Source: Escherichia phage DCP548
Length of the DNA stretch: 64,000 nucleotides
Sequence record: PQ671645.1
Strand: one strand, 5' to 3'
Both the position numbers and the translations under genes were made by a program. Of this stretch, positions 1 through 64,000 are shown in pieces. The notes under the pieces are model-generated. The model did no database searches and had not been told where the DNA came from. It was given only the letters and a program-made list of their open reading frames with translations. How positions within the stretch are numbered: position 1 is the first letter of the stretch; each line of letters opens with the position of its first letter.

Positions 1-764
1 ACATCTAAATCTATTGAGCCGCCTGTAATAGCGATTGCATTGGGTATGAATAAACTATCAATAGGGCCTTCCATTACCCAGACGTCCCCTTCCTTAACAC
101 GTTCAACACCATAAATTTTTGTTGCAGACTCAAACGCTTTAATAGTGATATATTTCTGAGGAGCATCTTTACGAAGTGCACGTCCTTGGAATGACTCGGC
201 CTTCCCATCTTTATTAAAAATAGGAATCACTAAACGTGGTTCGGGAATCTCTTTCTTATACGTACCAGGTTGAATCTTGTTGACCAATTTAGGCCATTCT
301 AATGTGAACCATAATCTGTTCCATGATTCTTTAGGAATACATCGAGACTTAACATATTTCACAATAGGATGCTCTTCAGGCAGCTTGTCCAGACGAGAAC
401 AAGACGGCAAAGAATTTATAGTCTTTTTCTCCGGTTCTGGTTTATGTTCAGGAACCTTTTCAATCTTTGGTTCCATTCTAGCTTTTTCTTTACGAACTTC
501 CATTAGATATTCGCGATAAAGCTCTTCATCATACTCTTTTAAGTACCCGGAAATTGTATTATGATATTGACAGTTATAGCAATGCACATTACCTGGAGTA
601 CCGCCATAATACCATCCGCGAGCTTTCATTGCATCTGTCTGGGAGTCGCCACAAACTGGACAACGAAATGTTAATTTAAATGTGCTTGAATTATTGATTT
701 GTCTAAAACGAGGTAGGTGAGAAAACGCACGATAAGCAAATTCATTATCTATCCATTCAGCCAT
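1..764 (-). CDS. 61: DNA primase gp61, N-terminal ~254 codons; 3' end lies beyond the window start
   Basis: Hand translation from ATG at 764: MAEWIDNEFAYRAF...FRCPVCGDS...CYNC zinc ribbon, colinear with remembered T4 gp61; absent from ORF track because no stop in window. Confidence 0.85.
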   Translation of the reverse strand, partial: MAEWIDNEFAYRAFSHLPRFRQINNSSTFKLTFRCPVCGDSQTDAMKARGWYYGGTPGNVHCYNCQYHNTISGYLKEYDEELYREYLMEVRKEKARMEPKIEKVPEHKPEPEKKTINSLPSCSRLDKLPEEHPIVKYVKSRCIPKESWNRLWFTLEWPKLVNKIQPGTYKKEIPEPRLVIPIFNKDGKAESFQGRALRKDAPQKYITIKAFESATKIYGVERVKEGDVWVMEGPIDSLFIPNAIAITGGSIDLD

Positions 765-803
765 AGTATTCTCCAGAGGCCTTAAATTAATAAGGCCATC
801 ATA

Positions 804-1298
804 TCACAACTTATTAATATTTACTTTAATTCGCTTTCTTTTCTTGGAAGGAATTTGTTCTGGACCTTTATTTACGACTGCACCTGTAGTTGTTCCTGAT
901 GCAATAGCTTGAGGACTACCGCCTGAATCACCAGCAACCATATCCTCAAATAAAGGGAGTTCTTTAAATATTTCTTTCTGTTGTTCTTCAGTAATGTTAT
1001 AGCGTGAAGCTACAGCACTCCAGGCAGACATCATTGAGGCCATTCCATTAAGACCTGGAACGGTGCTCATCATTCGCTTCATTGAACGAACTGAAGCATG
1101 AAAAGGTGTATACGCAGCTTTCTCTTCGGGAGTAGAAGGACGTTTAAGAACACTTCCACGTTCATCGATGATTTTGGCTTCGTATGCTTTCCATTCGGTA
1201 AAAGGTTTTTGCATTAGTCGAATAAACTTATATGCATAAACAGAATCTATTGCAGTGTTAATAATACCCATAGGTACCTCCTGAGTATATTTAATCAA
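804..1298 (-). CDS. hypothetical protein (61.1-position ORF)
   Basis: 164-aa minus ORF in the 61-41 interval; start uncertain. Confidence 0.5.
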   Translation of the reverse strand: MIKYTQEVPMGIINTAIDSVYAYKFIRLMQKPFTEWKAYEAKIIDERGSVLKRPSTPEEKAAYTPFHASVRSMKRMMSTVPGLNGMASMMSAWSAVASRYNITEEQQKEIFKELPLFEDMVAGDSGGSPQAIASGTTTGAVVNKGPEQIPSKKRKRIKVNINKL

Positions 1299-1488
1299 TT
1301 ACAAAGATTGCTTTGTCACCATTTATATCTGTGACTTCATATGTAGTGCCTTCATACTGTGGAATATTCCAAATTACGCCATCATTAGCTTTTACGCTAA
1401 TATGGTATTGGTGTTTTGAAACAACTTCATAATCTTCAAAACTTGTAAAAACACTAATTTTAGAACCAGTGCAAATTGCAGTAGTCAT
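1291..1488 (-). CDS. hypothetical small protein
   Basis: 65-aa minus ORF packed between neighbours. Confidence 0.4.
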   Translation of the reverse strand: MTTAICTGSKISVFTSFEDYEVVSKHQYHISVKANDGVIWNIPQYEGTTYEVTDINGDKAIFVID

Positions 1489-1489
1489 T

Positions 1490-2149
1490 TTAACCTCGAT
1501 TCATAAATGCATTAAATATTTGGTCATCAACAGAAATTTCTAATTCGACTTCAATTGCTTCAGCCTTTTCTTCAGGTGGTAATTCGTATCCACATACTAC
1601 AATTTTTTCATCAATATCAAAATATACAGAAGCAATATGATTAATGTTATTTTCGGTTAAGTCTAAATCAACATCAACATCTTTTTGACCTACACTTAAA
1701 GGATAACTAATACGGGTTATTTTATTATCTTTAACAAAGAGTCCACCGACATACTCTGTACTACGTTTGAAGTTTACACGTTTCCGAAATGAAAGATATG
1801 ATGCATCTTTACCGTGAGCTCGGCTCATAGGACATAATGAATAGCTAGAATAAGAGATGTCAAATCCTACACCTTCAATATGAGCCAACGTGTCATGAGT
1901 AAACCAATTATAATCATATGCCAAATCCATTAAATTATAATATGTGAAAGGCACCGGATTAACATCATATGTTGTACCTTTAAAATCTGCCCAGGCAACG
2001 ATTTCGTTATCTTTAACAATTACAAAAATTACACCAATATGATATCCTTTATTATTTTCATTCGGCGTTATATTATAACATTGTGCATTAGGAAATTTAC
2101 CATATTTAAATGGCGCATTTTTGTGCATATAATAAATCATATTATTCAC
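1490..2149 (-). CDS. hypothetical protein
   Basis: 219-aa minus ORF; no motif recognised. Confidence 0.5.
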   Translation of the reverse strand: MNNMIYYMHKNAPFKYGKFPNAQCYNITPNENNKGYHIGVIFVIVKDNEIVAWADFKGTTYDVNPVPFTYYNLMDLAYDYNWFTHDTLAHIEGVGFDISYSSYSLCPMSRAHGKDASYLSFRKRVNFKRSTEYVGGLFVKDNKITRISYPLSVGQKDVDVDLDLTENNINHIASVYFDIDEKIVVCGYELPPEEKAEAIEVELEISVDDQIFNAFMNRG

Positions 2150-2435
2150 CTGTGATTTCGGTTACGATATCTTTGTTATCGAAATTAGGGTCACAATACA
2201 AAACATAATTGTACTGCATGATACCACCGGACTTAAGTTGTTCAACAACTTTATTAACCATATTAGGACGGTCTCGTTTAGTGATGTTCATGATATCAGA
2301 GAAGATTTGTTGTTCAACATCTTCTTGATTTGCAGTCATTGACCACTCACAGAGGTCTTTATCATAACCTGCCGTAACTGGAGCTGGTGCACATGATACT
2401 GCAAGTAAGATTGCTGCCAATGATAACTTTTTCAT
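2142..2435 (-). CDS. sp: Spackle-like periplasmic superinfection-exclusion protein
   Basis: 97 aa with signal peptide MKKLSLAAILLAVSCAPAPVTA then GYDKDLCEWSMTA, matching remembered T4 Sp (61.3); same position between 61 and 41. Confidence 0.7.
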   Translation of the reverse strand: MKKLSLAAILLAVSCAPAPVTAGYDKDLCEWSMTANQEDVEQQIFSDIMNITKRDRPNMVNKVVEQLKSGGIMQYNYVLYCDPNFDNKDIVTEITGE

Positions 2436-2459
2436 TTTAACTCCTTAGTTGATTTGATA

Positions 2460-2494
2460 GGACTACTATACTATAGTCCATCTATAATGTAAAC
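2460..2494 (-). promoter_or_regulatory. early promoter with flanking inverted repeat, upstream of sp
   Basis: Minus GTTTAC, about 18 nt, TATAGT; inverted repeat GGACTA/TAGTCC around the -10. Confidence 0.5.
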
Positions 2495-2498
2495 AAGT

Positions 2499-2747
2499 TT
2501 ATTCTTTTTCGCGAATAATAATTACTTGTTGAGGCTGCTGAGCAGATTTCTTTTCGGCAACGATAGACCAAATTAAAGTTCCAATCCAACCAATCATCGT
2601 CCAGTTAAAGAGTAAAGATACAAAGAAGATTGCTGTTGTGCTTTTTGTGCCACGAATAAGCGCGATTACCCAAGGCAGCATGTAAATGATGATTGAACCA
2701 ATACCTGCGATTAAAACCGCTACTGAACTAGCTACGAATAATTCCAT
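2499..2747 (-). CDS. Imm-family superinfection immunity membrane protein
   Basis: 82 aa, two TM segments, YMLPWVIALIRG...NWTMIGWIGTLIWS resembles the Imm_superinfect family consensus. Confidence 0.55.
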   Translation of the reverse strand: MELFVASSVAVLIAGIGSIIIYMLPWVIALIRGTKSTTAIFFVSLLFNWTMIGWIGTLIWSIVAEKKSAQQPQQVIIIREKE

Positions 2748-2808
2748 GTTAATTTCCTCTTGATTTGTTATGTTTATAGTATCTTATTTTAACTTTGGTG
2801 TAAACCAA

Positions 2809-3177
2809 TTAATTAAATTTGTTTAAACGTTCAATACACTGGACGTAGTTATTTGCGATTTGTTTCTGGGTAGGCTCTTTACCAGTTGTTTCAACATAGC
2901 GAATGAATGCGATTTCAGTAGCCTGTAGACAATGTTCTTTAACGCGTTGTTCTTTTGACAATGCTACAGTATCAGAATCACGATAACGTTGAGCATGAGC
3001 ATCAGCTTGAATCATTCGATTACCTACAGTAACCGGGTCTTCCACTTCAACTTTAGGTTGGTTGTACTGTTTAACATTCGGGTTATAAATCAATTGGCCA
3101 ACATTATTAGGGATAAAGCCATGGGCACCACATCCGGTTAATCCAAATACCATTGCTAAAGCGATTAATTTTTTCAT
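2809..3177 (-). CDS. putative lipoprotein
   Basis: 122 aa; N-terminal MKKLIALAMVFGLTGC lipobox. Confidence 0.5.
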   Translation of the reverse strand: MKKLIALAMVFGLTGCGAHGFIPNNVGQLIYNPNVKQYNQPKVEVEDPVTVGNRMIQADAHAQRYRDSDTVALSKEQRVKEHCLQATEIAFIRYVETTGKEPTQKQIANNYVQCIERLNKFN

Positions 3178-3198
3178 TTCAATTTCCTCTGTAGTTGA

Positions 3199-3235
3199 TA
3201 GAAAGATAGTAACACATTATGTAGTGCTTGTAAAC
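3199..3235 (-). promoter_or_regulatory. early promoter upstream of lipoprotein gene
   Basis: Minus GTTTAC, about 18 nt, TACTAT. Confidence 0.4.
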
Positions 3236-3237
3236 AG

Positions 3238-3450
3238 CTATTTTAAACTTTTGCGAAATTTGCGTTTTTCTTGACGAATCTGTCGTTTAGTCGGACGTAC
3301 AGCAAATTTAACGAAGTCCACTTTGCCGTGTGGAAACTTTTCAGATGCTTCACAGTCCATCATTAGTTCCCATCCTTCCAGAATAAGAGCTTTCCATTGC
3401 GTAGTTGATGCAAATTCGTATGTCGATGGTTTAAACACAGTTGAATACAT
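3238..3450 (-). CDS. small basic protein, member of a three-copy paralog family
   Basis: 70 aa ending ...FAVRPTKRQIRQEKRKFRKSLK; same C-terminal motif as ORFs at 31248..31427 and 31852..32049. Confidence 0.5.
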   Translation of the reverse strand: MYSTVFKPSTYEFASTTQWKALILEGWELMMDCEASEKFPHGKVDFVKFAVRPTKRQIRQEKRKFRKSLK

Positions 3451-3451
3451 A

Positions 3452-3643
3452 TTATCCTCTTAAATCGGCTTCAAAAACTTTCTCGTCATTAACAAATGCT
3501 TTAACTAATGCTTTGTTCACTTCAGCAAGTTGTACCGCAACCCACTCGATTTCTTCGCGATCACCTGATAACATGATATCTTTAGTGAACATCTCGCCGC
3601 TTTTAAACCAACCGATAAAAGTAACTTTAGTTAATTTGCTCAT
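3452..3643 (-). CDS. dmd: Dmd-like antitoxin (discriminator of mRNA degradation)
   Basis: 63 aa, VTFIGWFK...AEVNKALVKAF resembles remembered T4 Dmd (61.5); position upstream of 61. Confidence 0.6.
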   Translation of the reverse strand: MSKLTKVTFIGWFKSGEMFTKDIMLSGDREEIEWVAVQLAEVNKALVKAFVNDEKVFEADLRG

Positions 3644-3957
3644 ATTTCCTCACAGAATGCCCATTCAGCATGATAAACTGTAGCACCTTTAGTATCATTC
3701 ATTTGAACTACATCTACCGGAGAAATTACTCGATAGAGTCGTGGTTCACCTCCATAAGAGCGTGCTGCTCGTCCTGCATAAATCTTTGCTAAACCGATAT
3801 CTTCAGTAAAGAATACACGATCCAAGTTTTTCTTACGTCCAGTTTCGGACAGAACTCCTGTTTCTTCAGGAGGACAAAGCATGTTTTCGATGTTAGCTGA
3901 ACTACTTGAACCGTGATAAAAAATCTTAAATTCTGCTTTACAATCGATGGTTTTCAT
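3640..3957 (-). CDS. Arr-like ADP-ribosyltransferase-fold protein
   Basis: 105 aa; FYHGS...RVFFT...YAGRAARSYGGEPRLYRV parallels rifampin-ADP-ribosyltransferase motifs (FYHGT ... IYFS ... YIYIVEP); own early promoter upstream. Confidence 0.45.
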   Translation of the reverse strand: MKTIDCKAEFKIFYHGSSSSANIENMLCPPEETGVLSETGRKKNLDRVFFTEDIGLAKIYAGRAARSYGGEPRLYRVISPVDVVQMNDTKGATVYHAEWAFCEEI

Positions 3958-3963
3958 TTTGTT

Positions 3964-4012
3964 CTCCAGTAGTTGATAGGTCTATAATAACACAACTACT
4001 GGAGAAGTAAAC
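3964..4012 (-). promoter_or_regulatory. early promoter with 12-bp inverted repeat, upstream of Arr-like gene
   Basis: Minus GTTTAC, 17 nt, TATTAT; perfect inverted repeat CTCCAGTAGTTG / CAACTACTGGAG flanks the -10. Confidence 0.55.
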
Positions 4013-4387
4013 TTAAAAATGTAATTTAGATACATCTGCGTTGATTTCACTTTGGTTTGCGTCATATGCAATTAAACGAACCGCTTTAGATGGGTCATTC
4101 AATGCATAGAAATGATGGAACATTGCTCGAACGATATCACCATTTACGAGTTCTACCTGGATAGGAGAACCTTTTTCGAGTTGGAAATGTTCATAAGCTT
4201 TGATGGTTCGCAGATAATCAAGTTTTTGATTTCCGGCTCCAACGATTTGTACGATACGTTTGCCCATGTTTTCCATACGAGATACAATAGTTTTAGGAGC
4301 AAGAATAACGTAGGTTGCCAGCGGAGAAACTACTTCAACAGTTGTGTTTTCGGTGATTGCAGTAAAAATTGCTTGAGACATATTCAT
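4013..4387 (-). CDS. hypothetical protein
   Basis: 124-aa minus ORF, ATG at 4387 with GAGAGG RBS; early promoter upstream. Confidence 0.5.
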   Translation of the reverse strand: MNMSQAIFTAITENTTVEVVSPLATYVILAPKTIVSRMENMGKRIVQIVGAGNQKLDYLRTIKAYEHFQLEKGSPIQVELVNGDIVRAMFHHFYALNDPSKAVRLIAYDANQSEINADVSKLHF

Positions 4388-4416
4388 AATGTTTTCCTCT
4401 CGGTTAGTGTAAGTAC

Positions 4417-4446
4417 ATCATATCATGCCTAGAGGGAGATGTAAAC
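4417..4446 (-). promoter_or_regulatory. early promoter upstream of ORF 4013..4387
   Basis: Minus GTTTAC, spacer, TGaTATGAT extended -10. Confidence 0.5.
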
Positions 4447-4453
4447 CCCGAAA

Positions 4454-4469
4454 GGAGACCGAAGTCTCC
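4454..4469 (-). other. intercistronic RNA hairpin with UUCG tetraloop
   Basis: GGAGAC-UUCG-GUCUCC on minus-strand RNA just after the gene 41 stop, directly upstream of an early promoter. Confidence 0.5.
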
Positions 4470-4475
4470 TTTTTA

Positions 4476-5918
4476 TTAAAATTTTAACTCATTGGCTAAG
4501 CTATCTAGGTCAGCACGTGTTGCTTTGGCTTTACCTACGCGTTCCGTACGATTCACCTCTGCCTGACGCATCTGAGCACCTGCGTTTTCATTTACTGTGT
4601 TAGGTGTGTTCATGCCTTCTTGCTCAATCTCAACCCATTTCTGATTGCCTTTACGTACACCCATCAGGAATTTATTCCACTTATTCTTATCACCATATCG
4701 TGATTTGATTTGTTTGATAAGTTGTTGTTCAGCTTGTGCAAGTTCTTCGGTTTCAATTACGGCCAACATGAAATCTGCCGTTGCTGGTAAACCTGCTGAT
4801 TCTGCAATATCGCTCATGTTCATATCCGAAGCATCCCATGCTGCACGTCCTACTTGAGCTGCAGTCCATAGAACTGTTTCAGATTCTACTGCTAATGCAC
4901 GAAGTTCTTCTGCGATAGCTTTAACTAATGTGTAACTATTTTCAGTGTAAACTCTGATGCGACAAGACCCACAAATACCTAAGTAATCAACCATGATTAC
5001 AGATGGCACAAAGTTCTTCTTGAGTTTCAATTCATTAAGCAATGCACGGAATGTATTAGCATTAGCTCCGCCAGTAGGATACTGTTTAACTACTAAACGT
5101 CCTAATGTGGATTTTGAACGCCATTTTTCCATCTTGGCTTTATATTCAGCATAAGATACGTTACCATCATCGATATCATCGAGCGATACGTCAAGCATAT
5201 TTGCATCTATACGCTTAGCACAAACTTCTTCAGCCATTTCCATGGAAATATAAAGAACATTATGTCCTGTTTGAAGATAATCTGCAGCAAGTGAACAAAG
5301 GCCTAAAGATTTACCAACGTTAACACCGGCCATTAAAACATTCAGTGTACCGGTTTCAGCACCACCTTTAGTGATTTTATTCAGAATGTTTAATTTGAAC
5401 GGGACCTTACGTGCTTTGTTCAGATAAGAAAGCCAGCGTGCTTCGTAGTCTTCCATCCAGTCGTGTCCAACATAACTATCAAACGAAATTGAAAGTGCTT
5501 GACGCATAATATCAGGAATAGCTCCTACGTCAGGCATTTTCTTGTTACGTTGTTCTGGAGGTAGTTCAGCATTAGACTGAATCTCAATGATTTTGGATGT
5601 AGCATTATACATCGCTTTTTGCTGGACATATTTCTCAGTTTCTTTAACCAACCATTCGTGGTCTTCAGGAGTATCAGCCAATTTTTCAATTAGGTCTGAA
5701 GTTCCTTTATATTCGGCTTCAGTTAAAGAACTGTTATCTAAAGCCACCTTTAATGCATTTATAGATGGCATTGCATTATATTCGTTAACGTGGCTCTTTA
5801 TAATTTTAAATACATTTTTTGCCGGTCCACGCTCAAAATACTCAGAATCCATATAAGGCCAGACCTTAGAAAAATAAGCCTGGTCATATACTAGATGAGA
5901 CAAAATAATTTCTACCAC
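4476..5918 (-). CDS. 41: replicative DNA helicase (DnaB-like) gp41
   Basis: 480 aa; Walker A GVNVGKS; size and synteny match T4 gp41. Confidence 0.93.
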   Translation of the reverse strand: MVEIILSHLVYDQAYFSKVWPYMDSEYFERGPAKNVFKIIKSHVNEYNAMPSINALKVALDNSSLTEAEYKGTSDLIEKLADTPEDHEWLVKETEKYVQQKAMYNATSKIIEIQSNAELPPEQRNKKMPDVGAIPDIMRQALSISFDSYVGHDWMEDYEARWLSYLNKARKVPFKLNILNKITKGGAETGTLNVLMAGVNVGKSLGLCSLAADYLQTGHNVLYISMEMAEEVCAKRIDANMLDVSLDDIDDGNVSYAEYKAKMEKWRSKSTLGRLVVKQYPTGGANANTFRALLNELKLKKNFVPSVIMVDYLGICGSCRIRVYTENSYTLVKAIAEELRALAVESETVLWTAAQVGRAAWDASDMNMSDIAESAGLPATADFMLAVIETEELAQAEQQLIKQIKSRYGDKNKWNKFLMGVRKGNQKWVEIEQEGMNTPNTVNENAGAQMRQAEVNRTERVGKAKATRADLDSLANELKF

Positions 5919-5927
5919 GATAACTCC

Positions 5928-6269
5928 TTAAAAGAATTTAAATTTTTTCTTGGTCCGTTCATTAAAAGCTTGTTGTACTTGCATTGTAACACATTTTTCA
6001 ACATGTGGTGCAAGTTCTGCTTTTCTGTCCTGGTCAAGAACTGCAAAGTCCATTACGATTTTACCATCAACCCAGTCTAGTTTTGTAATATAGACTATAT
6101 GATGAGAACCATCTTCAAGTGTAATCAGAATCTCTTGAATGACATTTTCCATTGCTGAACGGATAATTTTAAGAGATTCATTAAACACTCGTTCTTTGCG
6201 AATGTCTTCCCCTTCCGAAGAAGGGGATTCATCAACGATTTCTAGATTTAAATCATCGAGATTATTCAT
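5928..6269 (-). CDS. 40: gp40-like head vertex assembly chaperone
   Basis: ORF-track frame 5928..6413 trimmed to the ATG at 6269 (MNNLDDLN...), overlapping the uvsX stop by 8 nt; call is by synteny between uvsX and 41. Confidence 0.55.
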   Translation of the reverse strand: MNNLDDLNLEIVDESPSSEGEDIRKERVFNESLKIIRSAMENVIQEILITLEDGSHHIVYITKLDWVDGKIVMDFAVLDQDRKAELAPHVEKCVTMQVQQAFNERTKKKFKFF

Positions 6270-7434
6270 CGAAATCTTCCATTTCGTCAAGGTCGTTTTC
6301 AATATCTGCTGCAGACGGAGCATCAGAAGCTTTAACAGGAACTTTAGTTGTTGCTTTGCAATTAATAAGGTCGTTAACAGCGTCATCAACTTCTTTAATA
6401 GAAGAGATAGCACCTAGTTTATATTTAGCTTCAATTGCATCTCGGAAAGGTTTGTGTTTAAACAACGGTCCCCAGAATTCTACACAATCAGTAGCTTTAG
6501 CACGCCATGATTTTTCTTCACGAATCATTTCACCTGTTTCTTCGTCAAGGAATTCACGAGCATACCAACCGGCTTTAGGCTTAACAACAAATCCAATTTC
6601 AGTTGCCATTTCTAACAAGCCACTGAATGGATCGATACCGCCGTCAAAATTAACCGTGATTGGGAAAGTAGATTTCTCTTTAACTGTACGAGATTTTTCT
6701 GCTTTCAACGTGAAGTCATAACCGGTCAATTCTGTACCTTCTTTAACCTGACGTTTAGAGATAAAGAATACAGTGTTAGCAGAGTAAAGAATACCTGTAC
6801 CACCACCCATAATCTCTTTAGGATATAGTCCGCCGATTTCCATTGCTGTATGGTTGATTGCAACACACGGAATATCTTTAATAGTCAGATAAGGAGTCAC
6901 AATACGGAACAGAGATTTAAGTGCCTTAGCACGAGACATATCACCTACGACTTTCTCGTTCAATGCATCTTCGGTTTCTTTCTTAGATGCAGTATTACCG
7001 ATTGAATCGATAAAGATAATAACTTTATCACCGCGTTCAATAGCGTCAAGCTGATTAGTCATATCAACTTTAAGTTGTTCGACAGACTGAATTGGTGTAT
7101 GAACTACGCGGTCCAAATCAACACCCATTGAACGGAAGTAAGATTCCGAAGCACCAAATTCCGAGTCATAAAACAAACAGATTGCATCTTTATATTTCTT
7201 CATATACGCTGCAACCATGGTCAGTCCAAACAACGTTTTAAAGTGTTTAGAAGGAGCAGCAAAAATAGTTAAGCCTGATTGCAACCCGGCATTCAGTGCA
7301 CCACCTAATGCAATATTCAACATCGGAATACGAGTAGGGACTTCATCACGATTATTAAACAGCTTAGACTTAGTCAAGTCTGCAGTCATTTTAGAAGTAG
7401 AAGCTTTAATCAGACGAGATTTTAAATCAGACAT
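6262..7434 (-). CDS. uvsX: UvsX RecA-like recombinase
   Basis: 390 aa, MSDLKSRLIKASTSK... near-identical in outline to remembered T4 UvsX. Confidence 0.93.
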   Translation of the reverse strand: MSDLKSRLIKASTSKMTADLTKSKLFNNRDEVPTRIPMLNIALGGALNAGLQSGLTIFAAPSKHFKTLFGLTMVAAYMKKYKDAICLFYDSEFGASESYFRSMGVDLDRVVHTPIQSVEQLKVDMTNQLDAIERGDKVIIFIDSIGNTASKKETEDALNEKVVGDMSRAKALKSLFRIVTPYLTIKDIPCVAINHTAMEIGGLYPKEIMGGGTGILYSANTVFFISKRQVKEGTELTGYDFTLKAEKSRTVKEKSTFPITVNFDGGIDPFSGLLEMATEIGFVVKPKAGWYAREFLDEETGEMIREEKSWRAKATDCVEFWGPLFKHKPFRDAIEAKYKLGAISSIKEVDDAVNDLINCKATTKVPVKASDAPSAADIENDLDEMEDFDE

Positions 7435-7487
7435 TGTATTTTTCCATAGGCATCATTATATTTTACTCATGTTTAAAAGATAAGACG

Positions 7488-7514
7488 ATTATATACTAAG
7501 GGTTATACAGCATT
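7488..7514 (-). promoter_or_regulatory. middle-type promoter candidate upstream of uvsX
   Basis: Minus strand aaTGCTgtA, 12 nt, TATAAT; MotA-box-like with one mismatch. Confidence 0.4.
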
Positions 7515-7533
7515 TAAAACTTTAAACAGGCTC

Positions 7534-8082
7534 TTAACGAGCCCATTTGATAATTTCTGTAATCAAATTATTACGTTCGCTTGCATTAAATCCTATAACT
7601 TTGTTAGCACCATCATGATTAAGTAATTGATACGTTTGGATTTCGTTATGAATTGCAAACTCTTCAAAATATGAAATGACTGTATTAAAACCGAACGAAG
7701 ACAAAGTAATAAGGTCGTCTTCAAAACTTTCAGTCATTTCGTTACGTGTTAAAATAATTGTGAACACATCATGGTTTTGGCAAAGACGAACATAATCCTG
7801 TTCATAAACGTCAAGAACCGAGTCCGCATCTTGTCGAATACGTCCATAAACCCAGTTACTAATATATCCACGGTCTAACAGATAAATCTTAGTAGGGTCT
7901 AAATAATTCAACATCGTTTCGAAACAGCCAACTTCATTTCGAGACTTAACATCGAAACGTCCATCAACTGTTCGTTTAGGGAAATCAATCTTTACATATC
8001 TTTCACTAATTTCCATTATGTCATTAATGAAAGTTGTTTTACCAGCATTATCCGGGCCATCTACTAAAATAATTTTAGCCAT
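7534..8082 (-). CDS. P-loop kinase-like protein (dNMP/thymidylate-kinase-like fold)
   Basis: 182 aa; Walker A ILVDGPDNAGKTT and LLDRGYIS (DRY-like) motif; sits where T4 has beta-gt. Confidence 0.55.
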   Translation of the reverse strand: MAKIILVDGPDNAGKTTFINDIMEISERYVKIDFPKRTVDGRFDVKSRNEVGCFETMLNYLDPTKIYLLDRGYISNWVYGRIRQDADSVLDVYEQDYVRLCQNHDVFTIILTRNEMTESFEDDLITLSSFGFNTVISYFEEFAIHNEIQTYQLLNHDGANKVIGFNASERNNLITEIIKWAR

Positions 8083-8083
8083 T

Positions 8084-8983
8084 TTATTCCTCGATTACGA
8101 CATCTTCGTATTTAGGTATATTATACGGTGAAGAAATTAAAGCATTAAAGTAGATGAACTCACCAAGACCTGGATGGAATACTTCTTCAGGATTTTCGAA
8201 ATATTGAATCTTCGGACGTCCTTTAAGAATTTGATAGTACTCAGTTTTAGTTGGATTAAAAATTCGAATCAGCGCTTCTTCAGGATACTTATTTCTGTCG
8301 AAACTATTATTTGGATCAGTTATATAAAGCGGTTGACCTAATTGAATTGCGCATTCAACCACTTGTTCAAAACGATAGCATGGGTCACTAATTCGAAATG
8401 GATGAAAAATACCATCTAGATGAATAGGAGCCAAATCACCTACAAGACGCTGCATGACGGAAGGACGTATAACTTTCTGTGTTACGATAATCTTATTACC
8501 ATCCGCACCAGCGTTAACCAGCACTTCTTTTTGACGTTCATTCAACACAGTTGTTTGAAGTGAACGATTAACCGACAACATATCGGTTTTTAAGAATTCG
8601 TCAATATAAAAACGTGGTTTATTAGGGTCTGCGGTGATATTGAAATTGAATTCTACGTCAAAAGTGCCGTCATATCCAGTGATATCTGTGATTAGAAAAT
8701 CACAATCATAATAAGCAATTAATGAATCAACCACAAATTCATTTTCAGACCAGAAATATTTACGAGTGTTATACGCGTTATCTTTATACCATAATGGAAC
8801 AAACTTAAATTCCGGAAAAAGACGTTCACATTCTTTAATATCAGATGCATTACGTGGATATGTAATCACATCACCTGGATTAGCACGGTGCAAATGAAGT
8901 TGGAAGTTGCCATCCTTAAGGATAGCATACTGTCCAGTTTCATAAGACCGCATACTCAAGATAGGTACGCGGAAAATAGCCAT
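8084..8983 (-). CDS. hypothetical protein, candidate DNA sugar transferase (unsupported by motif)
   Basis: 299-aa ORF tightly coupled to gene 42 stop; no motif recognised; candidate role only by position in the glucosyltransferase slot. Confidence 0.45.
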   Translation of the reverse strand: MAIFRVPILSMRSYETGQYAILKDGNFQLHLHRANPGDVITYPRNASDIKECERLFPEFKFVPLWYKDNAYNTRKYFWSENEFVVDSLIAYYDCDFLITDITGYDGTFDVEFNFNITADPNKPRFYIDEFLKTDMLSVNRSLQTTVLNERQKEVLVNAGADGNKIIVTQKVIRPSVMQRLVGDLAPIHLDGIFHPFRISDPCYRFEQVVECAIQLGQPLYITDPNNSFDRNKYPEEALIRIFNPTKTEYYQILKGRPKIQYFENPEEVFHPGLGEFIYFNALISSPYNIPKYEDVVIEE

Positions 8984-9699
8984 TAGTCAAGGAATCCTTT
9001 AACATAATCAAAATCACGTTCAAACACATGGGCACTTACCATGGTATGAGTATAATCACCAACTTCTACACCGCATTCGTTAGCGATATAATGAAGTAAT
9101 TTTCCTTGGAGATAAAAATCCAACTGCATAACAACAGCACAGTTCTGAGAACGCATATGACAGTGGGTATAAAGCTTACCATCACGAATATAATAAGTCA
9201 CTGAGTCAGTACATGGATATTCAAGCGTTTCATCCGAATCAAGCAAAGCCTGATCTGAACTTTCAAGAATTTGAAACACAACTCTTCGTGAATTAGGTTT
9301 CTCTTTAAGTTCTTTGAGAAGAGCTGGTAACTGGGCCGCAATTCGTGGACCATAGAAAGTGTTGAAGTTCGCCGGCAAAACATCTGATTTTGGTTTAGAA
9401 ATAAATTTAGCGACATTAGGATACGCCTTAAACGCTTCTTCTGCGTTGGTACCACCAGAAATCATAAACTTCCAGAAATCTTCAGCATATTCATAAGAGA
9501 TGCGATTAATACGTGGGTCGGTCATTTTGAATGATGAAGGGGTATCAACAACTACTGTCATAGACCCAATTTCATTACAACGTCCAATACGAGAATCAGT
9601 TACGAATTCCGGGTTTTCTAAAATTTCACGATTGACAGCTTTAAATGCGGATTGAAAATCTGCGGCTTTAATATATTTCATTGTGTTATGTTTTCCCAT
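8983..9699 (-). CDS. 42: deoxycytidylate 5-hydroxymethyltransferase gp42 (thymidylate-synthase family)
   Basis: 238 aa; TS-family core RRVVFQ and catalytic Cys context YPCTDSVTYY; synteny. Confidence 0.8.
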   Translation of the reverse strand: MGKHNTMKYIKAADFQSAFKAVNREILENPEFVTDSRIGRCNEIGSMTVVVDTPSSFKMTDPRINRISYEYAEDFWKFMISGGTNAEEAFKAYPNVAKFISKPKSDVLPANFNTFYGPRIAAQLPALLKELKEKPNSRRVVFQILESSDQALLDSDETLEYPCTDSVTYYIRDGKLYTHCHMRSQNCAVVMQLDFYLQGKLLHYIANECGVEVGDYTHTMVSAHVFERDFDYVKGFLD

Positions 9700-9717
9700 G
9701 TTTACCTCAATACAGTT

Positions 9718-9741
9718 ATTATATACTCAATTCATAAAGCT
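9718..9741 (-). promoter_or_regulatory. middle-type promoter candidate upstream of gene 42
   Basis: Minus strand aAGCTTTA, 11 nt, TATAAT. Confidence 0.4.
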
Positions 9742-9880
9742 TATTTGAATTTCTTAGCGATGTTGATATAACGTAAAGCTTCAGCATCGATACTTCCAAG
9801 AACACTATGAAGAAATGCATCAGCGTAGTATTCTAGTTGAACAGGTTTCTTTAATCACTTTAGCCGCTTTAGTTTCAAAC

Positions 9881-9900
9881 AGGCCCATAAGGGCCTTTTT
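9881..9900 (+). terminator. terminator-like hairpin in plus-strand orientation (possibly bidirectional)
   Basis: AGGCCC-ATAA-GGGCCT followed by TTTTT on the plus strand, inside a 278-bp gap without a convincing ORF. Confidence 0.4.
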
Positions 9901-9977
9901 AAGAATTTGTTCGTTGCTGTTAATTTTCGTAGTCAAAATCTCTTCGTTAAGTTGGTGGTTAAAAGTTTTTCTAGAAA

Positions 9978-11138
9978 TCATTCTGGGTACCTCAAAGCGT
10001 CGTCAGAGTTAGTTATATCAATAATAGATATAGAATTTTCTGATAACCCATTTTTAGATAACTGACGTTTATAATATCTTTCACAATATGTACACGTCGT
10101 CCCGCAGATTTCATTAGCACAATCGAAATCTGGATGTTTGAACCACCTTTTTTCTAAAAAGCCATCTAACAAAGAGGTTTCAATATTTACCGTATGTGAA
10201 AACTCGGTCTCATTTTCAAGAGTGAAAATGGTCTCTAAAGGCTTCCACAATTCCAACAAATTACCTTCAAATTTTTCAGAAGCATAAGCTTCAAGAACTT
10301 TCAAAATGTAGTCTGTGCTACCTGTACGTCCTGAAACTTTGAATTGAGTGATACCAATATCATTATAAAGTTTCAAATCTTGAGGACGAACAAAACGAGT
10401 TCTCAACCAGTTAAATGGGTCTGTATCACGAGCTTTAATACAGTGCTGCATAGGATATCCGTTTAAGGATTTAGCATCATCAGCTGTAACATCAGTACTA
10501 TGGAAAATATAGCAAGAGTCACGATAGCTACAATGTGTTGTATACCCTTTACCAGCATTAGAACAGAACTCATTTACAAGAACTTCAAATATTATATTGT
10601 TCTTATTACAAAACTCTGCTGCACGCTTCAGGAAAGAAACTGAACGGTTCTTATGAATTCCACAGCAGACCTTTTTGATATTATATTGGTCGTGCAAGTA
10701 TTTGATTTGAGTTACAGCATCGACATGTAGAATTGTTGAAACTTCAATCTCAATGTCTTTATTGACTTCACGAACAATTTCCATAACAACAGGGTTAGCG
10801 ATAGTAATACGCCATACGCCTATTGACCAAAGATACTGAACATAATCCTGAATAGCTTTCTTCTTCCACTCAACTAGTTCTCTTTTTGAACCAGGATTTA
10901 TCGTGTTGAGTGTATAGTTAAAGCAAATACCTAATTCGTTACAACGTTTAACGTAATCTTCTAACATCTTTTTGTCAACGTCAGGAAGCCTAAAATCAGG
11001 TCTGGCTGCTACAAAAGCCATTTCTCTTGTAGAGCCGTATACTTCATTTATCAAGCTATTAGGATAAGTTTTATTGAGCTCTACGATTTTATCAAGAAGA
11101 GCTAAATCAAAATTCGTTCCGATTTTAAAGGTATTCAT
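9978..11138 (-). CDS. Cys-rich enzyme of unknown function (possible Fe-S protein)
   Basis: 386 aa; C-terminal FDCANEICGTTCTYC (C-x4-C-x3-C-x2-C) plus EFCSNAGKGYTTHCSYRDSC; first gene downstream of the sugar-pathway genes. Confidence 0.5.
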   Translation of the reverse strand: MNTFKIGTNFDLALLDKIVELNKTYPNSLINEVYGSTREMAFVAARPDFRLPDVDKKMLEDYVKRCNELGICFNYTLNTINPGSKRELVEWKKKAIQDYVQYLWSIGVWRITIANPVVMEIVREVNKDIEIEVSTILHVDAVTQIKYLHDQYNIKKVCCGIHKNRSVSFLKRAAEFCNKNNIIFEVLVNEFCSNAGKGYTTHCSYRDSCYIFHSTDVTADDAKSLNGYPMQHCIKARDTDPFNWLRTRFVRPQDLKLYNDIGITQFKVSGRTGSTDYILKVLEAYASEKFEGNLLELWKPLETIFTLENETEFSHTVNIETSLLDGFLEKRWFKHPDFDCANEICGTTCTYCERYYKRQLSKNGLSENSISIIDITNSDDALRYPE

Positions 11139-11192
11139 TTTTGCATCTCGCGTTAATTGTTGCGATGGTTTTTGCAGGTCTTACTTAAATTA

Positions 11193-11594
11193 TTATAGAT
11201 TCGGTTTATATGATTTAAATGTTTCGAATTCGCCTTTATTCATAAGAGCTTTGAATTCGTCAGGACGCATAGCTTTGTCGTCGATAATCCAATCATATAC
11301 TGGTTTATGTGTTAGCAAATTATGGTACTTCAAGCCAATGTTTGCCAAGTTCTGAATCAGACTTGGGAGAATGTCAATTGCTATACGGCCAGGACCTACT
11401 GACTTCATACCGCGAGCAGTGTAAAGCGTTATTGTATGCCCTGCATCATACAGGGCATTAATGGCAGACACCATTTCGACGTCTGGTTTGAAGTTCACGT
11501 AATCACGATTGTTATTCCACTCTGTTATACAATCATCGACATCAAAACAAAGATTAAGCATGTTTTCTACACGGTGCATTAGATTCGTTCCCAT
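11193..11594 (-). CDS. HAD-superfamily phosphatase, KdsC-like
   Basis: 133 aa; motif I FDVDDCI, later TARG and K...DD motifs. Confidence 0.6.
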   Translation of the reverse strand: MGTNLMHRVENMLNLCFDVDDCITEWNNNRDYVNFKPDVEMVSAINALYDAGHTITLYTARGMKSVGPGRIAIDILPSLIQNLANIGLKYHNLLTHKPVYDWIIDDKAMRPDEFKALMNKGEFETFKSYKPNL

Positions 11595-13264
11595 TGATGA
11601 GTGATATCGCCACCGATTGGACGATAGGAAACACCAGTTTCTTTATCAGTTAGTACCCATTTACCAGGATTTTTTGTAATCAGAGTAGCCGTTACAGGTT
11701 CTGCTACGTCATAACTAATAGAGCCGTCCTGAAGTACACGGCCCATGTTACGTAATTGCTTAGTCAGAAGTTCCATACCTTTATAATATGCGGCTACCGC
11801 TTTAAGTGGATTATTCTTGAAATAACCACCTAATGCAATCCAGATAATTGCCACTGCCAAATGATGATACTCGTTAAACGAACTCATCTTTCCATATTTG
11901 TAAACTAATGGATTGATGTTAATAGTCACATTACAAGTTGTTTCATCAATAGTAAATTGCCCCCAGGTCGGATTAGCATTGAATTCATCATAACCTGAAA
12001 CAGCATAAAGCACTTTAGCTTCATCATACAATTTTGGCCCATAAATCTTGGTTTCGCCAAAATATCCACGAGGGTCGATAAACTTGACTTCACCATTATC
12101 AGTAATCATAGTATTACTAAAGTTCGGGTCACCATGAATAACAGAGTACTGTCCCTGAGAACGGTTATGATAACGAATAAGGTGTTCTAAAGCTTGTTTC
12201 AGCATTGGCTTCAGACGCCCAATCTTAGTGTAGTTCACATGTGTGATTTTACCAAATGAATCAATCAATGGTTGAATACTTTCACAACGATCAATAACTT
12301 TCGTATAGAACTCTTTAGTGAAATCACGACGAACAGTTTCAGGACTTACAAAATAAGTGTCTGTGCTGAATTTCAGTGCGTCTAAAATTGCATCAACAAT
12401 TTGTGGACGAGCAAGACTTGATTTGGATTTAATATATTCAAATGCCGGCTTACCTTTAATGCGTTCCATTTCAAAGTTATTTTCATTAACAGAAACTAAC
12501 TGAGGAACTGAATCTGATTTCACTTTAAGATACCATGAAATCTCATCTTTCTGAAGAGCTCGGCCCTGTTCGGTTAATGCGAATTTAGTTACAGTTTCTT
12601 CACCGATTTCAACTGCATTAAAACTACGATTAAGTTCACGAACTTCATGAGCCTTTTCAAGTTTAGGCATATCACCTAAATCAATTAGATTCATAAGCTC
12701 TGATTTATTGAATGCGCTGCCGTAAAGGAATTCTACGAAATCACGTCCTTTGCAGTATTCATGAATTTCCTCATCAGTAGAACCCATATAGAATTCCCAG
12801 TCTTTGAACTGATAAATTCCTACAACATTACCACCTGTTGAACCTACGTTAGTGATATTTTCACCGTCGAAATTATATCGACATTCGTCACCCTTAACAT
12901 AGATTGCGTTAACATTCCAAGACCATGAACCAAAATCGGGAATAATATCACACCAGTTAACAATTACATTATGGCCGTCTAAATCTTTGTGCAATTTAGC
13001 AAGAGCATAAGCAGAACCATATGCTTCATCAACTGTACGAATAGTCACATTGAACCCTTCTTGCTCACAATAAGCTCGAACAGTTTCAGCAAATTTTGAA
13101 TGAACTACTACAATAATTTCGTCTGCGCCAAGGTCAGAATAAATTGTATACAAATTGCTCAGAATAGTGTCTTGTTTATAGTTAACAAGCACCTTAGGAA
13201 TATGATGCGTTATTGGATACAAACGAGTTGCCAGTCCAGCACCAAGAATAACAGCTTTTTTCAT
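11579..13264 (-). CDS. bifunctional sugar-1-phosphate nucleotidyltransferase / kinase (LicC-LicA-like fusion)
   Basis: 561 aa; N-terminal ILGAGLATRLYPIT...PK (GxGxRL nucleotidyltransferase signature); C-terminal HGDPNFSN and FIDPRG (Brenner and DFG-like kinase motifs). Confidence 0.65.
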   Translation of the reverse strand: MKKAVILGAGLATRLYPITHHIPKVLVNYKQDTILSNLYTIYSDLGADEIIVVVHSKFAETVRAYCEQEGFNVTIRTVDEAYGSAYALAKLHKDLDGHNVIVNWCDIIPDFGSWSWNVNAIYVKGDECRYNFDGENITNVGSTGGNVVGIYQFKDWEFYMGSTDEEIHEYCKGRDFVEFLYGSAFNKSELMNLIDLGDMPKLEKAHEVRELNRSFNAVEIGEETVTKFALTEQGRALQKDEISWYLKVKSDSVPQLVSVNENNFEMERIKGKPAFEYIKSKSSLARPQIVDAILDALKFSTDTYFVSPETVRRDFTKEFYTKVIDRCESIQPLIDSFGKITHVNYTKIGRLKPMLKQALEHLIRYHNRSQGQYSVIHGDPNFSNTMITDNGEVKFIDPRGYFGETKIYGPKLYDEAKVLYAVSGYDEFNANPTWGQFTIDETTCNVTININPLVYKYGKMSSFNEYHHLAVAIIWIALGGYFKNNPLKAVAAYYKGMELLTKQLRNMGRVLQDGSISYDVAEPVTATLITKNPGKWVLTDKETGVSYRPIGGDITHQWERI

Positions 13265-13305
13265 GTTGTGGTCCTCATTGGTAAGTAGGAGTATTGTACA
13301 CTATT

Positions 13306-13449
13306 CTAGTTAAAGCATTCATACTTTGCTTGTAGTCCAATCATAATCCATCCAATTACAAGTGTTGGAATCATTACCGGAGCCGTTAAGCTCCAGTAGA
13401 TAGTCATGACAAGCATCAATAGTAAAAGTCCTATTGTTATTGCTTTCAT
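13306..13449 (-). CDS. small hydrophobic peptide (47 aa)
   Basis: Hand-found: ATG overlaps the isomerase stop (ATGA); MKAITIGLLLLMLVMTIYWSLTAPVMIPTLVIGWIMIGLQ...; below ORF-track size cut-off. Confidence 0.35.
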   Translation of the reverse strand: MKAITIGLLLLMLVMTIYWSLTAPVMIPTLVIGWIMIGLQAKYECFN

Positions 13450-14081
13450 TGTTCGCCTCGTAACATGGCACCTAGTGCACCGCCAGGGTGGAACTTAAGG
13501 AAATCATTAGAGGTAAATCCACGTTCAGACGAAAGGTTGATAGCAAACGTATCGATAAGCGCTAACAACAATGTAGTGGACATTGTCGGAGCTAAAGAGT
13601 TCTCGTCAACTTCTACAGCGATACCGGTACAGAACGTATAATCAAAAAGAGCTTCGTATTCTTGTGGAATGTCAGGGTTACAATGCAACAGAATCTGTTT
13701 GACGTTCGGACGAATCATTTTAAGATGCTTAGCCACGCCTATCATTTCTTCAGTTTTACCAGAACGACTAATATGAATCAACACATCATTAGGCGCAATG
13801 AATCCTGCATCACCGTGAGAATAATGCCCGGTGTTCAAGTACATACTCGGGATACCGAGTGAAGCAAATGTCTCAGAAGCTTTAGTTGCGATATTAGCGT
13901 TCTTACCAACACCTGTAATAATTACACGACTTTCATAATTACTAAGTCCAGGGCGTCGAAGAGTTTCTAGAATAGCATTATAACGAGCAGGGTTTTGACT
14001 AATTACTTTGGCCATAGCGGCCAAAGAAGAAGCTTGTTTTATGATTGCGTCAATAGCGATAGTAATAGGAGTAGTTTTCAT
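13446..14081 (-). CDS. SIS-domain sugar-phosphate isomerase, arabinose-5-phosphate isomerase-like (KdsD/GutQ)
   Basis: 211 aa; GVGKNANIATK SIS motif and C-terminal FHPGGALG characteristic of KdsD/GutQ. Confidence 0.7.
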   Translation of the reverse strand: MKTTPITIAIDAIIKQASSLAAMAKVISQNPARYNAILETLRRPGLSNYESRVIITGVGKNANIATKASETFASLGIPSMYLNTGHYSHGDAGFIAPNDVLIHISRSGKTEEMIGVAKHLKMIRPNVKQILLHCNPDIPQEYEALFDYTFCTGIAVEVDENSLAPTMSTTLLLALIDTFAINLSSERGFTSNDFLKFHPGGALGAMLRGEQ

Positions 14082-14121
14082 ATTTCTCTCATTTAATTAG
14101 TTTACCGTCCATGTCATTATA

Positions 14122-16833
14122 TCAAAAATCGAACATATCGAATAGAGATGCTTTCTTCTCGTAATCGAGTTTCGCTGCTGATGTGAATCCTTCAAGTGGT
14201 TTAATAAATGTCTTCTCAAGGAGAACAGTGTAGTCCATCCAATGAAGTACGTCGTCTTTAATTAAATCTGTGATTTCAGTACCAGAAGGCCATGCGATAC
14301 ATTTATCACCGAATGGGTTTCCTTCGCGTAAAGGCAGAACATATACTTTTTCACCTTCTACAACTTGCGGTGCATCGATATTACCTTTGATAGCCCGGTT
14401 ATACGTCAGAATTCCACGAATATGGAACGGGCATTTGGGACCAGGGAATCCACCTACATCATATTTAGCAATGTTATTCGCAGAAGATACCGACGCGATG
14501 CTAATATAATTCAATTGACGGAATTCTTTTTCAAACTCTTTAAAATATTCTTGTAATGATTCTTCACCTTCTTGAAGCATACGACGAATACATTCTTTAA
14601 GAGCTTTCTGTACTGCTTTAGGAGTCGAAGATTTCTGAGTCTCTAGACCCATGATTTTGAGTTTAGGCTCAGCGTAACGAGTACCTTCCATATCCCACAC
14701 GTTTAATGCATAACGTTTCTTACCAGTCCAGAATCCACCAATACCTTTAGAACCGAGTGGAGGACCAGCGATAGCTTCTCGGTCCATGAACATTAAGTGT
14801 TGTTTATTGTTCATGTATTCACACATTTCACGGAAACCTCTATCAATAGCTGGTTCCATACGTTCACGTGCAAACTTATCTAAGAAGTCTACCCAATGGT
14901 TGGTATCACGGAATTTAGATTCACCAACCTTATCGATAATTTTATCAGCAGATACGTAAATAGAGTCTGTATCACCATAAAGAACGAAAGCTTCACCTTC
15001 TGTGCCACAAACTTCATTCAGATATTCATTAACTTTACGTTCAATCCACTGTAAAGCCATTTGACCAAATGTTGTGATTGCAGTAGCATTACGCAAATCA
15101 TAATAACGAAACCAAACGTTGCCAAGTGCACCATAAAGTGAGTTGATAAGCAATTTACGGTTAATTTGGGCAGTCATACCTGCAACTTCAGTACGTTGAG
15201 CTCTAAACAACATTTCATTAAGAGATTTAGCAGACAACTTTTTAATCTTTTCTTTAATCTCATCGCTGAAGTCGAAACGATAATCAACATCTAATGGTTC
15301 GTCAACAGAAAGATTAGGATTATGCAATGCCTCTTTAATTATTTCACCATTACGTTGAGCTGCAAGCATGTAACCTTTATGTTCTTTACGTTGATTAAAG
15401 ACCTTAGTGATTTCAGTTGGAACTACACCATCACGGTCTTTATAATACATCATGCCGTTAGGAGAACAACTGTACACATCAGAAGGACGTTCAGCAACAG
15501 CGTTAATATAATCATGCAATGGAGCTACTTTAAACGTTCCTGCTATTGTTTCTGGGCTAATATTCACTTGGCGAATAATACTTGGATACAGAGATGTAAG
15601 GTCGAAACTCATTACATATTTGTATCGATTTGGAATAGGTTCCTTAACAAAAGCGCCGGGATAAGGTTGAACCGGGTGAGAACGACCTTGTGGAATCACC
15701 TTGTTCTGCTCTTTAAGGCTATTAAAAATAATAGCATCCCATGTTTTAATTGGGCTAAACACAGATTGAATCTGTATCTTAGCATAATAACCCATGTCCA
15801 AACTCAAGTTGATGAACTGACGCTTAGCATCAATTTGCAATACACGATACACATCGATAATGTTATAAGAAATATATCGTTGGTGATTGCTTTCACGAAG
15901 CTTAGAAATAGGGCCGTCATATTTCAGTTTACCAACGTTCAATTCAAATTCTGAAATGTAATCCAGAGAATATGACGGCTGATTGGTAAAAGAGAATTTT
16001 TTGTAAAGGTCAATGTAATCAAGAACAGAGATACCGAATAATGTAATGATTTCACGAGAACCATACATGTTTTCGATAACTTTAACACGAGTTTTACGAT
16101 GTGGTGATAAACGTTTCGCAGTAGATTCGCCAAAAATATTCTTGATTCGGTTATACACATATGGAATATCAAATGACTCAACGTTCCATCCAGTCAAAAT
16201 GACAGGAGTTTTCTGTTGCCAGAAGTTGAGATATTCCATCAACAATTCTTTTTCGTTATCGAACGGCATATAAATGATTTTATCGATAATTTCGGATGGA
16301 ACTTCATCACCGCCTTGTTCTTGAAGCTTAGCAGCGATTTCAATAGACCATTCTTCTACATTACCATATGGAGAATTCAATAGATCAAATACGTAGAACC
16401 TGTCGTCAATTGAGTCATAATGGGTGATAGCATCAATCGGATGTTTTGCTTGTGACGGCTCAGGGAACCCATCTGGAGATGTTACTTCGATGTCGAAGTT
16501 AGCCACACGAATTTTTGTATGGTCGTATTTGATTTCATAGTTATAAGTGTCAGACAAATACGCCAATTTGAAATCGTCCATGCCAAGTGCTTCAAGTCCG
16601 ATATCTTCCATGCGTTTAATCCATTGTGAGGCATCACGCATATTGGCGAACAACTTACGAGTACACGGCTTACCGTAGATATCGAAATATTTCGTAGCCT
16701 GACTTTCTGGACAATGAGCAAACAGTGATGGTTTATATTCTACTTCACGAGTACGTTCACGGCCGTTAGAATCGATGTAACGTTCAAAAATTGAATCACC
16801 AATCTGTTCAACCGTTAAGTAAAATTCTTTCAT
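14122..16833 (-). CDS. 43: DNA polymerase gp43 (family B)
   Basis: 903 aa; MKEFYLTVEQIGDSIFERYIDSNGRE..., exo motif FDIEV, pol motifs YGDTDS and SLYPS; matches remembered RB69 gp43. Confidence 0.97.
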   Translation of the reverse strand: MKEFYLTVEQIGDSIFERYIDSNGRERTREVEYKPSLFAHCPESQATKYFDIYGKPCTRKLFANMRDASQWIKRMEDIGLEALGMDDFKLAYLSDTYNYEIKYDHTKIRVANFDIEVTSPDGFPEPSQAKHPIDAITHYDSIDDRFYVFDLLNSPYGNVEEWSIEIAAKLQEQGGDEVPSEIIDKIIYMPFDNEKELLMEYLNFWQQKTPVILTGWNVESFDIPYVYNRIKNIFGESTAKRLSPHRKTRVKVIENMYGSREIITLFGISVLDYIDLYKKFSFTNQPSYSLDYISEFELNVGKLKYDGPISKLRESNHQRYISYNIIDVYRVLQIDAKRQFINLSLDMGYYAKIQIQSVFSPIKTWDAIIFNSLKEQNKVIPQGRSHPVQPYPGAFVKEPIPNRYKYVMSFDLTSLYPSIIRQVNISPETIAGTFKVAPLHDYINAVAERPSDVYSCSPNGMMYYKDRDGVVPTEITKVFNQRKEHKGYMLAAQRNGEIIKEALHNPNLSVDEPLDVDYRFDFSDEIKEKIKKLSAKSLNEMLFRAQRTEVAGMTAQINRKLLINSLYGALGNVWFRYYDLRNATAITTFGQMALQWIERKVNEYLNEVCGTEGEAFVLYGDTDSIYVSADKIIDKVGESKFRDTNHWVDFLDKFARERMEPAIDRGFREMCEYMNNKQHLMFMDREAIAGPPLGSKGIGGFWTGKKRYALNVWDMEGTRYAEPKLKIMGLETQKSSTPKAVQKALKECIRRMLQEGEESLQEYFKEFEKEFRQLNYISIASVSSANNIAKYDVGGFPGPKCPFHIRGILTYNRAIKGNIDAPQVVEGEKVYVLPLREGNPFGDKCIAWPSGTEITDLIKDDVLHWMDYTVLLEKTFIKPLEGFTSAAKLDYEKKASLFDMFDF

Positions 16834-16845
16834 TTAATTTCCTTT

Positions 16846-16861
16846 AGACGAGTTATTGTCT
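16846..16861 (-). promoter_or_regulatory. candidate gene 43 translational operator hairpin
   Basis: AGAC-AAUAACUC-GUCU (4-bp stem, 8-nt loop) directly 5' of the AGGAA RBS of gene 43; resembles the remembered T4 gp43 autoregulatory operator. Confidence 0.4.
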
Positions 16862-16892
16862 TTTGTTTGTTGATGAACTTATTATACTCCAA

Positions 16893-16910
16893 ATGGGACC
16901 GAAGTCCCAT
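16893..16910 (-). other. intercistronic RNA hairpin with UUCG tetraloop
   Basis: AUGGGAC-UUCG-GUCCCAU 5 nt after the regA stop, followed by a TATAAT. Confidence 0.5.
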
Positions 16911-16914
16911 TGCT

Positions 16915-17292
16915 TTAATTACCAATTGTATATTTTGCTTTCAAAGTCCAGTCATCTTTCTGTTTAAAAGAGATAACACGGAAGTTATTAGTCAGGCCAA
17001 ACAGATCTTCACGAGCAGAGTCTTCAATAACAATCAATCCCCAGTCTTCAAGCAACTGAGCAATCGAATCACGTCGCTGATAGTCTTCACCATCAATATC
17101 AACCTGACGTCCGTCCATACGCAGCATTTCTTTAAAGTGGACGATATAGTACTTACCTTGCTTTTGGAGGATATGACAAGACTGGTAAAGGACTTTATCC
17201 TTGTTATTAGCGATGCCCATACGGGTCAAAGTCTCTTTGACTTTTAGAAAATCTTCAGGGTTCTTCAATTTAATTTCAATCATTTTTACCAT
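16915..17292 (-). CDS. regA: RegA translational repressor
   Basis: 125 aa; [29 protein letters not shown] and [11 protein letters not shown] match remembered T4 RegA. Confidence 0.9.
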
Positions 17293-17849
17293 TCCAATGC
17301 TAATTTTTTAAATTGTTTTTGTTCTTTCACATTTTTTGTAACTTCTTTGAGAAACTCATCAGTGACCATGGCCTTCAGTTCTTTAAGGACTATTGGCAAC
17401 TTGTTATTTTTTTCAAGGAGCCGCTTATACTCGGTAGCATCATTCATGTTGATTGTGTAATGTTTCATCAACAGTTTGATAACTAGTAACTCTGAAGTGT
17501 CTTCGACTAGTTTAGCCCATTTAGAGAATCGACGACCACGCGGAATTGCCGCCATCATATAGTTGAAGTGCGCTTCATCACTTAATTCAGAACCGACTAA
17601 GTTCATCATGTAAACAGCTGGCATACATTCTGGGAACTGGGATAATGAGTTCTCAACCATAAATTTTGAGTAGTCAACCTGAGCAATTGACATAGATTTC
17701 TTTTCATTAATAGCATTAATGATTTTAAAGAATTCATTCTCAGGTTTTTCTTTAAACATATCAGCACATTTTTGAATCGCATCAGCGTCATTAGACTTCC
17801 ATGCAATTTGGTGCTCGTTAAGCTGGACGTCATCATCGAATAAGTTCAT
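17286..17849 (-). CDS. 62: clamp loader subunit gp62
   Basis: 187 aa; synteny between regA and 44. Confidence 0.85.
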
Positions 17850-17850
17850 A

Positions 17851-18813
17851 TTATTTCCAAGTCAGTTCGCAGGTCAGTTGAAGAAGCATATACATAACAT
17901 GTAATTCAATATTACTTGCTAATCCATGAAACTTATTGTTTTCGCCTGCAATTTCATAAAGCGAAATAATACTTTTACCAGGTGCAACTTGGTCATAACA
18001 TTCTGAAACTAATTTATCGATGAACCATGAATAATCTGCGGCATATTTTGGAGCTAATGCACGAAGCTGTTTGATATCTTTGTTCTTCATTGCTTCTATG
18101 ACATCAGAGACTGTGCCACGGTCATTAGTTACGATAGACAAAATACCCGCATCAAGAACACCTTTAGACGAGTACTGGTCTAATTGACCGATTGTGCGAC
18201 GAAAGTCCGGGAAGTTCTTTTTAACAAGAGCTGCAACAACTTTCATATCAACGATTTCGATATTTTCGTTCTTACAGATTTCAACCATACGATGAATCAT
18301 TTTCTTCATCATCGAGATTTTATCTTCTTCGGTTGGACGTCCGAATTCGATAACTCGACAACGACTACGTAATGGTTCAATAATTCCATCGATGTTGTTA
18401 GCAGTAATAACAATAGAGCAGTTACTAGAGAATTCTTCCATAAACGTACGAAGGTGACGTTGTGATTCGGCGAGGCCACTACGGTCAAATTCATCAATAA
18501 CAATAACTTTAGGCTTGCCTTCCATTGAGACTGAACGAGCGAATGCGGTTAACGGACCACGCACAAAATCAATCTTACAATCAGAACCGTTGACAAACAT
18601 CATTTCGGCATTGATATCATTACATAATGCTTTTGCTACTGTTGTTTTACCTGTGCCAGGAGAAGGAGAGTGCAAAATAATATGAGGAAGTTTTCCTTTA
18701 GATACTAAAGACTTGAATGTTTCATGGTCATACGCAGGCAGAATACATTCGTCAATGGAAGAAGGACGATATTTCTGTTCTAGAATGTGTTCTTTGGAAT
18801 TGATAGTAATCAT
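17851..18813 (-). CDS. 44: clamp loader AAA+ ATPase gp44
   Basis: 320 aa; Walker [11 protein letters not shown], Walker [12 protein letters not shown] motif. Confidence 0.93.
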
Positions 18814-18839
18814 GTAATTTTCCTCATTATCATTAAACT

Positions 18840-18855
18840 GGAGGATTTCTCCTCC
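18840..18855 (-). other. RNA hairpin in the 45-44 intercistronic region
   Basis: GGAGGA-GAAA-UCCUCC on minus RNA, upstream of the gene 44 RBS. Confidence 0.4.
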
Positions 18856-18888
18856 ATAATAGTACTACATTAAACGTAAAGCTTTGAC

Positions 18889-19575
18889 TTAGAAGTCGTG
18901 AGTAGAATCGGCTTCCATCGCAATAACATAACTTACTTGAGGGCTTTCAAACTTGGCTGCAACTTTATCACCAGCTCCCCACAACATTACTTTATAGTTA
19001 CCTGGCTGGATTTTCATATTAGCCATATTGATTACGAAGTTAAAATTGTTAGAACCGTCATAATCGGTAAGAGTCAAAGAATACTTAGGACGGGTTAGTC
19101 CAGAATCTTCAACTTTATTATAGCCATTGATAACAATTTTACCATCTTTATTTGTAATAGCAATTGTATCAATCTGAAGACCACGTGAAACTCGAAGCAA
19201 TTGTTGAAGGTCTTCGGCTTTAATTTCAGTAATCACAGAAGCCACTGGGAATTGAATTGGCTTATTAGGAAAAACAATGGTGCTCTTGTCAGCGGCAGGC
19301 CAATAAACCGTGGAACGTGTATCTGCAATTTTAATATTGCCATCGGTGTGCATTGAAATTTCGGCATCATCAGACACTAGACTCAAAATGCTTAAGAAGC
19401 TATTCAAATCATAAAGTGCTACGTCAAAATCAATTTCATCAGAGATATTTGCTTCCGCATAAGTGGTGCCATTAACTGCACGAGTCATAATAAATTTACC
19501 TTGACTCAGCAGAATGCCGGAGTTAATAGAGGCAAAGTTTTTCAGAATAGCGATAGTATCTTTAGACAGTTTCAT
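18889..19575 (-). CDS. 45: sliding clamp gp45
   Basis: Track ORF begins at a TTG; trimmed to ATG at 19575 (MKLSKDT...) with AGGAA RBS, giving 228 aa as in T4 gp45. Confidence 0.9.
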   Translation of the reverse strand: MKLSKDTIAILKNFASINSGILLSQGKFIMTRAVNGTTYAEANISDEIDFDVALYDLNSFLSILSLVSDDAEISMHTDGNIKIADTRSTVYWPAADKSTIVFPNKPIQFPVASVITEIKAEDLQQLLRVSRGLQIDTIAITNKDGKIVINGYNKVEDSGLTRPKYSLTLTDYDGSNNFNFVINMANMKIQPGNYKVMLWGAGDKVAAKFESPQVSYVIAMEADSTHDF

Positions 19576-19617
19576 TTTATTTCCTTTCAAGACAATTCAA
19601 AGTTTATAACAAATTTA

Positions 19618-20034
19618 TTATGCAGCAACCATTTGCTTTTTAATAGCTTCAGGCAGTGATTCAATATATTCTGGAATTTTAGAAGCAACAATTTCGCCAG
19701 CTGCAATTAGCTGTTCGTCGGCATCAACACAGTAGAAATCTTCCAGACGCTCAGAACCATCTTTATCAAGAACGATTTTTCCGCCGGCTTCAATAGAATC
19801 TTTATAGTGCTTACGCATCAGATGAATCCACATAACAGATACATCGTTATCAATAAAACCATAAATCATAAAACGAGTTTCTTGTGGCAAAGATTGGAGT
19901 TTTTTAGCACTTACGTCATCACAATGCAGGACCCATGCTTTACGAACACGATTATGGTTATGTGGGTTAGCGTCAGTACGGATAGAAGTAACTTTCAGAT
20001 CAGCAGCAGTGAAACCTTTAGCAGTAGTAAACAT
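19618..20034 (-). CDS. rpbA: RpbA-like RNA polymerase-binding protein (by position)
   Basis: 138-aa ORF immediately downstream of gene 45 as in T4; sequence not independently recognised. Confidence 0.45.
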   Translation of the reverse strand: MFTTAKGFTAADLKVTSIRTDANPHNHNRVRKAWVLHCDDVSAKKLQSLPQETRFMIYGFIDNDVSVMWIHLMRKHYKDSIEAGGKIVLDKDGSERLEDFYCVDADEQLIAAGEIVASKIPEYIESLPEAIKKQMVAA

Positions 20035-20046
20035 ATTATTTCTCTC

Positions 20047-20247
20047 TTATTCGTAGAAGTCGGTAACTGTCCATGCGGAATTGCGATTAGACATTATTTT
20101 ATTATACTCATCTTTAAAAGCAGATTTGAGCATTTGTTCAGTAACAATATGTTCTTCACCTGAAAACGTATTGGTCAAAACATATTTTTTAATTTCAGGG
20201 ACAACGAGAAGATGTTGGCCAGTTGAATACTCCATGTTGTTCTCCAT
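20047..20247 (-). CDS. hypothetical small protein
   Basis: 66-aa minus ORF. Confidence 0.4.
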   Translation of the reverse strand: MENNMEYSTGQHLLVVPEIKKYVLTNTFSGEEHIVTEQMLKSAFKDEYNKIMSNRNSAWTVTDFYE

Positions 20248-20289
20248 TTAATTTGATGTGGTCATTATAACCACATCGTGTTAAAGCGT

Positions 20290-21978
20290 TTATGAAACAG
20301 TCATTACCGTAAATCGTCCAACTTTGCTCATTTGAAGATGTTGTCCATAAGCTTGTGGGTCATGGTCTCTATGACTAATTATAAACACGTTTGCATCGGT
20401 TAGAGAGTTAAGAATTGTTGAAATAGCTTTAATACCTTCAGAATCAGTCGCGGAATCCATGACTTCGTCCATAATTAATGTATTGATTCTAACACCAGAG
20501 ACCTTTTCAGCAATATCTCGCCATGTAAACAACAATGCGATATCGATACGTGCCTTTTCACCTTGACTAAATGAAGCATAACTGAACTCTTCACGGCCAC
20601 GTGATTTTATAGATTCATTGAATTCTTCGTCAATAGAAAACACGTAATCAGCTTCCATGATTTTAAGATAATGGTTAATCTGCTTGTTGAACAGAGGCAC
20701 ATATTTTTTAATGATAGCACCTTTAATACCAGAATCTTTTAACATATCTGTGATAATACCACGATGGTATTTTTCAAGAACGATATCAGATTTTGTTTTA
20801 ATGATTTTATCAAGTTCTTTTTGAAGCAAAGCTATCTCATCAGCATGGTCGATAAATTCAGCTGAGGCTTGTTCTATTGCAGCTTTAACTTTCTTAGCTT
20901 TATCAATAGTGGCAATCATTGCTTGTTTCTTGGTACGAATATCAGATGCAAGGTCCTGTTTAGTCTTAACATTAGCTCTATATTCGTCCACTAGGACACT
21001 CAGATTATCTCTGTGACATGTAAGTTGCTCGAATGAGTGATTACATTCATGAAGCTTATCGGTAATCTTAGAGACAATAGGATCACCCTGGTGCAACTGC
21101 GATGCACAAGTAGGACATGTACCACCATCATGATACATCTTAATAACTTTGTTATACGAGTCGATTTTAGATTTAATCAAGAATGCTTCTTGTCCTATCT
21201 TGTTGAATGCCTCAGTAGGGTCTTCGTCAAGAACGATATTAAGTAGTCGCTCATTAGCTTCTTCGATTTCTGCTTTTAATGAACGAGCTTCTTTGGCTAG
21301 GTCGTCATACATATTCTGTAGACGCGCTACATTATCACCAGATAATTTCTTTTGACGTTCGATATTCTCGTTATAAATCTTAATTTGTTGGATAACACCA
21401 TCTTTCTTGGCATCGAGAACTTGTCCCTGTGAATTAAGTTCTCGAACTTGAGACTTATTGATTTTATCCATTTCAGCGAGTGTGCCAACTTCTAAAAGGT
21501 CTTCGACAAGTTTTCTGCGAGCAGGGGTGCTAAGAGCCATGAAAGGGGTATACCCTGCCGTCCCAAGCACAACGATTTGTTTAAAAGACGCGTATGACAT
21601 TCCGATGCTACGTTCAAATTCTTCTTGGAAGTCACGACTGCTGGCAGATTCATCAAGACGAACACCGTCAACGGAGATTTCGAAAATATTGGGCTTTTGG
21701 CCACGTTTAATGAAGTATTTTTTACCATCGAATTCCATCCAAAGCTCAACTAAGAGCTCTTTCTTGTTCGTGCTATTAATGATTTGCCCTTTCTTAACAT
21801 CACGAAATGGTTTACCGAAAAGTCCGAAAGTAATGGCTTCTAACATCGTAGATTTACCACCACCATTTTTACCAGTGATTAATGTCTTTTGGACTTTATC
21901 TAATTGGATGTCAATAGGATTCCCACCTACCGACATGATGTTTTGATAACGAACACGATTTAATTTAAATGATTTCAT
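20290..21978 (-). CDS. 46: recombination nuclease subunit gp46 (Rad50/SbcC-like ATPase)
   Basis: 562 aa; Walker A GKNGGGKST, central coiled coil with CPTC zinc hook, C-terminal ABC signature/Walker B. Confidence 0.93.
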   Translation of the reverse strand: MKSFKLNRVRYQNIMSVGGNPIDIQLDKVQKTLITGKNGGGKSTMLEAITFGLFGKPFRDVKKGQIINSTNKKELLVELWMEFDGKKYFIKRGQKPNIFEISVDGVRLDESASSRDFQEEFERSIGMSYASFKQIVVLGTAGYTPFMALSTPARRKLVEDLLEVGTLAEMDKINKSQVRELNSQGQVLDAKKDGVIQQIKIYNENIERQKKLSGDNVARLQNMYDDLAKEARSLKAEIEEANERLLNIVLDEDPTEAFNKIGQEAFLIKSKIDSYNKVIKMYHDGGTCPTCASQLHQGDPIVSKITDKLHECNHSFEQLTCHRDNLSVLVDEYRANVKTKQDLASDIRTKKQAMIATIDKAKKVKAAIEQASAEFIDHADEIALLQKELDKIIKTKSDIVLEKYHRGIITDMLKDSGIKGAIIKKYVPLFNKQINHYLKIMEADYVFSIDEEFNESIKSRGREEFSYASFSQGEKARIDIALLFTWRDIAEKVSGVRINTLIMDEVMDSATDSEGIKAISTILNSLTDANVFIISHRDHDPQAYGQHLQMSKVGRFTVMTVS

Positions 21979-22241
21979 ATGTATTCTCTTCGAATGAAGT
22001 CCTCTACATATTTTAACATGTCATCTCTATCAGCAAAATATTCATCTAGTTCTGCATACATAACAACACCTGGTGCGTACTCACAGGTAACATACATTGT
22101 TCCAAAGAAACGAGGAGTTGATTCCTCGTAATTCTCAGTCCATTCAACGACACCAATATAACCGTCACCAATACTAAATTCATGACGATGGATTTCATAA
22201 TCAGTTTTCGTCATTATACGCATCCTTGATACATGCTTCAA
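21975..22241 (-). CDS. hypothetical protein
   Basis: 88-aa minus ORF; start may be internal. Confidence 0.4.
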   Translation of the reverse strand: MKHVSRMRIMTKTDYEIHRHEFSIGDGYIGVVEWTENYEESTPRFFGTMYVTCEYAPGVVMYAELDEYFADRDDMLKYVEDFIRREYI

Positions 22242-22458
22242 CCATTTTAAGAATAGAGCCAGGAGTATCGTTGTCCATTATATTAAAGCTAAATTCAATA
22301 GCCCAGTCGGTGCAGACATGAACTGCTTTAACTTCATTGCCTTCAACGCGTAATGGCTCAATCCAATACTTGATAGTGTTCTCGAATCCATCATCATCTT
22401 TAACGTCCATTTCAACTTCAAGCCTGAGTCCAGCATTGTTAAATTCATCTAAAGTCAT
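22201..22458 (-). CDS. hypothetical protein
   Basis: 85-aa minus ORF. Confidence 0.4.
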   Translation of the reverse strand: MTLDEFNNAGLRLEVEMDVKDDDGFENTIKYWIEPLRVEGNEVKAVHVCTDWAIEFSFNIMDNDTPGSILKMVEACIKDAYNDEN

Positions 22459-23474
22459 TGTGTTGCCTCAATATAAAGTTCGTTGGAATATTTGACCAGC
22501 GCTTCTCTGTCTTCGTCTGAGATATCTGGAATCGCGTCAATATATTCTTTAATGATATCTTGAAGTGATTTAATCTCGATTTCCTGGTCGTCATCAGATT
22601 CAACACTGTTATCAACTTTAGAAACCATACGAAGAGAGTGAACTACTTTTTCAAGTTCAGATTCAAACTTAGTCAACTCTGAATCAATTTCTGATACTAT
22701 AACACGTACGGCTAGATTAGTATAATCAGAATAATTGATTTTGCCTTTAAACGGATAAGTGATTCGTCGATGCCATGTTGTTTCATTAGGAATAAATTCC
22801 ATACGTTCAACATCGGTGTCAAATACCCAGAATCCGCGCGGGTCGTTTTCATCACCTGCAGTAAGGGTCCATGGTGTCCCAATATATTTGACGTTAGCAG
22901 CTTCAGAGATTGTGTGGAAGTGGCCAGACCAGACTTGTTTATAGGTCTTTAAGAAATCAGGTTCAAGCCCATGAGACTTCATTCCTTTATAGAAATAAAA
23001 ACCATTCAGTTCCCAGTGCCCAACACAAAAAGAAGCAGATGAAGTTTTGATATGTTCAAGAATTTCACCAGTATTTTCTTCGCACATCCAAGGAATTAAA
23101 TCAATCAAACATCCGTCAAAATCTACTGTAGTAGGCTTATCGTATACTTTAACATTAGGATATTTAGCTAAAAGCTCAGTAGAAGCGTTTGGAGTTAAAG
23201 TATTTTTAAAGTGCATATCATGGTTTCCTACAACAGTATGTAGGGTAATACCAGCATCATCAAGCATTTGAACTATTTCACGTGCGAACTCCATAGTTTT
23301 ATGCGTGATTGCTTTTCGCACATCAAAAATATCGCCGTATTGAATCCATGTAGTAATTCCATTTTTCTTAGAATATTCTATCGCCTGCTTAATTCCATCC
23401 AACTGAATGGATTGAACCCACTCATCATCGGCTTTAACACCTAAATGCCAATCACCTAAATTTAAAATTTTCAT
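22455..23474 (-). CDS. 47: recombination nuclease subunit gp47 (Mre11/SbcD-like)
   Basis: 339 aa; phosphoesterase motifs LGDWHLG, GDIFD, GNHD. Confidence 0.92.
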   Translation of the reverse strand: MKILNLGDWHLGVKADDEWVQSIQLDGIKQAIEYSKKNGITTWIQYGDIFDVRKAITHKTMEFAREIVQMLDDAGITLHTVVGNHDMHFKNTLTPNASTELLAKYPNVKVYDKPTTVDFDGCLIDLIPWMCEENTGEILEHIKTSSASFCVGHWELNGFYFYKGMKSHGLEPDFLKTYKQVWSGHFHTISEAANVKYIGTPWTLTAGDENDPRGFWVFDTDVERMEFIPNETTWHRRITYPFKGKINYSDYTNLAVRVIVSEIDSELTKFESELEKVVHSLRMVSKVDNSVESDDDQEIEIKSLQDIIKEYIDAIPDISDEDREALVKYSNELYIEATQ

Positions 23475-23520
23475 ATTATTTCCTCATTAGTTAATTCATT
23501 CTATCATCCGTTTATAAAGC

Positions 23521-23546
23521 AAAAAAAGGAACTCCGAAGAGTTCCT
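23521..23546 (-). terminator. rho-independent terminator
   Basis: Minus-strand RNA: AGGAACUC-UUCG-GAGUUCCU followed by UUUUUUU. Confidence 0.7.
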
Positions 23547-23718
23547 ATCCACATAGTACACCGTACAGAGGCTCATTTGAACTTTTAAATCGAATGGGCT
23601 TGTATGTAATAGTTCCTTCGGCTTTAGCTTTATCATAAGACTCTTTAAAACGTCTCATTCTTTCTGCTTTGCCTTTACGGATTTTATCGAAATTTTCAGA
23701 AGTCGGGATGTTCGTCAT
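23545..23718 (-). CDS. small basic ORF (57 aa)
   Basis: Hand-found; MTNIPTSENFDKIRKGKAERMRRF...; stop overlaps terminator stem. Confidence 0.3.
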   Translation of the reverse strand: MTNIPTSENFDKIRKGKAERMRRFKESYDKAKAEGTITYKPIRFKSSNEPLYGVLCG

Positions 23719-23757
23719 GCATAAGCACCTCTCAGAAAATGCCTAAATCGATTTCTC

Positions 23758-23979
23758 TCATCGTTTCCACCATTTCTTAACTTGAAATGAATCGACCCAC
23801 ACGAGTTGTTTTGGGTCTGCCTTTACAATAGGCGGACAAATTTCTGTAATAGAACCGTCGTGATATTCCTTTTCGGAAATTTTAACACAAAGAGGACCTC
23901 CCAATTTAAGGGTGAATCCTGCGTTCAGATTAAGACGTTTAAACTTTGTTTGAACTAGCGCCATTAATGATGTCCTCAA
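23758..23979 (-). CDS. hypothetical protein
   Basis: 73-aa minus ORF. Confidence 0.4.
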   Translation of the reverse strand: MRTSLMALVQTKFKRLNLNAGFTLKLGGPLCVKISEKEYHDGSITEICPPIVKADPKQLVWVDSFQVKKWWKR

Positions 23980-24262
23980 TAGCCTGACGAGTAGTAACCC
24001 ACTGGATTTTAATTAACTTGTCATTATATGGTTGTCGTAGAATATCCCGAGATTTCTTAATAGCATATTCGTAAGCTTCGAAGTTGTTTTGAATTGCTGC
24101 TTCTTGAGCATGAGCATAAAGACGGTTTAGCTCAAAACGATTCTTTTTAAGAATCTTTTCGGATTTTTTACGTGCTTCAGCTTCATTTTTCTTTTGGATT
24201 TCTTGTAGCATTTTAGCTACTGCATCTTCTGCTTCTTTATTTTCAATAATCTCGGTAGTCAT
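23939..24262 (-). CDS. hypothetical protein
   Basis: 107-aa minus ORF, charged/helical. Confidence 0.45.
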   Translation of the reverse strand: MTTEIIENKEAEDAVAKMLQEIQKKNEAEARKKSEKILKKNRFELNRLYAHAQEAAIQNNFEAYEYAIKKSRDILRQPYNDKLIKIQWVTTRQAIEDIINGASSNKV

Positions 24263-24263
24263 A

Positions 24264-24557
24264 TTATCTCATTAAATTAAAATAAAAACGTCCATCCTCT
24301 TCAATACAGAACTCATACTCAACCGGAGTCCCATTTATCGAAAATGACACGTCATGTGGGTTCAAAGGGTCGATGTCAAAATTAATTTTAAATTCACGAC
24401 CCAACAGTTTTACCAAATAAGGGATTGCTTCGTCAAAAGGTTCTTCTAAGTAGTTAGAGATGTCAATTGTCATCCTCATATAAAAAATCCAAACTAGGCG
24501 AATCGCTAACAACTTCCTTCTTTTCAGCCCCAGGAGCTTTATAAGCGGATTCTTCAT
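24264..24557 (-). CDS. hypothetical protein (start uncertain, probably internal near 24473)
   Basis: 97-aa track ORF overlaps the 3' end of gene 55. Confidence 0.4.
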
Positions 24558-25020
24558 AATGCGTCATTTTATCGTAGATGTCTTGAATAAACGTTTCATC
24601 TACCAACGCTACCATATCATCGTCATGACTGTCGTAGACGTTATGAACGAAGTAACTATATTTCTTTGCAACTTCCTTACGCTCTTTTTTGATACGTTGG
24701 ACAAAAGCATTAAAACAAGCTCGAGTTATGTATGCATGTGGGTTATTGTACTTAGTTTCGTCGAAATTATGAAGTCCCTTAATAGAGGCTTCAATCCCAT
24801 CTGCAATCATCTCCTGCTTCCAAGACTGGGTATATCCTGAAAAGTTGAAACGTTTGGACAGGCCTTCGGCGATAAGCATAATTGCTAAACCGATGGTATC
24901 ATTCTGACGAATAATTTTGTTTGGGTCTTTATTATTTAAGAGCTCCTTTTTCCACTCGATTATAGCGGCGAGAAGCTCTTTATTATTCACATAGTTATTT
25001 TTAGGTTTTTGTTCAGTCAT
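24463..25020 (-). CDS. 55: late sigma factor gp55
   Basis: 185 aa; [16 protein letters not shown] matches remembered T4 gp55. Confidence 0.9.
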
Positions 25021-25092
25021 AAGTACCTCTTAGCTCAATTCATAGGTCTATTATATCATAATATTTAGAGACCTATCTTAAAGCACGAGATA

Positions 25093-25362
25093 CTATCGGA
25101 GCAAACAATAAGCCTGAAACACTTTTTCCATTAAACGTTTGAACTCATGGATATCGATATAAAGCTCAGTAAGACCGGCATTATAAAGAAAATCTAAAAA
25201 GTTCTCATGTGTTTCGTTATAGTCGCCTTCGTTTAATTGAGATACATGAGTTTCCCAAAAACCAACACCTTTAACGAATGGAAAATACGTGACTTTCATA
25301 TATTCGTCAACATAAAATTCGCCCAGCTTTTCTTCAGTTATACTGATTCGAGTTAATTTCAT
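25093..25362 (-). CDS. hypothetical protein
   Basis: 89-aa minus ORF. Confidence 0.45.
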   Translation of the reverse strand: MKLTRISITEEKLGEFYVDEYMKVTYFPFVKGVGFWETHVSQLNEGDYNETHENFLDFLYNAGLTELYIDIHEFKRLMEKVFQAYCLLR

Positions 25363-25586
25363 TCTAGTTCCTTTGCTGCTTCAAGAGCATCATCCAACGA
25401 ATCAAATTGGTCAACGAAATCGATATTCAACGCATCGTCAGCCGTAGCATATAGCCACCATTGTTTGAATTCATATTCTAGGATAAATCCAAGCCCTTCA
25501 ATCTGAGAAAGACCTAGACTATTTGTACCAACTTCATAACCAGCTAGACGCAGGTCATTAATCAAAGTTTCTGTTAATACGCTCAT
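25359..25586 (-). CDS. hypothetical protein
   Basis: 75-aa acidic minus ORF. Confidence 0.45.
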   Translation of the reverse strand: MSVLTETLINDLRLAGYEVGTNSLGLSQIEGLGFILEYEFKQWWLYATADDALNIDFVDQFDSLDDALEAAKELE

Positions 25587-25915
25587 TTTACCGCCTTAAC
25601 AATTTTCAGGTCAACGAATTTTTTCTTACGTTGATTTTTCATACGACGGATAGTCTTTTCAGAGATTTCATGTTTCTGATAAGCTTTAGATTCAACACCA
25701 AATGCAGCAACGTCAAATTCAGAAAGAATATATTGTACTAGAATTTCACGAATAGAATTACGTCCAATTTTCTGGTCGTGTTTTTGCATAATTTCATAAA
25801 GACGGAATTCCCACGCGTCAAGGACTTGAGGAGTAACAATATTGCCGGATTCCAGAAGAGCAACAACTTTATCGAAAGCGAAAGAATTAACTACGTTTTT
25901 GATTTTAGTAGACAT
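25583..25915 (-). CDS. hypothetical protein
   Basis: Track ORF trimmed to ATG at 25915 (MSTKIKN...) with GAGGA RBS; upstream part overlaps the promoter cassette. Confidence 0.45.
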   Translation of the reverse strand: MSTKIKNVVNSFAFDKVVALLESGNIVTPQVLDAWEFRLYEIMQKHDQKIGRNSIREILVQYILSEFDVAAFGVESKAYQKHEISEKTIRRMKNQRKKKFVDLKIVKAVK

Positions 25916-25930
25916 ATTATTTTCCTCGGT

Positions 25931-25980
25931 TATTTTATTATCCAATGAGAGAATTATACTCTGCTCTCAAGAGTTTATAT
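25931..25980 (-). repeat. promoter cassette copy A (about 46 bp, near-identical to 56637..56684)
   Basis: ttattatccaatgagagaattatactctgctctcaagagttt; contains minus-strand TATAAT. Confidence 0.6.
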
Positions 25981-25981
25981 A

Positions 25982-26221
25982 CTATTTTTTAAGCATGAAA
26001 AGTAAGTAATTTGTATCACGTGGAGTAATATCAACACCCATATCAAAGATGCCTTTATAGATTGGGTATTTATTTTCGGTTGTATCGAAGCTGAAACTAT
26101 TTCCATCACAACTAACAGTAATAGCATCTGTTAAAATGTCATACTCAATCCTAACAATTGAATCCCCAATTTTAACGTCGAGGTGTTTTTTGAATTTGAT
26201 AAAATCTAATTCTTGGGCCAT
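25982..26221 (-). CDS. hypothetical protein
   Basis: 79-aa minus ORF. Confidence 0.45.
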   Translation of the reverse strand: MAQELDFIKFKKHLDVKIGDSIVRIEYDILTDAITVSCDGNSFSFDTTENKYPIYKGIFDMGVDITPRDTNYLLFMLKK

Positions 26222-26286
26222 GATATTTTCCTCATTTTAAGACGATAGGAAGATAATAACATTCGTCTTCCTATCGTTGTATATTA

Positions 26287-26499
26287 TTAACCGAACTTTT
26301 TAGCGCCTTTCCAGCCTTCGTACATAGTTGCGCAAGTCAATAGCACAGCATGTTGACATTCTTTGTATTTGTAAATCCAGAACCAACGTAAAAAGTCTTC
26401 ATCCTCAACGCCGTTGAGTTTCATATTGGCAAAGAATTCGGCACGTTCTTCACGAAGTTGCCATGACACAATATTTTCAGGATTCATTTTGTGTTCCAC
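26287..26499 (-). CDS. hypothetical protein
   Basis: 70-aa minus ORF. Confidence 0.4.
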   Translation of the reverse strand: MEHKMNPENIVSWQLREERAEFFANMKLNGVEDEDFLRWFWIYKYKECQHAVLLTCATMYEGWKGAKKFG

Positions 26500-26711
26500 G
26501 TCCCATTTTCATCGATGAACTTAATCCAGTCATTTACAGACCATTTAGTTGTATCACCCTTTGGATTAACATTTAAAGTATATAATCCCTGCTTAAAAAG
26601 CATTCGTTTGATATTCATAATTTCCTCAACTGTAACGATAACATTCGTTAGCTTTACGTTTGGCTTCAGTATGAGAAGTATTATAATCATAATCTTCTTT
26701 ACTGTAAACAT
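26484..26711 (-). CDS. hypothetical protein
   Basis: 75-aa minus ORF. Confidence 0.4.
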   Translation of the reverse strand: MFTVKKIMIIILLILKPNVKLTNVIVTVEEIMNIKRMLFKQGLYTLNVNPKGDTTKWSVNDWIKFIDENGTWNTK

Positions 26712-26946
26712 CTTTTTTCAACTTACGAACTTCTTTGCGAAGTTGTCGATTCATTTCGTTCTTGACTTCGGAATCAACGCCTTTCATACGTTTCCATTTA
26801 TCTGAGCGGAAAATGTTTTCAACCATGTCTTTGTGGCTAACACCGTCAGGAGCTTTACGTTTACCAAAATAGTCGTAATCACGAACTTTCAAATCTTTAC
26901 GACGATACGTTTTACCCATAAGTACCTCAGAGGTTGATTGATACAA
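26626..26946 (-). CDS. hypothetical basic protein
   Basis: 106-aa Lys/Arg-rich minus ORF; start uncertain. Confidence 0.4.
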   Translation of the reverse strand: MYQSTSEVLMGKTYRRKDLKVRDYDYFGKRKAPDGVSHKDMVENIFRSDKWKRMKGVDSEVKNEMNRQLRKEVRKLKKDVYSKEDYDYNTSHTEAKRKANECYRYS

Positions 26947-27175
26947 TGCGTTTGATAAAATTCACTTCACTTACTGAAAGGTCTTTAAGACCGATTGATT
27001 CTAAACGCTGAGTAAGCGTCAACATTGGGATATAGTCCCAATGTGTTTTAGACGTTTGATAAGTATGGACGCCATTAGCAATTTCAACATGCAAATCGGA
27101 AATGGTAACGAATACTGGACGCTCATCATTAACTTTAAGGGTTAGAACAACTTTCTTTGAATCTAAACTAATCAT
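26927..27175 (-). CDS. hypothetical protein
   Basis: 82-aa minus ORF. Confidence 0.4.
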   Translation of the reverse strand: MISLDSKKVVLTLKVNDERPVFVTISDLHVEIANGVHTYQTSKTHWDYIPMLTLTQRLESIGLKDLSVSEVNFIKRIVSINL

Positions 27176-27474
27176 GGCTTAATTTCCTTCGCAATTGAAC
27201 AGAAGATACCACGGTCACAAAGCATTTCACCAATTTCTGGATATTTGATCGAACGGTACCAAACATCCAGGCTTGAAACTCTGGTTATCTGTACTGCATT
27301 ACCATTGACAGAATAGTACTGGTCAACCTTAATTTCTTTATCTTCAATTGTCATTTTATTTTCCTCTATAGTGGATGGTTTAATCTTAACACATCTATTG
27401 AGGATGTAAACTGTTTTATGAAAATATTTTCGATTTGAGAGGGGCACAAGGAGATAGTGAAGTGAAGATTCCAA
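27172..27474 (-). CDS. hypothetical protein
   Basis: 100-aa minus ORF. Confidence 0.4.
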   Translation of the reverse strand: MESSLHYLLVPLSNRKYFHKTVYILNRCVKIKPSTIEENKMTIEDKEIKVDQYYSVNGNAVQITRVSSLDVWYRSIKYPEIGEMLCDRGIFCSIAKEIKP

Positions 27475-27519
27475 TGGATTATATTAGAAATGAGATAAAG
27501 AAGACCAGGCGGCACCTGG

Positions 27520-27972
27520 TCAATCTTCTATGATATCGGAGTCATATCCTAATGAAATCAAGGACTTTTTAAACTCTGCAATATTCTTTTGTTTCTTATC
27601 ATTTAAAAATATGACAGGATAACGAATATTAAGTGAAGTGAATCCTGCACGTTTAGCAAGAGATACGATTAAAGGACGGTCATATTCAATCTTACCATTA
27701 TTAGTGAGGACTTTATAAAATGTATAAGGAGCATTGAGCTCCTTTAAAAGTTTTGTAACAGTATAACATCCCGGACAACGTCCTACTTCTTCAGGGATGC
27801 CATAAATTTCAATCTTGTTCTTTAAGTTCGAGTTTTGTTCCACGAGAAATAATTCCTTGGTAAGCCCAATAAGGAGGATTAACAGAATCCTCGCCAGAGT
27901 TTTCTTCAGGAAAATAAACCTGGATAACAAATCCAGATTCATCAAAGGTAAAATAAACTGTAGGCAGTTCAC
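27520..27972 (-). CDS. nrdH: NrdH-like glutaredoxin; true start unresolved
   Basis: Glutaredoxin core IEIYGIPEEVGRCPGCY is in the 3' two-thirds; N-terminal 50 codons of the track ORF overlap the upstream gene and no ATG/GTG/TTG lies just before the redoxin core. Confidence 0.5.
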   Translation of the reverse strand: MNCLQFILPLMNLDLLSRFIFLKKTLARILLILLIGLTKELFLVEQNSNLKNKIEIYGIPEEVGRCPGCYTVTKLLKELNAPYTFYKVLTNNGKIEYDRPLIVSLAKRAGFTSLNIRYPVIFLNDKKQKNIAEFKKSLISLGYDSDIIED

Positions 27973-28126
27973 CTAACAATTCGGCACGAGCATTAATTTC
28001 TTCGAGATCTCGTTCACGTCCAGCCCAAAAACTAGGATTTAGATTACATTCGTAAAAATAATAGTCATTACCGAACATATCAAAACCTTTCCAACTCTCT
28101 ACCACATACCGCTCAAAACTAATCAT
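27809..28126 (-). CDS. hypothetical protein
   Basis: 105-aa minus ORF overlapping the nrdH-like frame. Confidence 0.45.
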   Translation of the reverse strand: MISFERYVVESWKGFDMFGNDYYFYECNLNPSFWAGRERDLEEINARAELLGELPTVYFTFDESGFVIQVYFPEENSGEDSVNPPYWAYQGIISRGTKLELKEQD

Positions 28127-28128
28127 AA

Positions 28129-28344
28129 TTAAGCCTTTTTATCAAGAACAGAATTCAGTTTATTAGTAATTTTGTCCAAACGTTCATTGAATTCGCTGGA
28201 GGATAAACCCTTTTCCGGAGAAATTAAACTAATCAAGAAAAATACAACAGTAAAAGGAATAAGAAAAATAGCTCCAACTGCCATAAACAAAAAGAACGTT
28301 ACAGTTGTAAGAAAATCAGCTAAACCTTTACGAAATTTATACAT
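28129..28344 (-). CDS. small membrane protein
   Basis: 71 aa with a long hydrophobic segment. Confidence 0.45.
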   Translation of the reverse strand: MYKFRKGLADFLTTVTFFLFMAVGAIFLIPFTVVFFLISLISPEKGLSSSEFNERLDKITNKLNSVLDKKA

Positions 28345-28454
28345 ATTTACCCTTAATTAACTAAGCATTGATAAACACCAAACTATACTGCGAATAAAAT
28401 TCTGGACCAAAACGAAAAATCATATCATTTATAGTATCCATAATGTAATTCAAT

Positions 28455-28925
28455 TTAATCATGTTTCCACACCCCATCGGTATTTGACCAAAGTCGCTGA
28501 TTATCTGATCCTCGCCACAGTTTTTTGGTCGGAAGATTTTTCTCATACTTCCCATCAATAATAACATCAACATATTTAAGCATTTCTAGTTGTTTAATAT
28601 CTTCAAACTTATATCCTGTCCACAACCAAATGCTTTTATTGGGATAAAGATTTTTTACTGTTTGAGCAATGCAATGAACAACATCTCTGTTATCGGGATA
28701 GAGAGGGTCTCCTCCAGTTATAGTTAATCCTTCTATATAATCATTATTCAAACATTCAATTAATTGCTCTAGTGTTTCACCCGTGAATGGAATACCATTT
28801 CTAGCGTTCCATGTTGATTTATTATAACACCCTTCGCATTTATGCAAACAACCTGTAACGAAAAGAACGACCCTGCAACCAGGGCCATTCACAAAATCGC
28901 AAGGATAAAATCTATCATAATTCAT
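28455..28925 (-). CDS. nrdG: anaerobic ribonucleotide reductase activating protein NrdG (radical SAM)
   Basis: 156 aa; CDFVNGPGCR...GCLHKCEGCYN cysteine motifs. Confidence 0.9.
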   Translation of the reverse strand: MNYDRFYPCDFVNGPGCRVVLFVTGCLHKCEGCYNKSTWNARNGIPFTGETLEQLIECLNNDYIEGLTITGGDPLYPDNRDVVHCIAQTVKNLYPNKSIWLWTGYKFEDIKQLEMLKYVDVIIDGKYEKNLPTKKLWRGSDNQRLWSNTDGVWKHD

Positions 28926-30739
28926 TGGTGTTTAACCCTATGCATGATTTCTTTATTTTTGCCGAGATTAAATCCGCGTTCGTTAGGATTTCCAAGATAA
29001 CCGCATGTTCTTCTTATGGTGTTCATCTTTTTAGGGTCAGTTTCTCCACAAATAGAACAAACAAATCCGGTTTCAGTAGGAGTCATTTCATGAGTACTTC
29101 CACATGTAAAACATTTATCTACTGGCATATTAACACCAAAATAATCTAAATGTTGTGCAGCATAATCCCATACAGCCTCAAGACCTTTTAGGTTATTTTT
29201 CATATCAGGAAGTTCAACATAAGAAATATGTCCGCCAGTCGCAATGAAATGATATGGGGCTTCGCGAGAAATCTTTTCAAACGGAGTGATATTTTCTTCT
29301 ACTGAAACATGGAAACTATTAGTGTACCAGCCTTTATCAGTAACATCTTTTACACTTCCATATTTCTCGGTATCAAGTTTACAGAAGCGATAGCACAGGT
29401 TTTCAGCAGGAGTAGAATACAAGCTAAAAGCAAAACCGGTTCTTTCAGTCCACTGCTTAAGACGAGCATTCATTTTGGTCAAAATTTCCTGTCCAATATC
29501 ACGTCCGACAAGAATATTCAATTCGTGAATACCAATGTATCCTAAAGACACTGAACTTCTACCGTTTTTAAATAACTCAATTATATCGTCATCAGGTTTA
29601 AGACGAACCCCAAATGCACCTTCTTGGTAAAGAATAGGAGCAACTGTTGCTTTAACACCTTTTAAAGAACTAATTCTACACATCAAGGCTTCAAAACACA
29701 GATCCATTCGTTCATTAAATAGCTCATCAAATTTCTGTTCATTGAATTGTGTTCCAATATAAGAATCTAACGCAATACGAGGAAGATTCAGTGTTACAAC
29801 ACCAAGATTATTACGTCCATCAAGAATTTCATTTCCAGTCGAATCTTTCCATACACTCAAGAAACTACGACAACCCATTGGAGAAACAGGAATAGATGAA
29901 CCAGTGATAGCTTTATTGTTCTTAACTGAAATAATATCAGGATACATTCTTTTGCTTGCACACTCTAGAGCAAGCTGCTTAATATCATAGTTCGGGTCGT
30001 CTTTATAAAGATTGACACCCTCTTCAATGAACATAACAAGTTTAGGGAAAATAGGAGTTATTCCATCACGACCAAGGCCTTTAATGCGGTTTTTAAGAAT
30101 TGCTTTCTGAATAATTCGTTCAGTCCAGTCAGTTCCAGTACCAAATGTAATTGTTACAAAAGGCGTTTGACCGTTTGAGCTAAAAAGAGTATTTACTTCA
30201 TACTCATAAGCTTGAAATGCATCGTATACGTCTTTTTCTGTTTTAGATTGGGCGTAATTCAACGCATCAGCGATTTGCCATTTTTCTGCATCCTCAATAT
30301 GTTTTGCATAGGTGCGTTTAACATAAGGAGAAAGTACTTTATCTACATTAGCAAAAGTCGTTCCGCCGTACTGATGTGAAGCAACCTGTGCGGTAATTTG
30401 TGCCATAATTGCAGTAGCAACACCAATCGATTTAGGCGTTTCAATTTGAGCATTGCCTAATTTAAATCCATTCTCAAGCATCCCCTTTAAATCGACTAAA
30501 CAGCAATTAGTAAATGGAAGAGCAGGGGAATAATCAATATCATGGAAATGGATAATTCCGCTTTCATGTGCTTTCATAATAAAAGACGGGACCATATTTT
30601 TGGCAATGTGCTTAGACACAATACCAGCCATAAGGTCCCGTTGAGTTGGAAAAACACGAGAATCTTTATTAGCATTCTCGTTCAAAAGATCTTTATTAGT
30701 TTTATGAATTAATCCTTCAATTTCTTTTTCAATTTTCAT
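28922..30739 (-). CDS. nrdD: anaerobic ribonucleoside-triphosphate reductase NrdD
   Basis: 605 aa; C-terminal zinc site CFTCGS...CSICG and glycyl-radical motif RRTCGYLG; uninterrupted. Confidence 0.93.
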   Translation of the reverse strand: MKIEKEIEGLIHKTNKDLLNENANKDSRVFPTQRDLMAGIVSKHIAKNMVPSFIMKAHESGIIHFHDIDYSPALPFTNCCLVDLKGMLENGFKLGNAQIETPKSIGVATAIMAQITAQVASHQYGGTTFANVDKVLSPYVKRTYAKHIEDAEKWQIADALNYAQSKTEKDVYDAFQAYEYEVNTLFSSNGQTPFVTITFGTGTDWTERIIQKAILKNRIKGLGRDGITPIFPKLVMFIEEGVNLYKDDPNYDIKQLALECASKRMYPDIISVKNNKAITGSSIPVSPMGCRSFLSVWKDSTGNEILDGRNNLGVVTLNLPRIALDSYIGTQFNEQKFDELFNERMDLCFEALMCRISSLKGVKATVAPILYQEGAFGVRLKPDDDIIELFKNGRSSVSLGYIGIHELNILVGRDIGQEILTKMNARLKQWTERTGFAFSLYSTPAENLCYRFCKLDTEKYGSVKDVTDKGWYTNSFHVSVEENITPFEKISREAPYHFIATGGHISYVELPDMKNNLKGLEAVWDYAAQHLDYFGVNMPVDKCFTCGSTHEMTPTETGFVCSICGETDPKKMNTIRRTCGYLGNPNERGFNLGKNKEIMHRVKHQ

Positions 30740-31209
30740 TTTAAACTCTTTCTAAGCTGCTTTTTGAATGAAGCTATTAATTGTGTTTTGGTATCAGATT
30801 CATTATATTCAAATCCTCTTTGAAGCATCTCAGCCATCATTTCCTCTTTACCTAGTCTTGAGAACTCTTTAGTTTTGTCTGGAACAAAATTAGGATGGAT
30901 ATTATTATCAGAATAATCTTGTTTCAAATAAGCAAGAAGAGCTTCAAGCCATTCGAGGTAGTCGACATCACGTCCTTTAAGACCGGAACGGTTGAACTTA
31001 TGCTTCATTTGGCCTTCTGCTGCGTTGCACAGATTACAGAGTAATCCACGAACTCTACCGGCTTTTGGCCCGTTTAATTCATGGTCGTGGTCAAGATGGT
31101 TACCTTGAACATCAGGGTCTAATTCACGGTGGCAAATAGGACACTTACCATTCTGTGCATCATAAAATTTTTGTTTTTCTTCTTTGTATAATTTGCCAGA
31201 TAATAACAT
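30736..31209 (-). CDS. 49: endonuclease VII (Holliday-junction resolvase) gp49
   Basis: 157 aa; MLLSGKLYKEEKQKFYDAQNGKCPIC...HLDHDHELNGPKAG matches remembered T4 endo VII. Confidence 0.93.
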   Translation of the reverse strand: MLLSGKLYKEEKQKFYDAQNGKCPICHRELDPDVQGNHLDHDHELNGPKAGRVRGLLCNLCNAAEGQMKHKFNRSGLKGRDVDYLEWLEALLAYLKQDYSDNNIHPNFVPDKTKEFSRLGKEEMMAEMLQRGFEYNESDTKTQLIASFKKQLRKSLK

Positions 31210-31215
31210 AATAAA

Positions 31216-31245
31216 CCCTTACCATATTAGATAAGGGTATTTATA
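31216..31245 (-). promoter_or_regulatory. gene 49 leader hairpin overlapping a late-promoter-like TATAAATA
   Basis: Stem CCCTTA...TAAGGG at 31216..31237 next to the RBS; minus-strand TATAAATA at 31245..31238. Confidence 0.5.
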
Positions 31246-31247
31246 AT

Positions 31248-31427
31248 TTAATAAATGTTATAAAAGTCACGATGGAAACGTTTGTATTGGCGAATCATTC
31301 TTTTAGTAGGACGTGTTACCGAAATGATTGAAGTCCTCATGTTCGGATTGTTTGGAGCACCAATTATAACAAATTTCCAAGATTTTTGACCGTTTGTTCT
31401 TTCGCCAAAAAATAATGCAGTTTTCAT
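31248..31427 (-). CDS. small basic protein, paralog-family member (59 aa)
   Basis: Hand-found; ...VTRPTKRMIRQYKRFHRDFYNIY; below track cut-off. Confidence 0.4.
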   Translation of the reverse strand: MKTALFFGERTNGQKSWKFVIIGAPNNPNMRTSIISVTRPTKRMIRQYKRFHRDFYNIY

Positions 31428-31436
31428 AATAAGCCC

Positions 31437-31850
31437 TTAACTTAAACGTCTTTCTAAATATTCAATGTATTCCGCTGCGGCTTGCATCAGATTACCTTCA
31501 TAACCGTCATTATTTTCTTGGGCGGCTAATTTAGCTAAAGCATAAGAAATACGTTCACCTTCGAATTCGCCAAGTCCACCATCACAAACTACTTGGTCAA
31601 TTTCTTCGAGTTCATCTATTGAATGGGATTCCCAGAAGCACCAAAGAGAAGTATCACGGTCATAGATGCAAAGTTTCTCACCTGTGTTCAACATCACTTC
31701 GATAATGCCATGGTCGCCATAACCATCTTCGGTAGTAGTACCAATTACCTTGATGATCGTATCTTTCTTTAATTCAGGAAACTTATCTTGGAGTTCTTCG
31801 TCTTCTTTAACAATCTTGAACCATTTACCGCGAGTTTCAGAAATATTCAT
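31437..31850 (-). CDS. hypothetical acidic protein
   Basis: Track ORF trimmed to ATG at 31850 (MNISETRGKW...) because the upstream part overlaps ORF 31852..32049. Confidence 0.45.
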   Translation of the reverse strand: MNISETRGKWFKIVKEDEELQDKFPELKKDTIIKVIGTTTEDGYGDHGIIEVMLNTGEKLCIYDRDTSLWCFWESHSIDELEEIDQVVCDGGLGEFEGERISYALAKLAAQENNDGYEGNLMQAAAEYIEYLERRLS

Positions 31851-31851
31851 A

Positions 31852-32049
31852 TCAATATTCTCTATAAAAGTTACGATGGGAACGTTTAGCTTTGCGAAGC
31901 TGACGTTTAGTAGGACGAACTGTAAATGGTTGTCCAGAGAAAAAATTCGGATCGGTTTTAATAAGCAAATACCAATCATGCTTGCCATTTTTTAATAAAC
32001 GGTACAATAATTTAACTTGCATAATAATCTCTTCCCATTTCCATATCAA
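31852..32049 (-). CDS. small basic protein, paralog-family member
   Basis: 65 aa ending ...FTVRPTKRQLRKAKRSHRNFYREY. Confidence 0.45.
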   Translation of the reverse strand: MIWKWEEIIMQVKLLYRLLKNGKHDWYLLIKTDPNFFSGQPFTVRPTKRQLRKAKRSHRNFYREY

Positions 32050-32150
32050 TTAATTCATTTATTGAAGGTTCATCATAACACGTTTCTTCGTCATTGTAAA
32101 CTGTTTCGACGTCTGGCTCGACTGTCTCCCATCGAGCCGAATACCACGGT

Positions 32151-32507
32151 TTAACCCCGGAGTTTATTGAGCTCTTCATAATCAATCCAGGATTCTAGTC
32201 CGGATGGCAGGTCACATTCAATGTTCCACAGAAGCTCTTCAATGGCTTGCAGGCGATTATATTCTTCAACGGTAATGGTAACCATTGGTGCAACCGGTTC
32301 TGCCTTTTTAACCATCATATCGTTCATCAGGACGTAAAGGTCATCACGAACGACAGTGTCGTTCCAACCCCATGATTTGGCTTCGTAAGCTAATGATGAA
32401 GGGAGCACATTTAAAACTTCAATAATAGTTGGAGCATCAGGACCAAGTTCATTGGCACAAACTTCGTATACATCTTGGAAATCTTTAAGATTTAATGAAT
32501 ATGTCAT
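32151..32507 (-). CDS. hypothetical acidic protein
   Basis: 118-aa minus ORF. Confidence 0.45.
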   Translation of the reverse strand: MTYSLNLKDFQDVYEVCANELGPDAPTIIEVLNVLPSSLAYEAKSWGWNDTVVRDDLYVLMNDMMVKKAEPVAPMVTITVEEYNRLQAIEELLWNIECDLPSGLESWIDYEELNKLRG

Positions 32508-32782
32508 TTAAAATATTCTCGTAGTTGGTCAAATCCACCAATGTGACTTCCGTCAGGAGCAAACACTTGAGGCATAGTCAATCCGACTTGTGATTCACGT
32601 CCAAGCTTAACCAGAAGCTCAGCAATTTTCTCATCGTCAAACACACCTTTTTCTGGCATAACATTAATGAATTCAAATGGCTGTTTCTTAACAGTCAGCA
32701 ATCGTTTCGCATTATCACAATAAATGCATTTATGAATAGTAGAGTCATACCCGTACACTTTAAACATTATTTTTCCTTTCAT
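32504..32782 (-). CDS. nrdC: thioredoxin/glutaredoxin NrdC
   Basis: FKVYGYDSTIHKCIYCDNAKRLL...GGFDQLREYFK matches remembered T4 NrdC; track start likely a few codons too long. Confidence 0.88.
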   Translation of the reverse strand: MKGKIMFKVYGYDSTIHKCIYCDNAKRLLTVKKQPFEFINVMPEKGVFDDEKIAELLVKLGRESQVGLTMPQVFAPDGSHIGGFDQLREYFK

Positions 32783-33173
32783 CGATTAAATATGCAACGC
32801 CAAATACAATACATGTAATAAAACCTGTGATACAGATAGAAACCAACAACACTGTACCAAAGAACCAAATCAAGTTATCTTTAGTAGTTTGTTTGATATC
32901 CATCTCACGAATTTCTATAGCTATCGTATCACCTTTATTCAGAAGCGTATAAAACGATGGCGATACACGCCTGTCAAAAACTCGTCCTTGCTCATCTTTA
33001 TAGACTGCAATAAATTCTAATTTAGAATATTTTCCTGTAGATTGGCCTGAGATTAATTCCACTACCTCCACAGGAATTACTTTAGTTTCCATGTAAGTAT
33101 TCTGGCTGTTCCAAATGAATGGAATAATAGTAAAAACTAAAGCTGCGATAAAACAACGAAGGCTATATCTCAT
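32760..33173 (-). CDS. membrane protein
   Basis: 137 aa with N- and C-terminal TM segments. Confidence 0.45.
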   Translation of the reverse strand: MRYSLRCFIAALVFTIIPFIWNSQNTYMETKVIPVEVVELISGQSTGKYSKLEFIAVYKDEQGRVFDRRVSPSFYTLLNKGDTIAIEIREMDIKQTTKDNLIWFFGTVLLVSICITGFITCIVFGVAYLIDERKNNV

Positions 33174-33478
33174 TATAATGTTCTCTCAAATTTGTGGAAG
33201 CATTTACGGCATTTCAATTTCAAGTTATCAGTGGTCCAGTTAACCAGTTGGACTTGGATAGTTCCACATTCCGGGCACGGATGTTTTGCTGCCGATTTGG
33301 CAGCATTTTCACGTCGTTCAACCATTTTCATTATTTCGTTCCATGCCGGAGGAACGAACTCTTCTTCAACGTGGATTTTATCTCGCTGAACAAATTCAAT
33401 CTTTGAACTATCGTCAATAAACTTAACCAAACCGTGATTAGTGTTCATATCAATATCCTCTAAAAGACGTAGTTTCAT
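33173..33478 (-). CDS. putative zinc-ribbon protein
   Basis: 101 aa; CPECG...CRKC pair. Confidence 0.45.
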   Translation of the reverse strand: MKLRLLEDIDMNTNHGLVKFIDDSSKIEFVQRDKIHVEEEFVPPAWNEIMKMVERRENAAKSAAKHPCPECGTIQVQLVNWTTDNLKLKCRKCFHKFERTL

Positions 33479-34422
33479 TATAAAACCTCAATGGCATTTC
33501 GTAAACCATCAGCTTTTGCATTCAGAGCTTTTAATGATTTAGTTTGTTCTGCAATCTGGGCTTCGACTTCTTTCAGGCGAGATTTGAGATATTCGCGTTC
33601 TTCTCTTAAGTTATCAACTTTTTCTGCTTTAGGCTCTTTAATAGGCTTATACTCGTTAGGGTTCTTCAACTTAATTTGAATGCGAGAACTGTATAACATT
33701 GAACCATTATCTTCGGTTTCATCATACATTTCTACCACGTCCATGATTCTTAACATCATGCGAAGTTTATAAGACAGCGAACGAATGGTTTTGTTGTGCT
33801 TATTAATTTCTTCGGCTTTCATGGTACCGAGATTACGTGAGTAGTAATAAGGAACCTGGATATCAATTGATAACGATGCGGTACCATTACCTGTTGGTTT
33901 GAACACTGCAGTAACCCAATCTTTAGCATGAACTGTATTTGTACGATCATCGCCACCTGTGAATAATTTACGTGAATGTTTAAAAAGCATATTCACTTGG
34001 TTATTGAATTCACAAGCAAATTTATCAGCAAATTTAGTTTCAGGAATGGTAGATAACCAATCAGCCAAATGAGTCTTTTTAACATCATTAACAATAGTGA
34101 ATTCAACCAAATCGGTTTTAGATGTCACAGATTTAATAAAGCTCGGCTTCATAAAGTTTTTAATGTTATCGCGAGCTACAGTAGAAGATAATAAACGAGA
34201 ACGTTTGAACCATTGAAGCAGTGTCCCTAATGAATGAGAATATGCATTCTGAGTATCTTTACAGATATGATTTTCTTGGCCTGTGTATGTACCAAAATCG
34301 CGAAGAATACCACTTACTACAACTCGGTGTGGAACATCAAATCCTAATGAACCAGAAGCACGTTGGGCATGAACGTTAGCGATAAGACCTGCAAAATAAT
34401 CAATGTAATGTGAACGTGTCAT
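33478..34422 (-). CDS. hypothetical protein with C-terminal coiled coil
   Basis: 314 aa; heptad-rich C-terminus; own promoter upstream. Confidence 0.5.
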   Translation of the reverse strand: MTRSHYIDYFAGLIANVHAQRASGSLGFDVPHRVVVSGILRDFGTYTGQENHICKDTQNAYSHSLGTLLQWFKRSRLLSSTVARDNIKNFMKPSFIKSVTSKTDLVEFTIVNDVKKTHLADWLSTIPETKFADKFACEFNNQVNMLFKHSRKLFTGGDDRTNTVHAKDWVTAVFKPTGNGTASLSIDIQVPYYYSRNLGTMKAEEINKHNKTIRSLSYKLRMMLRIMDVVEMYDETEDNGSMLYSSRIQIKLKNPNEYKPIKEPKAEKVDNLREEREYLKSRLKEVEAQIAEQTKSLKALNAKADGLRNAIEVL

Positions 34423-34450
34423 AATATTTTCCTCTCGTTAAGATAGAAAG

Positions 34451-34480
34451 ATTATACTCCAACCATCCTTGGTTGTAAAC
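34451..34480 (-). promoter_or_regulatory. early promoter with palindromic spacer
   Basis: Minus GTTTAC, aaCCAAGGATGGTTGGag, TATAAT. Confidence 0.55.
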
Positions 34481-34484
34481 TGAT

Positions 34485-35420
34485 TTATGATTTTAATGCA
34501 TTCATTGCGTTAAAAAGTTTAGAGTACTGCAACTGGAGCTTGGTAACTACTTGTTGAGCATCACGAAGCTTAGCTTGTGCTTTGTCAAGTTCAACAGACA
34601 GTTGGTCCACAGTGGCTTTGATTTGATTATAATAGTAATCTTCGGCAGGAAGAAGACCGTTAGAGATTTCCAGTTTAGTCGACGGTGAAGTGTATATAGA
34701 TGGAGCAGTAAAATATGCACCTTGAACTTCAGCATTGCCAATTGGGGTTGTAGTAATTGACGCTTCGAACGTTGCATTTTCCTTTTTAAGATTTTGATAG
34801 TATTCAGAGTCTTTGTGCCACCATGGCGCAGGAACCTTTTTACCAATAGATACACGAGCCTGGATAGCGATATGACCCTTATTCTTGATAGGGTTGATAA
34901 TATTAAGCTCACGAGAATAAATTGCTTTAATCTGGTGGATATTATCACCTAACACTTCCAACGCTTGGTGGAATACACGAGCAACGTTATCATTCTTAGG
35001 TTTATACGTAAGAGTGAACTCGTTCTCACTGATAACCATGATTTCTAACTTATCGTAAGTATATTTCAAATGTTTCATGTTAATTGCTTGAGGACGAATA
35101 CGAGAAGCAATGGCCATCAGATTGTTAAGGTTATTCCTGAACTGCTTAGCGAAATATTGTCCTTCACCGCCAATACAAAAATTACGAAGTTTCTGTTTGG
35201 CTAATAAACGGCTGAACTCACCATTTTTAATGAACTCTTTAACGGGTGTGTTAGTAACGCATTCAAATTGAGTAAACTTACGAGAATTAATCCCATAATA
35301 TGAACAGATTTCCTCAATCTCTTCAGGAGTCTTTACAGGCATACGGATAGGATTAGGTCCTGGGGTATATGCGTTCGAGGTAAATTCTTTGATAAGTTCT
35401 CTACGTGTAATAGAAGCCAT
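34485..35420 (-). CDS. hypothetical protein with C-terminal coiled coil
   Basis: 311 aa; own promoter upstream. Confidence 0.5.
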   Translation of the reverse strand: MASITRRELIKEFTSNAYTPGPNPIRMPVKTPEEIEEICSYYGINSRKFTQFECVTNTPVKEFIKNGEFSRLLAKQKLRNFCIGGEGQYFAKQFRNNLNNLMAIASRIRPQAINMKHLKYTYDKLEIMVISENEFTLTYKPKNDNVARVFHQALEVLGDNIHQIKAIYSRELNIINPIKNKGHIAIQARVSIGKKVPAPWWHKDSEYYQNLKKENATFEASITTTPIGNAEVQGAYFTAPSIYTSPSTKLEISNGLLPAEDYYYNQIKATVDQLSVELDKAQAKLRDAQQVVTKLQLQYSKLFNAMNALKS

Positions 35421-35446
35421 TTTATATTCCTCATGTTGAAAAATTT

Positions 35447-35476
35447 ATTATACTCCAACCATCCTTGGTTGTACAT
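35447..35476 (-). promoter_or_regulatory. early promoter with palindromic spacer
   Basis: Minus ATGTAC, aaCCAAGGATGGTTGGag, TATAAT; near-copy of the 34451..34480 element. Confidence 0.5.
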
Positions 35477-36471
35477 CATTCCTTAAGAAGTTTTACTACC
35501 TGAATAAGATTAGCTCGTTCTGTTTTATTTTTACTGTTTAAGCCTGCTAATCGTGAGATTTCATCGTCAGTCTGTTGAATAGTTACATTAAGTTCGTTAA
35601 TCAAAGCTTCAAAGTATTTGATTTGCTCAGCATGTTTTGATTCGAATTTCTGAACCGGAATAACGTCTTGGTTTAGTTCATCAATAAGGTCTTTAAGAGC
35701 ATCTTCTTGGTTGATATCATATTCAACTTCTTTTATTTCTTCAACGAGCTCGTCTTTATATCTAACGTCTTTTAGTCCTGGTGCTGGTCCTGAAATCTCT
35801 TCTTTAAGAGTACAAACATATCCAATACGGTATCCAATGCTGTCTCGCTTGATATCAACTTCGTCAATAAATCCACAATGTTTAAGACCAGAGCCGATTA
35901 GGTCAAAATATCCTTGACGTCGTCCTTCAAACGTTACACGAACTACTAAGACAGTTTTACCTGCGACCTTTTGAAGCTCACATTTATAAAAGTCTGTTGA
36001 ACCTGAATAACGTGGATGAGTTTTAAAGTTCATCTGACGATCTAGGCCCATTTGTAAGCGTGCTGATACGGCCATAAAACGTGTTTGATTCTCGTTAAGA
36101 TGAGCAACAATCCATTTCAAAGGCATTTTACACTGTTCACGACCGAACAAATCAGTACGTCCTAGATTACGCAGGATGTTGTTAGAGTTAATCATCGACA
36201 GAACGTTAAGTTTATTCAGCGCGCTGAAGATTCCATCGGCCATTGATTTTCCGTAACCTTTACACGCTTTAATAAGCGCTCGTGGTAGGTTAGTATAGAT
36301 TTCAGACGGCATATGAAAATCAAATTTACTAGTCAGTAATTGATGAACTTGGATAGCAATTTGCTCATAATTAAGTGCTCTGCGATCATTATGGTCTTTA
36401 AACCACACTTTAATCTGTGAAGCACATAAACCGTTAATTTCATGTTTTACCGCATCAGATGTAATGCTCAT
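35476..36471 (-). CDS. hypothetical protein with C-terminal coiled coil
   Basis: 331 aa; own promoter-like element upstream. Confidence 0.5.
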   Translation of the reverse strand: MSITSDAVKHEINGLCASQIKVWFKDHNDRRALNYEQIAIQVHQLLTSKFDFHMPSEIYTNLPRALIKACKGYGKSMADGIFSALNKLNVLSMINSNNILRNLGRTDLFGREQCKMPLKWIVAHLNENQTRFMAVSARLQMGLDRQMNFKTHPRYSGSTDFYKCELQKVAGKTVLVVRVTFEGRRQGYFDLIGSGLKHCGFIDEVDIKRDSIGYRIGYVCTLKEEISGPAPGLKDVRYKDELVEEIKEVEYDINQEDALKDLIDELNQDVIPVQKFESKHAEQIKYFEALINELNVTIQQTDDEISRLAGLNSKNKTERANLIQVVKLLKE

Positions 36472-36533
36472 AACTATTTCCTCAGATTGAATTGGAACTC
36501 AAAACCATTATAACCCGTCCTTGGGTAAAGCGT

Positions 36534-37061
36534 TTATGCGTGAACCGTCTTTAAACGTTCTTCAAATTTCCGAAGAGTACTAATACGTTCTGCTTTCTGT
36601 TTTGTATAGTTTGCAATACGTTCTGAAGTGAGAGCGTATCGTTCATTTACTGTTTCTTTCATGAAGTCAGGGATTTCACGAGAAGCTTTAATTTCGTCAA
36701 ACTTGTCGAGTACTGCCTGGTCTTCAGCGATTAAATTTTCGTACATCTCGATATCTTTCTTGATAAACTCGATATCTTCCTGGGTTACTTTGGATAAACG
36801 AGATGCTTTATCCTTTTTGTACTGCTCGTTAGTTTCACGAGACCAGAATAATGTACGTTTTTTGTTAGTGTTTTTGTAGACTTCCACAATTCCAACTGAA
36901 TCGATGATAGCAATCCAATTCCAGCGAGATTTGAAAATCTGACCTCCGTCCACGGTAATCTCGTTACCATAAGCAACGTCATTAAAGAACTTGCTTTGTG
37001 CTTCAGATTTAAATTTACCGTCGTTATAATTTACCAGGTTGAAAATATCTTTAGCGTTCAT
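36534..37061 (-). CDS. hypothetical protein
   Basis: 175-aa minus ORF; early promoter upstream. Confidence 0.5.
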   Translation of the reverse strand: MNAKDIFNLVNYNDGKFKSEAQSKFFNDVAYGNEITVDGGQIFKSRWNWIAIIDSVGIVEVYKNTNKKRTLFWSRETNEQYKKDKASRLSKVTQEDIEFIKKDIEMYENLIAEDQAVLDKFDEIKASREIPDFMKETVNERYALTSERIANYTKQKAERISTLRKFEERLKTVHA

Positions 37062-37084
37062 GTTTTACCTCCAGTAGTTGATAG

Positions 37085-37117
37085 GTCTATAATAACATAA
37101 CTATAGACCTTGTAAAC
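37085..37117 (-). promoter_or_regulatory. early promoter with inverted repeat
   Basis: Minus GTTTAC, spacer, TATTAT; inverted repeat GGTCTATA/TATAGACC. Confidence 0.5.
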
Positions 37118-37119
37118 AA

Positions 37120-37407
37120 CTAAAAGAAACTTTTTTCGGTATTTTTTCCACTGAACCAAACAGACTTCGGGATTTTTTGTAATTTTTCAGATTTAAGTTT
37201 CTCTTCCTGTTCTTTCTTATATACACCCTTGTCGTACTGGAGCATCTCTATGGCATTCTTTTGCAAATGATCTAAGGTAATTAAGGCTTTAGTTTTTCCT
37301 TTCAAGGAAGAGTCCTGGCGAACCTCCTCGCTATATTGCATCGTAGAACTAATCATACGATGAGCATAGAGTTCAACTGCGGCTTTAATTTTTTGCATAA
37401 AATCCAT
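37120..37407 (-). CDS. hypothetical protein
   Basis: 95-aa Lys/Glu-rich minus ORF. Confidence 0.4.
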   Translation of the reverse strand: MDFMQKIKAAVELYAHRMISSTMQYSEEVRQDSSLKGKTKALITLDHLQKNAIEMLQYDKGVYKKEQEEKLKSEKLQKIPKSVWFSGKNTEKSFF

Positions 37408-37545
37408 AACATATCCTCTTTGATTTGTACATCATTATTTTTAAATATTTCTATGCCCTCAGTAGGTTCCTAGTGTCCTTCTTTGAGGTAAGCCATATGA
37501 TTATTCATCTTTATGGCTTTTGTTACCTCAGAACTTCCTATAAGC

Positions 37546-38547
37546 TTATTTCAGTAAAGTTACTTCAGAGATTTCCTCCCAACCATCTTTATCAGTTGAA
37601 ATAAAATCTGCTACATAAAGAGCCGTACGTAATGATACATTGCGAAGACGAGATACGTTAGCCTTCATCCAGGACAATGCTTTATACGTTTCTGCATCCG
37701 TCAGACCACGTTTCTGCATCATGTCAGTAGATAATATTACGTCTTCAACTCGAACCATAATCTCTTCATTAGAGTGTACTCCAAGATCGAGATACACTGA
37801 ACGAGATACTAAAGCTTGAAGGTGTGGGGCAAGTTTCGAACCGCGTTCTAACTCTTTATCGATATCAACGTTTGTAATGAAAACGATAGTACCTTCAAAC
37901 TCAAATTCTTTATCAATACCCTTATCATCGAGATAAGATGACGCAGTGCTCCAACAAACTTTGCGTTTATCTCCAGTATCTAATGCTGCTTTAAGAAGGT
38001 TCAAGATGTCCATATCTGAGAATACGTCAACGTCGTCGATTAAGAGAACGCTGTCTGCATCACGGTTGAGCCAAAGTTGTTCGTAAAGGCCAATACCAGA
38101 GATTTTACCATTAATGCTTTTGTATTTGATGAAACCATTATCATTAGCATTATTAAGTGCTTTATCCAGAGAATACGTCTTACCAATACCAGCTGCACCT
38201 GAAATAATGAGTGAACGAATTTTGCCATCGATAATGCCATTCGTCATCATGTTCATTACTTTAAAGCGTTTGTTGATACGAGTTTTCATATCTTCAGTGC
38301 TTTCAACAACTGCAACTGGTGACGTCTCAACTCCTTCCATTACGATGTCTGATTTGAAGACCCATACTCCACGTTCAGAACCATCAATCATAACGAAAAT
38401 TTTACCATCACCTAAGTGGGAACATTCAGGATTAAGCTTTGCCGGGAACCAGGTCTTTGTGGCAACATAAGAACCAGAGATTTCGTTATTACGATAGATA
38501 CCTTTTTTGATTTGAACGTTGAACATTTTATTCTCCAATTTACTCAT
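37546..38547 (-). CDS. P-loop ATPase (AAA-like)
   Basis: 333 aa; Walker A GAAGIGKT, Walker B LLIDDVD. Confidence 0.6.
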   Translation of the reverse strand: MSKLENKMFNVQIKKGIYRNNEISGSYVATKTWFPAKLNPECSHLGDGKIFVMIDGSERGVWVFKSDIVMEGVETSPVAVVESTEDMKTRINKRFKVMNMMTNGIIDGKIRSLIISGAAGIGKTYSLDKALNNANDNGFIKYKSINGKISGIGLYEQLWLNRDADSVLLIDDVDVFSDMDILNLLKAALDTGDKRKVCWSTASSYLDDKGIDKEFEFEGTIVFITNVDIDKELERGSKLAPHLQALVSRSVYLDLGVHSNEEIMVRVEDVILSTDMMQKRGLTDAETYKALSWMKANVSRLRNVSLRTALYVADFISTDKDGWEEISEVTLLK

Positions 38548-38564
38548 TTCGTTTCGATAGGTCT

Positions 38565-38593
38565 ATAATAACATATCCTAAAAGCATGTACAC
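38565..38593 (-). promoter_or_regulatory. early promoter upstream of ATPase gene
   Basis: Minus GTGTAC, 17 nt, TATTAT. Confidence 0.45.
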
Positions 38594-38623
38594 CACTTTT
38601 TTAAATATTTTAACCCCCTAAAG

Positions 38624-38639
38624 GGACCCGAAGGTCCCC
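38624..38639 (-). other. intercistronic RNA hairpin with UUCG tetraloop
   Basis: GGGACC-UUCG-GGUCCC 4 nt after the stop of ORF 38644..38910, upstream of an early promoter. Confidence 0.5.
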
Positions 38640-38643
38640 ACAT

Positions 38644-38910
38644 TTACTTATCGCACTTAGCAACATAATTAGGCATATCACAGAATACGGAGCGAGTAAC
38701 TACTCGGCCCTTTGACCATGCTTCAGTTGCTTGTCCGGCGGTGCTATTAATATAGCTTGATCTAATGTTCTCAATACCCTGAGAATGTGATGCATTTACC
38801 GAACCATTAGAAGGCCCAGAAGACTGGTTACCACCAGCTCCTGCACCCGTGGTAGCACCAACAGAGAATGCCATCATTACTGCGAATAAACCAATTACTA
38901 ATTTTTTCAT
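38644..38910 (-). CDS. secreted small protein
   Basis: 88 aa; signal peptide then Gly/Ser/Asn-rich region, two C-terminal Cys. Confidence 0.45.
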   Translation of the reverse strand: MKKLVIGLFAVMMAFSVGATTGAGAGGNQSSGPSNGSVNASHSQGIENIRSSYINSTAGQATEAWSKGRVVTRSVFCDMPNYVAKCDK

Positions 38911-38941
38911 ATTTACCTCAAGTTAATGGTTATTTATCTAC

Positions 38942-39931
38942 TTATTTATAGTAAGAATTATGATTTTCGAGATAGACTTGTTCAAGGAAATCATCCCAGA
39001 AACTCATATCTACTTTTTGTTGCATACCGTTCTTGGCAGCTTGTTCTGACGCATGTTCAACTTGGTCGACGATATCTTCTAGGAATTCTTGTACAGTTTT
39101 AAACGTATGTTTACCGAGCTTAACATCGAGAATAAATGGAGCATCCTGAAGTGGGTAAACCAGGTCGCCGGTTTTATAAATTTCTAATAGTTGAAGTCCA
39201 CCACGACATGCATGACTCAATGCTTTCCAATCAATACCTTCGTTAGCTTCTGCCTTACGAGCACGTTCGCCATAGTTCTCTTCTAGTTTAACCAGGATGG
39301 CATTGAACTCTTTATTGGTTAATGTGTCTTGGAATTTACGGTCTAACAGATTATAGAATGTTTGCTTACCTGTTTTCTCGTTTTCGGTTTCAACCCATGA
39401 AGCAAATTCACCTACAGGCAGAACATTCTTCATATGTGATAAACGAATTACTGCACCATTATCAAAGTATTGTCCCCATTCATTAGAACGTTTAAGGGCT
39501 TGACGAAGAACAGCCAGTCGAGAACCCTTGACACCGTATTTAGAAGCTTGCTTACGGACATACCCTAAATAAGATTTCATGTTAGTGGTATAGAAACGAG
39601 ACCTGTTATCTTGAATATACTTCCATACATCAGGCAAATCAGATTTAACTACTAAACTTGGTGGAGTGTGAAGCATATCTAATGCGACGGTTTCACCATC
39701 TGCAGCTAATTTAAAGAAATATTTGAGACTATACAACTCGTGGTCCACGTCGTCTTTTGTATTCTTAGAAGATGTGTTATTCGTGTTCTTGCTCATATGT
39801 TCTTTAACGTTACCGGTCAAAATATCACGAGCATGAGGGACATAAATTTCTTTAAAATCGACGTCAGATTCAGGAGTAGACGTTCCATAAAGGTGGCTAC
39901 CAAAGTAGCCTTTCATAATTGTTTTCATCAT
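38942..39931 (-). CDS. pol-beta-superfamily nucleotidyltransferase-fold protein
   Basis: 329 aa; N-terminal GYFGSHLYGTSTPESDVDF (GS ... DxD signature). Confidence 0.5.
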   Translation of the reverse strand: MMKTIMKGYFGSHLYGTSTPESDVDFKEIYVPHARDILTGNVKEHMSKNTNNTSSKNTKDDVDHELYSLKYFFKLAADGETVALDMLHTPPSLVVKSDLPDVWKYIQDNRSRFYTTNMKSYLGYVRKQASKYGVKGSRLAVLRQALKRSNEWGQYFDNGAVIRLSHMKNVLPVGEFASWVETENEKTGKQTFYNLLDRKFQDTLTNKEFNAILVKLEENYGERARKAEANEGIDWKALSHACRGGLQLLEIYKTGDLVYPLQDAPFILDVKLGKHTFKTVQEFLEDIVDQVEHASEQAAKNGMQQKVDMSFWDDFLEQVYLENHNSYYK

Positions 39932-40401
39932 TTAGCCTTATATTCAAGAGTAGGACAGACTTTTTCTTTACGAGCTTTAAGGTATTCGCCTATTAATGAT
40001 TTCTTACGTTCAATAGGTTCAAGTCCATTTTTAATTCGTTCTTGGTTTTGTGCAATGAGCTCAATTTCTTTATAATATTTTCTGTCGTTATATTTGTCTA
40101 ACAACCAAGACGGACCAATTACCAACCCGGTAGCAATAAAAGCCATGACTGCTACCATTAAAATGCCTACGCCAATTGAGGCCGGAACTAATGTCCATAG
40201 ACTACTAAAAACAAAGAATTTAGTTAAAATTTCCTGGCCAATGATTGTGACTGCTGCTAAAATCGCAAATCCAATAATTGAAACAGCCAATACCGGGATT
40301 AGCGTTTTCCAAAAATAAGCACACAACGTTTTCGGACGATTCCATGTACTATTGAACGCGGCATAAATTTTAAAGTGCCAAGAGTTTTCATTGATAATCA
40401 T
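39928..40401 (-). CDS. membrane protein
   Basis: 157 aa with three to four TM segments. Confidence 0.45.
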   Translation of the reverse strand: MIINENSWHFKIYAAFNSTWNRPKTLCAYFWKTLIPVLAVSIIGFAILAAVTIIGQEILTKFFVFSSLWTLVPASIGVGILMVAVMAFIATGLVIGPSWLLDKYNDRKYYKEIELIAQNQERIKNGLEPIERKKSLIGEYLKARKEKVCPTLEYKAK

Positions 40402-40410
40402 AATAATTCC

Positions 40411-40941
40411 TTATTTCAAAGTCGGGATAATAGAATCAAGATAAGCTTTAAGAGCAACTGCTTCATCTTTGTCTAATGTAACGATATGTTGACGAAGGTC
40501 ATCAATTTGACGAATAACTACGACATCACCATCTTCATAAGAAGGATTAACGCCTAGGACTGTTGTATAGTTAGGGCGGTCCTGATTTGTAATAAAAGCA
40601 TTACGGCATTTAGCCCATTGAAGTTTGGCCTTTTTGGCTGTTTCAGATTCCATTAATTCTTTCACCTTAGTGACGAATGTTTTCCAATTATTAATAGAAA
40701 AACATTCGTCTTCAGTTTCGATATTAACCCCACTATAAAGTCCATGATAAAAACGAACTTGAAGGTCTTCGTTAATGTTAATTACAGATGCATGACCCGG
40801 TGGATTGAGTTTCAAAATCTTGTCCAGTTCCATAGGAAGAATAGTAGCAGCATCATCTTCTTGTGTCAGAACATACACATAACCACGTTTTTCAATACAT
40901 AAATCACCAAACAACTCGGTTGTTTCAATTACAGTTTTCAT
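40411..40941 (-). CDS. hypothetical protein
   Basis: Track ORF starts at TTG; trimmed to ATG at 40941 (MKTVIETTEL...). Confidence 0.45.
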   Translation of the reverse strand: MKTVIETTELFGDLCIEKRGYVYVLTQEDDAATILPMELDKILKLNPPGHASVININEDLQVRFYHGLYSGVNIETEDECFSINNWKTFVTKVKELMESETAKKAKLQWAKCRNAFITNQDRPNYTTVLGVNPSYEDGDVVVIRQIDDLRQHIVTLDKDEAVALKAYLDSIIPTLK

Positions 40942-40942
40942 A

Positions 40943-41122
40943 TTATTCACCAATTAAAGTTTCAACAAAATTCACCAAAGCATTCTGGCAAGCATCAACC
41001 TGATTTTCATAAAAGTCTTCGTTATCATTTACCGCATGATAAGCTACATCATTCAAATCTGAATCGGCTTCACGTAAGTCACGGATAAGGTCCATCAATT
41101 TATTAGCTTGTTCACGGGTCAT
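40943..41122 (-). CDS. small acidic ORF (59 aa)
   Basis: Hand-found; start overlaps the stop of the upstream peptide (ATGA). Confidence 0.3.
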   Translation of the reverse strand: MTREQANKLMDLIRDLREADSDLNDVAYHAVNDNEDFYENQVDACQNALVNFVETLIGE

Positions 41123-41229
41123 TTTACCATACTCGTTTCAATAAGATTCACTATGCCGTTTACCATGTTATAAGTAAACATCGGATAATTGTATTGTACT
41201 ACAACATAAGCGATAAGCAAAAGTTTCAT
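41119..41229 (-). CDS. small hydrophobic peptide (36 aa)
   Basis: Hand-found; GGAGAA RBS before ATG at 41229; early promoter upstream. Confidence 0.3.
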   Translation of the reverse strand: MKLLLIAYVVVQYNYPMFTYNMVNGIVNLIETSMVK

Positions 41230-41248
41230 TTTGTTCTCCATTTGTTTT

Positions 41249-41287
41249 GGTAGGATTACTATATCATAGTCCTACCAAGACGTAAAC
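41249..41287 (-). promoter_or_regulatory. early promoter with inverted repeat
   Basis: Minus GTTTAC, 18 nt, TATAGT; inverted repeat GGTAGGA/TCCTACC. Confidence 0.5.
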
Positions 41288-41577
41288 TACCGATTATGTT
41301 TTAAAATACTATAAAGAGCTTCTACTTGGCTTGCATCCAGGTAAATAACATCATCATCTTGCTCAATGGAAATTCCGCCAGTATTACCTTCAACGAAATT
41401 ACATTCGCATACTTCAACGGTGCGATATACATCACCAACTGGATGCTCAGGCTCCAGAACAATCACACCATCTTCAGAACAACCGCTTGGGTCATATAAC
41501 ATTACAGTTTCCTCGCCAACCATGAAAAGAATAAACCAATTAAAACAGGTCCTACAGCCATTGTTAACCAAGCCCAA
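41287..41577 (-). CDS. small Cys-containing protein, paralog of 41594..41812
   Basis: Shared MLYD..G.SEDGV..L.PE motif and CxxC pairs. Confidence 0.4.
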   Translation of the reverse strand: MGLVNNGCRTCFNWFILFMVGEETVMLYDPSGCSEDGVIVLEPEHPVGDVYRTVEVCECNFVEGNTGGISIEQDDDVIYLDASQVEALYSILKHNR

Positions 41578-41593
41578 GGTTCAAGATAATAAA

Positions 41594-41812
41594 TCATCTC
41601 ATGCTCCTGTGCCAACAGTTTCTTGGTTCACGTTTAAAAATTTCATCATGCATTGATTGACAACCAACACAATATATCACCACCATATCATCATCTTCAG
41701 CGCTTTCAGGTAAAAGTTCAAGTACACCGTCTTCAGATTTTCCAGTATAATCGTAAAGCATAATATCCTCACATAATCTCGTTAACATACATTTGCAATT
41801 CGGTGTGGGCAT
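41594..41812 (-). CDS. small Cys-containing protein, paralog of 41287..41577
   Basis: 72 aa; MLYDYTGKSEDGVLELLPE..., CVGC. Confidence 0.4.
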   Translation of the reverse strand: MPTPNCKCMLTRLCEDIMLYDYTGKSEDGVLELLPESAEDDDMVVIYCVGCQSMHDEIFKREPRNCWHRSMR

Positions 41813-41948
41813 CTGCCATCTTTTTCATAGCTCTGTTAATGTCGATGTCTCCATCTTCGCAACCATGAGCATTTTCCCAATCAGATACCGCATTAGCGTA
41901 CTCTTCAATCAAAAACATTAACTTAGAAATTTTTTCTTTACGTGACAT
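41769..41948 (-). CDS. hypothetical small protein
   Basis: Trimmed to ATG at 41948 (MSRKEKISKL...) with GAGGAG RBS; the longer track frame runs into the terminator. Confidence 0.4.
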   Translation of the reverse strand: MSRKEKISKLMFLIEEYANAVSDWENAHGCEDGDIDINRAMKKMADAHTELQMYVNEIM

Positions 41949-42015
41949 AACGTTCTCCTCTAGTAAGTAAGGACTACTATAACACAACCTAAGGAAAAGT
42001 AAACTGATAGATGCC

Positions 42016-42043
42016 AAAAAGCCCCAACCTTTCGGAAGGGGCT
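42016..42043 (-). terminator. rho-independent terminator
   Basis: Minus-strand GC-rich stem (GCCCC...GGGGC) with GAAA loop then UUUUU; downstream of ORF 42050..42352. Confidence 0.6.
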
Positions 42044-42049
42044 AGTAAA

Positions 42050-42352
42050 TTAGATAGATGTAGGCTCTAATTTTATTTTCATGAACTCGGCAAATTGTCT
42101 GGCAGTTTTTATGCCTTGTTCATGACATTCAAATGCATCATCACAGGGGCTATTTTTGTAATGCTTTGCCATATACTTATAGAATTTTTCAGAATTCTCT
42201 ACATTTTGAATTTCAAACAAAGTATATACGTTTTTAATCCCTGATTCCATAAAGTTATCAAAATATGGGTCGGTGTACGCAGTACCAACGATAGGAGTTG
42301 TTGCTGCAAAAAACCCCAGCATCGCCATGACAGCTATCGCTCTTAAGGCCAT
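42050..42352 (-). CDS. secreted protein
   Basis: 100 aa with N-terminal signal peptide. Confidence 0.45.
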   Translation of the reverse strand: MALRAIAVMAMLGFFAATTPIVGTAYTDPYFDNFMESGIKNVYTLFEIQNVENSEKFYKYMAKHYKNSPCDDAFECHEQGIKTARQFAEFMKIKLEPTSI

Positions 42353-42364
42353 ATAGGCCTCCTG

Positions 42365-42577
42365 TTAATTTTGGCCAGTATTTATTTTTCGCCTTTGGAC
42401 GGCCTTAACATCTGTGAGGTATTTTTCCAGCTTGCGCTTGCGTGTATAATCAGCTTTAGAACCAGTTTGACGGATATCCTCGTTTAAATGAGAAATAGAA
42501 TGTCCTAATTCTCTTCGGATTTCATCCAATTGGGCTACAGTAAGATTACGAAGTTGTCTTTCGTTTAATTGCTGCAT
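42365..42577 (-). CDS. hypothetical basic protein
   Basis: 70-aa minus ORF. Confidence 0.4.
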
Positions 42578-42604
42578 ATATACCTCTTGGTTAGATATTA
42601 GTAT

Positions 42605-43186
42605 TTATAACAACCCTGTCAAATCATTCCAATGCTTCCGGCATAATGACACATATCTATCAGTATCACCAATTTCAATTTGACTGCCATCTGTAATTGG
42701 AAGTCCGTCTTCCGTGACTCTAGCTACCATTGTGGCCTTTTTACCACAATGACAGACACCTTTAAGTTCAACAAGCTTATCGGCAATAGCCATTAATGCT
42801 TGAGAACCTTCAAATAGATTACCTTTAAAATCTGTTCGTAGTCCATATGCCATTACCGGCACATTGTATACGTCAACAATACGACTAAGTTGATACACCT
42901 TTTCAGTAGTTAAGAATTGAGCTTCGTCAACAAATACACAATGAATATCCTTTTGTGCTGCAGCCCATTTATAGAATTCAAAGATATCCATGTCTTTTGT
43001 AATTATATTGGCGTCCTGACGAATACCAATACGAGAGACTATTTCACCTTTTGAATCGCGAGTATCAATAGCCGGTTTAAGAACTAATACACCCATGCCA
43101 CGTTCTTTATAGTTATGTGCGGCAGTAAGTAATGAAGCAGACTTACCAGCGTTCATAGCGGCATATGTAAAAATTAAACTAGCCAT
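42605..43186 (-). CDS. tk: thymidine kinase
   Basis: 193 aa; MASLIFTYAAMNAGKSASLL..., VFVDEAQF, CHCGKKA zinc motif; matches remembered T4 Tk. Confidence 0.93.
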   Translation of the reverse strand: MASLIFTYAAMNAGKSASLLTAAHNYKERGMGVLVLKPAIDTRDSKGEIVSRIGIRQDANIITKDMDIFEFYKWAAAQKDIHCVFVDEAQFLTTEKVYQLSRIVDVYNVPVMAYGLRTDFKGNLFEGSQALMAIADKLVELKGVCHCGKKATMVARVTEDGLPITDGSQIEIGDTDRYVSLCRKHWNDLTGLL

Positions 43187-43195
43187 AAGAGTCCC

Positions 43196-43378
43196 TTATA
43201 GTGAATTCACGTAGTCAATGAGTTCTTGTTCTTTCCTGTCAAATGATTCCAACAATGTTTGATATTCTTCATCCGTCAAAGGAGCATATTCATCGTACGC
43301 ATTGGTGGCTGCTTGCTCATCCAATAGGTCATGGATAAGTTCGAACAGTTTAGCTTTCTCTTCTTTAGTTAATTTCAT
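43196..43378 (-). CDS. hypothetical small acidic protein
   Basis: 60-aa minus ORF. Confidence 0.4.
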   Translation of the reverse strand: MKLTKEEKAKLFELIHDLLDEQAATNAYDEYAPLTDEEYQTLLESFDRKEQELIDYVNSL

Positions 43379-43587
43379 TTAGGTTCACCTTCTTTAACGA
43401 AATCCGGGTAAGGGTAAAATCCTGAGTAAAACCCTTCACCTTTATGATTGCTACAACCTTTGTTCGAACAGTAACACCAATAATCAAAATCACAAGCCAT
43501 TTCGTCATTGCATAAAGCAAAAACTACAGGCCATTCGCATTTTTCGCATTTAGCACCTGTAAGAATTTTTGTTTGACTCATAACCAT
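43375..43587 (-). CDS. small Cys-rich protein
   Basis: 70 aa with 8 Cys. Confidence 0.4.
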   Translation of the reverse strand: MVMSQTKILTGAKCEKCEWPVVFALCNDEMACDFDYWCYCSNKGCSNHKGEGFYSGFYPYPDFVKEGEPK

Positions 43588-43805
43588 GTCACCTTTAAGC
43601 AGTATTCTTCTACATGCTGTTTACGACCTTTCTTATCAATAAAGGTATATTCAACGAATGTTCCGATGTAGTCTTTATCTACATCATGTGGACTATTAAT
43701 TGGACATTTGGTACGACAAATGCGTTCCCATTGACGAATAATTACTACCTTATTCTTTGGGTCATATGGATGTGGATAATGTATATTCATAATAACGGTT
43801 CCCAA
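43578..43805 (-). CDS. hypothetical protein
   Basis: 75-aa minus ORF. Confidence 0.4.
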   Translation of the reverse strand: MGTVIMNIHYPHPYDPKNKVVIIRQWERICRTKCPINSPHDVDKDYIGTFVEYTFIDKKGRKQHVEEYCLKVTWL

Positions 43806-44284
43806 TCAACAATCACAATTTCTAGTTTAGTGGAATACGTATCTAAAATCTCTTCGATGACATCCCAGTTTCCACCACCGATACCTGCACCAATTCTTGG
43901 CATATAAATTACAGGCTTTGTTATCTTATTCTTTCCGAATTCATTTAATTCTATTATACAATTCATTAAAGCAGAGTACTCAAAATTAGGTCCCGGCTCA
44001 AACTGCGTATAAAGATTAAAGCAATAAGCTTTATGGGTCTTAAAATATTTTTCATAAACCGAATAAGTCCCGAGTTTAGACTTGTCTCCGAATTCGGTTT
44101 GAAGTTTATCGGCTTCTAAAATTTTTGGATAAGCCTTTGCTAATTGTCCTGCCACACCAGCGCCCATTGTATGAAAACAATTACACCCATGAGCAATATT
44201 ATTACCTTTAGAAAACAGGGCGACAATATCGCCCTTGATATAGTTTTTAATCACTTGCTGCAAGTCCTCTATTATAAGAGTCAA
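43787..44284 (-). CDS. macro-domain protein (ADP-ribose binding/processing fold)
   Basis: 165 aa; NIAHGCNCFHTMGAGVAGQLAKAY and IGAGIGGGNW glycine-rich loops. Confidence 0.6.
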   Translation of the reverse strand: MTLIIEDLQQVIKNYIKGDIVALFSKGNNIAHGCNCFHTMGAGVAGQLAKAYPKILEADKLQTEFGDKSKLGTYSVYEKYFKTHKAYCFNLYTQFEPGPNFEYSALMNCIIELNEFGKNKITKPVIYMPRIGAGIGGGNWDVIEEILDTYSTKLEIVIVDWEPLL

Positions 44285-44594
44285 CTAGACGGTCCACCAT
44301 AGAATTGCATGCTGCCTTATCTTTAGGTTCCGCCACCGAGCATTCTAATATTTGCCATTTTTTATAGTATCTTTTAATTAAGGTAGACGCCTTGAACCTA
44401 CTAGACGCCCCATCTTTTTCTCCGTCTTTATACGCATATAACAATTTTTGTGAAAAATCTACTTTACACTCTTGACTTTTACCACAATAATCAGACGCCG
44501 TTCTGTTTGTATACTCCGTTACATCAGTATATGTAGTATTAGCAAGAGCGTTAAATGAAACCAAGCTAACTATTAAAGCCAACATTTTGGTCAT
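44247..44594 (-). CDS. secreted protein
   Basis: 115 aa with signal peptide MTKMLALIVSLVSFNALA. Confidence 0.45.
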   Translation of the reverse strand: MTKMLALIVSLVSFNALANTTYTDVTEYTNRTASDYCGKSQECKVDFSQKLLYAYKDGEKDGASSRFKASTLIKRYYKKWQILECSVAEPKDKAACNSMVDRLVDSYNRGLAASD

Positions 44595-45133
44595 TCTTTT
44601 ATTTCCAGTAGTTTATTTGATTTAAGGTAATTAGCCTTTTCTAGGACTTCAGAAGCATATTTACTTCCAGCACTTGTCTTCCATCCCGCATTATATGAGG
44701 ATATAGCTTTTCTTATATCCCCGTTATGTATATTTAACCAATAAGAAAATTCGATATAAGCCCATCTGGCTGAATTAGACCGCTTAGATAGCATTTTCTT
44801 AATTTGGGCATCAGTCATATTGTAACCAAGCTGGTTAATTCTTGCCCTCATTGTTGGTAGATAATTTTGGAACATTCCATACGCATGGTGACCTTTCTTA
44901 TCTTTAAGATTAATACCGGCAGATGATTCTTGCCATAGTATTGCGGCCATTATGTATCCAAGTCCTTTCTTATGCATATTTTCATGCGTTTTAAATTTTC
45001 CATCCTTAGAAAACTGTTCCCCAAACTGATAAGCATAATTCAAGTTATCGAGTTGGACATTACTAAAAGTATGCTCGGAGCTATGTGCTGATAATGAAAG
45101 AGCAAATAGACCAGCGAGTAGTGCTTTTCTCAT
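44591..45133 (-). CDS. secreted lysozyme-like / lytic transglycosylase-like protein
   Basis: 180 aa; signal peptide then ...ILWQESSAG... (SLT-type E-S motif). Confidence 0.45.
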   Translation of the reverse strand: MRKALLAGLFALSLSAHSSEHTFSNVQLDNLNYAYQFGEQFSKDGKFKTHENMHKKGLGYIMAAILWQESSAGINLKDKKGHHAYGMFQNYLPTMRARINQLGYNMTDAQIKKMLSKRSNSARWAYIEFSYWLNIHNGDIRKAISSYNAGWKTSAGSKYASEVLEKANYLKSNKLLEIKE

Positions 45134-45141
45134 GTTTACCT

Positions 45142-45600
45142 CTAGATTTTAATCACTGCTTTAGAAGCTTTTCCGGGTAGTCGTTTACTGTTAATAATAG
45201 CCATTCTGCATTGAAGAGTCTTCATTTTGAATGCTGGATTTTCGCGACAAACTGTAAGTCCTAACCAAAGATTTCCATCAGTTATTTCTAAACGGCCTGG
45301 GCGATATTCGACACCTTCGACAAAATCTTCATCAACATCTGGACGTGCTGGCATTGATAAAAATTCTGCAACTTCTTTAACATGATTTTTTACTTTACGA
45401 AATAATTCAAAAACGTAATTCTCATCTATTTCTCTCTGGATGGCACGATCTAAGAGATGTTGAGAATACTTGATATGAAAGCCTGGTAGTCCAAGAGACT
45501 TTGCAGCATCTTTTATACTGGCATTTATTTTGCGGAACTCCGTTTCAAAGATTCGACGGAGTTTATTACGGCGGATAAAAACGTCTGAATTGATAGTCAT
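45142..45600 (-). CDS. regB: RegB endoribonuclease
   Basis: 152 aa; MTINSDVFIRRNKLRR...GVEYRPGRLEITDGNLWLG...QCRMAIINSKRLPGKASKAVIK matches remembered T4 RegB. Confidence 0.85.
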   Translation of the reverse strand: MTINSDVFIRRNKLRRIFETEFRKINASIKDAAKSLGLPGFHIKYSQHLLDRAIQREIDENYVFELFRKVKNHVKEVAEFLSMPARPDVDEDFVEGVEYRPGRLEITDGNLWLGLTVCRENPAFKMKTLQCRMAIINSKRLPGKASKAVIKI

Positions 45601-45608
45601 TTTGATTT

Positions 45609-45657
45609 CTCCTCTAGTTGACAGGTCTATAGTAACACAACTAGAGGAGAAGTAAAC
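45609..45657 (-). promoter_or_regulatory. early promoter with 12-bp inverted repeat, upstream of regB
   Basis: Minus GTTTAC then -10 region; perfect inverted repeat CTCCTCTAGTTG / CAACTAGAGGAG. Confidence 0.55.
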
Positions 45658-45956
45658 TACTCTTTGAAAGGAATTAACTTTTTAACTGCTTTAGATACTT
45701 CGTCACGAACCTGATGGAAGTTCTTGAGCTGTTCAAGGCGTTGTTCGTAATACGCAATCTCATCTTCTTCAAGACAATCGTCAGCGTCTTCTTTCAGATA
45801 TGCCTTGTACTCATTAAAGAGGGCCCATAGGCGGTTCTCAAAGTCATCAAGGCTTTGAATTTTCTTGTGCTTCGGAACAAGGCCAAAAGGATTGCTTTCA
45901 GTTATGCGTCTAGATGATTCATAATGAGTTCCAAAGCCTGATAGGATTTGAGCCAT
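45657..45956 (-). CDS. hypothetical protein
   Basis: 99-aa minus ORF. Confidence 0.45.
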
Positions 45957-46222
45957 TAGTATTTTTCCTCAGGTCGAAATACTGCACGACAGGCCCACAT
46001 GCTGGCTTCTTTTAGATGTTGCTTAGCATACTTAAGAGCCTGCACTGCATCCATATCTTCTTTGGTTTGTTGCTCTGATTCATTTTCTTTCAAGATATAT
46101 GCTTCTTCAATCAGAGCATCAAACATCAATCCAAGACGGACTTCTGCGTCTTTAATAGCGTTCACTTTACTGATTTTATCATCGGTATGTGGCTTGTAGC
46201 CTTTGATGTCTTCAATCGACAT
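45956..46222 (-). CDS. hypothetical protein
   Basis: Track ORF trimmed to ATG at 46222 ([10 protein letters not shown]...) with GAGGAA RBS. Confidence 0.4.
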
Positions 46223-46436
46223 AAGGAATTTCCTCATAGGTGGCAAGGTCATATTCGACCAATTGGATAGGCTCATTAATACCATATCCGCGTACAGTGA
46301 TATCGGTTGACGGATATTTTCCAGTAATATCACCCGTTCTAAATGCTTCAATGAATGATTGCTCGCCTGAGCAACCAAACCAGGCGGCAAAACATTTTAA
46401 AACATCTTCAGACCCTTCTATAATCAATTTAGCCAT
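46212..46436 (-). CDS. hypothetical protein
   Basis: 74-aa minus ORF. Confidence 0.4.
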   Translation of the reverse strand: MAKLIIEGSEDVLKCFAAWFGCSGEQSFIEAFRTGDITGKYPSTDITVRGYGINEPIQLVEYDLATYEEIPYVD

Positions 46437-46798
46437 TATAGACTCTCAGTAAAGGTACGAGCGATAACGTCGCGCTGCTGTTCCGGAGTCAGAGAGTTAA
46501 AGCGAACTGCATAACCGGATACACGGATGGTCAGCTGCGGATATTTTTCCGGATGCTTAACTGCATCTTCCAGAGTTTCGCGACGCAGAACGTTAACGTT
46601 CAGGTGTTGACCACCTTCAATTTTAACTTTAGGTTGATGTTCAATTTCAATTTCACGAGCATGCAAACCGTAGAAAATTTCCGGGTCTACAATAGCATCT
46701 TCTTTAAAAGTCTTAGAGACAATAATCCGGGCTTGAGTACCGTCTTCAAAATAAATAGTGCCTTTATGTGCACCTTCAAGAATTTGATATGCTTTCAT
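46436..46798 (-). CDS. autonomous glycyl-radical cofactor (GrcA/YfiD-like)
   Basis: 120 aa; C-terminal RVSGYAVRF glycyl-radical motif. Confidence 0.8.
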
Positions 46799-46804
46799 AT
46801 AACC

Positions 46805-47176
46805 TCAATTAGAAAATAAATTTATCCAAGATTTTTCTTTAATCAAAAATGGGTCGGAATTAAACGCCATTAAACTTTGAGTGATTAATCCCTTAAATGG
46901 CCCATCAATAAATTCCATTTTGAAATGCGGAATACTAGTCATCAACTGTGCATTAGGAGCGGTACAAAGAACCTGCTGCCCTGCGAACGGACCTTTAGTC
47001 AAACGATATCGTTTAGGTTTAAAATGGTAAATCTCATAATTTTCTACAAGAGCCCTTTTATTGCATACTGGGCTGCTATAACAATACTCAAAAACTTCAA
47101 TAGTTGTCATCATTGCATTCCAATCACAAAAAATTGAGGACGAGCAATACCACCGATGCAATATTTGCTTTTGCAA
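46805..47176 (-). CDS. hypothetical protein (start probably internal near 47113)
   Basis: 123-aa track ORF overlaps the upstream gene by 67 nt. Confidence 0.4.
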   Translation of the reverse strand: MQKQILHRWYCSSSIFCDWNAMMTTIEVFEYCYSSPVCNKRALVENYEIYHFKPKRYRLTKGPFAGQQVLCTAPNAQLMTSIPHFKMEFIDGPFKGLITQSLMAFNSDPFLIKEKSWINLFSN

Positions 47177-47685
47177 CAGTGTTGGACTGTTTTAATATGG
47201 ATGTCGTAAATCTTATCCATATCAGGAGCTTTAATAGGCTCGTCAATTATGTACAGAATACGAGAAAGTGTTAATCCACGGAATTTATGTCCTTCATTAC
47301 CAATAAAACTACGGACAGAATCAGTAAATAAACGGAATCGAATATCATCGCTAGAATATCGAGAAAATTCTTTTTCAATGTTGCCAGCAGAAATTTTAGC
47401 ATAAGCTGAAGTATTAGAAAGAACAATAACCGTTCCGCCATCATACAACCAATTAGCAGCAAAATTAGTCACAGCAATTGATTTACCGGATTGTCTGCCA
47501 CCGTCTAAACGAAGTGTACAGTACTGCTTGAGTACGTCTTCAAATGGTGGGGCATAACCGTTCTTACAAATTTCTTCTACTCTAGCATCAGAATGGTGTG
47601 TAAAAGCATTCATCAGGGATAGATAAGGTCCAGTTAAAAATGTTCTCATATTATTTCTCTTAAGGTTTGGGCCATTCCGTGGCAC
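47110..47685 (-). CDS. P-loop NTPase-like protein
   Basis: 191 aa; Walker A LDGGRQSGKS, Walker B-like YIIDEP. Confidence 0.5.
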   Translation of the reverse strand: MPRNGPNLKRNNMRTFLTGPYLSLMNAFTHHSDARVEEICKNGYAPPFEDVLKQYCTLRLDGGRQSGKSIAVTNFAANWLYDGGTVIVLSNTSAYAKISAGNIEKEFSRYSSDDIRFRLFTDSVRSFIGNEGHKFRGLTLSRILYIIDEPIKAPDMDKIYDIHIKTVQHCCKSKYCIGGIARPQFFVIGMQ

Positions 47686-47821
47686 ATGTTAGGTCCTTCG
47701 ACTCGCTATGTAAACCCATTACCGCATTGCGCTCGACCTTATTACAGGTTGGAAAAGGTACATCACTCAGAGGACTCGACGTTCATAAGGAGAGGTTGCG
47801 TTTCCCTTTATTAGGCAAGAA

Positions 47822-48151
47822 TTATACTCTAGGCTTTTGAGCTTGTTTGGTATTGGATTCCCATGCGGCTTTGGTAATTTTGTTAGCGGCATAACCAAAG
47901 GCATTAGATAGAACACCTTTAGAGTTGAATACATCCAATCCAATAAGTACACCGGCCGCGTTAAATTTAGGAGCAAAGTATGCATTAGTTTTAGAAAGAG
48001 CTTTTTTCAATTCAGGGTCTTGAACCAAACCATCAAAAACGCCTTTACTATTTACTTTATATGTTACTTTGGGATTTTTACCTTCTTCGATAGCAGCTTT
48101 CTGTTCCGCAGATAATGTAACTTCAGTGATAAACTCTTGATACGTTTTCAT
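47822..48151 (-). CDS. internal head protein (capsid-targeted)
   Basis: N-terminal MKTYQEFITE capsid-targeting leader. Confidence 0.7.
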   Translation of the reverse strand: MKTYQEFITEVTLSAEQKAAIEEGKNPKVTYKVNSKGVFDGLVQDPELKKALSKTNAYFAPKFNAAGVLIGLDVFNSKGVLSNAFGYAANKITKAAWESNTKQAQKPRV

Positions 48152-48176
48152 TTTGTTCCTATTGTTTTAATTTATG

Positions 48177-48491
48177 TTATTCTTTAGGGAAGTTTTTAGA
48201 GTATGCATCATAAAGTTTATTACCAATACGGCGGAAGACTTTAGCTGCAAAACGGTTTTCAGGGTTTTTAATCATGATTTGCATCATGTAAGTTCCTGCA
48301 TCCGAAAGAGCTTCTTCATAGTACCCATTAATTTCTTTAAGAGTCCTACGTTTACCACCAGGACCATCAACAGTAATTTTCCATTTACCTGTAGAAGTGC
48401 GGCTCGGTGGCTCAACTTGTTCAATCCAAATATAACCACCTTCAACGCGTTGGTTGGCGGATTCTGCAATAAATTCTTTATACGTTTTCAT
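48177..48491 (-). CDS. internal head protein (capsid-targeted)
   Basis: N-terminal MKTYKEFIAE leader. Confidence 0.7.
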   Translation of the reverse strand: MKTYKEFIAESANQRVEGGYIWIEQVEPPSRTSTGKWKITVDGPGGKRRTLKEINGYYEEALSDAGTYMMQIMIKNPENRFAAKVFRRIGNKLYDAYSKNFPKE

Positions 48492-48555
48492 TTTTTGTTT
48501 CCTTGTTTGTTTTGATAGAGTAATTATACCATATTAATACTTAAGCGTAAACAAT

Positions 48556-48816
48556 TTAAGCTTTACCGCCAGAAATAATTCCGAAGTTGTTAAAATCGTA
48601 TCCAATATCGTCAACATCTACTTTAGGACTTACTACAACATAAGCAATTTCACTACGTTTTGCATAGGTGTTGATTTCTTTACCATCGCCACCTAAGAAA
48701 GAATACCCATTACGTTTTAATGAGCCAAAGTCTTCCGCATCACCAATGAAAGCTTTAACTTTAAATTTGGGGTCTTTGGCATCTGCTTCAGTGATAAATT
48801 CTTGATACATTTTCAT
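48556..48816 (-). CDS. internal head protein (capsid-targeted)
   Basis: N-terminal MKMYQEFITE leader. Confidence 0.65.
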   Translation of the reverse strand: MKMYQEFITEADAKDPKFKVKAFIGDAEDFGSLKRNGYSFLGGDGKEINTYAKRSEIAYVVVSPKVDVDDIGYDFNNFGIISGGKA

Positions 48817-48822
48817 TTTTCC

Positions 48823-49236
48823 TTAGTAAATTGATTTACCATAGTATTTGTACCAAGTCGGACGTTGAGCAATTTTTTCGTCTAAGCGTGCTTGACTTAT
48901 CGCAATGGACGCTTCGGACGGGACATAATTATTACGAAATTCGGCAGGGATGTCGGAAATATCCTGGACAGTCGTGTCCTTGATTTTGAAACCACGTTTC
49001 AAGCATTCGGCGATTAGCTCGATTTGACGTAAACGTAAAAATTCGAGTTTGTCGTAAAAGAATGTTACGTGACCTGTGCCTAAGATAAATGTTGGAGAGA
49101 TTTTAAAATCCTTGACACGTTTACCATTTTGAACATGTTTACGGACTGCACCAAATACGCGTGGTAATTCACGATACTCGGCCATAAGATGTTGGTCAGT
49201 CAGTTCAGAAACAAGTGTTAAATTGATACGAGTCAT
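48823..49236 (-). CDS. denV: endonuclease V (pyrimidine-dimer DNA glycosylase) DenV
   Basis: Trimmed to ATG at 49236 ([12 protein letters not shown]...[19 protein letters not shown]) with GGAGGA RBS; matches remembered T4 DenV. Confidence 0.92.
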
Positions 49237-49242
49237 AATTTC

Positions 49243-49293
49243 CTCCAAGTAGTTGATGAATGTATAGTATCAAAACCCTTGGAGGAAGTAAAC
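49243..49293 (-). promoter_or_regulatory. early promoter with inverted repeat, upstream of denV
   Basis: Minus GTTTAC at 49293..49288; inverted repeat CTCCAAG/CTTGGAG. Confidence 0.5.
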
Positions 49294-49294
49294 A

Positions 49295-49576
49295 CTATTT
49301 TTCTGAAGCGCCTGAAATATATTTTTCAAGACGTTGTTTCATCAGCGAGCCGTTCTTAGCGATTTCTTCCGGTTTATCGCACATACGTAACAAGGCTTCA
49401 AGCTTAGCGATATCGCTGGTACGTTCAAATTTGCGAGTATCTATCTTACTAGCAAGTTCAGAAATACGTGCTAATAGACTTTCGGCTTCAACCAAAGCTG
49501 CACCTAACTTAGTTGCAAATGTGTCAGTAGCTTCGTTAAGAATAGATTCTGATAAAAATTCACTATATGTTTTCAT
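49295..49576 (-). CDS. internal head protein (capsid-targeted)
   Basis: Trimmed to ATG at 49576 giving [10 protein letters not shown] leader; start overlaps the lysozyme stop. Confidence 0.6.
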
Positions 49577-50061
49577 ATATACGCTTTCCAAGTTCCTGTT
49601 TTAAATGTTGAGATTACGCGTTTCGCGCGATTAGGTGTCTGACGATACCATTTAGATTGTGCTAGATTTACTGCCGCTTCATCCCAACGTTTCTGTTGAA
49701 GCATACGAAGAGAATTAGTAAAACCAGCGACGCCTGCTACACCCATTTGGAAGACCATATTGACCAATGCACATCGACGAACCGCATCTAAAGAATCATA
49801 TACCGGTTTAAGTTTAACATTACCCAAGATTCCGCGAACAGCTTTATCAACGTCTTCGTTAAATAACTTTTCAGCCTCATCAAGGGTAATTGTACCGTTG
49901 CATTTACGCCCGATCATTCTGTCAAGTTCAGCTTTAGCTACAGCTAAAGACGGGTTCTTTGTTACTAAATGACCTATGCCAATTGTCCAAAAGCCTTCAG
50001 TGTCTTTGTATAAAGTCAGTCTAAGACCTTCGTCATTACGAAGCATTTCAAATATATTCAT
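49573..50061 (-). CDS. e: lysozyme (endolysin), T4 e-type
   Basis: Trimmed to ATG at 50061 ([31 protein letters not shown]...) with GGGAGG RBS; matches remembered T4 lysozyme. Confidence 0.95.
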
Positions 50062-50095
50062 AATACCTCCCACGTTTATAGGAGGTATTTATTAC

Positions 50096-50554
50096 TTATA
50101 GGATGGTAGTGAGCACCTTATATAATGATTTGCCCATTACATATTCCCACTGAGAAGGTTTAATTAAAGCGAATGCATCAAATTCAGGAATCTGTCGTCC
50201 GTCTGGGAACGTATGATAGGAATTACAAACACTGTTTCTGAATTGCTCGTGCTCTACAGGGATGGTATATAGGAACAGATGAATATTCTTATTGTCTGAG
50301 TAATGATGTTCACCTAGGTCTTTCAGGAAGGCGGGGTCATATTGTGTAAACCCAGTTTCTTCTTCGCATTCACGAATAGCGGCTTCGATAGGAGATTCAC
50401 CGGGCTCGACACGACCTTTAGGAATATCCCAGCGATGAGCTAATGCACCTTTAGGACGAGAACCAGTTACACGCCCCATGAATAATTCTTTATCTTCGGT
50501 AAGGAAAATAATACCAGCTGATAATTCTTTCACTTTATTTTTCTTACTCATCAT
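50096..50554 (-). CDS. nudE: Nudix hydrolase
   Basis: 152 aa; Nudix box GRVEPGESPIEAAIRECEEETGF. Confidence 0.85.
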   Translation of the reverse strand: MMSKKNKVKELSAGIIFLTEDKELFMGRVTGSRPKGALAHRWDIPKGRVEPGESPIEAAIRECEEETGFTQYDPAFLKDLGEHHYSDNKNIHLFLYTIPVEHEQFRNSVCNSYHTFPDGRQIPEFDAFALIKPSQWEYVMGKSLYKVLTTIL

Positions 50555-50795
50555 CTCGGTCCCATGATTTGGCCATTAATTCGGACATAAATTCTTCAAT
50601 GCGCGTTTCTTTAGATGGACTTTCACTATTAGAGACCGCAAGTTTGTAATCTGCAATAGGACAGAACATATCAAGGTCCATATTAAGGTCGTCTTTGATT
50701 TTTTCTTCTGACACATCTTTATCGTATGTGTACAGATAACTATCACATGATTCTGATTTAATGTAAATTGCTATACTCATCTCAAATTCCTGCAT
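50544..50795 (-). CDS. hypothetical acidic protein
   Basis: 83-aa minus ORF. Confidence 0.4.
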   Translation of the reverse strand: MQEFEMSIAIYIKSESCDSYLYTYDKDVSEEKIKDDLNMDLDMFCPIADYKLAVSNSESPSKETRIEEFMSELMAKSWDRDDE

Positions 50796-51268
50796 TCGGT
50801 AATAAAACGTTCAACTTCATTATTCTTGGCTTTTATCTTGTCTTTATGTTCTTGTAAACTACTTTTAATAAGATTAATAATGATGCCTACAGTACCTCCA
50901 CCAATTATACCGCCAATTATACTTACGATAGTAGATGCTAATAAGATAGCAATAATATCAACAAAACCGAAAGAACTCACCTTAGTACTAAAAAACCACA
51001 CTGATGGTACAAATATAATCCATCCTGTTATCCATTGACACTTATTGAAAAACTTTTCAAGCTCAGCTTGAGTTGTTCGTATTACTTCATCGATAGGTTG
51101 ATAACCATTAATATGTCTGTTCACGATAATACCTGCTGGCTGGTCGATTTTAAATTCTTGGCAAATACGTTTCACTAAGTAGGATGGACATCCTGTCCAA
51201 TCCACTGAATAGTACGAAATACCTTCATTGCCGTCGTCAATATTAGACCAATATGTTTTGTTAATCAT
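50777..51268 (-). CDS. membrane protein
   Basis: 163 aa; Gly/Ile-rich TM segments near C-terminus. Confidence 0.45.
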   Translation of the reverse strand: MINKTYWSNIDDGNEGISYYSVDWTGCPSYLVKRICQEFKIDQPAGIIVNRHINGYQPIDEVIRTTQAELEKFFNKCQWITGWIIFVPSVWFFSTKVSSFGFVDIIAILLASTIVSIIGGIIGGGTVGIIINLIKSSLQEHKDKIKAKNNEVERFITECRNLR

Positions 51269-51981
51269 TACCAGCCTTCCATAGGGAATTCCAGATAAAC
51301 TTGAGCGTTGACACGAATTTCGTTGGTAATCTTTTTAACTCGGTCTGTATTACGAGATACACGTCCGAACCAACGCCATCCATTACTAATTGCACGAGAA
51401 CCAGTGTGCCATGTTTGCCAATCAAACTGAAGAAGAGTACGGTCTGGAGCTTCCCATTTCTCTAGTTCGCCTTTTTCGATTTTTTCGAGGACTTCTTTGT
51501 GCCACTGGCGATAGATAAGTTCGCCATCAGGAATCTGACTGAACTCTGCAGTTCCTGTTGCAAAATGAGTAGGACACACATCAGCGTTAACAAGACCAAG
51601 AATATGTTCAGAATGGTAACGAGGGTTGTCATAATCAGGTTGTCCTGCAGTAATAAAGTGTTGACCAACCGGAATATCCGGGCGTGGTACATCATCATGG
51701 TGATAACCTGGGATAGCAGGGTACCAACCGGGCATCAGCATGTGGACTCGTGAATCAAATACAACCTGGTCGGTGTTCCAATCATCAGGCAAGTTCATGA
51801 TGAAGCTGCGAGTAATAGGACCACCGTTATTATAAGCAAATTCTAAACTACAGTTGAAGAACATAGGCTCGTTTTTAATCTGGTCATTTTTAATCGCATG
51901 AGCAAAACCACCTACTGCACGAGCTTGACTATTAAACACTTTAGAACTATTCATATTATTTTCCTCGACATTCTTTAACAA
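51268..51981 (-). CDS. hypothetical protein
   Basis: 237-aa minus ORF; His/Asp-rich stretch GYHHDDVP. Confidence 0.45.
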   Translation of the reverse strand: MLKNVEENNMNSSKVFNSQARAVGGFAHAIKNDQIKNEPMFFNCSLEFAYNNGGPITRSFIMNLPDDWNTDQVVFDSRVHMLMPGWYPAIPGYHHDDVPRPDIPVGQHFITAGQPDYDNPRYHSEHILGLVNADVCPTHFATGTAEFSQIPDGELIYRQWHKEVLEKIEKGELEKWEAPDRTLLQFDWQTWHTGSRAISNGWRWFGRVSRNTDRVKKITNEIRVNAQVYLEFPMEGW

Positions 51982-52261
51982 AATTTTCTAAATCTGTTGA
52001 TTCAATAGCTTTTTTACGAGCTTCAGCGTGTTCTTCTTCAGTTAATCTACGTTTAAACTTGACCCAAACATTATGGTCGAAACCTGTTGTCGCGTATAAT
52101 AACAGAGCACCAACGAATAACAAAAACGGTGATAAAAATACACAACCAGGAACACCGTCCATGCCATAGGCCTTTTGTAATACTGCAACAGAAAGCACAG
52201 CATAAAAAGGTGATGTAAGTATCGTTAAAAGGCCAATTCGGTTGGTTTCGGATAATTTCAT
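51956..52261 (-). CDS. membrane protein
   Basis: Track ORF starts at GTG inside the promoter; trimmed to ATG at 52261 (MKLSETNRIG...) with GGAG RBS. Confidence 0.45.
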   Translation of the reverse strand: MKLSETNRIGLLTILTSPFYAVLSVAVLQKAYGMDGVPGCVFLSPFLLFVGALLLYATTGFDHNVWVKFKRRLTEEEHAEARKKAIESTDLENFVKECRGK

Positions 52262-52280
52262 AATATTCTCCTCATGTTTA

Positions 52281-52318
52281 ATAGGACTACTATAACATAG
52301 TCCTATCAGTTTGTACAC
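52281..52318 (-). promoter_or_regulatory. early promoter with inverted repeat
   Basis: Minus GTGTAC, spacer, TATAGT; inverted repeat ATAGGACTA/TAGTCCTAT. Confidence 0.5.
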
Positions 52319-52519
52319 TTATTTTGACATTTCTTCGATGTCACGACGATACCCATCACGAACTTCACGAAGAGCTTCAAGGCCACACATAGGCTCGATA
52401 CCAGTAATGTGAACTTGATTAATCTGATACTCTACATCTTCTAACTGAGCGAAAACATAACGACGTTCTGCTTCACAACCAGGTTTAGCTTTACCGAAAC
52501 GTTTATTCAAAGTAGTCAT
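52319..52519 (-). CDS. hypothetical small protein
   Basis: Track ORF starts at GTG; trimmed to ATG at 52519 (MTTLNKRF...) with GGAG RBS. Confidence 0.4.
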   Translation of the reverse strand: MTTLNKRFGKAKPGCEAERRYVFAQLEDVEYQINQVHITGIEPMCGLEALREVRDGYRRDIEEMSK

Positions 52520-52547
52520 TTTTATATCTCCATTCACTCATTTGTTT

Positions 52548-52587
52548 TGATAGGTCTATAGTATCAACAACTACAGACCTTGTAAAC
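52548..52587 (-). promoter_or_regulatory. early promoter with inverted repeat
   Basis: Minus GTTTAC at 52587..52582; inverted repeat GGTCTATAGT/ACTACAGACC. Confidence 0.5.
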
Positions 52588-52599
52588 TGTTTTGTGAAA

Positions 52600-53556
52600 T
52601 TATTTGAAAGGTTTTACCATATGAAAGTTTTGTTTGAAACGCTTGACGTAATCGTCGTGTCCTAAGCTTTGGTACATACTTACTACTTTGCTATAATTTT
52701 CCCAAGCGAACTCACGGAACCATCCTGATGTGATTGATGTACAGACCTTTTCAAGGGCCATCATAAAACTATCACGTGGATGGATTTTAAAGTCGTTAGG
52801 AATCTGTGAACGTTCAAGAGCTAATACACAAGCTTCTTCATATACACCGGCTAATTTGACCATTTCTGGTAACGATTCGAACTTCTCGCGTGAGGTCATG
52901 ACTTCAGAACCGTCTTTCATATAAAATGTATACGCTGGACGGTCTGTTAGTGCAATGGCTTCATGAATAGTATCATGGTCATACGTATAGATGTCATCTT
53001 TAAAGAACGCACTTTTAGAAGTGTCAAGAACTGGGTGAGCATAGTTCAAGGTTTCTTTCTGGCGTTTTAGCATAATTTCAGTAAGTTCATCGTTCAGTGT
53101 AACACCTTTACCACGAAGATACTGAATATGGTTCATAGTCTTTAAAAAGAATGGATTATTTTTCTTGAAACGATGAGACATCTTAATTGCAAGACATATC
53201 TCAGGAGTTGCCCAATAAAACCCGTTCAAACGGTCTTTAGACAAATTTTTCTTGGCGTATTTTAAAAGGTCATAAGAAGACGTGAAATCTTCAGGAGTGA
53301 GTTCACCGACTAATTCACGGACATTAGTGATTGCCGGAACAATATATGCTTCAAAATGAGTTTCGCGTCCATTATGGAAGCATTTGAAAACTTGGACATC
53401 AGGGTTATCTTGATGAACATATACACCCATCATTTGATTTTTGAATGCATTCCAAGAACCTTGGTCCGCAATAAAGTCCCAATCGCTATTTTTGATAGCG
53501 CTAGAATCAATAAGACCATGATAGTGAAGTGCACGAGAACCAATAACTAACATCAT
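52600..53556 (-). CDS. hypothetical protein, possible nucleotidyltransferase fold
   Basis: 318 aa; N-terminal LVIGSRALHYHG...SDWDF resembles GS ... DxD. Confidence 0.4.
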   Translation of the reverse strand: MMLVIGSRALHYHGLIDSSAIKNSDWDFIADQGSWNAFKNQMMGVYVHQDNPDVQVFKCFHNGRETHFEAYIVPAITNVRELVGELTPEDFTSSYDLLKYAKKNLSKDRLNGFYWATPEICLAIKMSHRFKKNNPFFLKTMNHIQYLRGKGVTLNDELTEIMLKRQKETLNYAHPVLDTSKSAFFKDDIYTYDHDTIHEAIALTDRPAYTFYMKDGSEVMTSREKFESLPEMVKLAGVYEEACVLALERSQIPNDFKIHPRDSFMMALEKVCTSITSGWFREFAWENYSKVVSMYQSLGHDDYVKRFKQNFHMVKPFK

Positions 53557-53580
53557 AATATTTTCCTCGGATTAATTAAC

Positions 53581-53832
53581 TTAAATTTCACGACATGCGA
53601 TATTATATTCATCCCAGAGGTCGTCATGTGAAGCCTCTACCAATGGAACGATTGTACCGTTTATGTCTTCATTATAAGGGCAAATTGTACAGTGCGCATC
53701 TTCGAATCGGATGCCTTTGTGTTCAGATTTTTTATAACGCATATCAAATATCTTTGCAAACTTTTCACGAGTAATAGTTTTAGCAACTACTTCGGTTCCG
53801 ATACTTTCGTAATAAATCATTGTAGACTCCAT
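53581..53832 (-). CDS. hypothetical protein
   Basis: 83-aa minus ORF; early promoter upstream. Confidence 0.45.
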   Translation of the reverse strand: MESTMIYYESIGTEVVAKTITREKFAKIFDMRYKKSEHKGIRFEDAHCTICPYNEDINGTIVPLVEASHDDLWDEYNIACREI

Positions 53833-53842
53833 TTAATTTGAT

Positions 53843-53878
53843 AGGGCTACTATAACATAGCCCTATCTTGTTGTAAAC
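53843..53878 (-). promoter_or_regulatory. early promoter with inverted repeat
   Basis: Minus GTTTAC at 53878..53873; inverted repeat ATAGGGCT/AGCCCTAT. Confidence 0.5.
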
Positions 53879-53882
53879 TGTT

Positions 53883-54080
53883 TTAGCAAGAATAACTAGA
53901 TGATACCCAGCCTTGAACAGTAATACTATTATTTGATAACGAGATTGCGTCCTGGAGATTCAGACCCGCATTATCTTCAATCCACAATGTAACTTCTTCA
54001 CGCTCTTCGGTTGCAATCTGGAACAGGTTTTCCAGGGCAGCTACTGCCGTACGTACAGCACAATCTAATTCACGAGACAT
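53883..54080 (-). CDS. small protein, WVSSSxxC-terminus family
   Basis: 65 aa ending ...QGWVSSSYSC. Confidence 0.45.
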   Translation of the reverse strand: MSRELDCAVRTAVAALENLFQIATEEREEVTLWIEDNAGLNLQDAISLSNNSITVQGWVSSSYSC

Positions 54081-54089
54081 ATGATTTCC

Positions 54090-54362
54090 TTAACAAGTGT
54101 GAGAAGATGCAACCCAACCACCATCTTCAAGGCTCAAGTTGTAGTCGTATTGGTAAACGTCAGCCCATTCAGCATAACCGTTTTTTGTACAACGTTCAAG
54201 ATCGGCTTTAAGATGTCCTGGTGAATGATAGGTTCCACCCATGCCATAAGCTGGATACAAGTCGAATGTTGTGTTTTGTTTATCAGCAATTTCTTTGGCA
54301 GCCTCAATAGCTGCATAGATTTTTGCTACGGCTTCAGCCAGTTCGGTTTGTTCTTTAGACAT
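54090..54362 (-). CDS. small protein, WVSSSxxC-terminus family
   Basis: 90 aa ending ...DGGWVASSHTC. Confidence 0.45.
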   Translation of the reverse strand: MSKEQTELAEAVAKIYAAIEAAKEIADKQNTTFDLYPAYGMGGTYHSPGHLKADLERCTKNGYAEWADVYQYDYNLSLEDGGWVASSHTC

Positions 54363-54371
54363 AATGATTCC

Positions 54372-54677
54372 TTAGCACAACGCAGAAGACGAAACCCAAG
54401 CACCTTCAGTAATAATGTAACCATTACCTTCACGCTTAACATCGCCACCATTATTTTCAATTTCATCTTTCATCCACTGGGATACGATTTCACCCTTAGG
54501 ATAATAAGTACGACCACTACCATAATCACCTACAGAAAATGATACGGCATATTGGTCTGCGATCTTTGTTGCTTCTTCTTCGATACGTTCAGCTTGATTC
54601 AGAAGTTTATAAATTGCATCTGAAGCGGATTTGGCATCATTAAACTCTGGTACTTTAATTTCAATAATCTTACTCAT
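54372..54677 (-). CDS. small protein, WVSSSxxC-terminus family
   Basis: Ends ...EGAWVSSSALC; trimmed to ATG at 54677 (MSKIIEIK...), matching the MS(K/R) starts of its two paralogs. Confidence 0.45.
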   Translation of the reverse strand: MSKIIEIKVPEFNDAKSASDAIYKLLNQAERIEEEATKIADQYAVSFSVGDYGSGRTYYPKGEIVSQWMKDEIENNGGDVKREGNGYIITEGAWVSSSALC

Positions 54678-55032
54678 TTCTACATTCCTTAATAAAGTTT
54701 TCGATTGTTTCATTTTCACGTCTAGCTAGGAGTTCATTATAACTAATCATTTGAGAAGCGTAAACCTTTTTATTTTTCTTGTTATGGTTTATAAAATCGT
54801 AGTAAAAATAGACTACAGTACAAAAGGATGCGATGGATGCAAAGGCTTGGGTATACCTTAAGTCCTGCCATTGGTCTGTGAATCCACCAGTGTTCCCTAT
54901 AAATCCTAACACAACGCCGTCAATAAGAAATCCAACTAATCCAAAGGCAAATCCCATGCCAATACTCATAATAAAAATTAGAATGTTCTCACCAAGAGAA
55001 GGCCATACGGTTAAGAGTTGAGGCTTTTGCAT
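54670..55032 (-). CDS. membrane protein
   Basis: 120 aa; two TM segments; C-terminal ...FIKECRNE. Confidence 0.45.
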   Translation of the reverse strand: MQKPQLLTVWPSLGENILIFIMSIGMGFAFGLVGFLIDGVVLGFIGNTGGFTDQWQDLRYTQAFASIASFCTVVYFYYDFINHNKKNKKVYASQMISYNELLARRENETIENFIKECRNE

Positions 55033-55436
55033 CTTATTTCCTTAACAAATTCCATAGCTTCTTCATATTCATACTTTTTAACAGCTTCATCATACTGAGC
55101 TTGGGCTTTTGCGCACTGAACTTTCCATTCTCTTAATCGGGCTCTGTGATGACGTCCTTGGTACCAATATCCCACCCAGTTAATAGGCATTAATAAAAAC
55201 GGTACAATAAGTGGTGCGACGAACATTAATGAAAATGCTGCATCAGACGATATAACTTTATTGGAATCTAAAATAGCTCCTATAATCATAAAGATTAAAA
55301 ATGCTAAAGCTAAAATAGGACCAAACAACACTTCATTAGGAATTAATTTACGTTTGTATTCGTATGCCCAGGGCTTAATTGGCATGTATAGGGTTGGCTT
55401 TGACATATTCTCTACATTCCATAATAAATTGCTCAA
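55011..55436 (-). CDS. membrane protein (start uncertain)
   Basis: 141-aa track ORF; N-terminus overlaps upstream gene; C-terminal ...FVKEIRCKS resembles neighbours ending FIKECRNE and FVKECRGK. Confidence 0.4.
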   Translation of the reverse strand: MSNLLWNVENMSKPTLYMPIKPWAYEYKRKLIPNEVLFGPILALAFLIFMIIGAILDSNKVISSDAAFSLMFVAPLIVPFLLMPINWVGYWYQGRHHRARLREWKVQCAKAQAQYDEAVKKYEYEEAMEFVKEIRCKSLNS

Positions 55437-55992
55437 GGATTAAATTGTTAGTGAAATTAGGACTAACAACCATGGTTTCATAAAGCGCATCAATAGCACT
55501 TAAAGCATCAACTCTCTTAAGCAAAGGCTTGCCTTCATACATAGTTTCAGAATCGACGATTAAAGTGAAGTAGTATTTTTTATTATTGACCAGAACTTCT
55601 GTATCAATATAAAACATGTTAGACCTTAAAAGCTTGTCTCTAAAGCCTACGTAATCATCTGAACGTTCACTGATATAGTCCCATTCAGTGTTTAAACAAC
55701 AAACAGACCATGTAGGAGCAACGAAATCAGTGAATCTAATATCATGGTCTGCAACTAGTTTAGCAATAGCTCCGATATCATGAATCATAATACCTGGGGC
55801 TAATAAAGATTTTCGGTTATTTGCATATTCAGTTGTCTCATAAGAAGACGACCAGTACCATTTACGTCCAGTTGCAACATATCGTAATGAATCAACTAAA
55901 GACGTAGGTGGATTTACCTTATCTCGGAACTCTTCGAACATTGAGTCAATATCATTATTTTGGTTTCGCATGTTAACTCCTTTATTATCCAA
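55375..55992 (-). CDS. hypothetical protein
   Basis: 205-aa minus ORF ending ...FIMECREY. Confidence 0.45.
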   Translation of the reverse strand: MDNKGVNMRNQNNDIDSMFEEFRDKVNPPTSLVDSLRYVATGRKWYWSSSYETTEYANNRKSLLAPGIMIHDIGAIAKLVADHDIRFTDFVAPTWSVCCLNTEWDYISERSDDYVGFRDKLLRSNMFYIDTEVLVNNKKYYFTLIVDSETMYEGKPLLKRVDALSAIDALYETMVVSPNFTNNLILEQFIMECREYVKANPIHAN

Positions 55993-56020
55993 AAGGAGGA
56001 CCGGAGTCCTCCGTATTATT

Positions 56021-56614
56021 TTATTTCAAAGAGTTAATATATTCTTGTACATCAGCAGAAGTGGTTTCGACACCAGCCGGAGTGCCATTGAACGTTTCAA
56101 CACGAGTCAGAGTGTCTTCGATATCAACCTTAGTCAGTGCAGCGATTTCAATTACATCATCAGCCGTAGAGATACCAAGGGCATTGGCTGCTCGAGTTTC
56201 ACGAATGTATTCGAGTTTGATTGCCAGATTCTGACGAGCATCATCAAGTTCAACCACCTTACGAGCAATTTCAATTCGCATAGCGGCATACCCGTCAGCT
56301 TTTGTATTAAGTTGTTCGGCAGTTCGACGATACAGAAGACCAAGCTTAGCATGCATGGTAACATCTTGTCCTTCAGCCAGGAGCTTACGAATTTCACGTT
56401 CCTTAGAAGCGGCTTGCTTGTTCTTTTCATTAACAAGTTCGCGAATACGTTTTTCTTCATTAATAGATTTAACAGAAGCCGTTTTTAGTTCTTTGATTTG
56501 GGTAATCAACTTATCTGCAGCTGCGTTATACTGTTCTTCGACAGTCAGATTTTTAGCCATAGCAGTACCCAGTTTAGTGCGGATGAATTCAACAAGTTTT
56601 TTCAGTGTGTTCAT
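56021..56614 (-). CDS. hypothetical coiled-coil protein
   Basis: Track ORF trimmed to ATG at 56614 ([10 protein letters not shown]...); promoter cassette copy B upstream. Confidence 0.45.
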
Positions 56615-56636
56615 ATTATTACCTTTCAATTGGTGG

Positions 56637-56684
56637 TTTATTATCCAATGAGAGCATTATACTCTGCTCTCAAGAGTTTGTAAA
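56637..56684 (-). repeat. promoter cassette copy B (about 46 bp, near-identical to 25931..25980)
   Basis: ttattatccaatgagagcattatactctgctctcaagagttt; minus ATTTAC, 18 nt, TATAAT. Confidence 0.6.
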
Positions 56685-56912
56685 TTATTTTTTAATCAAA
56701 TTGACATAAAACTCGGCGTCTTCCGGGTGCATGCCTTCACAGTATTCTTCAACCATGAACTTCTTAACAGCTTCATAAGGACCACTCAGATTAAGCTCAG
56801 TTGTCCAGAACTTGGAATCTTGGACTGAATCGATACGAACTTCAGGGTGTCGGTTGCGAATAACTTCTTCGGTGTATTCATAATCAACGACATCAATACT
56901 AACTTTAGCCAT
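56685..56912 (-). CDS. hypothetical protein
   Basis: 75-aa minus ORF. Confidence 0.45.
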   Translation of the reverse strand: MAKVSIDVVDYEYTEEVIRNRHPEVRIDSVQDSKFWTTELNLSGPYEAVKKFMVEEYCEGMHPEDAEFYVNLIKK

Positions 56913-56924
56913 TTTGTTTTCCTC

Positions 56925-56970
56925 TTGATTTGATAGGACTACTATAACATAAACTTACTTAGATGTAAAT
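56925..56970 (-). promoter_or_regulatory. early promoter
   Basis: Minus ATTTAC, 18 nt, TATAGT. Confidence 0.4.
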
Positions 56971-57123
56971 TATTTCAACGTCACCTTTAGCTGCTTTATA
57001 ACCTTCAGCCCAAGATACAACAGAGTTTTTATCTGAGGATTCAAATTCAGGCATTGGACTTTCACCAATATTCACACAGTATGTTTCTTCATTTTCATCG
57101 AACCAAATAATTAAAGTAGTCAT
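56959..57123 (-). CDS. hypothetical small protein
   Basis: Track ORF trimmed to ATG at 57123 (MTTLIIWFDENEE...) with GGAG RBS; upstream part of the track frame covers the promoter. Confidence 0.4.
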   Translation of the reverse strand: MTTLIIWFDENEETYCVNIGESPMPEFESSDKNSVVSWAEGYKAAKGDVEIIYI

Positions 57124-57140
57124 TTTGTTTACTCCTCTGT

Positions 57141-57180
57141 AGTTGATAAGTCTATAGTAACACCGTCCTTGGCGTTTGTA
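57141..57180 (-). promoter_or_regulatory. early promoter variant
   Basis: Minus ATGTAC, spacer, TACTAT; shares CCTTGG core with the 34451 and 35447 elements. Confidence 0.4.
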
Positions 57181-57182
57181 CA

Positions 57183-57686
57183 TCATTTATTTTTAATTTT
57201 GCAAATTTTTTCTGCTTCAGCAATTGCAGCGTCAATGATGCTTTGTGCAATTTTATTACTAGTTGACCTGGCAATCACACTAAGAACAATTTCTTTTTCT
57301 TCACCACCCCAACCCCAAGTCCTTTGTTCGTGGGTACCTTTAACTACAGCTGAAACTTCAACAGAACGTCCACCATCAGAAGTTTTAACATCTACAACCC
57401 AATCACCATCTTTCTCTTCTACCCTTGATTTATCCCAAGAAATACTAATATATGATTCACTGTCAATAGAAGTCGCCGGGTTTTTCTCTACCGTAAGACC
57501 TTCACTTTCCAGCCATTCAATAGTATTTGCGCATAAATCAGAAGAACACCTCATCGGAAACCGGCAAGATTTTTCACCTTTAGATGCTGCATCGTACATC
57601 TTTTCTAAAATACGCTTTTGCACGTTTTTAAAAATAGTTTCAGCGGATTCTTCGGATTTTTTATTCAGTTCAGTATAAAGACTCAT
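57183..57686 (-). CDS. hypothetical protein
   Basis: 167-aa minus ORF; early promoter upstream. Confidence 0.45.
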   Translation of the reverse strand: MSLYTELNKKSEESAETIFKNVQKRILEKMYDAASKGEKSCRFPMRCSSDLCANTIEWLESEGLTVEKNPATSIDSESYISISWDKSRVEEKDGDWVVDVKTSDGGRSVEVSAVVKGTHEQRTWGWGGEEKEIVLSVIARSTSNKIAQSIIDAAIAEAEKICKIKNK

Positions 57687-57700
57687 AACATTTTCCTCTG

Positions 57701-57743
57701 TGGTTGATAAGTCTATAGTATCATGTTCTTAGAAGAAGTAAAC
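57701..57743 (-). promoter_or_regulatory. early promoter
   Basis: Minus GTTTAC at 57743..57738 with TATAGA/TACTAT -10 region. Confidence 0.45.
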
Positions 57744-57776
57744 ATCTTTATGAAATATTTTTATGCCCTAGATACC

Positions 57777-57803
57777 AAAAAGCCCCAACCGTAAGGAAGG
57801 GGC
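57777..57803 (-). terminator. rho-independent terminator
   Basis: Minus-strand GCCCCUUCC-UUAC-GGUUGGGGC then UUUUU; downstream of internal-protein gene 57810..58274. Confidence 0.6.
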
Positions 57804-57809
57804 ATTCTA

Positions 57810-58274
57810 TTATTTAATTTGTTTAGCAGACCAGATACGGTCTTTAATAAGTTTTTGGATATCTTCAACATACTCAAGGCTATGAGCGTGAGGATTATCT
57901 TTGAAGCTATGTGCTCGGGCCAGTTTCTGGCCTTCTGTTTTGATTACTAAAAGCTCTTTAAGAATTGCTTCATACTTAGAAATAATTCCTTTGGCGATAT
58001 TTTTTTCTTGAGCGGCTTTAGGGTCCGCTTTTGGCGCAGGTGCTTTACCTGTAGCTTTCTGGAACAATTCACCTGATGCAGCTAGGCTTTTAAAAACTCG
58101 GCTAACAGTATTAGCATTAGTAAAACCTTCGGCTTTAAAATCTCTAATAAAACGGAAACGTTCTTCATCAGAGGCGTCTTTGTAAGAATATTTACCTGCT
58201 TGAATTGCTGCAATCGCAGCGGCTTTTACATCTGAACTAGATTGTTCAGTCAAAAATTCAGCGTATGATTTCAT
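57810..58274 (-). CDS. internal head protein (capsid-targeted)
   Basis: N-terminal MKSYAEFLTE leader; terminator just downstream. Confidence 0.6.
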   Translation of the reverse strand: MKSYAEFLTEQSSSDVKAAAIAAIQAGKYSYKDASDEERFRFIRDFKAEGFTNANTVSRVFKSLAASGELFQKATGKAPAPKADPKAAQEKNIAKGIISKYEAILKELLVIKTEGQKLARAHSFKDNPHAHSLEYVEDIQKLIKDRIWSAKQIK

Positions 58275-58320
58275 GTTGCTTTTCCTAAGTTAATTAACTT
58301 ATCTATTTATTATTATGCAA

Positions 58321-58348
58321 AAAAAGCCCCAACCTTTCGGAAGGGGCT
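58321..58348 (-). terminator. rho-independent terminator
   Basis: Minus-strand AGCCCCUUCC-GAAA-GGUUGGGGCU then UUUUU; closes the 58349..58659 non-coding region. Confidence 0.65.
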
Positions 58349-58659
58349 ATGCCTTGCGGCAACCTTGTCGGGGTTCCACCTGCTAAGGCAAGTGTTTGTA
58401 CGAAACGCCGGGATTCGAACCCGGTTATTAAGCAGTTGACGCTACTCAATATTTTTAAAAGGCCATATCTCGACCATATCCGAACGTTCCGTCAAAAACG
58501 CTACTCGGCTTACGGCAAAGATATTTCCTCGAATCGATAATTCTGTGCGCCGTTTCTGCTGTGATGTAAGGGGATATTAACAAATCGTAAAGATTTATTA
58601 AGACCAGTCCTTACGCAGGGAACATCAGTCCGACGACTTACCGGTAGCGACCCGGCTTC
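58349..58659 (-). ncRNA. candidate structured RNA region with a tRNA-like T-arm and acceptor
   Basis: 310 bp with no ORF, bracketed by a CDS stop and a terminator; minus strand contains CCGGG-TTCGAAT-CCCGG plus a 7-bp acceptor pairing (plus-strand 58400..58491), but I could not fold a canonical D arm or anticodon arm. Confidence 0.3.
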
Positions 58660-59052
58660 TTATTTTGGCATATCATCAATTTGCTCTCGACGCCGACGCC
58701 ATAGATTAATCGCTTCATAAACACATTCTGCGTTTGGTATATGACGGCAATAATATAATGATTCGCGTTTCTGGAACCGATGTTGTAATGGAATTTCGTT
58801 TAAAAGGTCTTTACGATCAAAGTATTCAAAACTAGTTAACCCAGAACGATTTTTAAGGAACTTCCAATGGCCAAATTCATTTTGGAAATAAACGTAATCA
58901 GCGTGTTGATATAACGAATTAATCAACCGGTCGGAAATAACTGTATCCTGTTCATTAAAATAAAACGTTAAATCATGAACTACCAGATAAATATTACCTT
59001 TCATATTTTCCTCACTTAAAGTTGGTCGAGACAGAAGGATTCTAACCTTCAC
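58660..59052 (-). CDS. hypothetical protein
   Basis: 130-aa minus ORF next to the homing-endonuclease-like gene. Confidence 0.4.
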   Translation of the reverse strand: MKVRILLSRPTLSEENMKGNIYLVVHDLTFYFNEQDTVISDRLINSLYQHADYVYFQNEFGHWKFLKNRSGLTSFEYFDRKDLLNEIPLQHRFQKRESLYYCRHIPNAECVYEAINLWRRRREQIDDMPK

Positions 59053-59083
59053 CTTTAACCTTAGAATGATTATATGCTATCCA

Positions 59084-59752
59084 TTACACTATAGAAGCAA
59101 TTAAATTGTTTACTTTATCATCTTTATAAACTTCAGAATAGTGGAGTTCATAAATTTCCCAGCCCAGGGATTTTATAATATCATGTCTTTCCTGATAATA
59201 TGGGGCCAGAATTTTCTTGTTATGATCGGAGTAATGTTGGTTACCGTTAACTTCAATAATTATTTTCTTATCCATCAAAGCAATGTCACAGGAATATGCT
59301 CTATTTTTAACAGGTTGATATTCCTCAACAAATTGTATATTTGCTTCTATTAATTTATTTTTCAAAAATTCGCACGGAACAGATTTGAATTTTGAATTCT
59401 TTTTCCAAGGGTGTTTATCTGGATTTTCCTTTAACCAGGTCTTCCGGGCTGCTGATATCTTTTGTTTGGATTCAGACGAATGCTTTCGTCCTGTGCCTGC
59501 AGCAGACAATTTTTCTCTTGTTTCTTCAGAAACAACTAAAGAAATGCCCTTCTTTTTGGCAACCATGAATTGATTTAAATTACCAGATTCTTTGCGTGCT
59601 TTATTCATAGCAGCGACTGCATTTTTAGAACCCTCTTTATAAGAGGCGAGTTTTGGATTTTCAGAACACCATCTGGTATGACTTGCCATCCATCCCTTTG
59701 GTTTATCAGAAATATCAAATTCTTTATTGCAGTGTTTGCAGATGCTCATCAA
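59084..59752 (-). CDS. homing-endonuclease-like protein (zinc finger + NUMOD3-like repeats + DUF559/PD-(D/E)xK-like C-terminus)
   Basis: 222 aa; N-terminal CKHC...HTRWC; SEETREKLSAAGTGRK and SESKQKISAARK NUMOD3-like repeats; C-terminal YSCDIALMDKKIIIEVNGNQHY. Confidence 0.5.
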   Translation of the reverse strand: MMSICKHCNKEFDISDKPKGWMASHTRWCSENPKLASYKEGSKNAVAAMNKARKESGNLNQFMVAKKKGISLVVSEETREKLSAAGTGRKHSSESKQKISAARKTWLKENPDKHPWKKNSKFKSVPCEFLKNKLIEANIQFVEEYQPVKNRAYSCDIALMDKKIIIEVNGNQHYSDHNKKILAPYYQERHDIIKSLGWEIYELHYSEVYKDDKVNNLIASIV

Positions 59753-59776
59753 AATACTCCTATTATATTATAAGAG

Positions 59777-59784
59777 TATTTATA
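59777..59784 (-). promoter_or_regulatory. late-promoter-like TATAAATA
   Basis: Exact TATAAATA on minus strand about 25 nt upstream of the homing-endonuclease-like ORF. Confidence 0.35.
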
Positions 59785-59808
59785 ATTGAATAGAGCACCG
59801 TTCTAAGT

Positions 59809-59883
59809 TGGTGACCCTGGCTGGTTTCGATCCAGCTACCTATCAGTTATGAGCTGACAGCTCTCCCATTGAGCTACAGGGCC
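59809..59883 (-). tRNA. tRNA, anticodon CAU (Met or Ile2), with encoded CCA
   Basis: Hand-folded cloverleaf on minus strand: acceptor GGCCCTG/CAGGGTC, D-arm GCTC-AATGGGA-GAGC, anticodon loop CTCATAA, T-arm GCTGG-ATCGAAA-CCAGC, 3' ACCA. Confidence 0.7.
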
Positions 59884-59962
59884 TAAATAACTTTCTATTA
59901 TGAAAGGCACTTTAGAGCACCTTTGGTAATAGAGGGTATGAATTAATAATAACACATAATTC

Positions 59963-60478
59963 TTAAAGCAAATCAATCATTTTAACAGTTGGCAAAACGA
60001 TTTCTTCTTCAATATAAGCAAATTCAACACGTTCAACTACACGCAAGAAATCATAATCATAATATTCAGAAGCATGGCCGAGAATATCAATAAGGCCTTG
60101 GGATACCTCATCACCTTTCACAAAGAACAGGTCGAATACGCGGGCTTCGTCTTCTTCGGATTTATTACCGAGGTCGACTTCAATATCAAAGACCTTTTTA
60201 ATGAATTCTGGATAAAGCTGGTCTGAGAACAGCCCTTCAACCAAGTATTCATAGATTAAAAGCGAGCAATCACTGAATGGTGTATTACCACAATAACGTT
60301 CGGCTTTGGTGCTAGAATGACGGCTCTTAAATTTCTTCAAGAGATATTTAAACTGTTGGAGCTCATGCTCTTCCACTTCAAACAATGTTTTGGTTTTATA
60401 GTTGTCACCATCATTTTCATAGGTAGTGACATCAATTACGTAGCCCTTAGGAATTGTACTGCCTAAACGAATATTCAT
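59963..60478 (-). CDS. hypothetical acidic protein
   Basis: 171-aa minus ORF. Confidence 0.45.
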   Translation of the reverse strand: MNIRLGSTIPKGYVIDVTTYENDGDNYKTKTLFEVEEHELQQFKYLLKKFKSRHSSTKAERYCGNTPFSDCSLLIYEYLVEGLFSDQLYPEFIKKVFDIEVDLGNKSEEDEARVFDLFFVKGDEVSQGLIDILGHASEYYDYDFLRVVERVEFAYIEEEIVLPTVKMIDLL

Positions 60479-60482
60479 TTAC

Positions 60483-60773
60483 TCACCGTACCATATTAAT
60501 GTAGTTATATTCAATGCAACGTAATTTCAAAGGGTTCTTGAAAATATCATATTCAAGAGGACCTTTTTCTGTTTCAATAAAGAAATCAAAGTTCACACTA
60601 TTAAATTTGCGGTCTTCCCAAAGTAATTTAACCTGTGAAGATGAACGGTCGACGTAAACCTTTTCAACTTCAAAGTGGGTCAAAATACCATAGTAATCGA
60701 CTAGTGCTTTAGCTGCAGCTCGGTCGCTTTCATATCCATTCTCAACGGATTTTACCTTAGCATAAAGAATCAT
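60483..60773 (-). CDS. hypothetical protein
   Basis: 96-aa minus ORF. Confidence 0.45.
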   Translation of the reverse strand: MILYAKVKSVENGYESDRAAAKALVDYYGILTHFEVEKVYVDRSSSQVKLLWEDRKFNSVNFDFFIETEKGPLEYDIFKNPLKLRCIEYNYINMVR

Positions 60774-61150
60774 GAATGTTCCACCATTTCAAAGGTATGA
60801 GCATCAACAATATGATACCAGTCAAAATTTTCTTCTGCGTTTTTATAAATTTCGCGAAGAGCCTCAACAGTTTTTCCTGTAGCAACAAGGTCGTCAATAC
60901 CACCAAGAGGATAACAGTCATAACCAGCAAACAGAAGGAAATTAATAGTTTCTGTAGGTTCTGGATGCAGAACTCCGTTATCGTCTACCACTTCAAAGAA
61001 AGTGTAAGAAGGAGTACAAGTTTTAATCCAGGCCCATGCTTGAGCTGCTGAATCAAATGGCCTGCGTATCAAACGACAATCAGGGTCTTTAGAAGGATTT
61101 GCTTCAAAATCAGCATATACGTGATATTTCATTTTACTCACCTTTTGCAA
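60770..61150 (-). CDS. hypothetical protein
   Basis: 126-aa minus ORF. Confidence 0.45.
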   Translation of the reverse strand: MQKVSKMKYHVYADFEANPSKDPDCRLIRRPFDSAAQAWAWIKTCTPSYTFFEVVDDNGVLHPEPTETINFLLFAGYDCYPLGGIDDLVATGKTVEALREIYKNAEENFDWYHIVDAHTFEMVEHS

Positions 61151-61319
61151 TTTTATCCATAACGATAGCGATTAAGCCGATTAGAAATGCTACTACCAAT
61201 GAGATAGAGTTTTCAGTTGTTGTCAGTAGTCCACAAATGAATCCTACAAACATCGAAAAACTAAAAGCCATTGAAGCAATTACTACAGCAACATTACGAA
61301 TCAGTTCAGCGCGTTTCAT
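61134..61319 (-). CDS. small membrane protein
   Basis: Track ORF trimmed to ATG at 61319 (MKRAEL...) with GGAG RBS; two TM segments. Confidence 0.4.
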   Translation of the reverse strand: MKRAELIRNVAVVIASMAFSFSMFVGFICGLLTTTENSISLVVAFLIGLIAIVMDKIAKGE

Positions 61320-61339
61320 TTTATTCTCCATTTACTCAT

Positions 61340-61385
61340 TTGTTTTGATAGGACTACTATAACATAGTCCTATCATCATGTAAAC
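61340..61385 (-). promoter_or_regulatory. early promoter with inverted repeat
   Basis: Minus GTTTAC at 61385..61380; inverted repeat GATAGGACTA/TAGTCCTATC. Confidence 0.5.
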
Positions 61386-61387
61386 TA

Positions 61388-61651
61388 TTAAATACCAGCT
61401 TCGCGTTTAACATAATCGACGTAAGCTTGGATAGCTTTCTTGCTGGTAATTTTTACCTGACCACGACCATTGCCTTCTTTAGAGTTTTTCTTAACAACTA
61501 CATTACCATCTTTAACACCCCATACATGGACGTAAGTACCGATGTTTCGGTCGTAGAACATTGCATGGTCGTTGTTGTAAGAGAATGATTCGTAGTTCTC
61601 TGTCAGAGTAGAAGATTGAGATTCGGCGATAAATTCTTTATAGGTTTTCAT
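61388..61651 (-). CDS. internal head protein (capsid-targeted), ipI-position
   Basis: N-terminal MKTYKEFIAE leader; sits next to 57B where T4 has ipI. Confidence 0.65.
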   Translation of the reverse strand: MKTYKEFIAESQSSTLTENYESFSYNNDHAMFYDRNIGTYVHVWGVKDGNVVVKKNSKEGNGRGQVKITSKKAIQAYVDYVKREAGI

Positions 61652-61676
61652 TTTATTTCCTTGAGGCTGTTTATTT

Positions 61677-61715
61677 GATAGGATGATAGTAACACACCAT
61701 CATCCTTATGTAAAC
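61677..61715 (-). promoter_or_regulatory. early promoter with inverted repeat, upstream of ipI-position gene
   Basis: Minus GTTTAC at 61715..61710; inverted repeat AGGATGAT/ATCATCCT. Confidence 0.5.
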
Positions 61716-61728
61716 TGTTTTGTGAAAA

Positions 61729-62414
<686 letters not shown>

Positions 62415-62418
62415 TTTA

Positions 62419-63153
62419 TTACCTTAAGATTGTTTCAATTTTAGAATAAAGCTCTTCTAAAGAGCCGTCGTTTGTAATAACTAAATCGCCTTCTTCAATA
62501 GGCAACCCAGCTTCTGTAATATGTTTATCAACGGATTCCGTACCAGAGCGAACCACATGAATAACTGTAGCACCCATCGCTCTAGCGGTTTCCATTTCAT
62601 GGACTTGGCGTGTATCGGTTACAACATAGTAATCGAAATCACTTCCAATATAATCCATATAGTTTAATGCAAAAAGTTTAACCCAATACATACGGTCAAA
62701 TAAATTAACGACAACATCCGTACCGAGGGCTTGCATAAGACGGCGGATTGACCATGTGTCGTTGATATTATTTATAGCTTCACGCAGGGCTTCGTATGGT
62801 TTAATATCTAGATATGAATATCCACCTTCTAACGATGATAATACTTTAACATTATTAATTGGTAAATATTGACTTTGTAAATAAATTAGCGCTTCTTCCA
62901 ATAATTCAATAACATCCAACTTATTGAGATTTAATGGCGTTTCACGGTCGTATCCAATGCCTTCAAAGTATTCGTATTTCAACTCTGTGAATACATCAGG
63001 ATTTTCAGCATGCCTACGTCCCCAGGCTATTGCTAGAGCGTCTTTAATTGGATATGCTAATTGGTATTTTACGGATTTAAAGTTTGAATTGATGTAATCA
63101 GCAGTAGTGTCTTTACCACTACGTTTGATGCCACTTAAAAAGATTAGCTCCAT
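62419..63153 (-). CDS. 1: deoxynucleoside monophosphate kinase gp1
   Basis: 244 aa; MELIFLSGIKRSGKDTTADY..., RRLMQALGTD, VIHVVR, LVITNDGSLEEL match remembered T4 gp1. Confidence 0.93.
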   Translation of the reverse strand: MELIFLSGIKRSGKDTTADYINSNFKSVKYQLAYPIKDALAIAWGRRHAENPDVFTELKYEYFEGIGYDRETPLNLNKLDVIELLEEALIYLQSQYLPINNVKVLSSLEGGYSYLDIKPYEALREAINNINDTWSIRRLMQALGTDVVVNLFDRMYWVKLFALNYMDYIGSDFDYYVVTDTRQVHEMETARAMGATVIHVVRSGTESVDKHITEAGLPIEEGDLVITNDGSLEELYSKIETILR

Positions 63154-63206
63154 AGGTTTTCCTCATATAATTTATGAGTGATTATAACATACGGAGCTAG
63201 AAGCGA

Positions 63207-63791
63207 TTAACGCAAGGAAGGGTGTCTAGAAATGGATTTAGATTCGACCGCTTGACGTGGTTGTTGAGATACAATGACTTCACCATCCTTTTCTATCGTC
63301 ATATACGCGTAGTGAATAGTTGCTACGCACGTAACGGCAGGGTCAGAGTCTTCGGTGTAACTAAATTCGATTTCACTCAAATCAGAAATCCATGGTTTAT
63401 AGAAATTCGCCGTCAAAACTACTTCTGTCTTATTGTTGTTTAAAATGTGCAAAGTAACAAACTCAGGACCATCGGAGTGGGCCGTATTATGTCCGGTTAT
63501 ATAGTTATTAGTGCTGAGCATCCATTTATACATGTTCATCCAGGACGTCATGTCTTCATCAACTATAAATCGTACAACAAAAGGGTCGTATTCAAATGTG
63601 GTGCCTGCACGCATTGCACGTCCTAACCCCATTGTGCCTGTCACAGTTTCAACAACAGGAATTCTCACACCTGGCAATGGAGCCGTTTGGGCATTGAGCA
63701 CAAAACCTGACGTTCGTGTACTATCCGGGATATCCACAACAAAGTTTGTTATATTTGTTTGGTTAAAAATCTGTCTCGCTGGACGAGTCAT
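63207..63791 (-). CDS. 3: gp3-like tail completion / sheath stabiliser protein (by synteny)
   Basis: Track ORF trimmed to ATG at 63791 (MTRPARQ...) with GAGGT RBS; position upstream of gene 1 as in T4. Confidence 0.6.
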   Translation of the reverse strand: MTRPARQIFNQTNITNFVVDIPDSTRTSGFVLNAQTAPLPGVRIPVVETVTGTMGLGRAMRAGTTFEYDPFVVRFIVDEDMTSWMNMYKWMLSTNNYITGHNTAHSDGPEFVTLHILNNNKTEVVLTANFYKPWISDLSEIEFSYTEDSDPAVTCVATIHYAYMTIEKDGEVIVSQQPRQAVESKSISRHPSLR

Positions 63792-63893
63792 AAGCACCTC
63801 AAAAACGCTTTAATAAAAATGCAGTATAATGGTTTTAGGTCTCTTCCATTAATCTGGTTCAACAGAATATCAGAAGAACGGAAGAGAATAGAA

Positions 63894-64000
63894 TTAAGAT
63901 TTCCAAACAGTATTCGCAGAGAAACGTTTTCCTTTTGACATAAACTGCTGAGTAGGTAACATGATTATGTTAGCCCAGTCTTTAGGAGCTATTTCTGTTA
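63894..64000 (-). CDS. 3' end of an upstream late gene (gp2-position), truncated by window end
   Basis: Open minus frame running into the window end and stopping at 63894; gp2 assignment is by synteny only. Confidence 0.3.

Follow-up and report, generated by a model that had tools for sequence, protein, structure and literature searches.

A divergent U32-family protein in the DNA-modification cluster of Escherichia phage DCP548: a candidate anaerobic counterpart of the 5-hydroxy-dCMP synthase gp48

The pathway that places 5-hydroxycytosine and arabinose in phage DNA was worked out only in 2025–2026, and its known hydroxylase requires O2. The locus analyzed here lies in a 64,000-nucleotide stretch of Escherichia phage DCP548 (PQ671645.1; the window) and raises the question of what a further, cysteine-rich protein encoded in the gene cluster of this pathway contributes. 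An earlier note on this DNA had described, at 9978–11138, a 386-aa enzyme of a modification operon. Read on the plus strand this interval is full of stop codons; the 386-aa open reading frame is real and lies on the minus strand, where it is the ortholog of RB69p050, hereafter gp50. The operon setting was borne out as well, as gp50 is found between the phosphatase gene gp51 and the ThyA-homolog gene gp48 in the arabinosyl-5-hydroxycytosine cluster (PMC13326640). The genes considered are as follows.

7534..8082, minus strand: gp45, nucleotide kinase (synteny; PMC13326640, Table 1)
8084..8983, minus strand: gp46:47, arabinosyltransferase (synteny; PMC13326640, Table 1)
8983..9699, minus strand: gp48 ortholog, ThyA-homolog 5-hydroxy-dCMP synthase (Pfam Thymidylat_synt, 56.9 bits)
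9820..9981, minus strand: gp49, shortened; its start overlaps the gp50 stop
9978..11138, minus strand: gp50, divergent U32-family protein of 386 aa
11193..11594, minus strand: gp51 ortholog, HAD-like phosphatase of UDP-arabinose synthesis, AfhF-like (RB69/Bas46 synteny; PMC13326640)
11579..13264, minus strand: gp52:53 ortholog, bifunctional arabinose-phosphate kinase/UDP-arabinose pyrophosphorylase, AfhE-like (Pfam NTP_transferase; PMC13326640)
13446..14081, minus strand: gp55 ortholog, arabinose-5-phosphate isomerase (Pfam SIS; annotations)
28455..28925, minus strand: NrdG, activase of the anaerobic ribonucleotide reductase (Pfam Fer4_12/Radical_SAM)
28922..30739, minus strand: NrdD, anaerobic ribonucleotide reductase (Pfam NRDD, 568 bits, and Gly_radical)

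The gp52:53 ortholog is one intact open reading frame in the window, and with NrdD and NrdG the phage is equipped for replication without O2. A dedicated promoter, terminator or FNR box was sought around gp50 and not found; the counts of FNR-like matches (97; expected, 84 ± 9) and of promoter-like sites (22; expected, 26) are at chance level, and none of these sites is meaningfully placed. Across genera the identity of gp50 (82–86%) exceeds that of the DNA polymerase (74–79%). In the accessible literature, with He et al. 2026 and Mahler et al. 2025 outside its scope, we found no paper assigning the function of gp50 or linking a phage U32 protein to chorismate mutase or anaerobic hydroxylation.

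Among the profiles named in the earlier note, Pfam Peptidase_U32 (PF01136) matched residues 94–286 of gp50 with 42.2 bits against a cut-off of 22.4, and the Thanatos ortholog with 42.8 bits. Using hhalign, the gp50 family aligned to TrhP, RlhA and UbiU with a probability of 97.7%. Radical_SAM (PF04055) and SPASM gave no Pfam match at E ≤ 1, nor did Pfam match gp50 beyond the U32 domain. gp50 adopts the U32 TIM-barrel fold seen in Mk0906 (5d88). PDB sequence searches, whether started from gp50 itself or from the profile of its family, returned spurious matches only. Within the U32 family gp50 stands far from the characterized members. The family HMM scored 15 bits against TrhP, the best of the E. 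coli U32 proteins, 9.5 against RlhA and 6 against UbiU; the UbiU equivalog model NF047963 (NCBIfam) gave gp50 18.5 bits against a cut-off of 440; and BLASTP against TrhP was not significant (E 0.6). Orthology of gp50 to TrhP or RlhA was not detectable, and its length and architecture are unlike theirs.

Two groups of four cysteines distinguish the protein.

10440..10565, minus strand: mid-protein Cys4, C192-x10-C203-x5-C209-x23-C233 (NEFC...THCSYRDSCY...GYPMQHC), lying where the homologous segment of UbiU/TrhP/RlhA has its [4Fe-4S] ligands
10083..10121, minus strand: C-terminal Cys4, C340-x4-C345-x3-C349-x2-C352, a subfamily hallmark and candidate second [4Fe-4S] or Zn site

The C-terminal group lies in the sequence ...PDFDCANEICGTTCTYCERYY and is modelled at a pLDDT of ~96–97; the mid-protein cysteines are C158, C159, C177, C192, C203, C209 and C233. 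Both clusters had been pointed out in the earlier note, and both proved to be family traits. In 121 family members (48–100% identity), C158, C192, C203, C209, C233, C340, C345, C349 and C352 are invariant, and C177 is kept in 118; the clusters are thus not a product of chance. Among 77 remoter full-length representatives, the best-conserved residues are C192 (76), C233 (77) and the four C-terminal cysteines (70–74), and 66 of 78 remoter members have at least four cysteines in the mid-protein segment. MAFFT and hhalign agree in aligning C209 to TrhP C177/UbiU C176, the second canonical ligand, whereas they differ over the correspondences of C192, C203 and C233 to known ligands. U32 hydroxylases have an essential Glu in the strand before the first Cys (TrhP E162/RlhA E161), and E185 of gp50, which at least 90% of family members share, is placed opposite TrhP E162 by MAFFT and one residue off by hhalign. 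The mid-protein spacing in gp50 is CX10CX5CX23C versus the canonical CX6CX15CX3/4C (PMC6747719).

The local CX3CX2C spacing at the C-terminus had been taken as radical-SAM-like, and the database names of the family ('peptidase', 'collagenase-like protease') would make gp50 a genuine U32 collagenase-type protease. We consider both assignments highly improbable and rejected them on fold, absent domain match and operon content. The exact spacing varies, as the family motif is C-x(3-4)-C-x(2-3)-C-x2-C, with CX2CX2C in ~27 of 78 relatives, and it includes a fourth invariant Cys; the barrel is that of U32. Characterized U32 proteins are Fe-S hydroxylases in which the conserved cysteines are cluster ligands (PMC6747719), and a protease would be out of place in a nucleotide/sugar-nucleotide operon. 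The earlier reading is supported in part: its proposal of an Fe-S enzyme agrees with membership in the U32 family, whereas the radical-SAM analogy is not supported. The C-terminal Cys4 may bind either a second [4Fe-4S] cluster, as an electron relay, or Zn.

The biochemistry of the family points to a function. UbiU and UbiV bind [4Fe-4S] clusters and hydroxylate independently of O2 (PMC6747719), prephenate is the oxygen donor in U32 hydroxylation (PMC10990095), and TrhP and RlhA, both prephenate-dependent, act on pyrimidine C5 to give ho5U and ho5C, respectively (PMC6599085); hydroxylation in vitro has so far been shown for no U32 protein (PMC10990095). In RB69, gp48 makes 5hodCMP with flavin, the oxygen originating from O2 as judged by 18O2 labelling (PMC13326640). 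We find it probable that gp50 is a divergent U32 Fe-S protein functioning as an O2-independent, prephenate-dependent cytosine C5 hydroxylase, and thus as the anaerobic counterpart of gp48. Hydroxylation would most likely occur on dCMP, yielding 5-hydroxy-dCMP, with prephenate donating the oxygen while being decarboxylated to phenylpyruvate, and with two electrons leaving via one or two [4Fe-4S] clusters. One cluster would be bound by the mid-protein Cys4, where U32 proteins canonically carry theirs; a second, relay cluster may sit at the C-terminal Cys4, its equivalent in UbiU/UbiV being supplied by the partner subunit. In anoxic enterobacterial niches gp50 would let the phage replace all C with arabosylated 5-hydroxycytosine; since the phage destroys dCTP, it would otherwise have no C-type nucleotide under anoxia. 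The putative gp48/gp50 pairing would parallel UbiIHF/UbiUV, TrhO/TrhP and the phage's own NrdAB/NrdDG. Of this picture, the family, the fold, the conservation of the cysteines, the surroundings of the gene and its occurrence are observed; the bound metal, the use of prephenate, the substrate and the anaerobic function are inferred.

The requirement of gp48 for reduced flavin, and the position of gp50 between gp48 and the sugar-activation genes, could instead indicate that gp50 assists the aerobic pathway as a redox accessory. Such a protein might be an Fe-S carrier reducing the loosely bound flavin of gp48, a 'sugar or heterocycle reductase' (Lee et al. 2026, Table 1) or an enzyme of 'UDP-arabinose biosynthesis' (BASEL annotations). 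These published labels are computational only, and we judge a role of this kind decidedly unlikely. In the work of He et al. as summarised by Lee et al., UDP-arabinose synthesis is covered by AfhE and AfhF, and reconstitution in vitro was achieved for the hydroxylation; that summary mentions gp50 in connection with neither, and a UDP-arabinose enzyme was rejected on the same account. With the enzymes for 5hodCMP and UDP-arabinose accounted for in this way, and with the same base specified by the DLP3 cluster, which has no gp50 gene (PMC13326640), gp50 looks accessory to the aerobic route. Acinetobacter phages likewise make tri-arabinosyl-5hoC without the gene, and a redox accessory would leave unexplained both the repeated adjacency to chorismate mutase or DAHP synthase described below and the relatives in loci without a ThyA homolog. 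Moreover, we know of no U32 reductase.

A prephenate-dependent hydroxylase, the reading favored here, is consistent with what surrounds the gene in other phages. In most other genera the gp49 slot holds a chorismate mutase (CM), confirmed there as CM_2 in LC53, Entb_45 and Thanatos-2 (44.6, 40.9 and 32.8 bits, respectively), where it overlaps the U32 stop codon. CM adjoins the U32 gene at each of these loci, which are those inspected, and in the rearranged Thanatos cluster the two were relocated as a pair. This CM is present in just 54 of 50,697 phage records and, among the matches listed, all are from U32-bearing host genera. Outside the T4-like phages, a DAHP synthase directly follows U32 (L008), a DAHP synthase–CM fusion ends 45 bp before it (L022), CM overlaps its 3' end in Romboutsia (L024/L025), and CM lies 2.2 kb away (L019). 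Assuming 1% per locus, at least four such adjacencies in 28 loci would arise by chance with a probability of ~2e-4. Altogether, at least five independent lineages have CM and/or DAHP synthase next to a U32 gene of this subfamily, and this adjacency lends indirect but strong support to a putative prephenate dependence of gp50. Mosigvirus, the genus of DCP548, has no CM and would depend on host prephenate; none was found anywhere in the window. In DCP548, gp49 comprises 53 aa versus 79 aa in RB69/Bas46, owing to a 1-nt insertion near 9848, an allele common to six records. A degenerate CM in gp49 was considered and rejected, as there is no CM_2 signal.

Genes of the gp48 type were identified in 342 phage records, 57 of them from Acinetobacter, and the U32 gene in 221, including none of the 57 Acinetobacter phages with the pathway. 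Acinetobacter is a strict aerobe, and among pathway phages the U32 gene is present where the hosts are facultative anaerobes, a correlation resting on few independent clades. All 23 GTDB genomes with relatives are from anaerobes. The NrdD distribution, used as a control, is weakly informative, Acinetobacter not being among its ten commonest names. Some 40 Escherichia phages (e.g., Dhakavirus IME341) have a gp48-type gene and no U32, so the latter is not obligatory for enteric hosts. It is from this distribution that O2-independent hydroxylation by gp50, which remains putative, draws its support.

The two characterized U32 pyrimidine hydroxylases act on RNA (PMC6599085, PMC5727448), and prephenate also feeds cmo5U synthesis via CmoA, which could explain the phage CM. 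On these grounds gp50 might be an RlhA/TrhP-like hydroxylase of host or phage rRNA or tRNA (ho5C/ho5U), tuning translation during infection with no role in DNA precursors, but we regard this as quite unlikely. With 386 aa, gp50 consists of a single U32 domain and a Cys4 tail, compared with 653 aa for RlhA and 453 aa for TrhP, and its pairwise similarity to the latter is not significant, as noted above. The gene is confined to phages with the 5hoC cluster and lies inside it; since only 221 records bear U32, it must be missing from the hmC-type T-even phages, which are far more numerous. Nor does RNA modification fit the neighbors of gp50 relatives, which are dCMP deaminase, dUTPase/DCD, thymidylate kinase, NT5C, dNK and a TET-associated DNA glycosyltransferase. 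No ThyA homolog was found near the relatives in these loci.

One of these relatives (L015) lies directly upstream of the TET-associated glycosyltransferase (TAGT) gene, TET being an enzyme that works on DNA, and remote relatives occur in NRPS clusters (L036), which implies diverse substrates in the family. Conceivably, then, gp50 hydroxylates another substrate or position, through an undetected tailoring of the arabinose or base, or acts like TET on cytosine in DNA after replication rather than on dCMP. We think this unlikely, as RB69 DNA, to the extent that PMC13326640 describes it, contains mono- and di-arabosylated 5hoC only. A nucleotide-level route also agrees with the phage dCTPase and dedicated kinases, and with the mononucleotide enzymes (dCMP deaminase, NMP kinases, NT5C, dNK) beside the relatives.

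Should the hydroxylase reading of gp50 hold, its implications reach beyond DCP548. We are evenly divided on the broader claim that gp50 is the first of the U32 hydroxylases to have a free deoxynucleotide as its substrate; that it provides T4-like enterobacterial phages with an O2-independent, prephenate-driven route to 5-hydroxycytosine, with their own CM in most genera and both Fe-S clusters on one polypeptide; and that its subfamily (about 500–1,100 clusters at 50% identity) marks DNA hypermodifications based on hydroxypyrimidines that await discovery in phages of obligate anaerobes, hosts in which the O2-dependent TET, JBP and flavin hydroxylases cannot work. The linkage of the subfamily to CM, DAHP synthase and glycosyltransferase could then serve as a genomic marker for new base modifications in such phages. 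The enzyme would explain how dCTP-destroying phages of gut enterobacteria that carry an anaerobic ribonucleotide reductase replicate under anoxia, and restriction-proof, sugar-coated DNA could be made in the oxygen-free gut, which would bear on the therapeutic use of phages against intestinal E. coli and Klebsiella. Enzymologists have yet to solve the U32 hydroxylases, for which prephenate was identified as an organic oxygen donor in 2024; gp50 would be ideal for reconstitution in vitro, being small, soluble and a single subunit with a soluble nucleotide substrate.

Among known systems, UbiU/UbiV (E. coli YhbU/YhbV) share the U32 domain and the small-molecule substrate proposed for gp50. UbiU has a Cys4 in the homologous region, where gp50 C209 corresponds to UbiU C176 and 'GYPMQHC233' resembles 'GYPTLC232'. 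They are the prephenate-dependent anaerobic twin of flavin/O2 hydroxylases (PMC6747719, PMC10990095), which is the pairing proposed for gp50 and gp48. The functional UbiU-UbiV unit has two Fe-S clusters, whereas gp50 has two Cys4 motifs on one polypeptide and no heterodimer; it also differs in its very remote sequence relationship, in having no UbiT-like partner and in its proposed substrate, a nucleotide rather than a prenylphenol. TrhP (YegQ, ho5U34 in tRNA) and RlhA (YdcP, ho5C2501 in 23S rRNA) perform the pyrimidine C5 hydroxylation proposed for gp50, on cytosine in the case of RlhA; both are prephenate-dependent and O2-independent, and TrhP is paired with the O2-dependent TrhO (PMC6599085). 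They differ in their RNA substrates, larger size and canonical Cys spacing CX6CX15CX3C. RB69 gp48 and its HY126 homolog make the product proposed for gp50 and are encoded in the same operon, separated from it just by gp49 or CM. However, gp48 has an unrelated thymidylate synthase fold and takes its oxygen from O2, and its gene is also found in phages of strict aerobes, which are without gp50. Mk0906 (PDB 5d88), to our knowledge the only solved U32 structure, shares 11–14% identity with gp50, has 247 aa and lacks a counterpart of the C-terminal Cys4 region. In phage TET/JBP and TAGT systems a base hydroxyl is likewise made and then glycosylated; TET, however, belongs to an unrelated enzyme family, acts on 5mC in DNA and depends on O2, Fe(II) and 2-oxoglutarate for the oxidation. 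NrdAB and NrdDG of T4 set a precedent, as they equip a T-even phage with both an O2-dependent and an O2-independent version of one step.

The 386-aa open reading frame at 9978..11138 (minus strand) is real and encodes gp50, an ortholog of RB69p050 (gp50) with 99.5% protein identity. The window matches many RB69-like T-even phages (Mosigvirus) at 98% identity, and the modification-operon setting proposed in the earlier note was borne out, as gp50 sits inside the minus-strand arabinosyl-5-hydroxycytosine cluster:

13446..14081, minus strand, arabinose-5-phosphate isomerase
11579..13264, minus strand, bifunctional kinase/pyrophosphorylase
11193..11594, minus strand, phosphatase
9978..11138, minus strand, gp50, between the phosphatase and gp49
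9820..9981, minus strand, gp49, between gp50 and gp48
8983..9699, minus strand, ThyA homolog gp48
8084..8983, minus strand, arabinosyltransferase
7534..8082, minus strand, kinase

RB69 DNA contains arabosylated 5-hydroxycytosine, and the 5-hydroxy-dCMP is made by the flavin-binding gp48 with an oxygen atom derived from O2, as determined by 18O2 labelling (Lee et al., NAR 2026, PMC13326640). In that study, gp50 is listed in Table 1 only, under the generic, computed label 'sugar or heterocycle reductase' (top structural hit 5d88), and is absent from the experiments and from the text discussion; tRNA pathways are named as the two other known routes of pyrimidine hydroxylation, with no link drawn to gp50, and Acinetobacter phage DLP3 is reported to make the same base without a gp50-type gene (PMC13326640). 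Orthologs of gp50 are deposited as 'peptidase', 'putative protease', 'collagenase-like protease' or 'U32 family peptidase', and in the BASEL phages as 'putative enzyme involved in UDP-arabinose biosynthesis'. The genes at 8084..8983 and 11579..13264 are single intact ORFs (299 and 561 aa) on the minus strand of the window, while their counterparts are split as gp46/gp47 and gp52/gp53 in the RB69 RefSeq record; the intact ORFs support Lee et al. in attributing the RB69 splits to sequencing errors (PMC13326640). Serratia phage LC53 carries an extra 'putative endonuclease' gene between the phosphatase and U32 genes (L003:7352-7990), probably a homing endonuclease, which has no counterpart in the window.

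gp50 belongs to the U32 superfamily and is not an ortholog of UbiU, TrhP or RlhA. BLASTP of gp50 against TrhP gave no significant match, the gp50 family HMM scored TrhP, RlhA and UbiU at 15, 9.5 and 6 bits, and the NCBIfam UbiU equivalog scored 18.5 on gp50 against a cut-off of 440. Profile-profile alignment to the characterized E. coli U32 members was nevertheless clear (probability 97.7%, E 9e-12). Among 1.84 billion representatives, an exhaustive HMM search returned 1,716 relatives (1,156 with E<1e-10, 495 with E<1e-30); together with the remote link to the E. coli members, this makes the gp50 group a sizeable, well-separated U32 subfamily. UbiU and UbiV are needed for O2-independent hydroxylations in ubiquinone synthesis (PMC6747719), TrhP is required for prephenate-dependent ho5U34 in tRNA, with the O2-dependent TrhO as backup, and ho5C2501 in 23S rRNA requires RlhA (PMC6599085). 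Prephenate donates the oxygen, by a proposed mechanism that combines a two-electron ring oxidation with hydroxide from decarboxylating prephenate; U32 activity has not yet been reconstituted in vitro (PMC10990095). Known U32 chemistry is thus O2-independent hydroxylation, including that of cytosine C5, the same reaction that the neighboring gp48 carries out with O2. The best explanation for gp50, in which we have moderate confidence, is a prephenate-dependent Fe-S hydroxylase that works without O2, an anaerobic twin of gp48, which would supply 5-hydroxycytosine nucleotides when O2 is absent. No accessible paper was found that ties a phage U32 protein to chorismate mutase or to anaerobic hydroxylation.

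The strongest evidence for prephenate use by the subfamily, as in its characterized relatives, is the putative supply genes found beside it, encoding chorismate mutase (CM) and DAHP synthase. Shikimate-pathway genes are uncommon on phage-like elements. A genuine AroQ chorismate mutase gene (Pfam CM_2, 44.6 and 40.9 bits; cut-off 27) overlaps the gp50 stop codon with its start in Serratia phage LC53 and Enterobacter phage Entb_45, respectively. A tblastn search with this CM matched only 54 of all 50,697 phage records, and the matches listed were T4-like phages of U32-bearing host genera (Klebsiella, Serratia, Yersinia, Enterobacter, Proteus, Erwinia, Edwardsiella, Providencia, Morganella, Pectobacterium, Kosakonia, Escherichia EcS1 and Shewanella), with CM coordinates near the U32 and ThyA-homolog matches where comparable. 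Adjacency was confirmed directly in LC53, Entb_45 and Shewanella phage Thanatos-2, in whose rearranged cluster U32 (TH2_068) and CM (TH2_069, CM_2 32.8 bits) have moved together and still overlap. Outside the T4-like phages, U32 is immediately followed by a DAHP synthase on an 80-kb phage-like contig (L008:9145-9891; 237 bits to the DAHP synthase model vs 63 to KDO8PS), and in a Gastranaerophilaceae genome a DAHP-synthase/chorismate-mutase fusion ends 45 bp before U32 (L022:4922-5956; 112.8 + 67.3 bits). In addition, a CM overlaps the U32 3' end in two Romboutsia genomes (51.5 bits) and lies 2.2 kb from U32 in an Erysipelotrichales genome (67.8 bits). The chance of at least four CM/DAHP synthase adjacencies in 28 distinct loci is ~2e-4, assuming a generous 1% per locus. 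In Mosigvirus, including the window, the CM slot is filled by the unrelated gp49 (79 aa), which has no detectable family and was rejected as a chorismate mutase, as CM signal is absent. In the window, a 1-nt insertion within an A-run near 9848 cuts gp49 to 53 aa, against 79 aa in RB69 and Bas46; the allele is identical in six other isolates (PHB12, SSE1, PNJ-6, 308Ecol101PP, 348Ecol098PP and EP02SG) and is thus a lineage variant rather than a one-off error. No CM was found elsewhere in the window, and prephenate would therefore have to come from host PheA/TyrA.

Relatives with 44-58% identity come from islands in anaerobe genomes or from large phage-like contigs of up to 466 kb, with neighbors that include genes for dCMP deaminase (adjacent or overlapping), thymidylate kinase, UDG, dUTPase/DCD, NT5C, deoxynucleoside kinase, NUDIX proteins, an NMP-kinase/methyltransferase fusion and DnaE-type polymerases. 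No ThyA/gp48-like ORF was found in any of 31 relative-bearing loci. On an uncultured phage contig (L015:6001-12179), U32 is followed by an overlapping TET-associated glycosyltransferase (33.9 bits; cut-off 27.5), dUTPase/DCD and UDP-galactopyranose mutase, and no ThyA homolog lies close by. The gene order is that of a putative 'hydroxylate, then glycosylate' DNA-modification cluster in which U32 takes the place usual for an O2-dependent oxygenase; the cluster is a candidate for modifying DNA with a glycosylated hydroxypyrimidine of a new kind. A Phocaeicola faecalis isolate (L030:2996-7089) encodes GP88, a guanylate-kinase/methyltransferase fusion, a ~265-aa unknown protein and U32, in that order, a module conserved in L006, L007 and L020 that may serve hydroxylation and O-methylation of a nucleotide; in L006 the module continues with NT5C, an NMN transporter, dNK, a radical SAM/SPASM gene, a second, remoter U32 and nucleoside deoxyribosyltransferase. 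On two phage-like contigs (L016:3980-7086 and L017:3972-7101), radical SAM/SPASM, a ~328-aa protein without family and U32 recur as a triad directly upstream of a DnaE-type polymerase, and a radical SAM/SPASM gene is near U32 also in L005 and L006. A remote branch with 27-30% identity (L032, L033, L034, L036 and L037), tandemly duplicated in several Clostridia genomes, includes a U32 between two NRPS modules in the cultured obligate anaerobe Ruminiclostridium papyrosolvens C7 (L036:2817-10855), which suggests that the branch supplies anaerobic tailoring hydroxylases to natural-product pathways.

At a threshold of at least 60% identity, gp48-type genes were found in 342 phage records, 57 of them from Acinetobacter phages, while gp50 was found in 221, each with at least 80% identity and none from Acinetobacter phages. 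In the Lazarusvirus cluster, the phosphatase gene abuts the ThyA homolog at the exact place that U32 and CM would occupy. About 40 Escherichia phages (e.g., Dhakavirus IME341) also have a gp48-type gene without U32, and gp50 is thus accessory rather than universal. The hosts of gp50-bearing phages are all facultative anaerobes, with few independent clades behind the aerobe/anaerobe contrast, and all 23 of 23 GTDB species genomes with a relative are from anaerobic taxa, including Lachnospiraceae, Oscillospiraceae, Romboutsia, Clostridium, Eubacterium, Ruminiclostridium, Cellulosilyticum, Phocaeicola, Tannerella, Gastranaerophilaceae, Desulfobacteraceae and Woesearchaeota. The window also encodes NrdD and NrdG (anaerobic ribonucleotide reductase and activase; 28455..30739, minus strand), ~17 kb from gp50, indicating a phage built for replication without O2; no anaerobic regulatory signal was found around gp50. 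Between genera, gp50 identity (82% and 86%) exceeds that of DNA polymerase (74% and 79%), helicase and gp48, pointing to strong purifying selection.

gp50 contains 13 Cys (3.4%), among them a mid-protein group (C158, C159, C177, C192, C203, C209 and C233) and, in the C-terminal region, ...PDFDCANEICGTTCTYCERYY, the motif C340-x4-C345-x3-C349-x2-C352. In an alignment of gp50 and 120 collected relatives with identity down to 48%, C158, C192, C203, C209, C233, C340, C345, C349 and C352 are invariant in 121/121 sequences; both clusters described in the earlier note are therefore confirmed, and far from chance. Its radical-SAM analogy, drawn from the CX3CX2C spacing, is not supported: gp50 has no Pfam match to Radical_SAM or SPASM, the motif has a fourth Cys, and the spacing drifts in the wider family (C-x(3-4)-C-x(2-3)-C-x2-C), reaching CX2CX2C in about 27/78 members. 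UbiU and UbiV each bind one [4Fe-4S] through four Cys (C169, C176, C193 and C232 in UbiU), and a CX6CX15CX3/4C motif is common to most U32 groups (PMC6747719); E162, C170 and C177 of TrhP, and the equivalent residues of RlhA, are essential (PMC6599085). MAFFT placed gp50 C192 at UbiU C169/TrhP C170, C209 at UbiU C176/TrhP C177 and 'GYPMQHC233' with UbiU 'GYPTLC232', whereas hhalign matched C203, C209 and C233 to TrhP C170, C177 and C197; only the C209 mapping is thus robust, and one-to-one mapping of the other Cys is uncertain. Four invariant Cys nonetheless lie in the region homologous to the U32 cluster ligands, with non-canonical spacing (CX10CX5CX23C). At least four Cys are kept there by 66/78 remoter members (typically C-x(n)-C-x5-C-x(~21)-C). 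Conservation of C158 and C177 does not extend to the wider family. The C-terminal Cys4 is present in 70-74/77 remote representatives and is a hallmark of the whole subfamily. We infer that the mid-protein site is the predicted canonical U32 cluster and the C-terminal site a predicted second, electron-relay cluster or, alternatively, a structural Zn site. gp50 differs from UbiU, TrhP and RlhA in its Cys spacing, its additional Cys4 motif at the C-terminus and its presumed substrate. The UbiU-UbiV functional unit also has two clusters, split over two subunits, whereas gp50 carries both candidate sites on one polypeptide.

Follow-up and report, generated by a model that had tools for sequence, protein, structure and literature searches.

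The ORF at positions 11579..13264 (minus strand) of the window, by which we mean the whole 64,000-nucleotide stretch of Escherichia phage DCP548 DNA (PQ671645.1) that was analyzed, most probably (at roughly 85%) encodes the Mosigvirus orthologue of AfhE, an enzyme of the UDP-D-arabinofuranose pathway for glycosylating 5-hydroxycytosine in phage DNA. The evidence observed here comprises the architecture of the protein, its intact active sites, its orthology to RB69 gp52:53, its gene context and its conserved pairing with a phosphatase.

Domain organization and active sites

The ORF list and translation give an intact, AfhE-type two-domain ORF with an ATG start, which encodes 561 amino acid residues followed by a stop codon. 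It is the only minus-strand ORF that fits 11579..13264, and GAGG is located 8 nt 5' of its ATG. The N-terminal domain (residues ~1-210; 12635..13264, minus strand) is a sugar-1-phosphate nucleotidyltransferase domain with a GAGLATRL P-loop, K24, D106 and D195/D198. It is followed by a kinase domain with an APH/choline-kinase fold (residues ~211-507; 11744..12634, minus strand), which contains K227, E241, HGDPNFSN (residues 377-384) and IDPRG (residues 396-400). The remaining ~55 residues (residues 508-561; 11582..11743, minus strand) form a C-terminal tail that is beta-rich according to the secondary structure of the model, with pLDDT values of 80-88. This tail is found in T4-like phage homologues, whereas distant homologues lack it and cover only ~89% of the query.

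Pfam NTP_transferase matches residues 3-99 with an E value of 8.5e-10, above the gathering score, while the Pfam families Fructosamin_kin, EcKL and RIO1 match residues ~344-409 only below threshold. The AlphaFold2 model, for which the input alignment contained 44 sequences, has a mean pLDDT of 94.3 and a pTM of 0.91. In structural comparison, MurU and LicC rank first, and LicA is matched as well. When the target is compared with homologues that are 28-75% identical to it, G10, R14, K24, D106, D195, D198 and K201 of the nucleotidyltransferase domain and K227, E241, H377-G-D379, N384 and D397 of the kinase domain are invariant. The GxGxR loop, the catalytic lysine and the metal-binding aspartates of the former domain are all intact, and the HxDxxxxN catalytic motif and the Mg-binding aspartate of the latter are retained. 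Thus, the first-pass annotation, made from the DNA letters and their translations, correctly described the 561-residue product as a nucleotidyltransferase-kinase fusion, and its term 'LicC-LicA-like' is accurate at the level of the folds.

In structure, the kinase domain is closest to enzymes that act on unphosphorylated choline, fructosamine, glucosamine, maltose or aminoglycosides. The conserved basic residues R213, R326, R399, K417 and K488 of this domain may bind a phosphosugar. The base-contacting glutamine of RmlA/GlmU-type enzymes has no obvious equivalent in the target, and the fold matches span enzymes that use UTP, dTTP, CTP and GTP. A PDB sequence search finds no experimental structure for the fusion; its best match is LicC, over the N-terminal ~95 residues only.

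Homologues and relation to HY126 AfhE

The source phage is a Mosigvirus (RB69/JS09-like) of the T-even group. The target is 99.5-99.7% identical to RB69 gp53 and gp52. Relative to the target ORF, the RB69 reference has an additional C in column 655 of the alignment, and its gp53/gp52 split is caused by this single-nucleotide indel. Phages PhAPEC2, F2, SF and JM17 have ORFs that match the target at 100% identity, and DLP3 gp82 is 57% identical to it across the full length. Full-length homologues are present in 373 phage records, 363 of which show at least 80% query coverage, and a dedicated PHROG, phrog_4098, covers the target end to end with an E value of 3.7e-295. The ORF is therefore far beyond chance. 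Among the cluster members that were inspected, which do not include HY126, the public names are all 'hypothetical protein', 'GlmU' or 'nucleotidyltransferase'.

The NAR 2026 paper PMC13326640, which cites He et al. (Nat Chem Biol 2026), identifies AfhE of coliphage HY126 with RB69 gp52:53 and DLP3 gp82, and describes it as a bifunctional D-arabinose-5-phosphate kinase/UDP-D-arabinose pyrophosphorylase, the product of which is reported as UDP-D-arabinofuranose. An activated pentose as the product, as anticipated by the first-pass annotation, agrees with this account. The target is probably nearly identical to the HY126 AfhE that was assayed, because two neighbouring proteins match PDB entries 9iqw (100%) and 9iqc (98.3%). 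Judging from the matches to 9iqw and 9iqc/9ir2, the published biochemistry appears to concern a phage almost identical to the source phage.

Neighbouring genes

The target sits in a T-even DNA-modification cluster, with DNA polymerase on one side and uvsX on the other. Directly 3' of the target, a small capless HAD phosphatase of the AfhF type (11193..11579, minus strand; 128 residues from MHRVENM) is encoded, and its ATG overlaps the stop codon of the target (TAATG). This protein, which putatively converts arabinose-1,5-bisphosphate to arabinose-1-phosphate, is identical to PDB 9iqw_A over residues 6-133 of a longer 133-residue ORF and matches TIGR01689 (capsule-biosynthesis phosphatase) with an E value of 4e-13. 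In databases, the phosphatase partner is labelled 'phosphoheptose isomerase'. A KpsF/GutQ/KdsD-like arabinose-5-phosphate isomerase with a Pfam SIS domain (13446..14081, minus strand), the putative source of D-arabinose-5-phosphate from ribulose-5-phosphate, matches TIGR00393 kpsF with an E value of 2e-32 and PDB entries 3etn, 5uqi and 2xhz, and is 99% identical to RB69 gp55.

The thymidylate-synthase (ThyA) homologue at 8983..9699 (minus strand) is, by the function given in PMC13326640, a flavin/O2-dependent 5-hydroxy-dCMP synthase. It is identical to PDB 9iqc at 234 of 238 positions (98.3%) and 98.7% identical to RB69 gp48, and the asparagine of its ...MRSQNC... motif appears to lie at the position of E. 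coli D169. A putative DNA arabinosyltransferase that would use UDP-arabinose (8084..8983, minus strand) is the orthologue of RB69 gp46:47 listed in PMC13326640 Table 1. It gives no match in Pfam and PDB sequence searches, and is 98-99% identical to RB69 gp47 and gp46, into which the gene is split in the RB69 reference. At the end of the cluster, a thymidylate-kinase-like nucleotide kinase (7534..8082, minus strand) is 98.9% identical to RB69 gp45 and matches phrog_761 (thymidylate kinase) with an E value of 5e-45. A U32-family Fe-S protein (9978..11138, minus strand; RB69 gp50; Pfam Peptidase_U32, E value of 7e-11) contains ten invariant cysteines; it is highly conserved, lies within the cluster and adjoins the sugar genes. 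This protein may be an O2-independent cytosine hydroxylase. A sequence scan gives 22 promoter-like sites, with 25.5 expected, and 5 terminator-like sites, with 3.7 expected.

Proposed pathway and order of steps

In the proposed pathway, the phage SIS isomerase would convert ribulose-5-phosphate to D-arabinose-5-phosphate, which host KdsD/GutQ may supply in phages that lack the isomerase. The C-terminal kinase domain of the target would then phosphorylate C1 with ATP to give arabinofuranose-1,5-bisphosphate, the translationally coupled HAD phosphatase would take off the 5-phosphate, and the N-terminal RmlA/MurU-type domain would convert the resulting arabinose-1-phosphate and UTP to UDP-D-arabinofuranose and PPi. 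GT-B arabinosyltransferases (that at 8084..8983 and another encoded outside the cluster) would finally place arabinose on 5-hydroxycytosine, which is probably incorporated into DNA as 5-hydroxy-dCTP derived via the ThyA-like hydroxylase.

The substrates, the order of the steps and the use of UTP are taken second-hand from the account of HY126 AfhE in PMC13326640. In its text, the AfhE kinase is reported to convert D-arabinose-5-phosphate to arabinose-1,5-bisphosphate; AfhF (RB69 gp51) is reported as a Mg2+-dependent phosphatase that removes the 5-phosphate from this product; and the nucleotidyltransferase step of AfhE is reported to follow only after this dephosphorylation. The reported route is thus heptose-like, leading de novo from ribulose-5-phosphate through D-arabinose-5-phosphate, arabinose-1,5-bisphosphate and arabinose-1-phosphate to UDP-D-arabinofuranose. 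The first-pass annotation had proposed that the fusion, together with the isomerase and phosphatase, completes a salvage-type route from sugar through sugar-1-phosphate to NDP-sugar, with channelling between its domains. The activated pentose and the joint action with the adjacent SIS isomerase and small HAD phosphatase agree with the account of the AfhE system in PMC13326640, but the salvage order does not. Direct channelling from domain to domain is not implied either, because the intermediate is reported there to be handled by a separate phosphatase, AfhF, after the kinase step and before the nucleotidyltransferase step.

The salvage order, in which the HAD phosphatase frees D-arabinose from D-arabinose-5-phosphate, the kinase domain makes arabinose-1-phosphate from it and the nucleotidyltransferase domain makes NDP-arabinose, possibly by channelling, is unlikely. 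It agrees with Table 1 of PMC13326640, which carries the older free-arabinose labels that the HAD protein 'dephosphorylates Araf5p to Ara' and the kinase 'phosphorylates Ara to Araf1p'. The difference between these labels and the order given in the text means that the order of the steps is not obvious from structure. The order rests on second-hand literature and circumstantial sequence evidence. Two points favour salvage: the kinase domain is nearest in fold to kinases of unphosphorylated small molecules, maltokinase and glucosamine kinase among them, and a fusion makes most sense for consecutive steps. However, the text of PMC13326640, citing in vitro experiments with AfhE and AfhF of HY126, has the kinase act on D-arabinose-5-phosphate and the phosphatase on arabinose-1,5-bisphosphate. 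The invariant basic residues of the target kinase domain would also fit a phosphorylated substrate. In addition, HldE/GmhB combines a bifunctional kinase/nucleotidyltransferase with an intervening phosphatase, so that fusion need not mean consecutive steps.

It is very unlikely that the enzyme is of the same type but makes another activated pentose, or a GDP-, CDP- or dTDP-sugar. The fold does not specify the base, with CTP-, GTP-, dTTP- and UTP-dependent enzymes among its matches, and the authors of the Thanatos study read their modification as a deoxypentose (PMC12838424). Nevertheless, arabinose on 5-hydroxycytosine was found in Mosigvirus DNA (RB69 and NP) by MS and NMR, in mono- and di-arabinosyl form (PMC13326640). 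The target is >99% identical to the RB69 protein and has a D-arabinose-5-phosphate isomerase gene two genes upstream, and AfhE is reported in the relevant section of PMC13326640 as a UDP-D-arabinose pyrophosphorylase. The most improbable of these explanations is that the target is a true LicA/LicC-like enzyme of phosphocholine activation, or that it joins an unrelated transferase to an aminoglycoside phosphotransferase. Specificity for choline or an aminoglycoside had been named in advance as the result that would overturn the first-pass annotation, and the findings point elsewhere: the fold matches are only 11-20% identical to the target, the neighbours are a D-arabinose-5-phosphate isomerase, a sugar phosphatase, a 5-hydroxy-dCMP synthase and a glycosyltransferase, and PMC13326640, in its part on AfhE, gives arabinose activation. 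Peptidoglycan recycling (AmgK/MurU), phosphocholine activation (LicA/LicC) and GlmU were rejected as assignments on the basis of context and low identity.

Pairing of the fusion with the phosphatase

The fusion is found in 373 records and the HAD phosphatase in 374, and every genus that appears in the lists of both searches has the same count in each: Escherichia (176), Acinetobacter (57), Klebsiella (25), Shigella (15), Serratia (9), Enterobacter (9), Enterobacteria (8), Proteus (7) and Yersinia (6). The two genes are adjacent in the same order, the fusion and then the HAD phosphatase, in four genera, and a 350-kb jumbo-phage contig groups genes for SIS, GT2, the fusion, HAD and a ThyA-like protein. 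These results indicate that the fusion and the phosphatase are an inseparable pair over 370-odd phage genomes, and that the isomerase is optional. The Thanatos homologue TH1_060, which is 54% identical to the target, is essential for phage growth (PMC12838424). UDP-xylose was not reported to be formed by TH1_060 from xylose-1-phosphate with any NTP, and a product peak was reported only with TH1_063 (PMC12838424).

Single-chain versions in giant-virus-like contigs

BLAST matches of ~35% identity are giant-virus loci, not RB69. In some giant-virus-like contigs, HAD, SIS, nucleotidyltransferase and kinase domains follow one another in one chain of ~900-950 residues, in which every catalytic residue is kept. 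In another form, the nucleotidyltransferase-kinase core, also with its catalytic residues kept, is fused to a cupin and lies beside sugar epimerases and dehydratases. It is conceivable, though on balance doubtful, that one protein enables eukaryotic viruses to build NDP-D-arabinofuranose, or a pentose derived from it, de novo from ribulose-5-phosphate. If so, this synthesis presumably serves virion glycans, and the nucleotidyltransferase-kinase core extends beyond phage DNA modification. A still weaker suggestion is that the T4-like-specific 55-residue C-terminal tail docks the AfhF phosphatase and thereby allows some channelling.

Comparison with known systems

If the target is AfhE, it would catalyze the committed step of the UDP-D-arabinofuranose pathway, which is not known in Enterobacteriaceae. 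Arabinose on every cytosine lets T-even-like phages escape restriction enzymes and CRISPR nucleases, and a UDP-arabinose pathway is relevant to phage therapy, phage engineering and glyco-enzymology.

AmgK-MurU, which serves MurNAc recycling in Pseudomonas, and LicA-LicC, which serves phosphocholine metabolism, combine an APH-family kinase with a minimal RmlA-like nucleotidyltransferase, as the target does, and the folds are homologous. Unlike the target, they are usually separate proteins that catalyze two consecutive steps without a phosphatase, their substrates are unphosphorylated (MurNAc/GlcNAc or choline), and they act in cell-wall recycling or decoration. The target is 20% identical to LicC and 11% identical to LicA, and it lies in a T-even DNA-modification cluster instead of a lic-type context with choline uptake and transfer genes.

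FKP of Bacteroides and AFKP80 of Leishmania resemble the target in that an N-terminal pyrophosphorylase and a C-terminal kinase are joined in one chain. These proteins, of which AFKP80 activates D-arabinose, use a GHMP-fold kinase on a free sugar, yield the GDP-pyranoses GDP-L-fucose and GDP-D-arabinopyranose, and work with neither an isomerase nor a phosphatase. True salvage of this kind is what the first-pass annotation envisaged. The target is not a member of this group: Pfam gives no GHMP match on it, and its kinase has the APH/choline-kinase fold.

The route reported for AfhE would resemble more closely in its logic that of GmhA/HldE/GmhB, the ADP-heptose pathway of E. coli, in which a bifunctional kinase/nucleotidyltransferase likewise works with an intervening phosphatase; the counterpart pathway for GDP-heptose is HddA/GmhB/HddC. 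HldE consists of a PfkB/ribokinase-fold kinase and a cytidylyltransferase-fold transferase. In contrast, the target has APH/choline-kinase and RmlA/MurU folds in the reversed order, and its sugar would be a pentofuranose, not a heptose. Family searches give no PfkB or cytidylyltransferase match on the target, and its relation to HldE is a convergence of logic, not membership.

The HY126 AfhE system has the same two-domain architecture, the same neighbours and the same phage group as the target. The RB69 reference differs from the source phage by the 1-nt frameshift, the gene being intact in the latter. An AfhE-type enzyme is already described in the 2025-2026 literature, so that the finding, although real, has lost its novelty. 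What is added to this known system is modest, namely an intact orthologue, the recognition of outdated database names, the inseparability of the fusion and its phosphatase, and the single-chain versions in giant-virus-like contigs.

Gene block containing the fusion gene

The span 11579..13264 (−) of the window corresponds exactly to one ORF of 561 aa, which starts with ATG and is preceded by GAGG. A megablast search assigns the window to the genus Mosigvirus, with matches of ~98% identity in Shigella phage SSE1, in JS09 and in many phages of the RB69 type, and a T4-type replication module (gp41, uvsX, DNA polymerase gp43, regA, gp62/44 and gp45) surrounds this ORF. Between gp43 and uvsX, the fusion gene is part of a compact block on the minus strand, in which a SIS isomerase (13446..14081), a 47-aa hydrophobic ORF (13306..13449), the fusion, a small HAD protein (11193..11579), a U32-family protein (9978..11138), a thymidylate-synthase homologue (ThyA-like protein, 8983..9699), a 299-aa putative arabinosyltransferase (RB69 gp47/gp46, 8084..8983) and a thymidylate-kinase-like protein (7534..8082) are encoded in this order. 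The 47-aa ORF between the isomerase and the fusion (sequence MKAITIGLLLLMLVMTIYWSLTAPVMIPTLVIGWIMIGLQAKYECFN) is very hydrophobic; its start codon and the stop codon of the isomerase overlap as ATGA, and it is annotated shorter in RB69 (36 aa, ORF054c). Elsewhere in the window, ARAGORN and Rfam both predict a tRNA-Met (CAT) at 59809..59883 (−), and Rfam alone gives a weaker tRNA-like match (37.6 bits) at 59032..59093 (−).

Domains and active sites of the fusion protein

Residues 3-99 match the Pfam family NTP_transferase above threshold, and residues ~344-409 match kinase families below threshold only. The AlphaFold2 model, built with 44 homologues, is very confident (pLDDT 94.3, pTM 0.91). 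The fold matches of the N-terminal domain are LicC (20.8), RmlA (20.5), MurU (19.3) and HddC (17.9), and those of the C-terminal domain are choline kinases (15.6), fructosamine-3-kinase (14.9), glucosamine kinase (14.5), LicA (14.3), maltokinase (13.8) and several APHs; Foldseek agrees. The active sites of the transferase (G10, R14, K24, D106, D195, D198 and K201) and of the kinase (K227, E241, H377, D379, N384 and D397) are intact and invariant down to homologues of 28% identity. Because the fold matches agree and both active sites are intact, the architecture proposed in the first-pass annotation, a nucleotidyltransferase-kinase fusion that is LicC/LicA-like at the fold level, is correct. 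The kinase half also contains the invariant basic residues R213, R326, R399, K417 and K488, which would suit a phosphorylated substrate. A sequence search of the PDB gives no deposited structure of the fusion protein itself.

Assignment to the AfhE family

The target shares 99.5% identity with RB69 ORF053c and 99.7% with ORF052c. In the RB69 reference (NC_004928), an additional C at alignment column 655 splits this gene into gp53 and gp52, and gp47/gp46 is split as well; the window has intact versions of both genes. Among the tblastn matches listed, those in other Mosigvirus records likewise run through the whole target as one piece.

RB69 gp52:53 is the counterpart of AfhE of coliphage HY126, a reported D-arabinose-5-phosphate kinase/UDP-D-arabinose pyrophosphorylase (PMC13326640, a 2026 NAR paper). 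According to this paper, RB69 and Acinetobacter phage DLP3 replace cytosine by mono- to tri-arabinosylated 5-hydroxycytosine (5hoC), a base first thought to be hydroxymethylcytosine, and the hydroxyl group of 5hoC is introduced into dCMP by the thymidylate-synthase homologue in a flavin- and O2-dependent manner. The paper also reports, as cited from He et al., that AfhF (RB69 gp51) is a phosphatase that depends on Mg2+ and forms arabinose-1-phosphate from arabinose-1,5-bisphosphate. From MHRVENM on, the HAD protein of the window has the same sequence as PDB entry 9iqw (100% identity), and 9iqc, 9ir2 and 9iqu match its ThyA-like protein, 9iqc being identical at 234 of 238 residues. Therefore, these structures come from a phage that is nearly the same as DCP548, and the matches provide an independent link to the work of He et al.

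The target shares with AfhE its architecture and catalytic residues, is orthologous to RB69 gp52:53, and is accompanied by the partner phosphatase in a 5hoC context. Sequence comparison thus identifies it as a member of the AfhE family with a predicted AfhE activity. An AfhE-type enzyme as such is already known. The fusion is still annotated as 'hypothetical protein', 'bifunctional protein GlmU' or 'nucleotidyl transferase', indicating that databases lag behind the known function.

Order of the proposed pathway

The most likely order is isomerase, kinase, HAD, nucleotidyltransferase and arabinosyltransferase. The SIS enzyme would convert ribulose-5-P to arabinose-5-P (Ara5P), the kinase domain would phosphorylate C1 of Ara5P, the HAD protein would remove the 5-phosphate, the nucleotidyltransferase domain would form UDP-arabinofuranose, and GT-B arabinosyltransferases would decorate 5hoC in DNA. 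The SIS isomerase is closest to kpsF/KdsD (E 1e-30 to 2e-32) and also matches the Ara5P isomerases 3etn and 2xhz in the PDB. The kinase, HAD and nucleotidyltransferase steps rest on the literature, and our own support for them is comparative, drawn from the co-occurrence and adjacency of the fusion and HAD genes, the optional isomerase, the conserved basic residues of the kinase half and the genetics of a homologue. Phage growth depends on this homologue, which comes from phage Thanatos and is 54% identical to the target; no UDP-xylose is reported for it from xylose-1-P with any NTP, and a product peak is reported with TH1_063 only (PMC12838424).

Alternatively, the kinase domain may act on unphosphorylated arabinose. 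This free-arabinose order is still given in Table 1 of PMC13326640, and the nearest folds of the kinase domain use unphosphorylated substrates. However, it is improbable, because the biochemistry reported in the same paper, as cited from He et al., places the phosphatase between the kinase and nucleotidyltransferase steps. The salvage-type order and the domain-to-domain channelling proposed in the first-pass annotation are both at odds with this intervening step, while its proposal that an activated pentose is made together with the isomerase and phosphatase holds. Thus, its observation is confirmed and its interpretation is partly supported.

Phosphatase partner and optional isomerase

The fusion is found in 373 phage records and the HAD protein in 374, and for every genus listed in both searches the two counts are equal. 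Mosigvirus, Lazarusvirus, Marfavirus and Dhakavirus all have the HAD gene directly after the fusion gene, and in the window the fusion stop and HAD start overlap as TAATG, suggesting that their translation may be coupled. The longest HAD ORF (133 aa, 11193..11594 (−)) is probably over-extended, because MHRVENM (11579) is the start of the crystallised construct (9iqw) as well as of the protein annotated in RB69. The name 'phosphoheptose isomerase', given to it in RefSeq and PHROG 1238, is a misnomer, because the protein is a HAD phosphatase.

The Ara5P isomerase is found in only 275 phage records. About 100 phages, including Klebsiella Marfavirus, Proteus phages and Dhakavirus (loci L010 and L011), have the fusion and HAD genes without it, and presumably their Gram-negative hosts supply Ara5P via KdsD/GutQ. 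In JS10, an unannotated 166-aa ORF lies upstream of the fusion, where the isomerase is missing.

Relatives beyond T4-like phages

Distant homologues of ~890-955 aa are single chains that contain HAD, SIS, nucleotidyltransferase and kinase domains in this order and retain every catalytic residue. They adjoin either MutS+HNH, RNA polymerase Rpb2 and RNA_pol_N genes or a gene for a 1553-aa PolB, and one comes from a eukaryote transcriptome set. In an alternative form of ~786 aa, which also keeps the catalytic residues, a nucleotidyltransferase-kinase-cupin protein is encoded beside sugar epimerases and dehydratases. The distant proteins, single-chain or cupin-fused, are P0084, P0089, P0091, P0092 and P0106 (loci L002 8001-10781, L013 8001-10862 and L014 8001-10361). 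Their contigs also carry PIF1 and RING genes, and these gene contexts are giant-virus-like. The single-chain homologues are Rosetta-stone counterparts of the phage trio and seem to unite the whole NDP-arabinose pathway in one protein, suggesting that this pathway may also be used for glycan synthesis in viruses of eukaryotes.

A 350-kb JGI jumbo-phage contig (L015, 5135-11689) encodes SIS, GT2, an AfhE-like fusion (P0082, 35% identical to the target), HAD, ThyA-like and T4 EndoIV-like proteins together, with a dCMP deaminase close by. Therefore, the sugar-on-cytosine module probably reaches beyond Straboviridae.

U32-family neighbour

The U32-family protein (RB69 gp50) within the arabinosyl-5hoC cluster is labelled 'sugar or heterocycle reductase' in PMC13326640. 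It is conserved far more strongly than the fusion, with at least 80% identity in each of the 221 phage records containing it. The genera listed for it do not include Acinetobacter, although the fusion is present in 57 Acinetobacter phage records. Ten cysteines are invariant (C158, C177, C192, C203, C209, C233, C340, C345, C349 and C352), among them a set in the middle of the domain and a Cx4Cx3Cx2C motif at the C-terminus. Relatives of 50-58% identity in large phage contigs (L005, L006 and L008) lie among genes for dCMP deaminase, thymidylate kinase, dNK, NT5C and DNA polymerase.

Hydroxylation that uses prephenate and is independent of O2, including that of cytidine C5 in rRNA, has been linked to the U32 proteins RlhA, TrhP and UbiU/V (PMC5727448, PMC6599085, PMC10990095). 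By analogy, the U32 neighbour may be an O2-independent cytosine/dCMP C5-hydroxylase, which would serve as a backup for the O2-dependent ThyA-like enzyme when the host grows in the anaerobic gut. However, ~40 coliphage records have the fusion without U32 (176 versus 136 Escherichia records), and in Dhakavirus JS10, the one such phage inspected, the U32 gene is absent, which counts against this possibility.

Comparison with known systems

In heptose activation, GmhB acts between the two activities of HldE. The HldE/GmhB/GmhA system follows the same working logic as the target pathway, but the target is not a member of this family, because the folds differ. AmgK-MurU and LicA-LicC share folds with the target, but not substrates and context, while the likeness of FKP/AFKP80 to the target is limited to the pyrophosphorylase-kinase fusion.

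Follow-up and report, generated by a model that had tools for sequence, protein, structure and literature searches.

A conserved micro-protein gene of the Y02C family, predicted to encode an inner-membrane hairpin, beside the arabinose DNA-modification genes of Escherichia phage DCP548

The question raised by this locus is why a very small and very hydrophobic peptide should be encoded between two genes of a cytoplasmic sugar pathway, and whether it serves that pathway or is an unrelated gene that lies beside it. The reading that we favour, with a probability for the whole of roughly 0.8, is that the open reading frame (ORF) is a member of the Y02C family, an independent gene of T-even phages that encodes a predicted inner-membrane hairpin and is not a component of the arabinose pathway.

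The window analysed here, by which we mean the whole stretch of 64,000 nucleotides from Escherichia phage DCP548 (PQ671645.1), is that of a T4-like phage of the genus Mosigvirus, RB69 group, and between positions 11000 and 14300 its identity is 98.5% with phage JS09 and 97.4% with RB69. The genes of the micro-ORF region all lie on the minus strand, and their transcriptional order is gp43, a SIS isomerase, the micro-ORF, a nucleotidyltransferase/kinase, a HAD-type phosphatase, a U32-peptidase-like protein, a small ORF and a gp42-like gene, the last of these being a homolog of pyrimidine hydroxymethylase. The features closest to the micro-ORF are given below.

16833..14122, minus strand: gp43, DNA polymerase.
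13446..14081, minus strand: SIS-domain arabinose-5-phosphate isomerase, 211 aa, homolog of RB69 ORF055c and upstream partner of the micro-ORF (homology; PMC13326640).
13456..13459, minus strand: GAGG, Shine–Dalgarno-like, 6 nt 5' of the micro-ORF start and within the isomerase coding sequence (read from the sequence).
13446..13449, minus strand: ATGA overlap of the micro-ORF start and the isomerase stop, a signal for translational coupling (from the sequence).
13306..13449, minus strand: Y02C-family micro-protein gene, 47 codons plus TAG (PHROG 3610, PF26865).
13272..13276, minus strand: GAGGA, ribosome-binding site of the nucleotidyltransferase/kinase fusion gene, with a 7-nt spacer to the ATG at 13264 (from the sequence).
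11579..13264, minus strand: bifunctional nucleotidyltransferase/kinase, 561 aa, corresponding to RB69 ORF053c+052c, AfhE-like, downstream neighbour (homology; PMC6024577, PMC13326640).

The micro-ORF translates as MKAITIGLLLLMLVMTIYWSLTAPVMIPTLVIGWIMIGLQAKYECFN and ends at a TAG codon (13308..13306). An earlier note on this DNA had described a 47-codon ORF whose ATG overlaps the stop codon of the isomerase and which is followed by the ribosome-binding site of the fusion gene. Both parts of this description hold: the ORF runs on the minus strand from 13449 to 13306, its ATG (13449..13447) and the isomerase TGA (13448..13446) share the sequence ATGA, and GAGGA follows at 13276..13272 with its 7-nt spacer. 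The GAGG element on the 5' side of the ORF is weak or variable in other genera. The nucleotidyltransferase/kinase gene starts 41 nt past the micro-ORF, and in the arabinose-type phages defined below this distance is 38–41 nt.

The modification module also includes, on the minus strand at 9978-11138, a gene for a U32-peptidase-family protein homologous to RB69 ORF050c. Since RB69-type DNA carries glycosylated 5-hydroxycytosine (PMC13326640), its activity may be that of a base hydroxylase and not of a protease.

At 37% GC an open frame of 47 codons has a probability of about 0.03 per frame of arising by chance, and the case for a gene therefore rests on comparison across phages. For this purpose 32 loci were compiled, consisting of the window, 11 annotated records (JS09, RB69, Bas47, T4, T2, SP18, VR7, MY742, PEi26, TG1 and X20) and 20 IMG/VR contigs, which between them hold 27 distinct coding sequences and 22 distinct proteins. 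The frame is intact at all 32, with a length of 45–49 codons, down to about 50% amino-acid identity. Its start overlaps the stop of the upstream gene every time, the form being ATGA in 30 of the 32 loci and TAATG or TGATG in the remaining two, and the overlap is kept whichever gene is upstream; conservation of the ORF and of this overlap in related phages, which the earlier note had named among the checks to be made, is thus borne out. Entropy at the first, second and third codon positions is 0.82, 0.42 and 1.22 bits respectively (order 3>1>2, 32 loci), pairwise dN/dS by the Nei–Gojobori method lies between 0 and 0.5 and mostly below 0.35, and the Mosigvirus sequences that were sampled are separated by one to three synonymous substitutions and by no non-synonymous ones. 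In the alignment of the 22 cluster representatives eight positions never vary (M1, Y18, P24, M26, W34, Q40, C45 and N47) and a further set is nearly invariant (K2, L8, L9, I17, I27, P28, T29, L39 and K42), giving the conserved motif P-x-M-I-P-T ... W ... L-Q-x-K-Y/F-x-C-F/I-N. On this comparative evidence the 47-codon ORF is a genuine conserved gene. The opposite view, in which the frame is open by chance or is an artefact of annotation and goes unexpressed, can draw on the 3% probability per frame and on the lack of annotation in several records, including the JS09 RefSeq record and T4 NC_000866, but is almost entirely dismissed by the frame intact at all 32 loci, by a substitution pattern that is that of coding sequence, and by the want of an RNA family or stable RNA structure as another cause of the conservation. 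A conserved RNA element was considered as such a cause and was ruled out, as an Rfam search of the micro-ORF region gave no match above noise and the predicted RNA fold of the ORF 3' end and spacer was no better than that of shuffled sequences (z=0.46).

As to which family the gene belongs to, the peptide matches PHROG 3610 with E=6.8e-27, residues 1-47 aligning with profile positions 1-47 of 47, and the Pfam family PF26865, named Phage_T4_Y02C, is assigned in precomputed annotation to proteins 94–96% identical to it and to all 21 homolog clusters. Searching the T4 locus with tblastn recovers a homolog with 52% identity over residues 2-47 (E=2.8e-15), whose UniRef title is 'Uncharacterized 5.6 kDa protein in Gp42-imm intergenic region'. 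With this full-length profile match and T4 homology go agreement in size and motifs and in the position and overlap that are typical of the family, namely downstream of gene 43 with the start on the stop of the upstream gene (32/32 loci), and on these sequence features the ORF is a member of the Y02C family (PF26865/PHROG 3610). It is also already catalogued: the exact 47-aa protein of the window is in public databases as a hypothetical protein of many Mosigvirus genomes (137 contigs), and both the Pfam and the PHROG family exist. As judged by profile search the family is very narrow, since among 1.84 billion representative proteins there were three true clusters, all from enterobacterial T-even phages, two spurious repeat proteins (P0060 and P0062) and no bacterial or distant relatives. 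Neither the peptide nor its T4 homolog had a meaningful match in a Pfam-A copy without PF26865, in NCBIfam or in PADLOC, where no family of the defence and anti-defence models was matched at E<=10; the PDB likewise gave no match, whether searched by sequence with the family profile or by fold with Foldseek and the AlphaFold model, and a literature search found no study of the Y02C ORF.

The T4 protein is the natural point of reference. It shares with that of the window the family, the length class of 45–49 aa, the invariant residues, the place between genes 43 and 42 and a start that overlaps the stop of the upstream gene. It differs in its partners, which in T4 are imm upstream and gene 42 downstream with a 7-nt gap, whereas in the window the isomerase is upstream and the nucleotidyltransferase/kinase follows 41 nt downstream, behind a MotA-box motif. 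In RB69 the identical protein is annotated as ORF054c, with the internal Met12 taken as its start.

The Afh pathway is reportedly described by He et al. in 2026 (Nat Chem Biol). The isomerase, the AfhE-like fusion enzyme and the AfhF-like phosphatase are assigned to the synthesis of NDP-arabinofuranose, which is used for the arabinosylation of modified cytosine in RB69-type DNA (PMC6024577; PMC13326640). The micro-ORF is absent from the pathway proteins described in these two papers, in which each step belongs to a soluble enzyme, and the summary given in PMC13326640 credits sugar activation in particular to AfhE and AfhF, both soluble. Searches with tblastn found the peptide in 771 phage records, among them the isomerase-less phages T2, RB33, SP18, VR7 and PST, and several hundred T-even records have Y02C without the pathway. 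The gene occurs in three contexts: imm, Y02C, gene 42 in the T4/T2 group; imm, Y02C, Imm.1-like lipoprotein in JS98-like phages (SP18, VR7 and others), where gene 42 is not at the locus; and isomerase, Y02C, nucleotidyltransferase/kinase in the arabinose-type phages, which comprise Mosigvirus, Kanagawavirus, Tegunavirus, Winklervirus, Enterobacter phages and Pectobacterium phage PM2. The 32 loci divide into 18 of the arabinose type and 14 of the imm type. Conversely, only a gap of 59–73 nt that holds no such ORF separates the isomerase from the nucleotidyltransferase/kinase in the Acinetobacter phages Maestro and Acj61, Maestro being listed among the phages with arabinosylated DNA (PMC13326640), and none of 57 isomerase-carrying Acinetobacter records is among the Y02C tblastn matches. 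The conserved residues of Y02C are identical in phages with and without the pathway, and domain scans found no catalytic or substrate-binding domain in it.

These observations bear on the possibility, raised in the earlier note, that the peptide could anchor the pathway. In a fuller form of this idea it would be a membrane anchor or scaffold for cytoplasmic NDP-arabinose synthesis and would tether the isomerase or the bifunctional enzyme near the pentose-phosphate supply or the replisome. The idea is understandable for an ORF that has a pathway gene on either side, with translational coupling to the first of them, and keeps its place in the order isomerase–ORF–nucleotidyltransferase/kinase in Mosigvirus, Kanagawavirus, Tegunavirus, Winklervirus, Enterobacter phages and PM2. 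Co-occurrence nevertheless fails both ways, with Y02C lacking the pathway in T4, T2, SP18 and VR7 and the pathway lacking Y02C in Maestro and Acj61; together with the same conserved residues in either setting and the credit given to soluble AfhE and AfhF in the summary cited above, this makes an anchoring function highly improbable. Because co-occurrence fails in both directions, the distribution of the gene places Y02C outside the arabinosyl-cytosine pathway, as its neighbour only, and a tempting idea of a membrane anchor for phage arabinose DNA modification is removed. A lineage-specific secondary role in the pathway is possible for the arabinose-type phages, since the order isomerase–Y02C–nucleotidyltransferase is conserved across at least five genera. 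The other option that the earlier note had offered, an unrelated gene, fares well, the same family being found in T4, T2, SP18 and VR7 without arabinose genes and after imm with the ATGA overlap. Y02C is thus an independent T-even gene, probably older than its present neighbourhood: it keeps a fixed place in a plastic region between genes 43 and 42 while the flanking genes vary, and in the lineage of the window it is flanked on both sides by sugar genes, with imm and imm.1 elsewhere in the genome.

One connection with the pathway genes does appear at the level of DNA signals, in the form of two motifs at and just beyond the 3' end of the ORF.

13311..13317, minus strand: TGCTTTA, MotA-box-like, in codons C45-F46-N47, candidate -30 element of a middle promoter (motif match).
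13293..13298, minus strand: TACAAT, candidate -10 element, 12 nt after the MotA box (motif match).

The last codons of the ORF in the window read GAA TGC TTT AAC TAG, and the arrangement TGCTT(T/C)A, 12 nt, TACAAT is present in 18 of 18 arabinose-type and 0 of 14 imm-type loci. This layout matches the consensus of the MotA-dependent middle promoter of T4, and the motif, as a candidate promoter, probably drives the downstream pathway genes (the nucleotidyltransferase/kinase operon), such that in the arabinose-type phages the last Y02C codons would double as its MotA box. Conservation of the C-terminus would not be a mere by-product of such a promoter, as C45 and N47 are also invariant in phages without the MotA box and are encoded by different codons (TGC/TGT and AAC/AAT). 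A scan of 13100-14250 for generic sigma-70 promoters and terminators gave counts not above those of shuffled sequence; its scope was the generic class, to which MotA-type promoters do not belong.

An inverted repeat, (T)GGTACA-ATGGA-TGTACC(A), is found within the 30–40 nt that follow the micro-ORF stop in arabinose-type phages outside Mosigvirus (loci L008-L011, L015-L020, L022 and L023), where it overlaps the TACAAT -10 element and is a possible operator or 5' hairpin. In the window the repeat is degenerate and the spacer folds no better than shuffles.

In another alternative Y02C is a coupling spacer that passes ribosomes from the upstream to the downstream gene (gene 42 in T4) and the peptide itself is functionless. 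It suits the T4/T2 arrangement, in which the ORF fills the gap between imm and gene 42 exactly, starting on the imm stop and ending in TGAGG, part of the Shine–Dalgarno sequence of gene 42, 7 nt before the ATG. Yet a functionless peptide is hard to reconcile with dN/dS well below 1 and with eight columns that are invariant among 22 representatives, several of them through codon changes. The arabinose-type phages have the downstream gene 38–41 nt away with its own promoter motif and ribosome-binding site, and Merlin joins imm to gene 42 with no spacer at all, so that we consider this reading improbable. On the reading that we favour, Y02C is most likely translated by ribosomes that have just completed the upstream early gene, since its start always overlaps the upstream stop.

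What the product might look like can be taken from prediction. The peptide has a mass of about 5.5 kDa and is very hydrophobic (GRAVY 1.36), with two hydropathy maxima, and an AlphaFold2 model built on a 22-sequence alignment has helices at residues 2-22 and 24-45 (mean pLDDT 89.4, pTM 0.61), the break between them falling at the invariant Pro24. The earlier description of a peptide with two transmembrane segments is consistent with both the hydropathy maxima and the modelled helices. There is one lysine near each end (K2 and K42), and the five-residue connector is uncharged; by the positive-inside rule this would put both termini in the cytoplasm, and Y02C is probably a two-helix hairpin in the host inner membrane with that orientation. 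The conserved residues fall mostly in the connector, the second helix and the C-terminal tail, while the first helix is no more than hydrophobic, a pattern that on the model fits an anchor helix joined to a specific contact surface.

Elsewhere among the T-even phages Y02C usually follows imm. The window carries its imm genes at some distance from Y02C.

2499..2747, minus strand: imm (superinfection immunity) homolog, 65% identical to T4 Imm.
2809..3177, minus strand: gene for an Imm.1-like lipoprotein, just upstream of imm.

They lie about 10.5 kb from Y02C, beyond genes 42, uvsX, 40 and 41, unlike T4, where imm.1 and imm adjoin gene 43, and there is no copy of Y02C after imm in the window. 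The window imm is followed by an early-promoter-like sequence, TTGTTTACA ... TATAGT, at about 2455-2498, and downstream of it an ORF of 97 aa with a lipoprotein-like N-terminus occupies 2142-2435. T4 Imm resembles Y02C in being a small, early and hydrophobic inner-membrane protein and is its coupled neighbour in T4, T2 and the JS98-like phages; it differs in its 78–83 aa, its approximately four helices, its known target, the tape-measure protein gp29 (bioRxiv 10.64898/2026.03.06.709160), and in having no detectable homology to Y02C. The possibility that Y02C is a partial duplicate of Imm, raised by a weak 'GW.M.G' resemblance, was ruled out by a comparison of the two alignments with hhalign, which gave a probability of 0.7% over four aligned columns.

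Y02C might still be a dedicated partner of Imm that helps to insert, stabilise or tune it as it blocks the tape-measure-protein channel, the lineage of the window having been separated from imm by rearrangement. The start of Y02C sits on the imm stop as ATGA in T4, T2, SP18, VR7 and five further loci, which would coordinate the synthesis of two proteins that are both of inner-membrane type, and the window does retain an imm gene. Imm by itself, however, excludes T4, and it binds gp29, co-purifying with a tape-measure fragment (bioRxiv 10.64898/2026.03.06.709160). The two genes also occur independently of each other. In Citrobacter phage Merlin (locus L036, 1495-2444) imm runs straight into gene 42 with a coupling overlap of 4 nt and Y02C is missing from the junction, so that it is evidently dispensable or lost in Moonvirus; the T-even phages of Klebsiella appear to be in the same position, with 138 Imm matches and no mention among the ten organism names that are commonest in the Y02C matches. 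Y02C in its turn is uncoupled from imm in the 18 arabinose-type loci. Taking these with the lack of profile similarity, a dedicated partnership is doubtful, and on gene content and sequence Imm and Y02C are neither homologous nor obligate partners.

Looser associations are nonetheless apparent: in T4, T2, SP18 and VR7 the genes for the Imm.1-like lipoprotein, Imm and Y02C stand side by side, though not always in the same order. PEi26, X20 and MY742 also have a lipoprotein weakly similar to T4 Imm.1, encoded after gene 43 and just before the isomerase (2870-3379 in L009, 2914-3333 in L011 and 2861-3388 in L008), and in SP18 and VR7 such a lipoprotein gene lies directly after Y02C (2628-3158 in L005). 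The three genes form a loose cluster downstream of gene 43 in most lineages, which the sugar genes interrupt in the arabinose-type phages, and the arrangement suggests a mobile 'envelope protein' cluster around Y02C. Under our favoured reading of an independent membrane-protein gene, Y02C, Imm (a multi-helix inner-membrane protein) and Imm.1 (a lipoprotein) would together make up a small, early, envelope-targeted group, in which Y02C would use its conserved second helix and C-terminal tail to contact a conserved partner in the inner membrane, of host or phage origin. From gene neighbourhood alone, a role related to the envelope or to superinfection alongside Imm and Imm.1 is proposed with low confidence. 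Peptides of fewer than 50 aa that bind larger membrane proteins have been reviewed (PMC11323111), and Y02C is like the small inner-membrane regulators of bacteria and phages in its size, its hydrophobic helical character and the concentration of conservation in one helix and a short tail. By this analogy its size, helices and conservation pattern suggest protein–protein contact within the membrane, while searches of Pfam, PADLOC, NCBIfam and the PDB revealed no relation in sequence or fold to any characterised small membrane regulator.

A bolder version, which we put forward only tentatively and consider rather unlikely, makes Y02C an important early membrane factor, either a third component of envelope protection or superinfection exclusion beside Imm and Spackle, or an inhibitor of a conserved inner-membrane protein of the host. 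It would have been missed because the T4 reference annotation omits the gene, and its retention in the hyper-plastic region between genes 43 and 42, together with the constant overlap, would then reflect a need for early and stoichiometric expression. Were a function for Y02C to be found, it would lengthen a list of T-even early membrane proteins that is still short and includes Imm, Spackle and rI among others. The data give no hint of a novel type of mechanism, and the main value of the locus is in the annotation corrections that it prompts and in a small, tractable candidate for work on the early membrane proteins of T-even phages.

The corrections concern both missing genes and misplaced starts, Y02C being unannotated in T4 and in several RefSeq records of Mosigvirus and wrongly started in RB69. 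In T4 the ORF has 49 codons and lies at complement(26227..26376) of NC_000866.4 (4728-4877 of locus L004), where the RefSeq record shows the gap between imm and gene 42, which it fills exactly, as empty. The JS09 RefSeq record has no Y02C annotation. RB69 ORF054c is annotated as 36 aa from Met12; since Met12 is not conserved and the ATGA start is, Met1 is on this comparison the better start for Y02C. Genome-wide screens based on such annotations will have missed Y02C, as the T4 and Mosigvirus records omit the gene and the RB69 start is wrong. The record of Enterobacter phage vB_ECC_MY742 (locus L008) likewise leaves Y02C unannotated, and it carries at 3979-5871 a 630-aa 'hypothetical protein' whose start overlaps the Y02C ORF (4001-4144) in another frame; this is apparently the nucleotidyltransferase/kinase, annotated from a start too far 5'.
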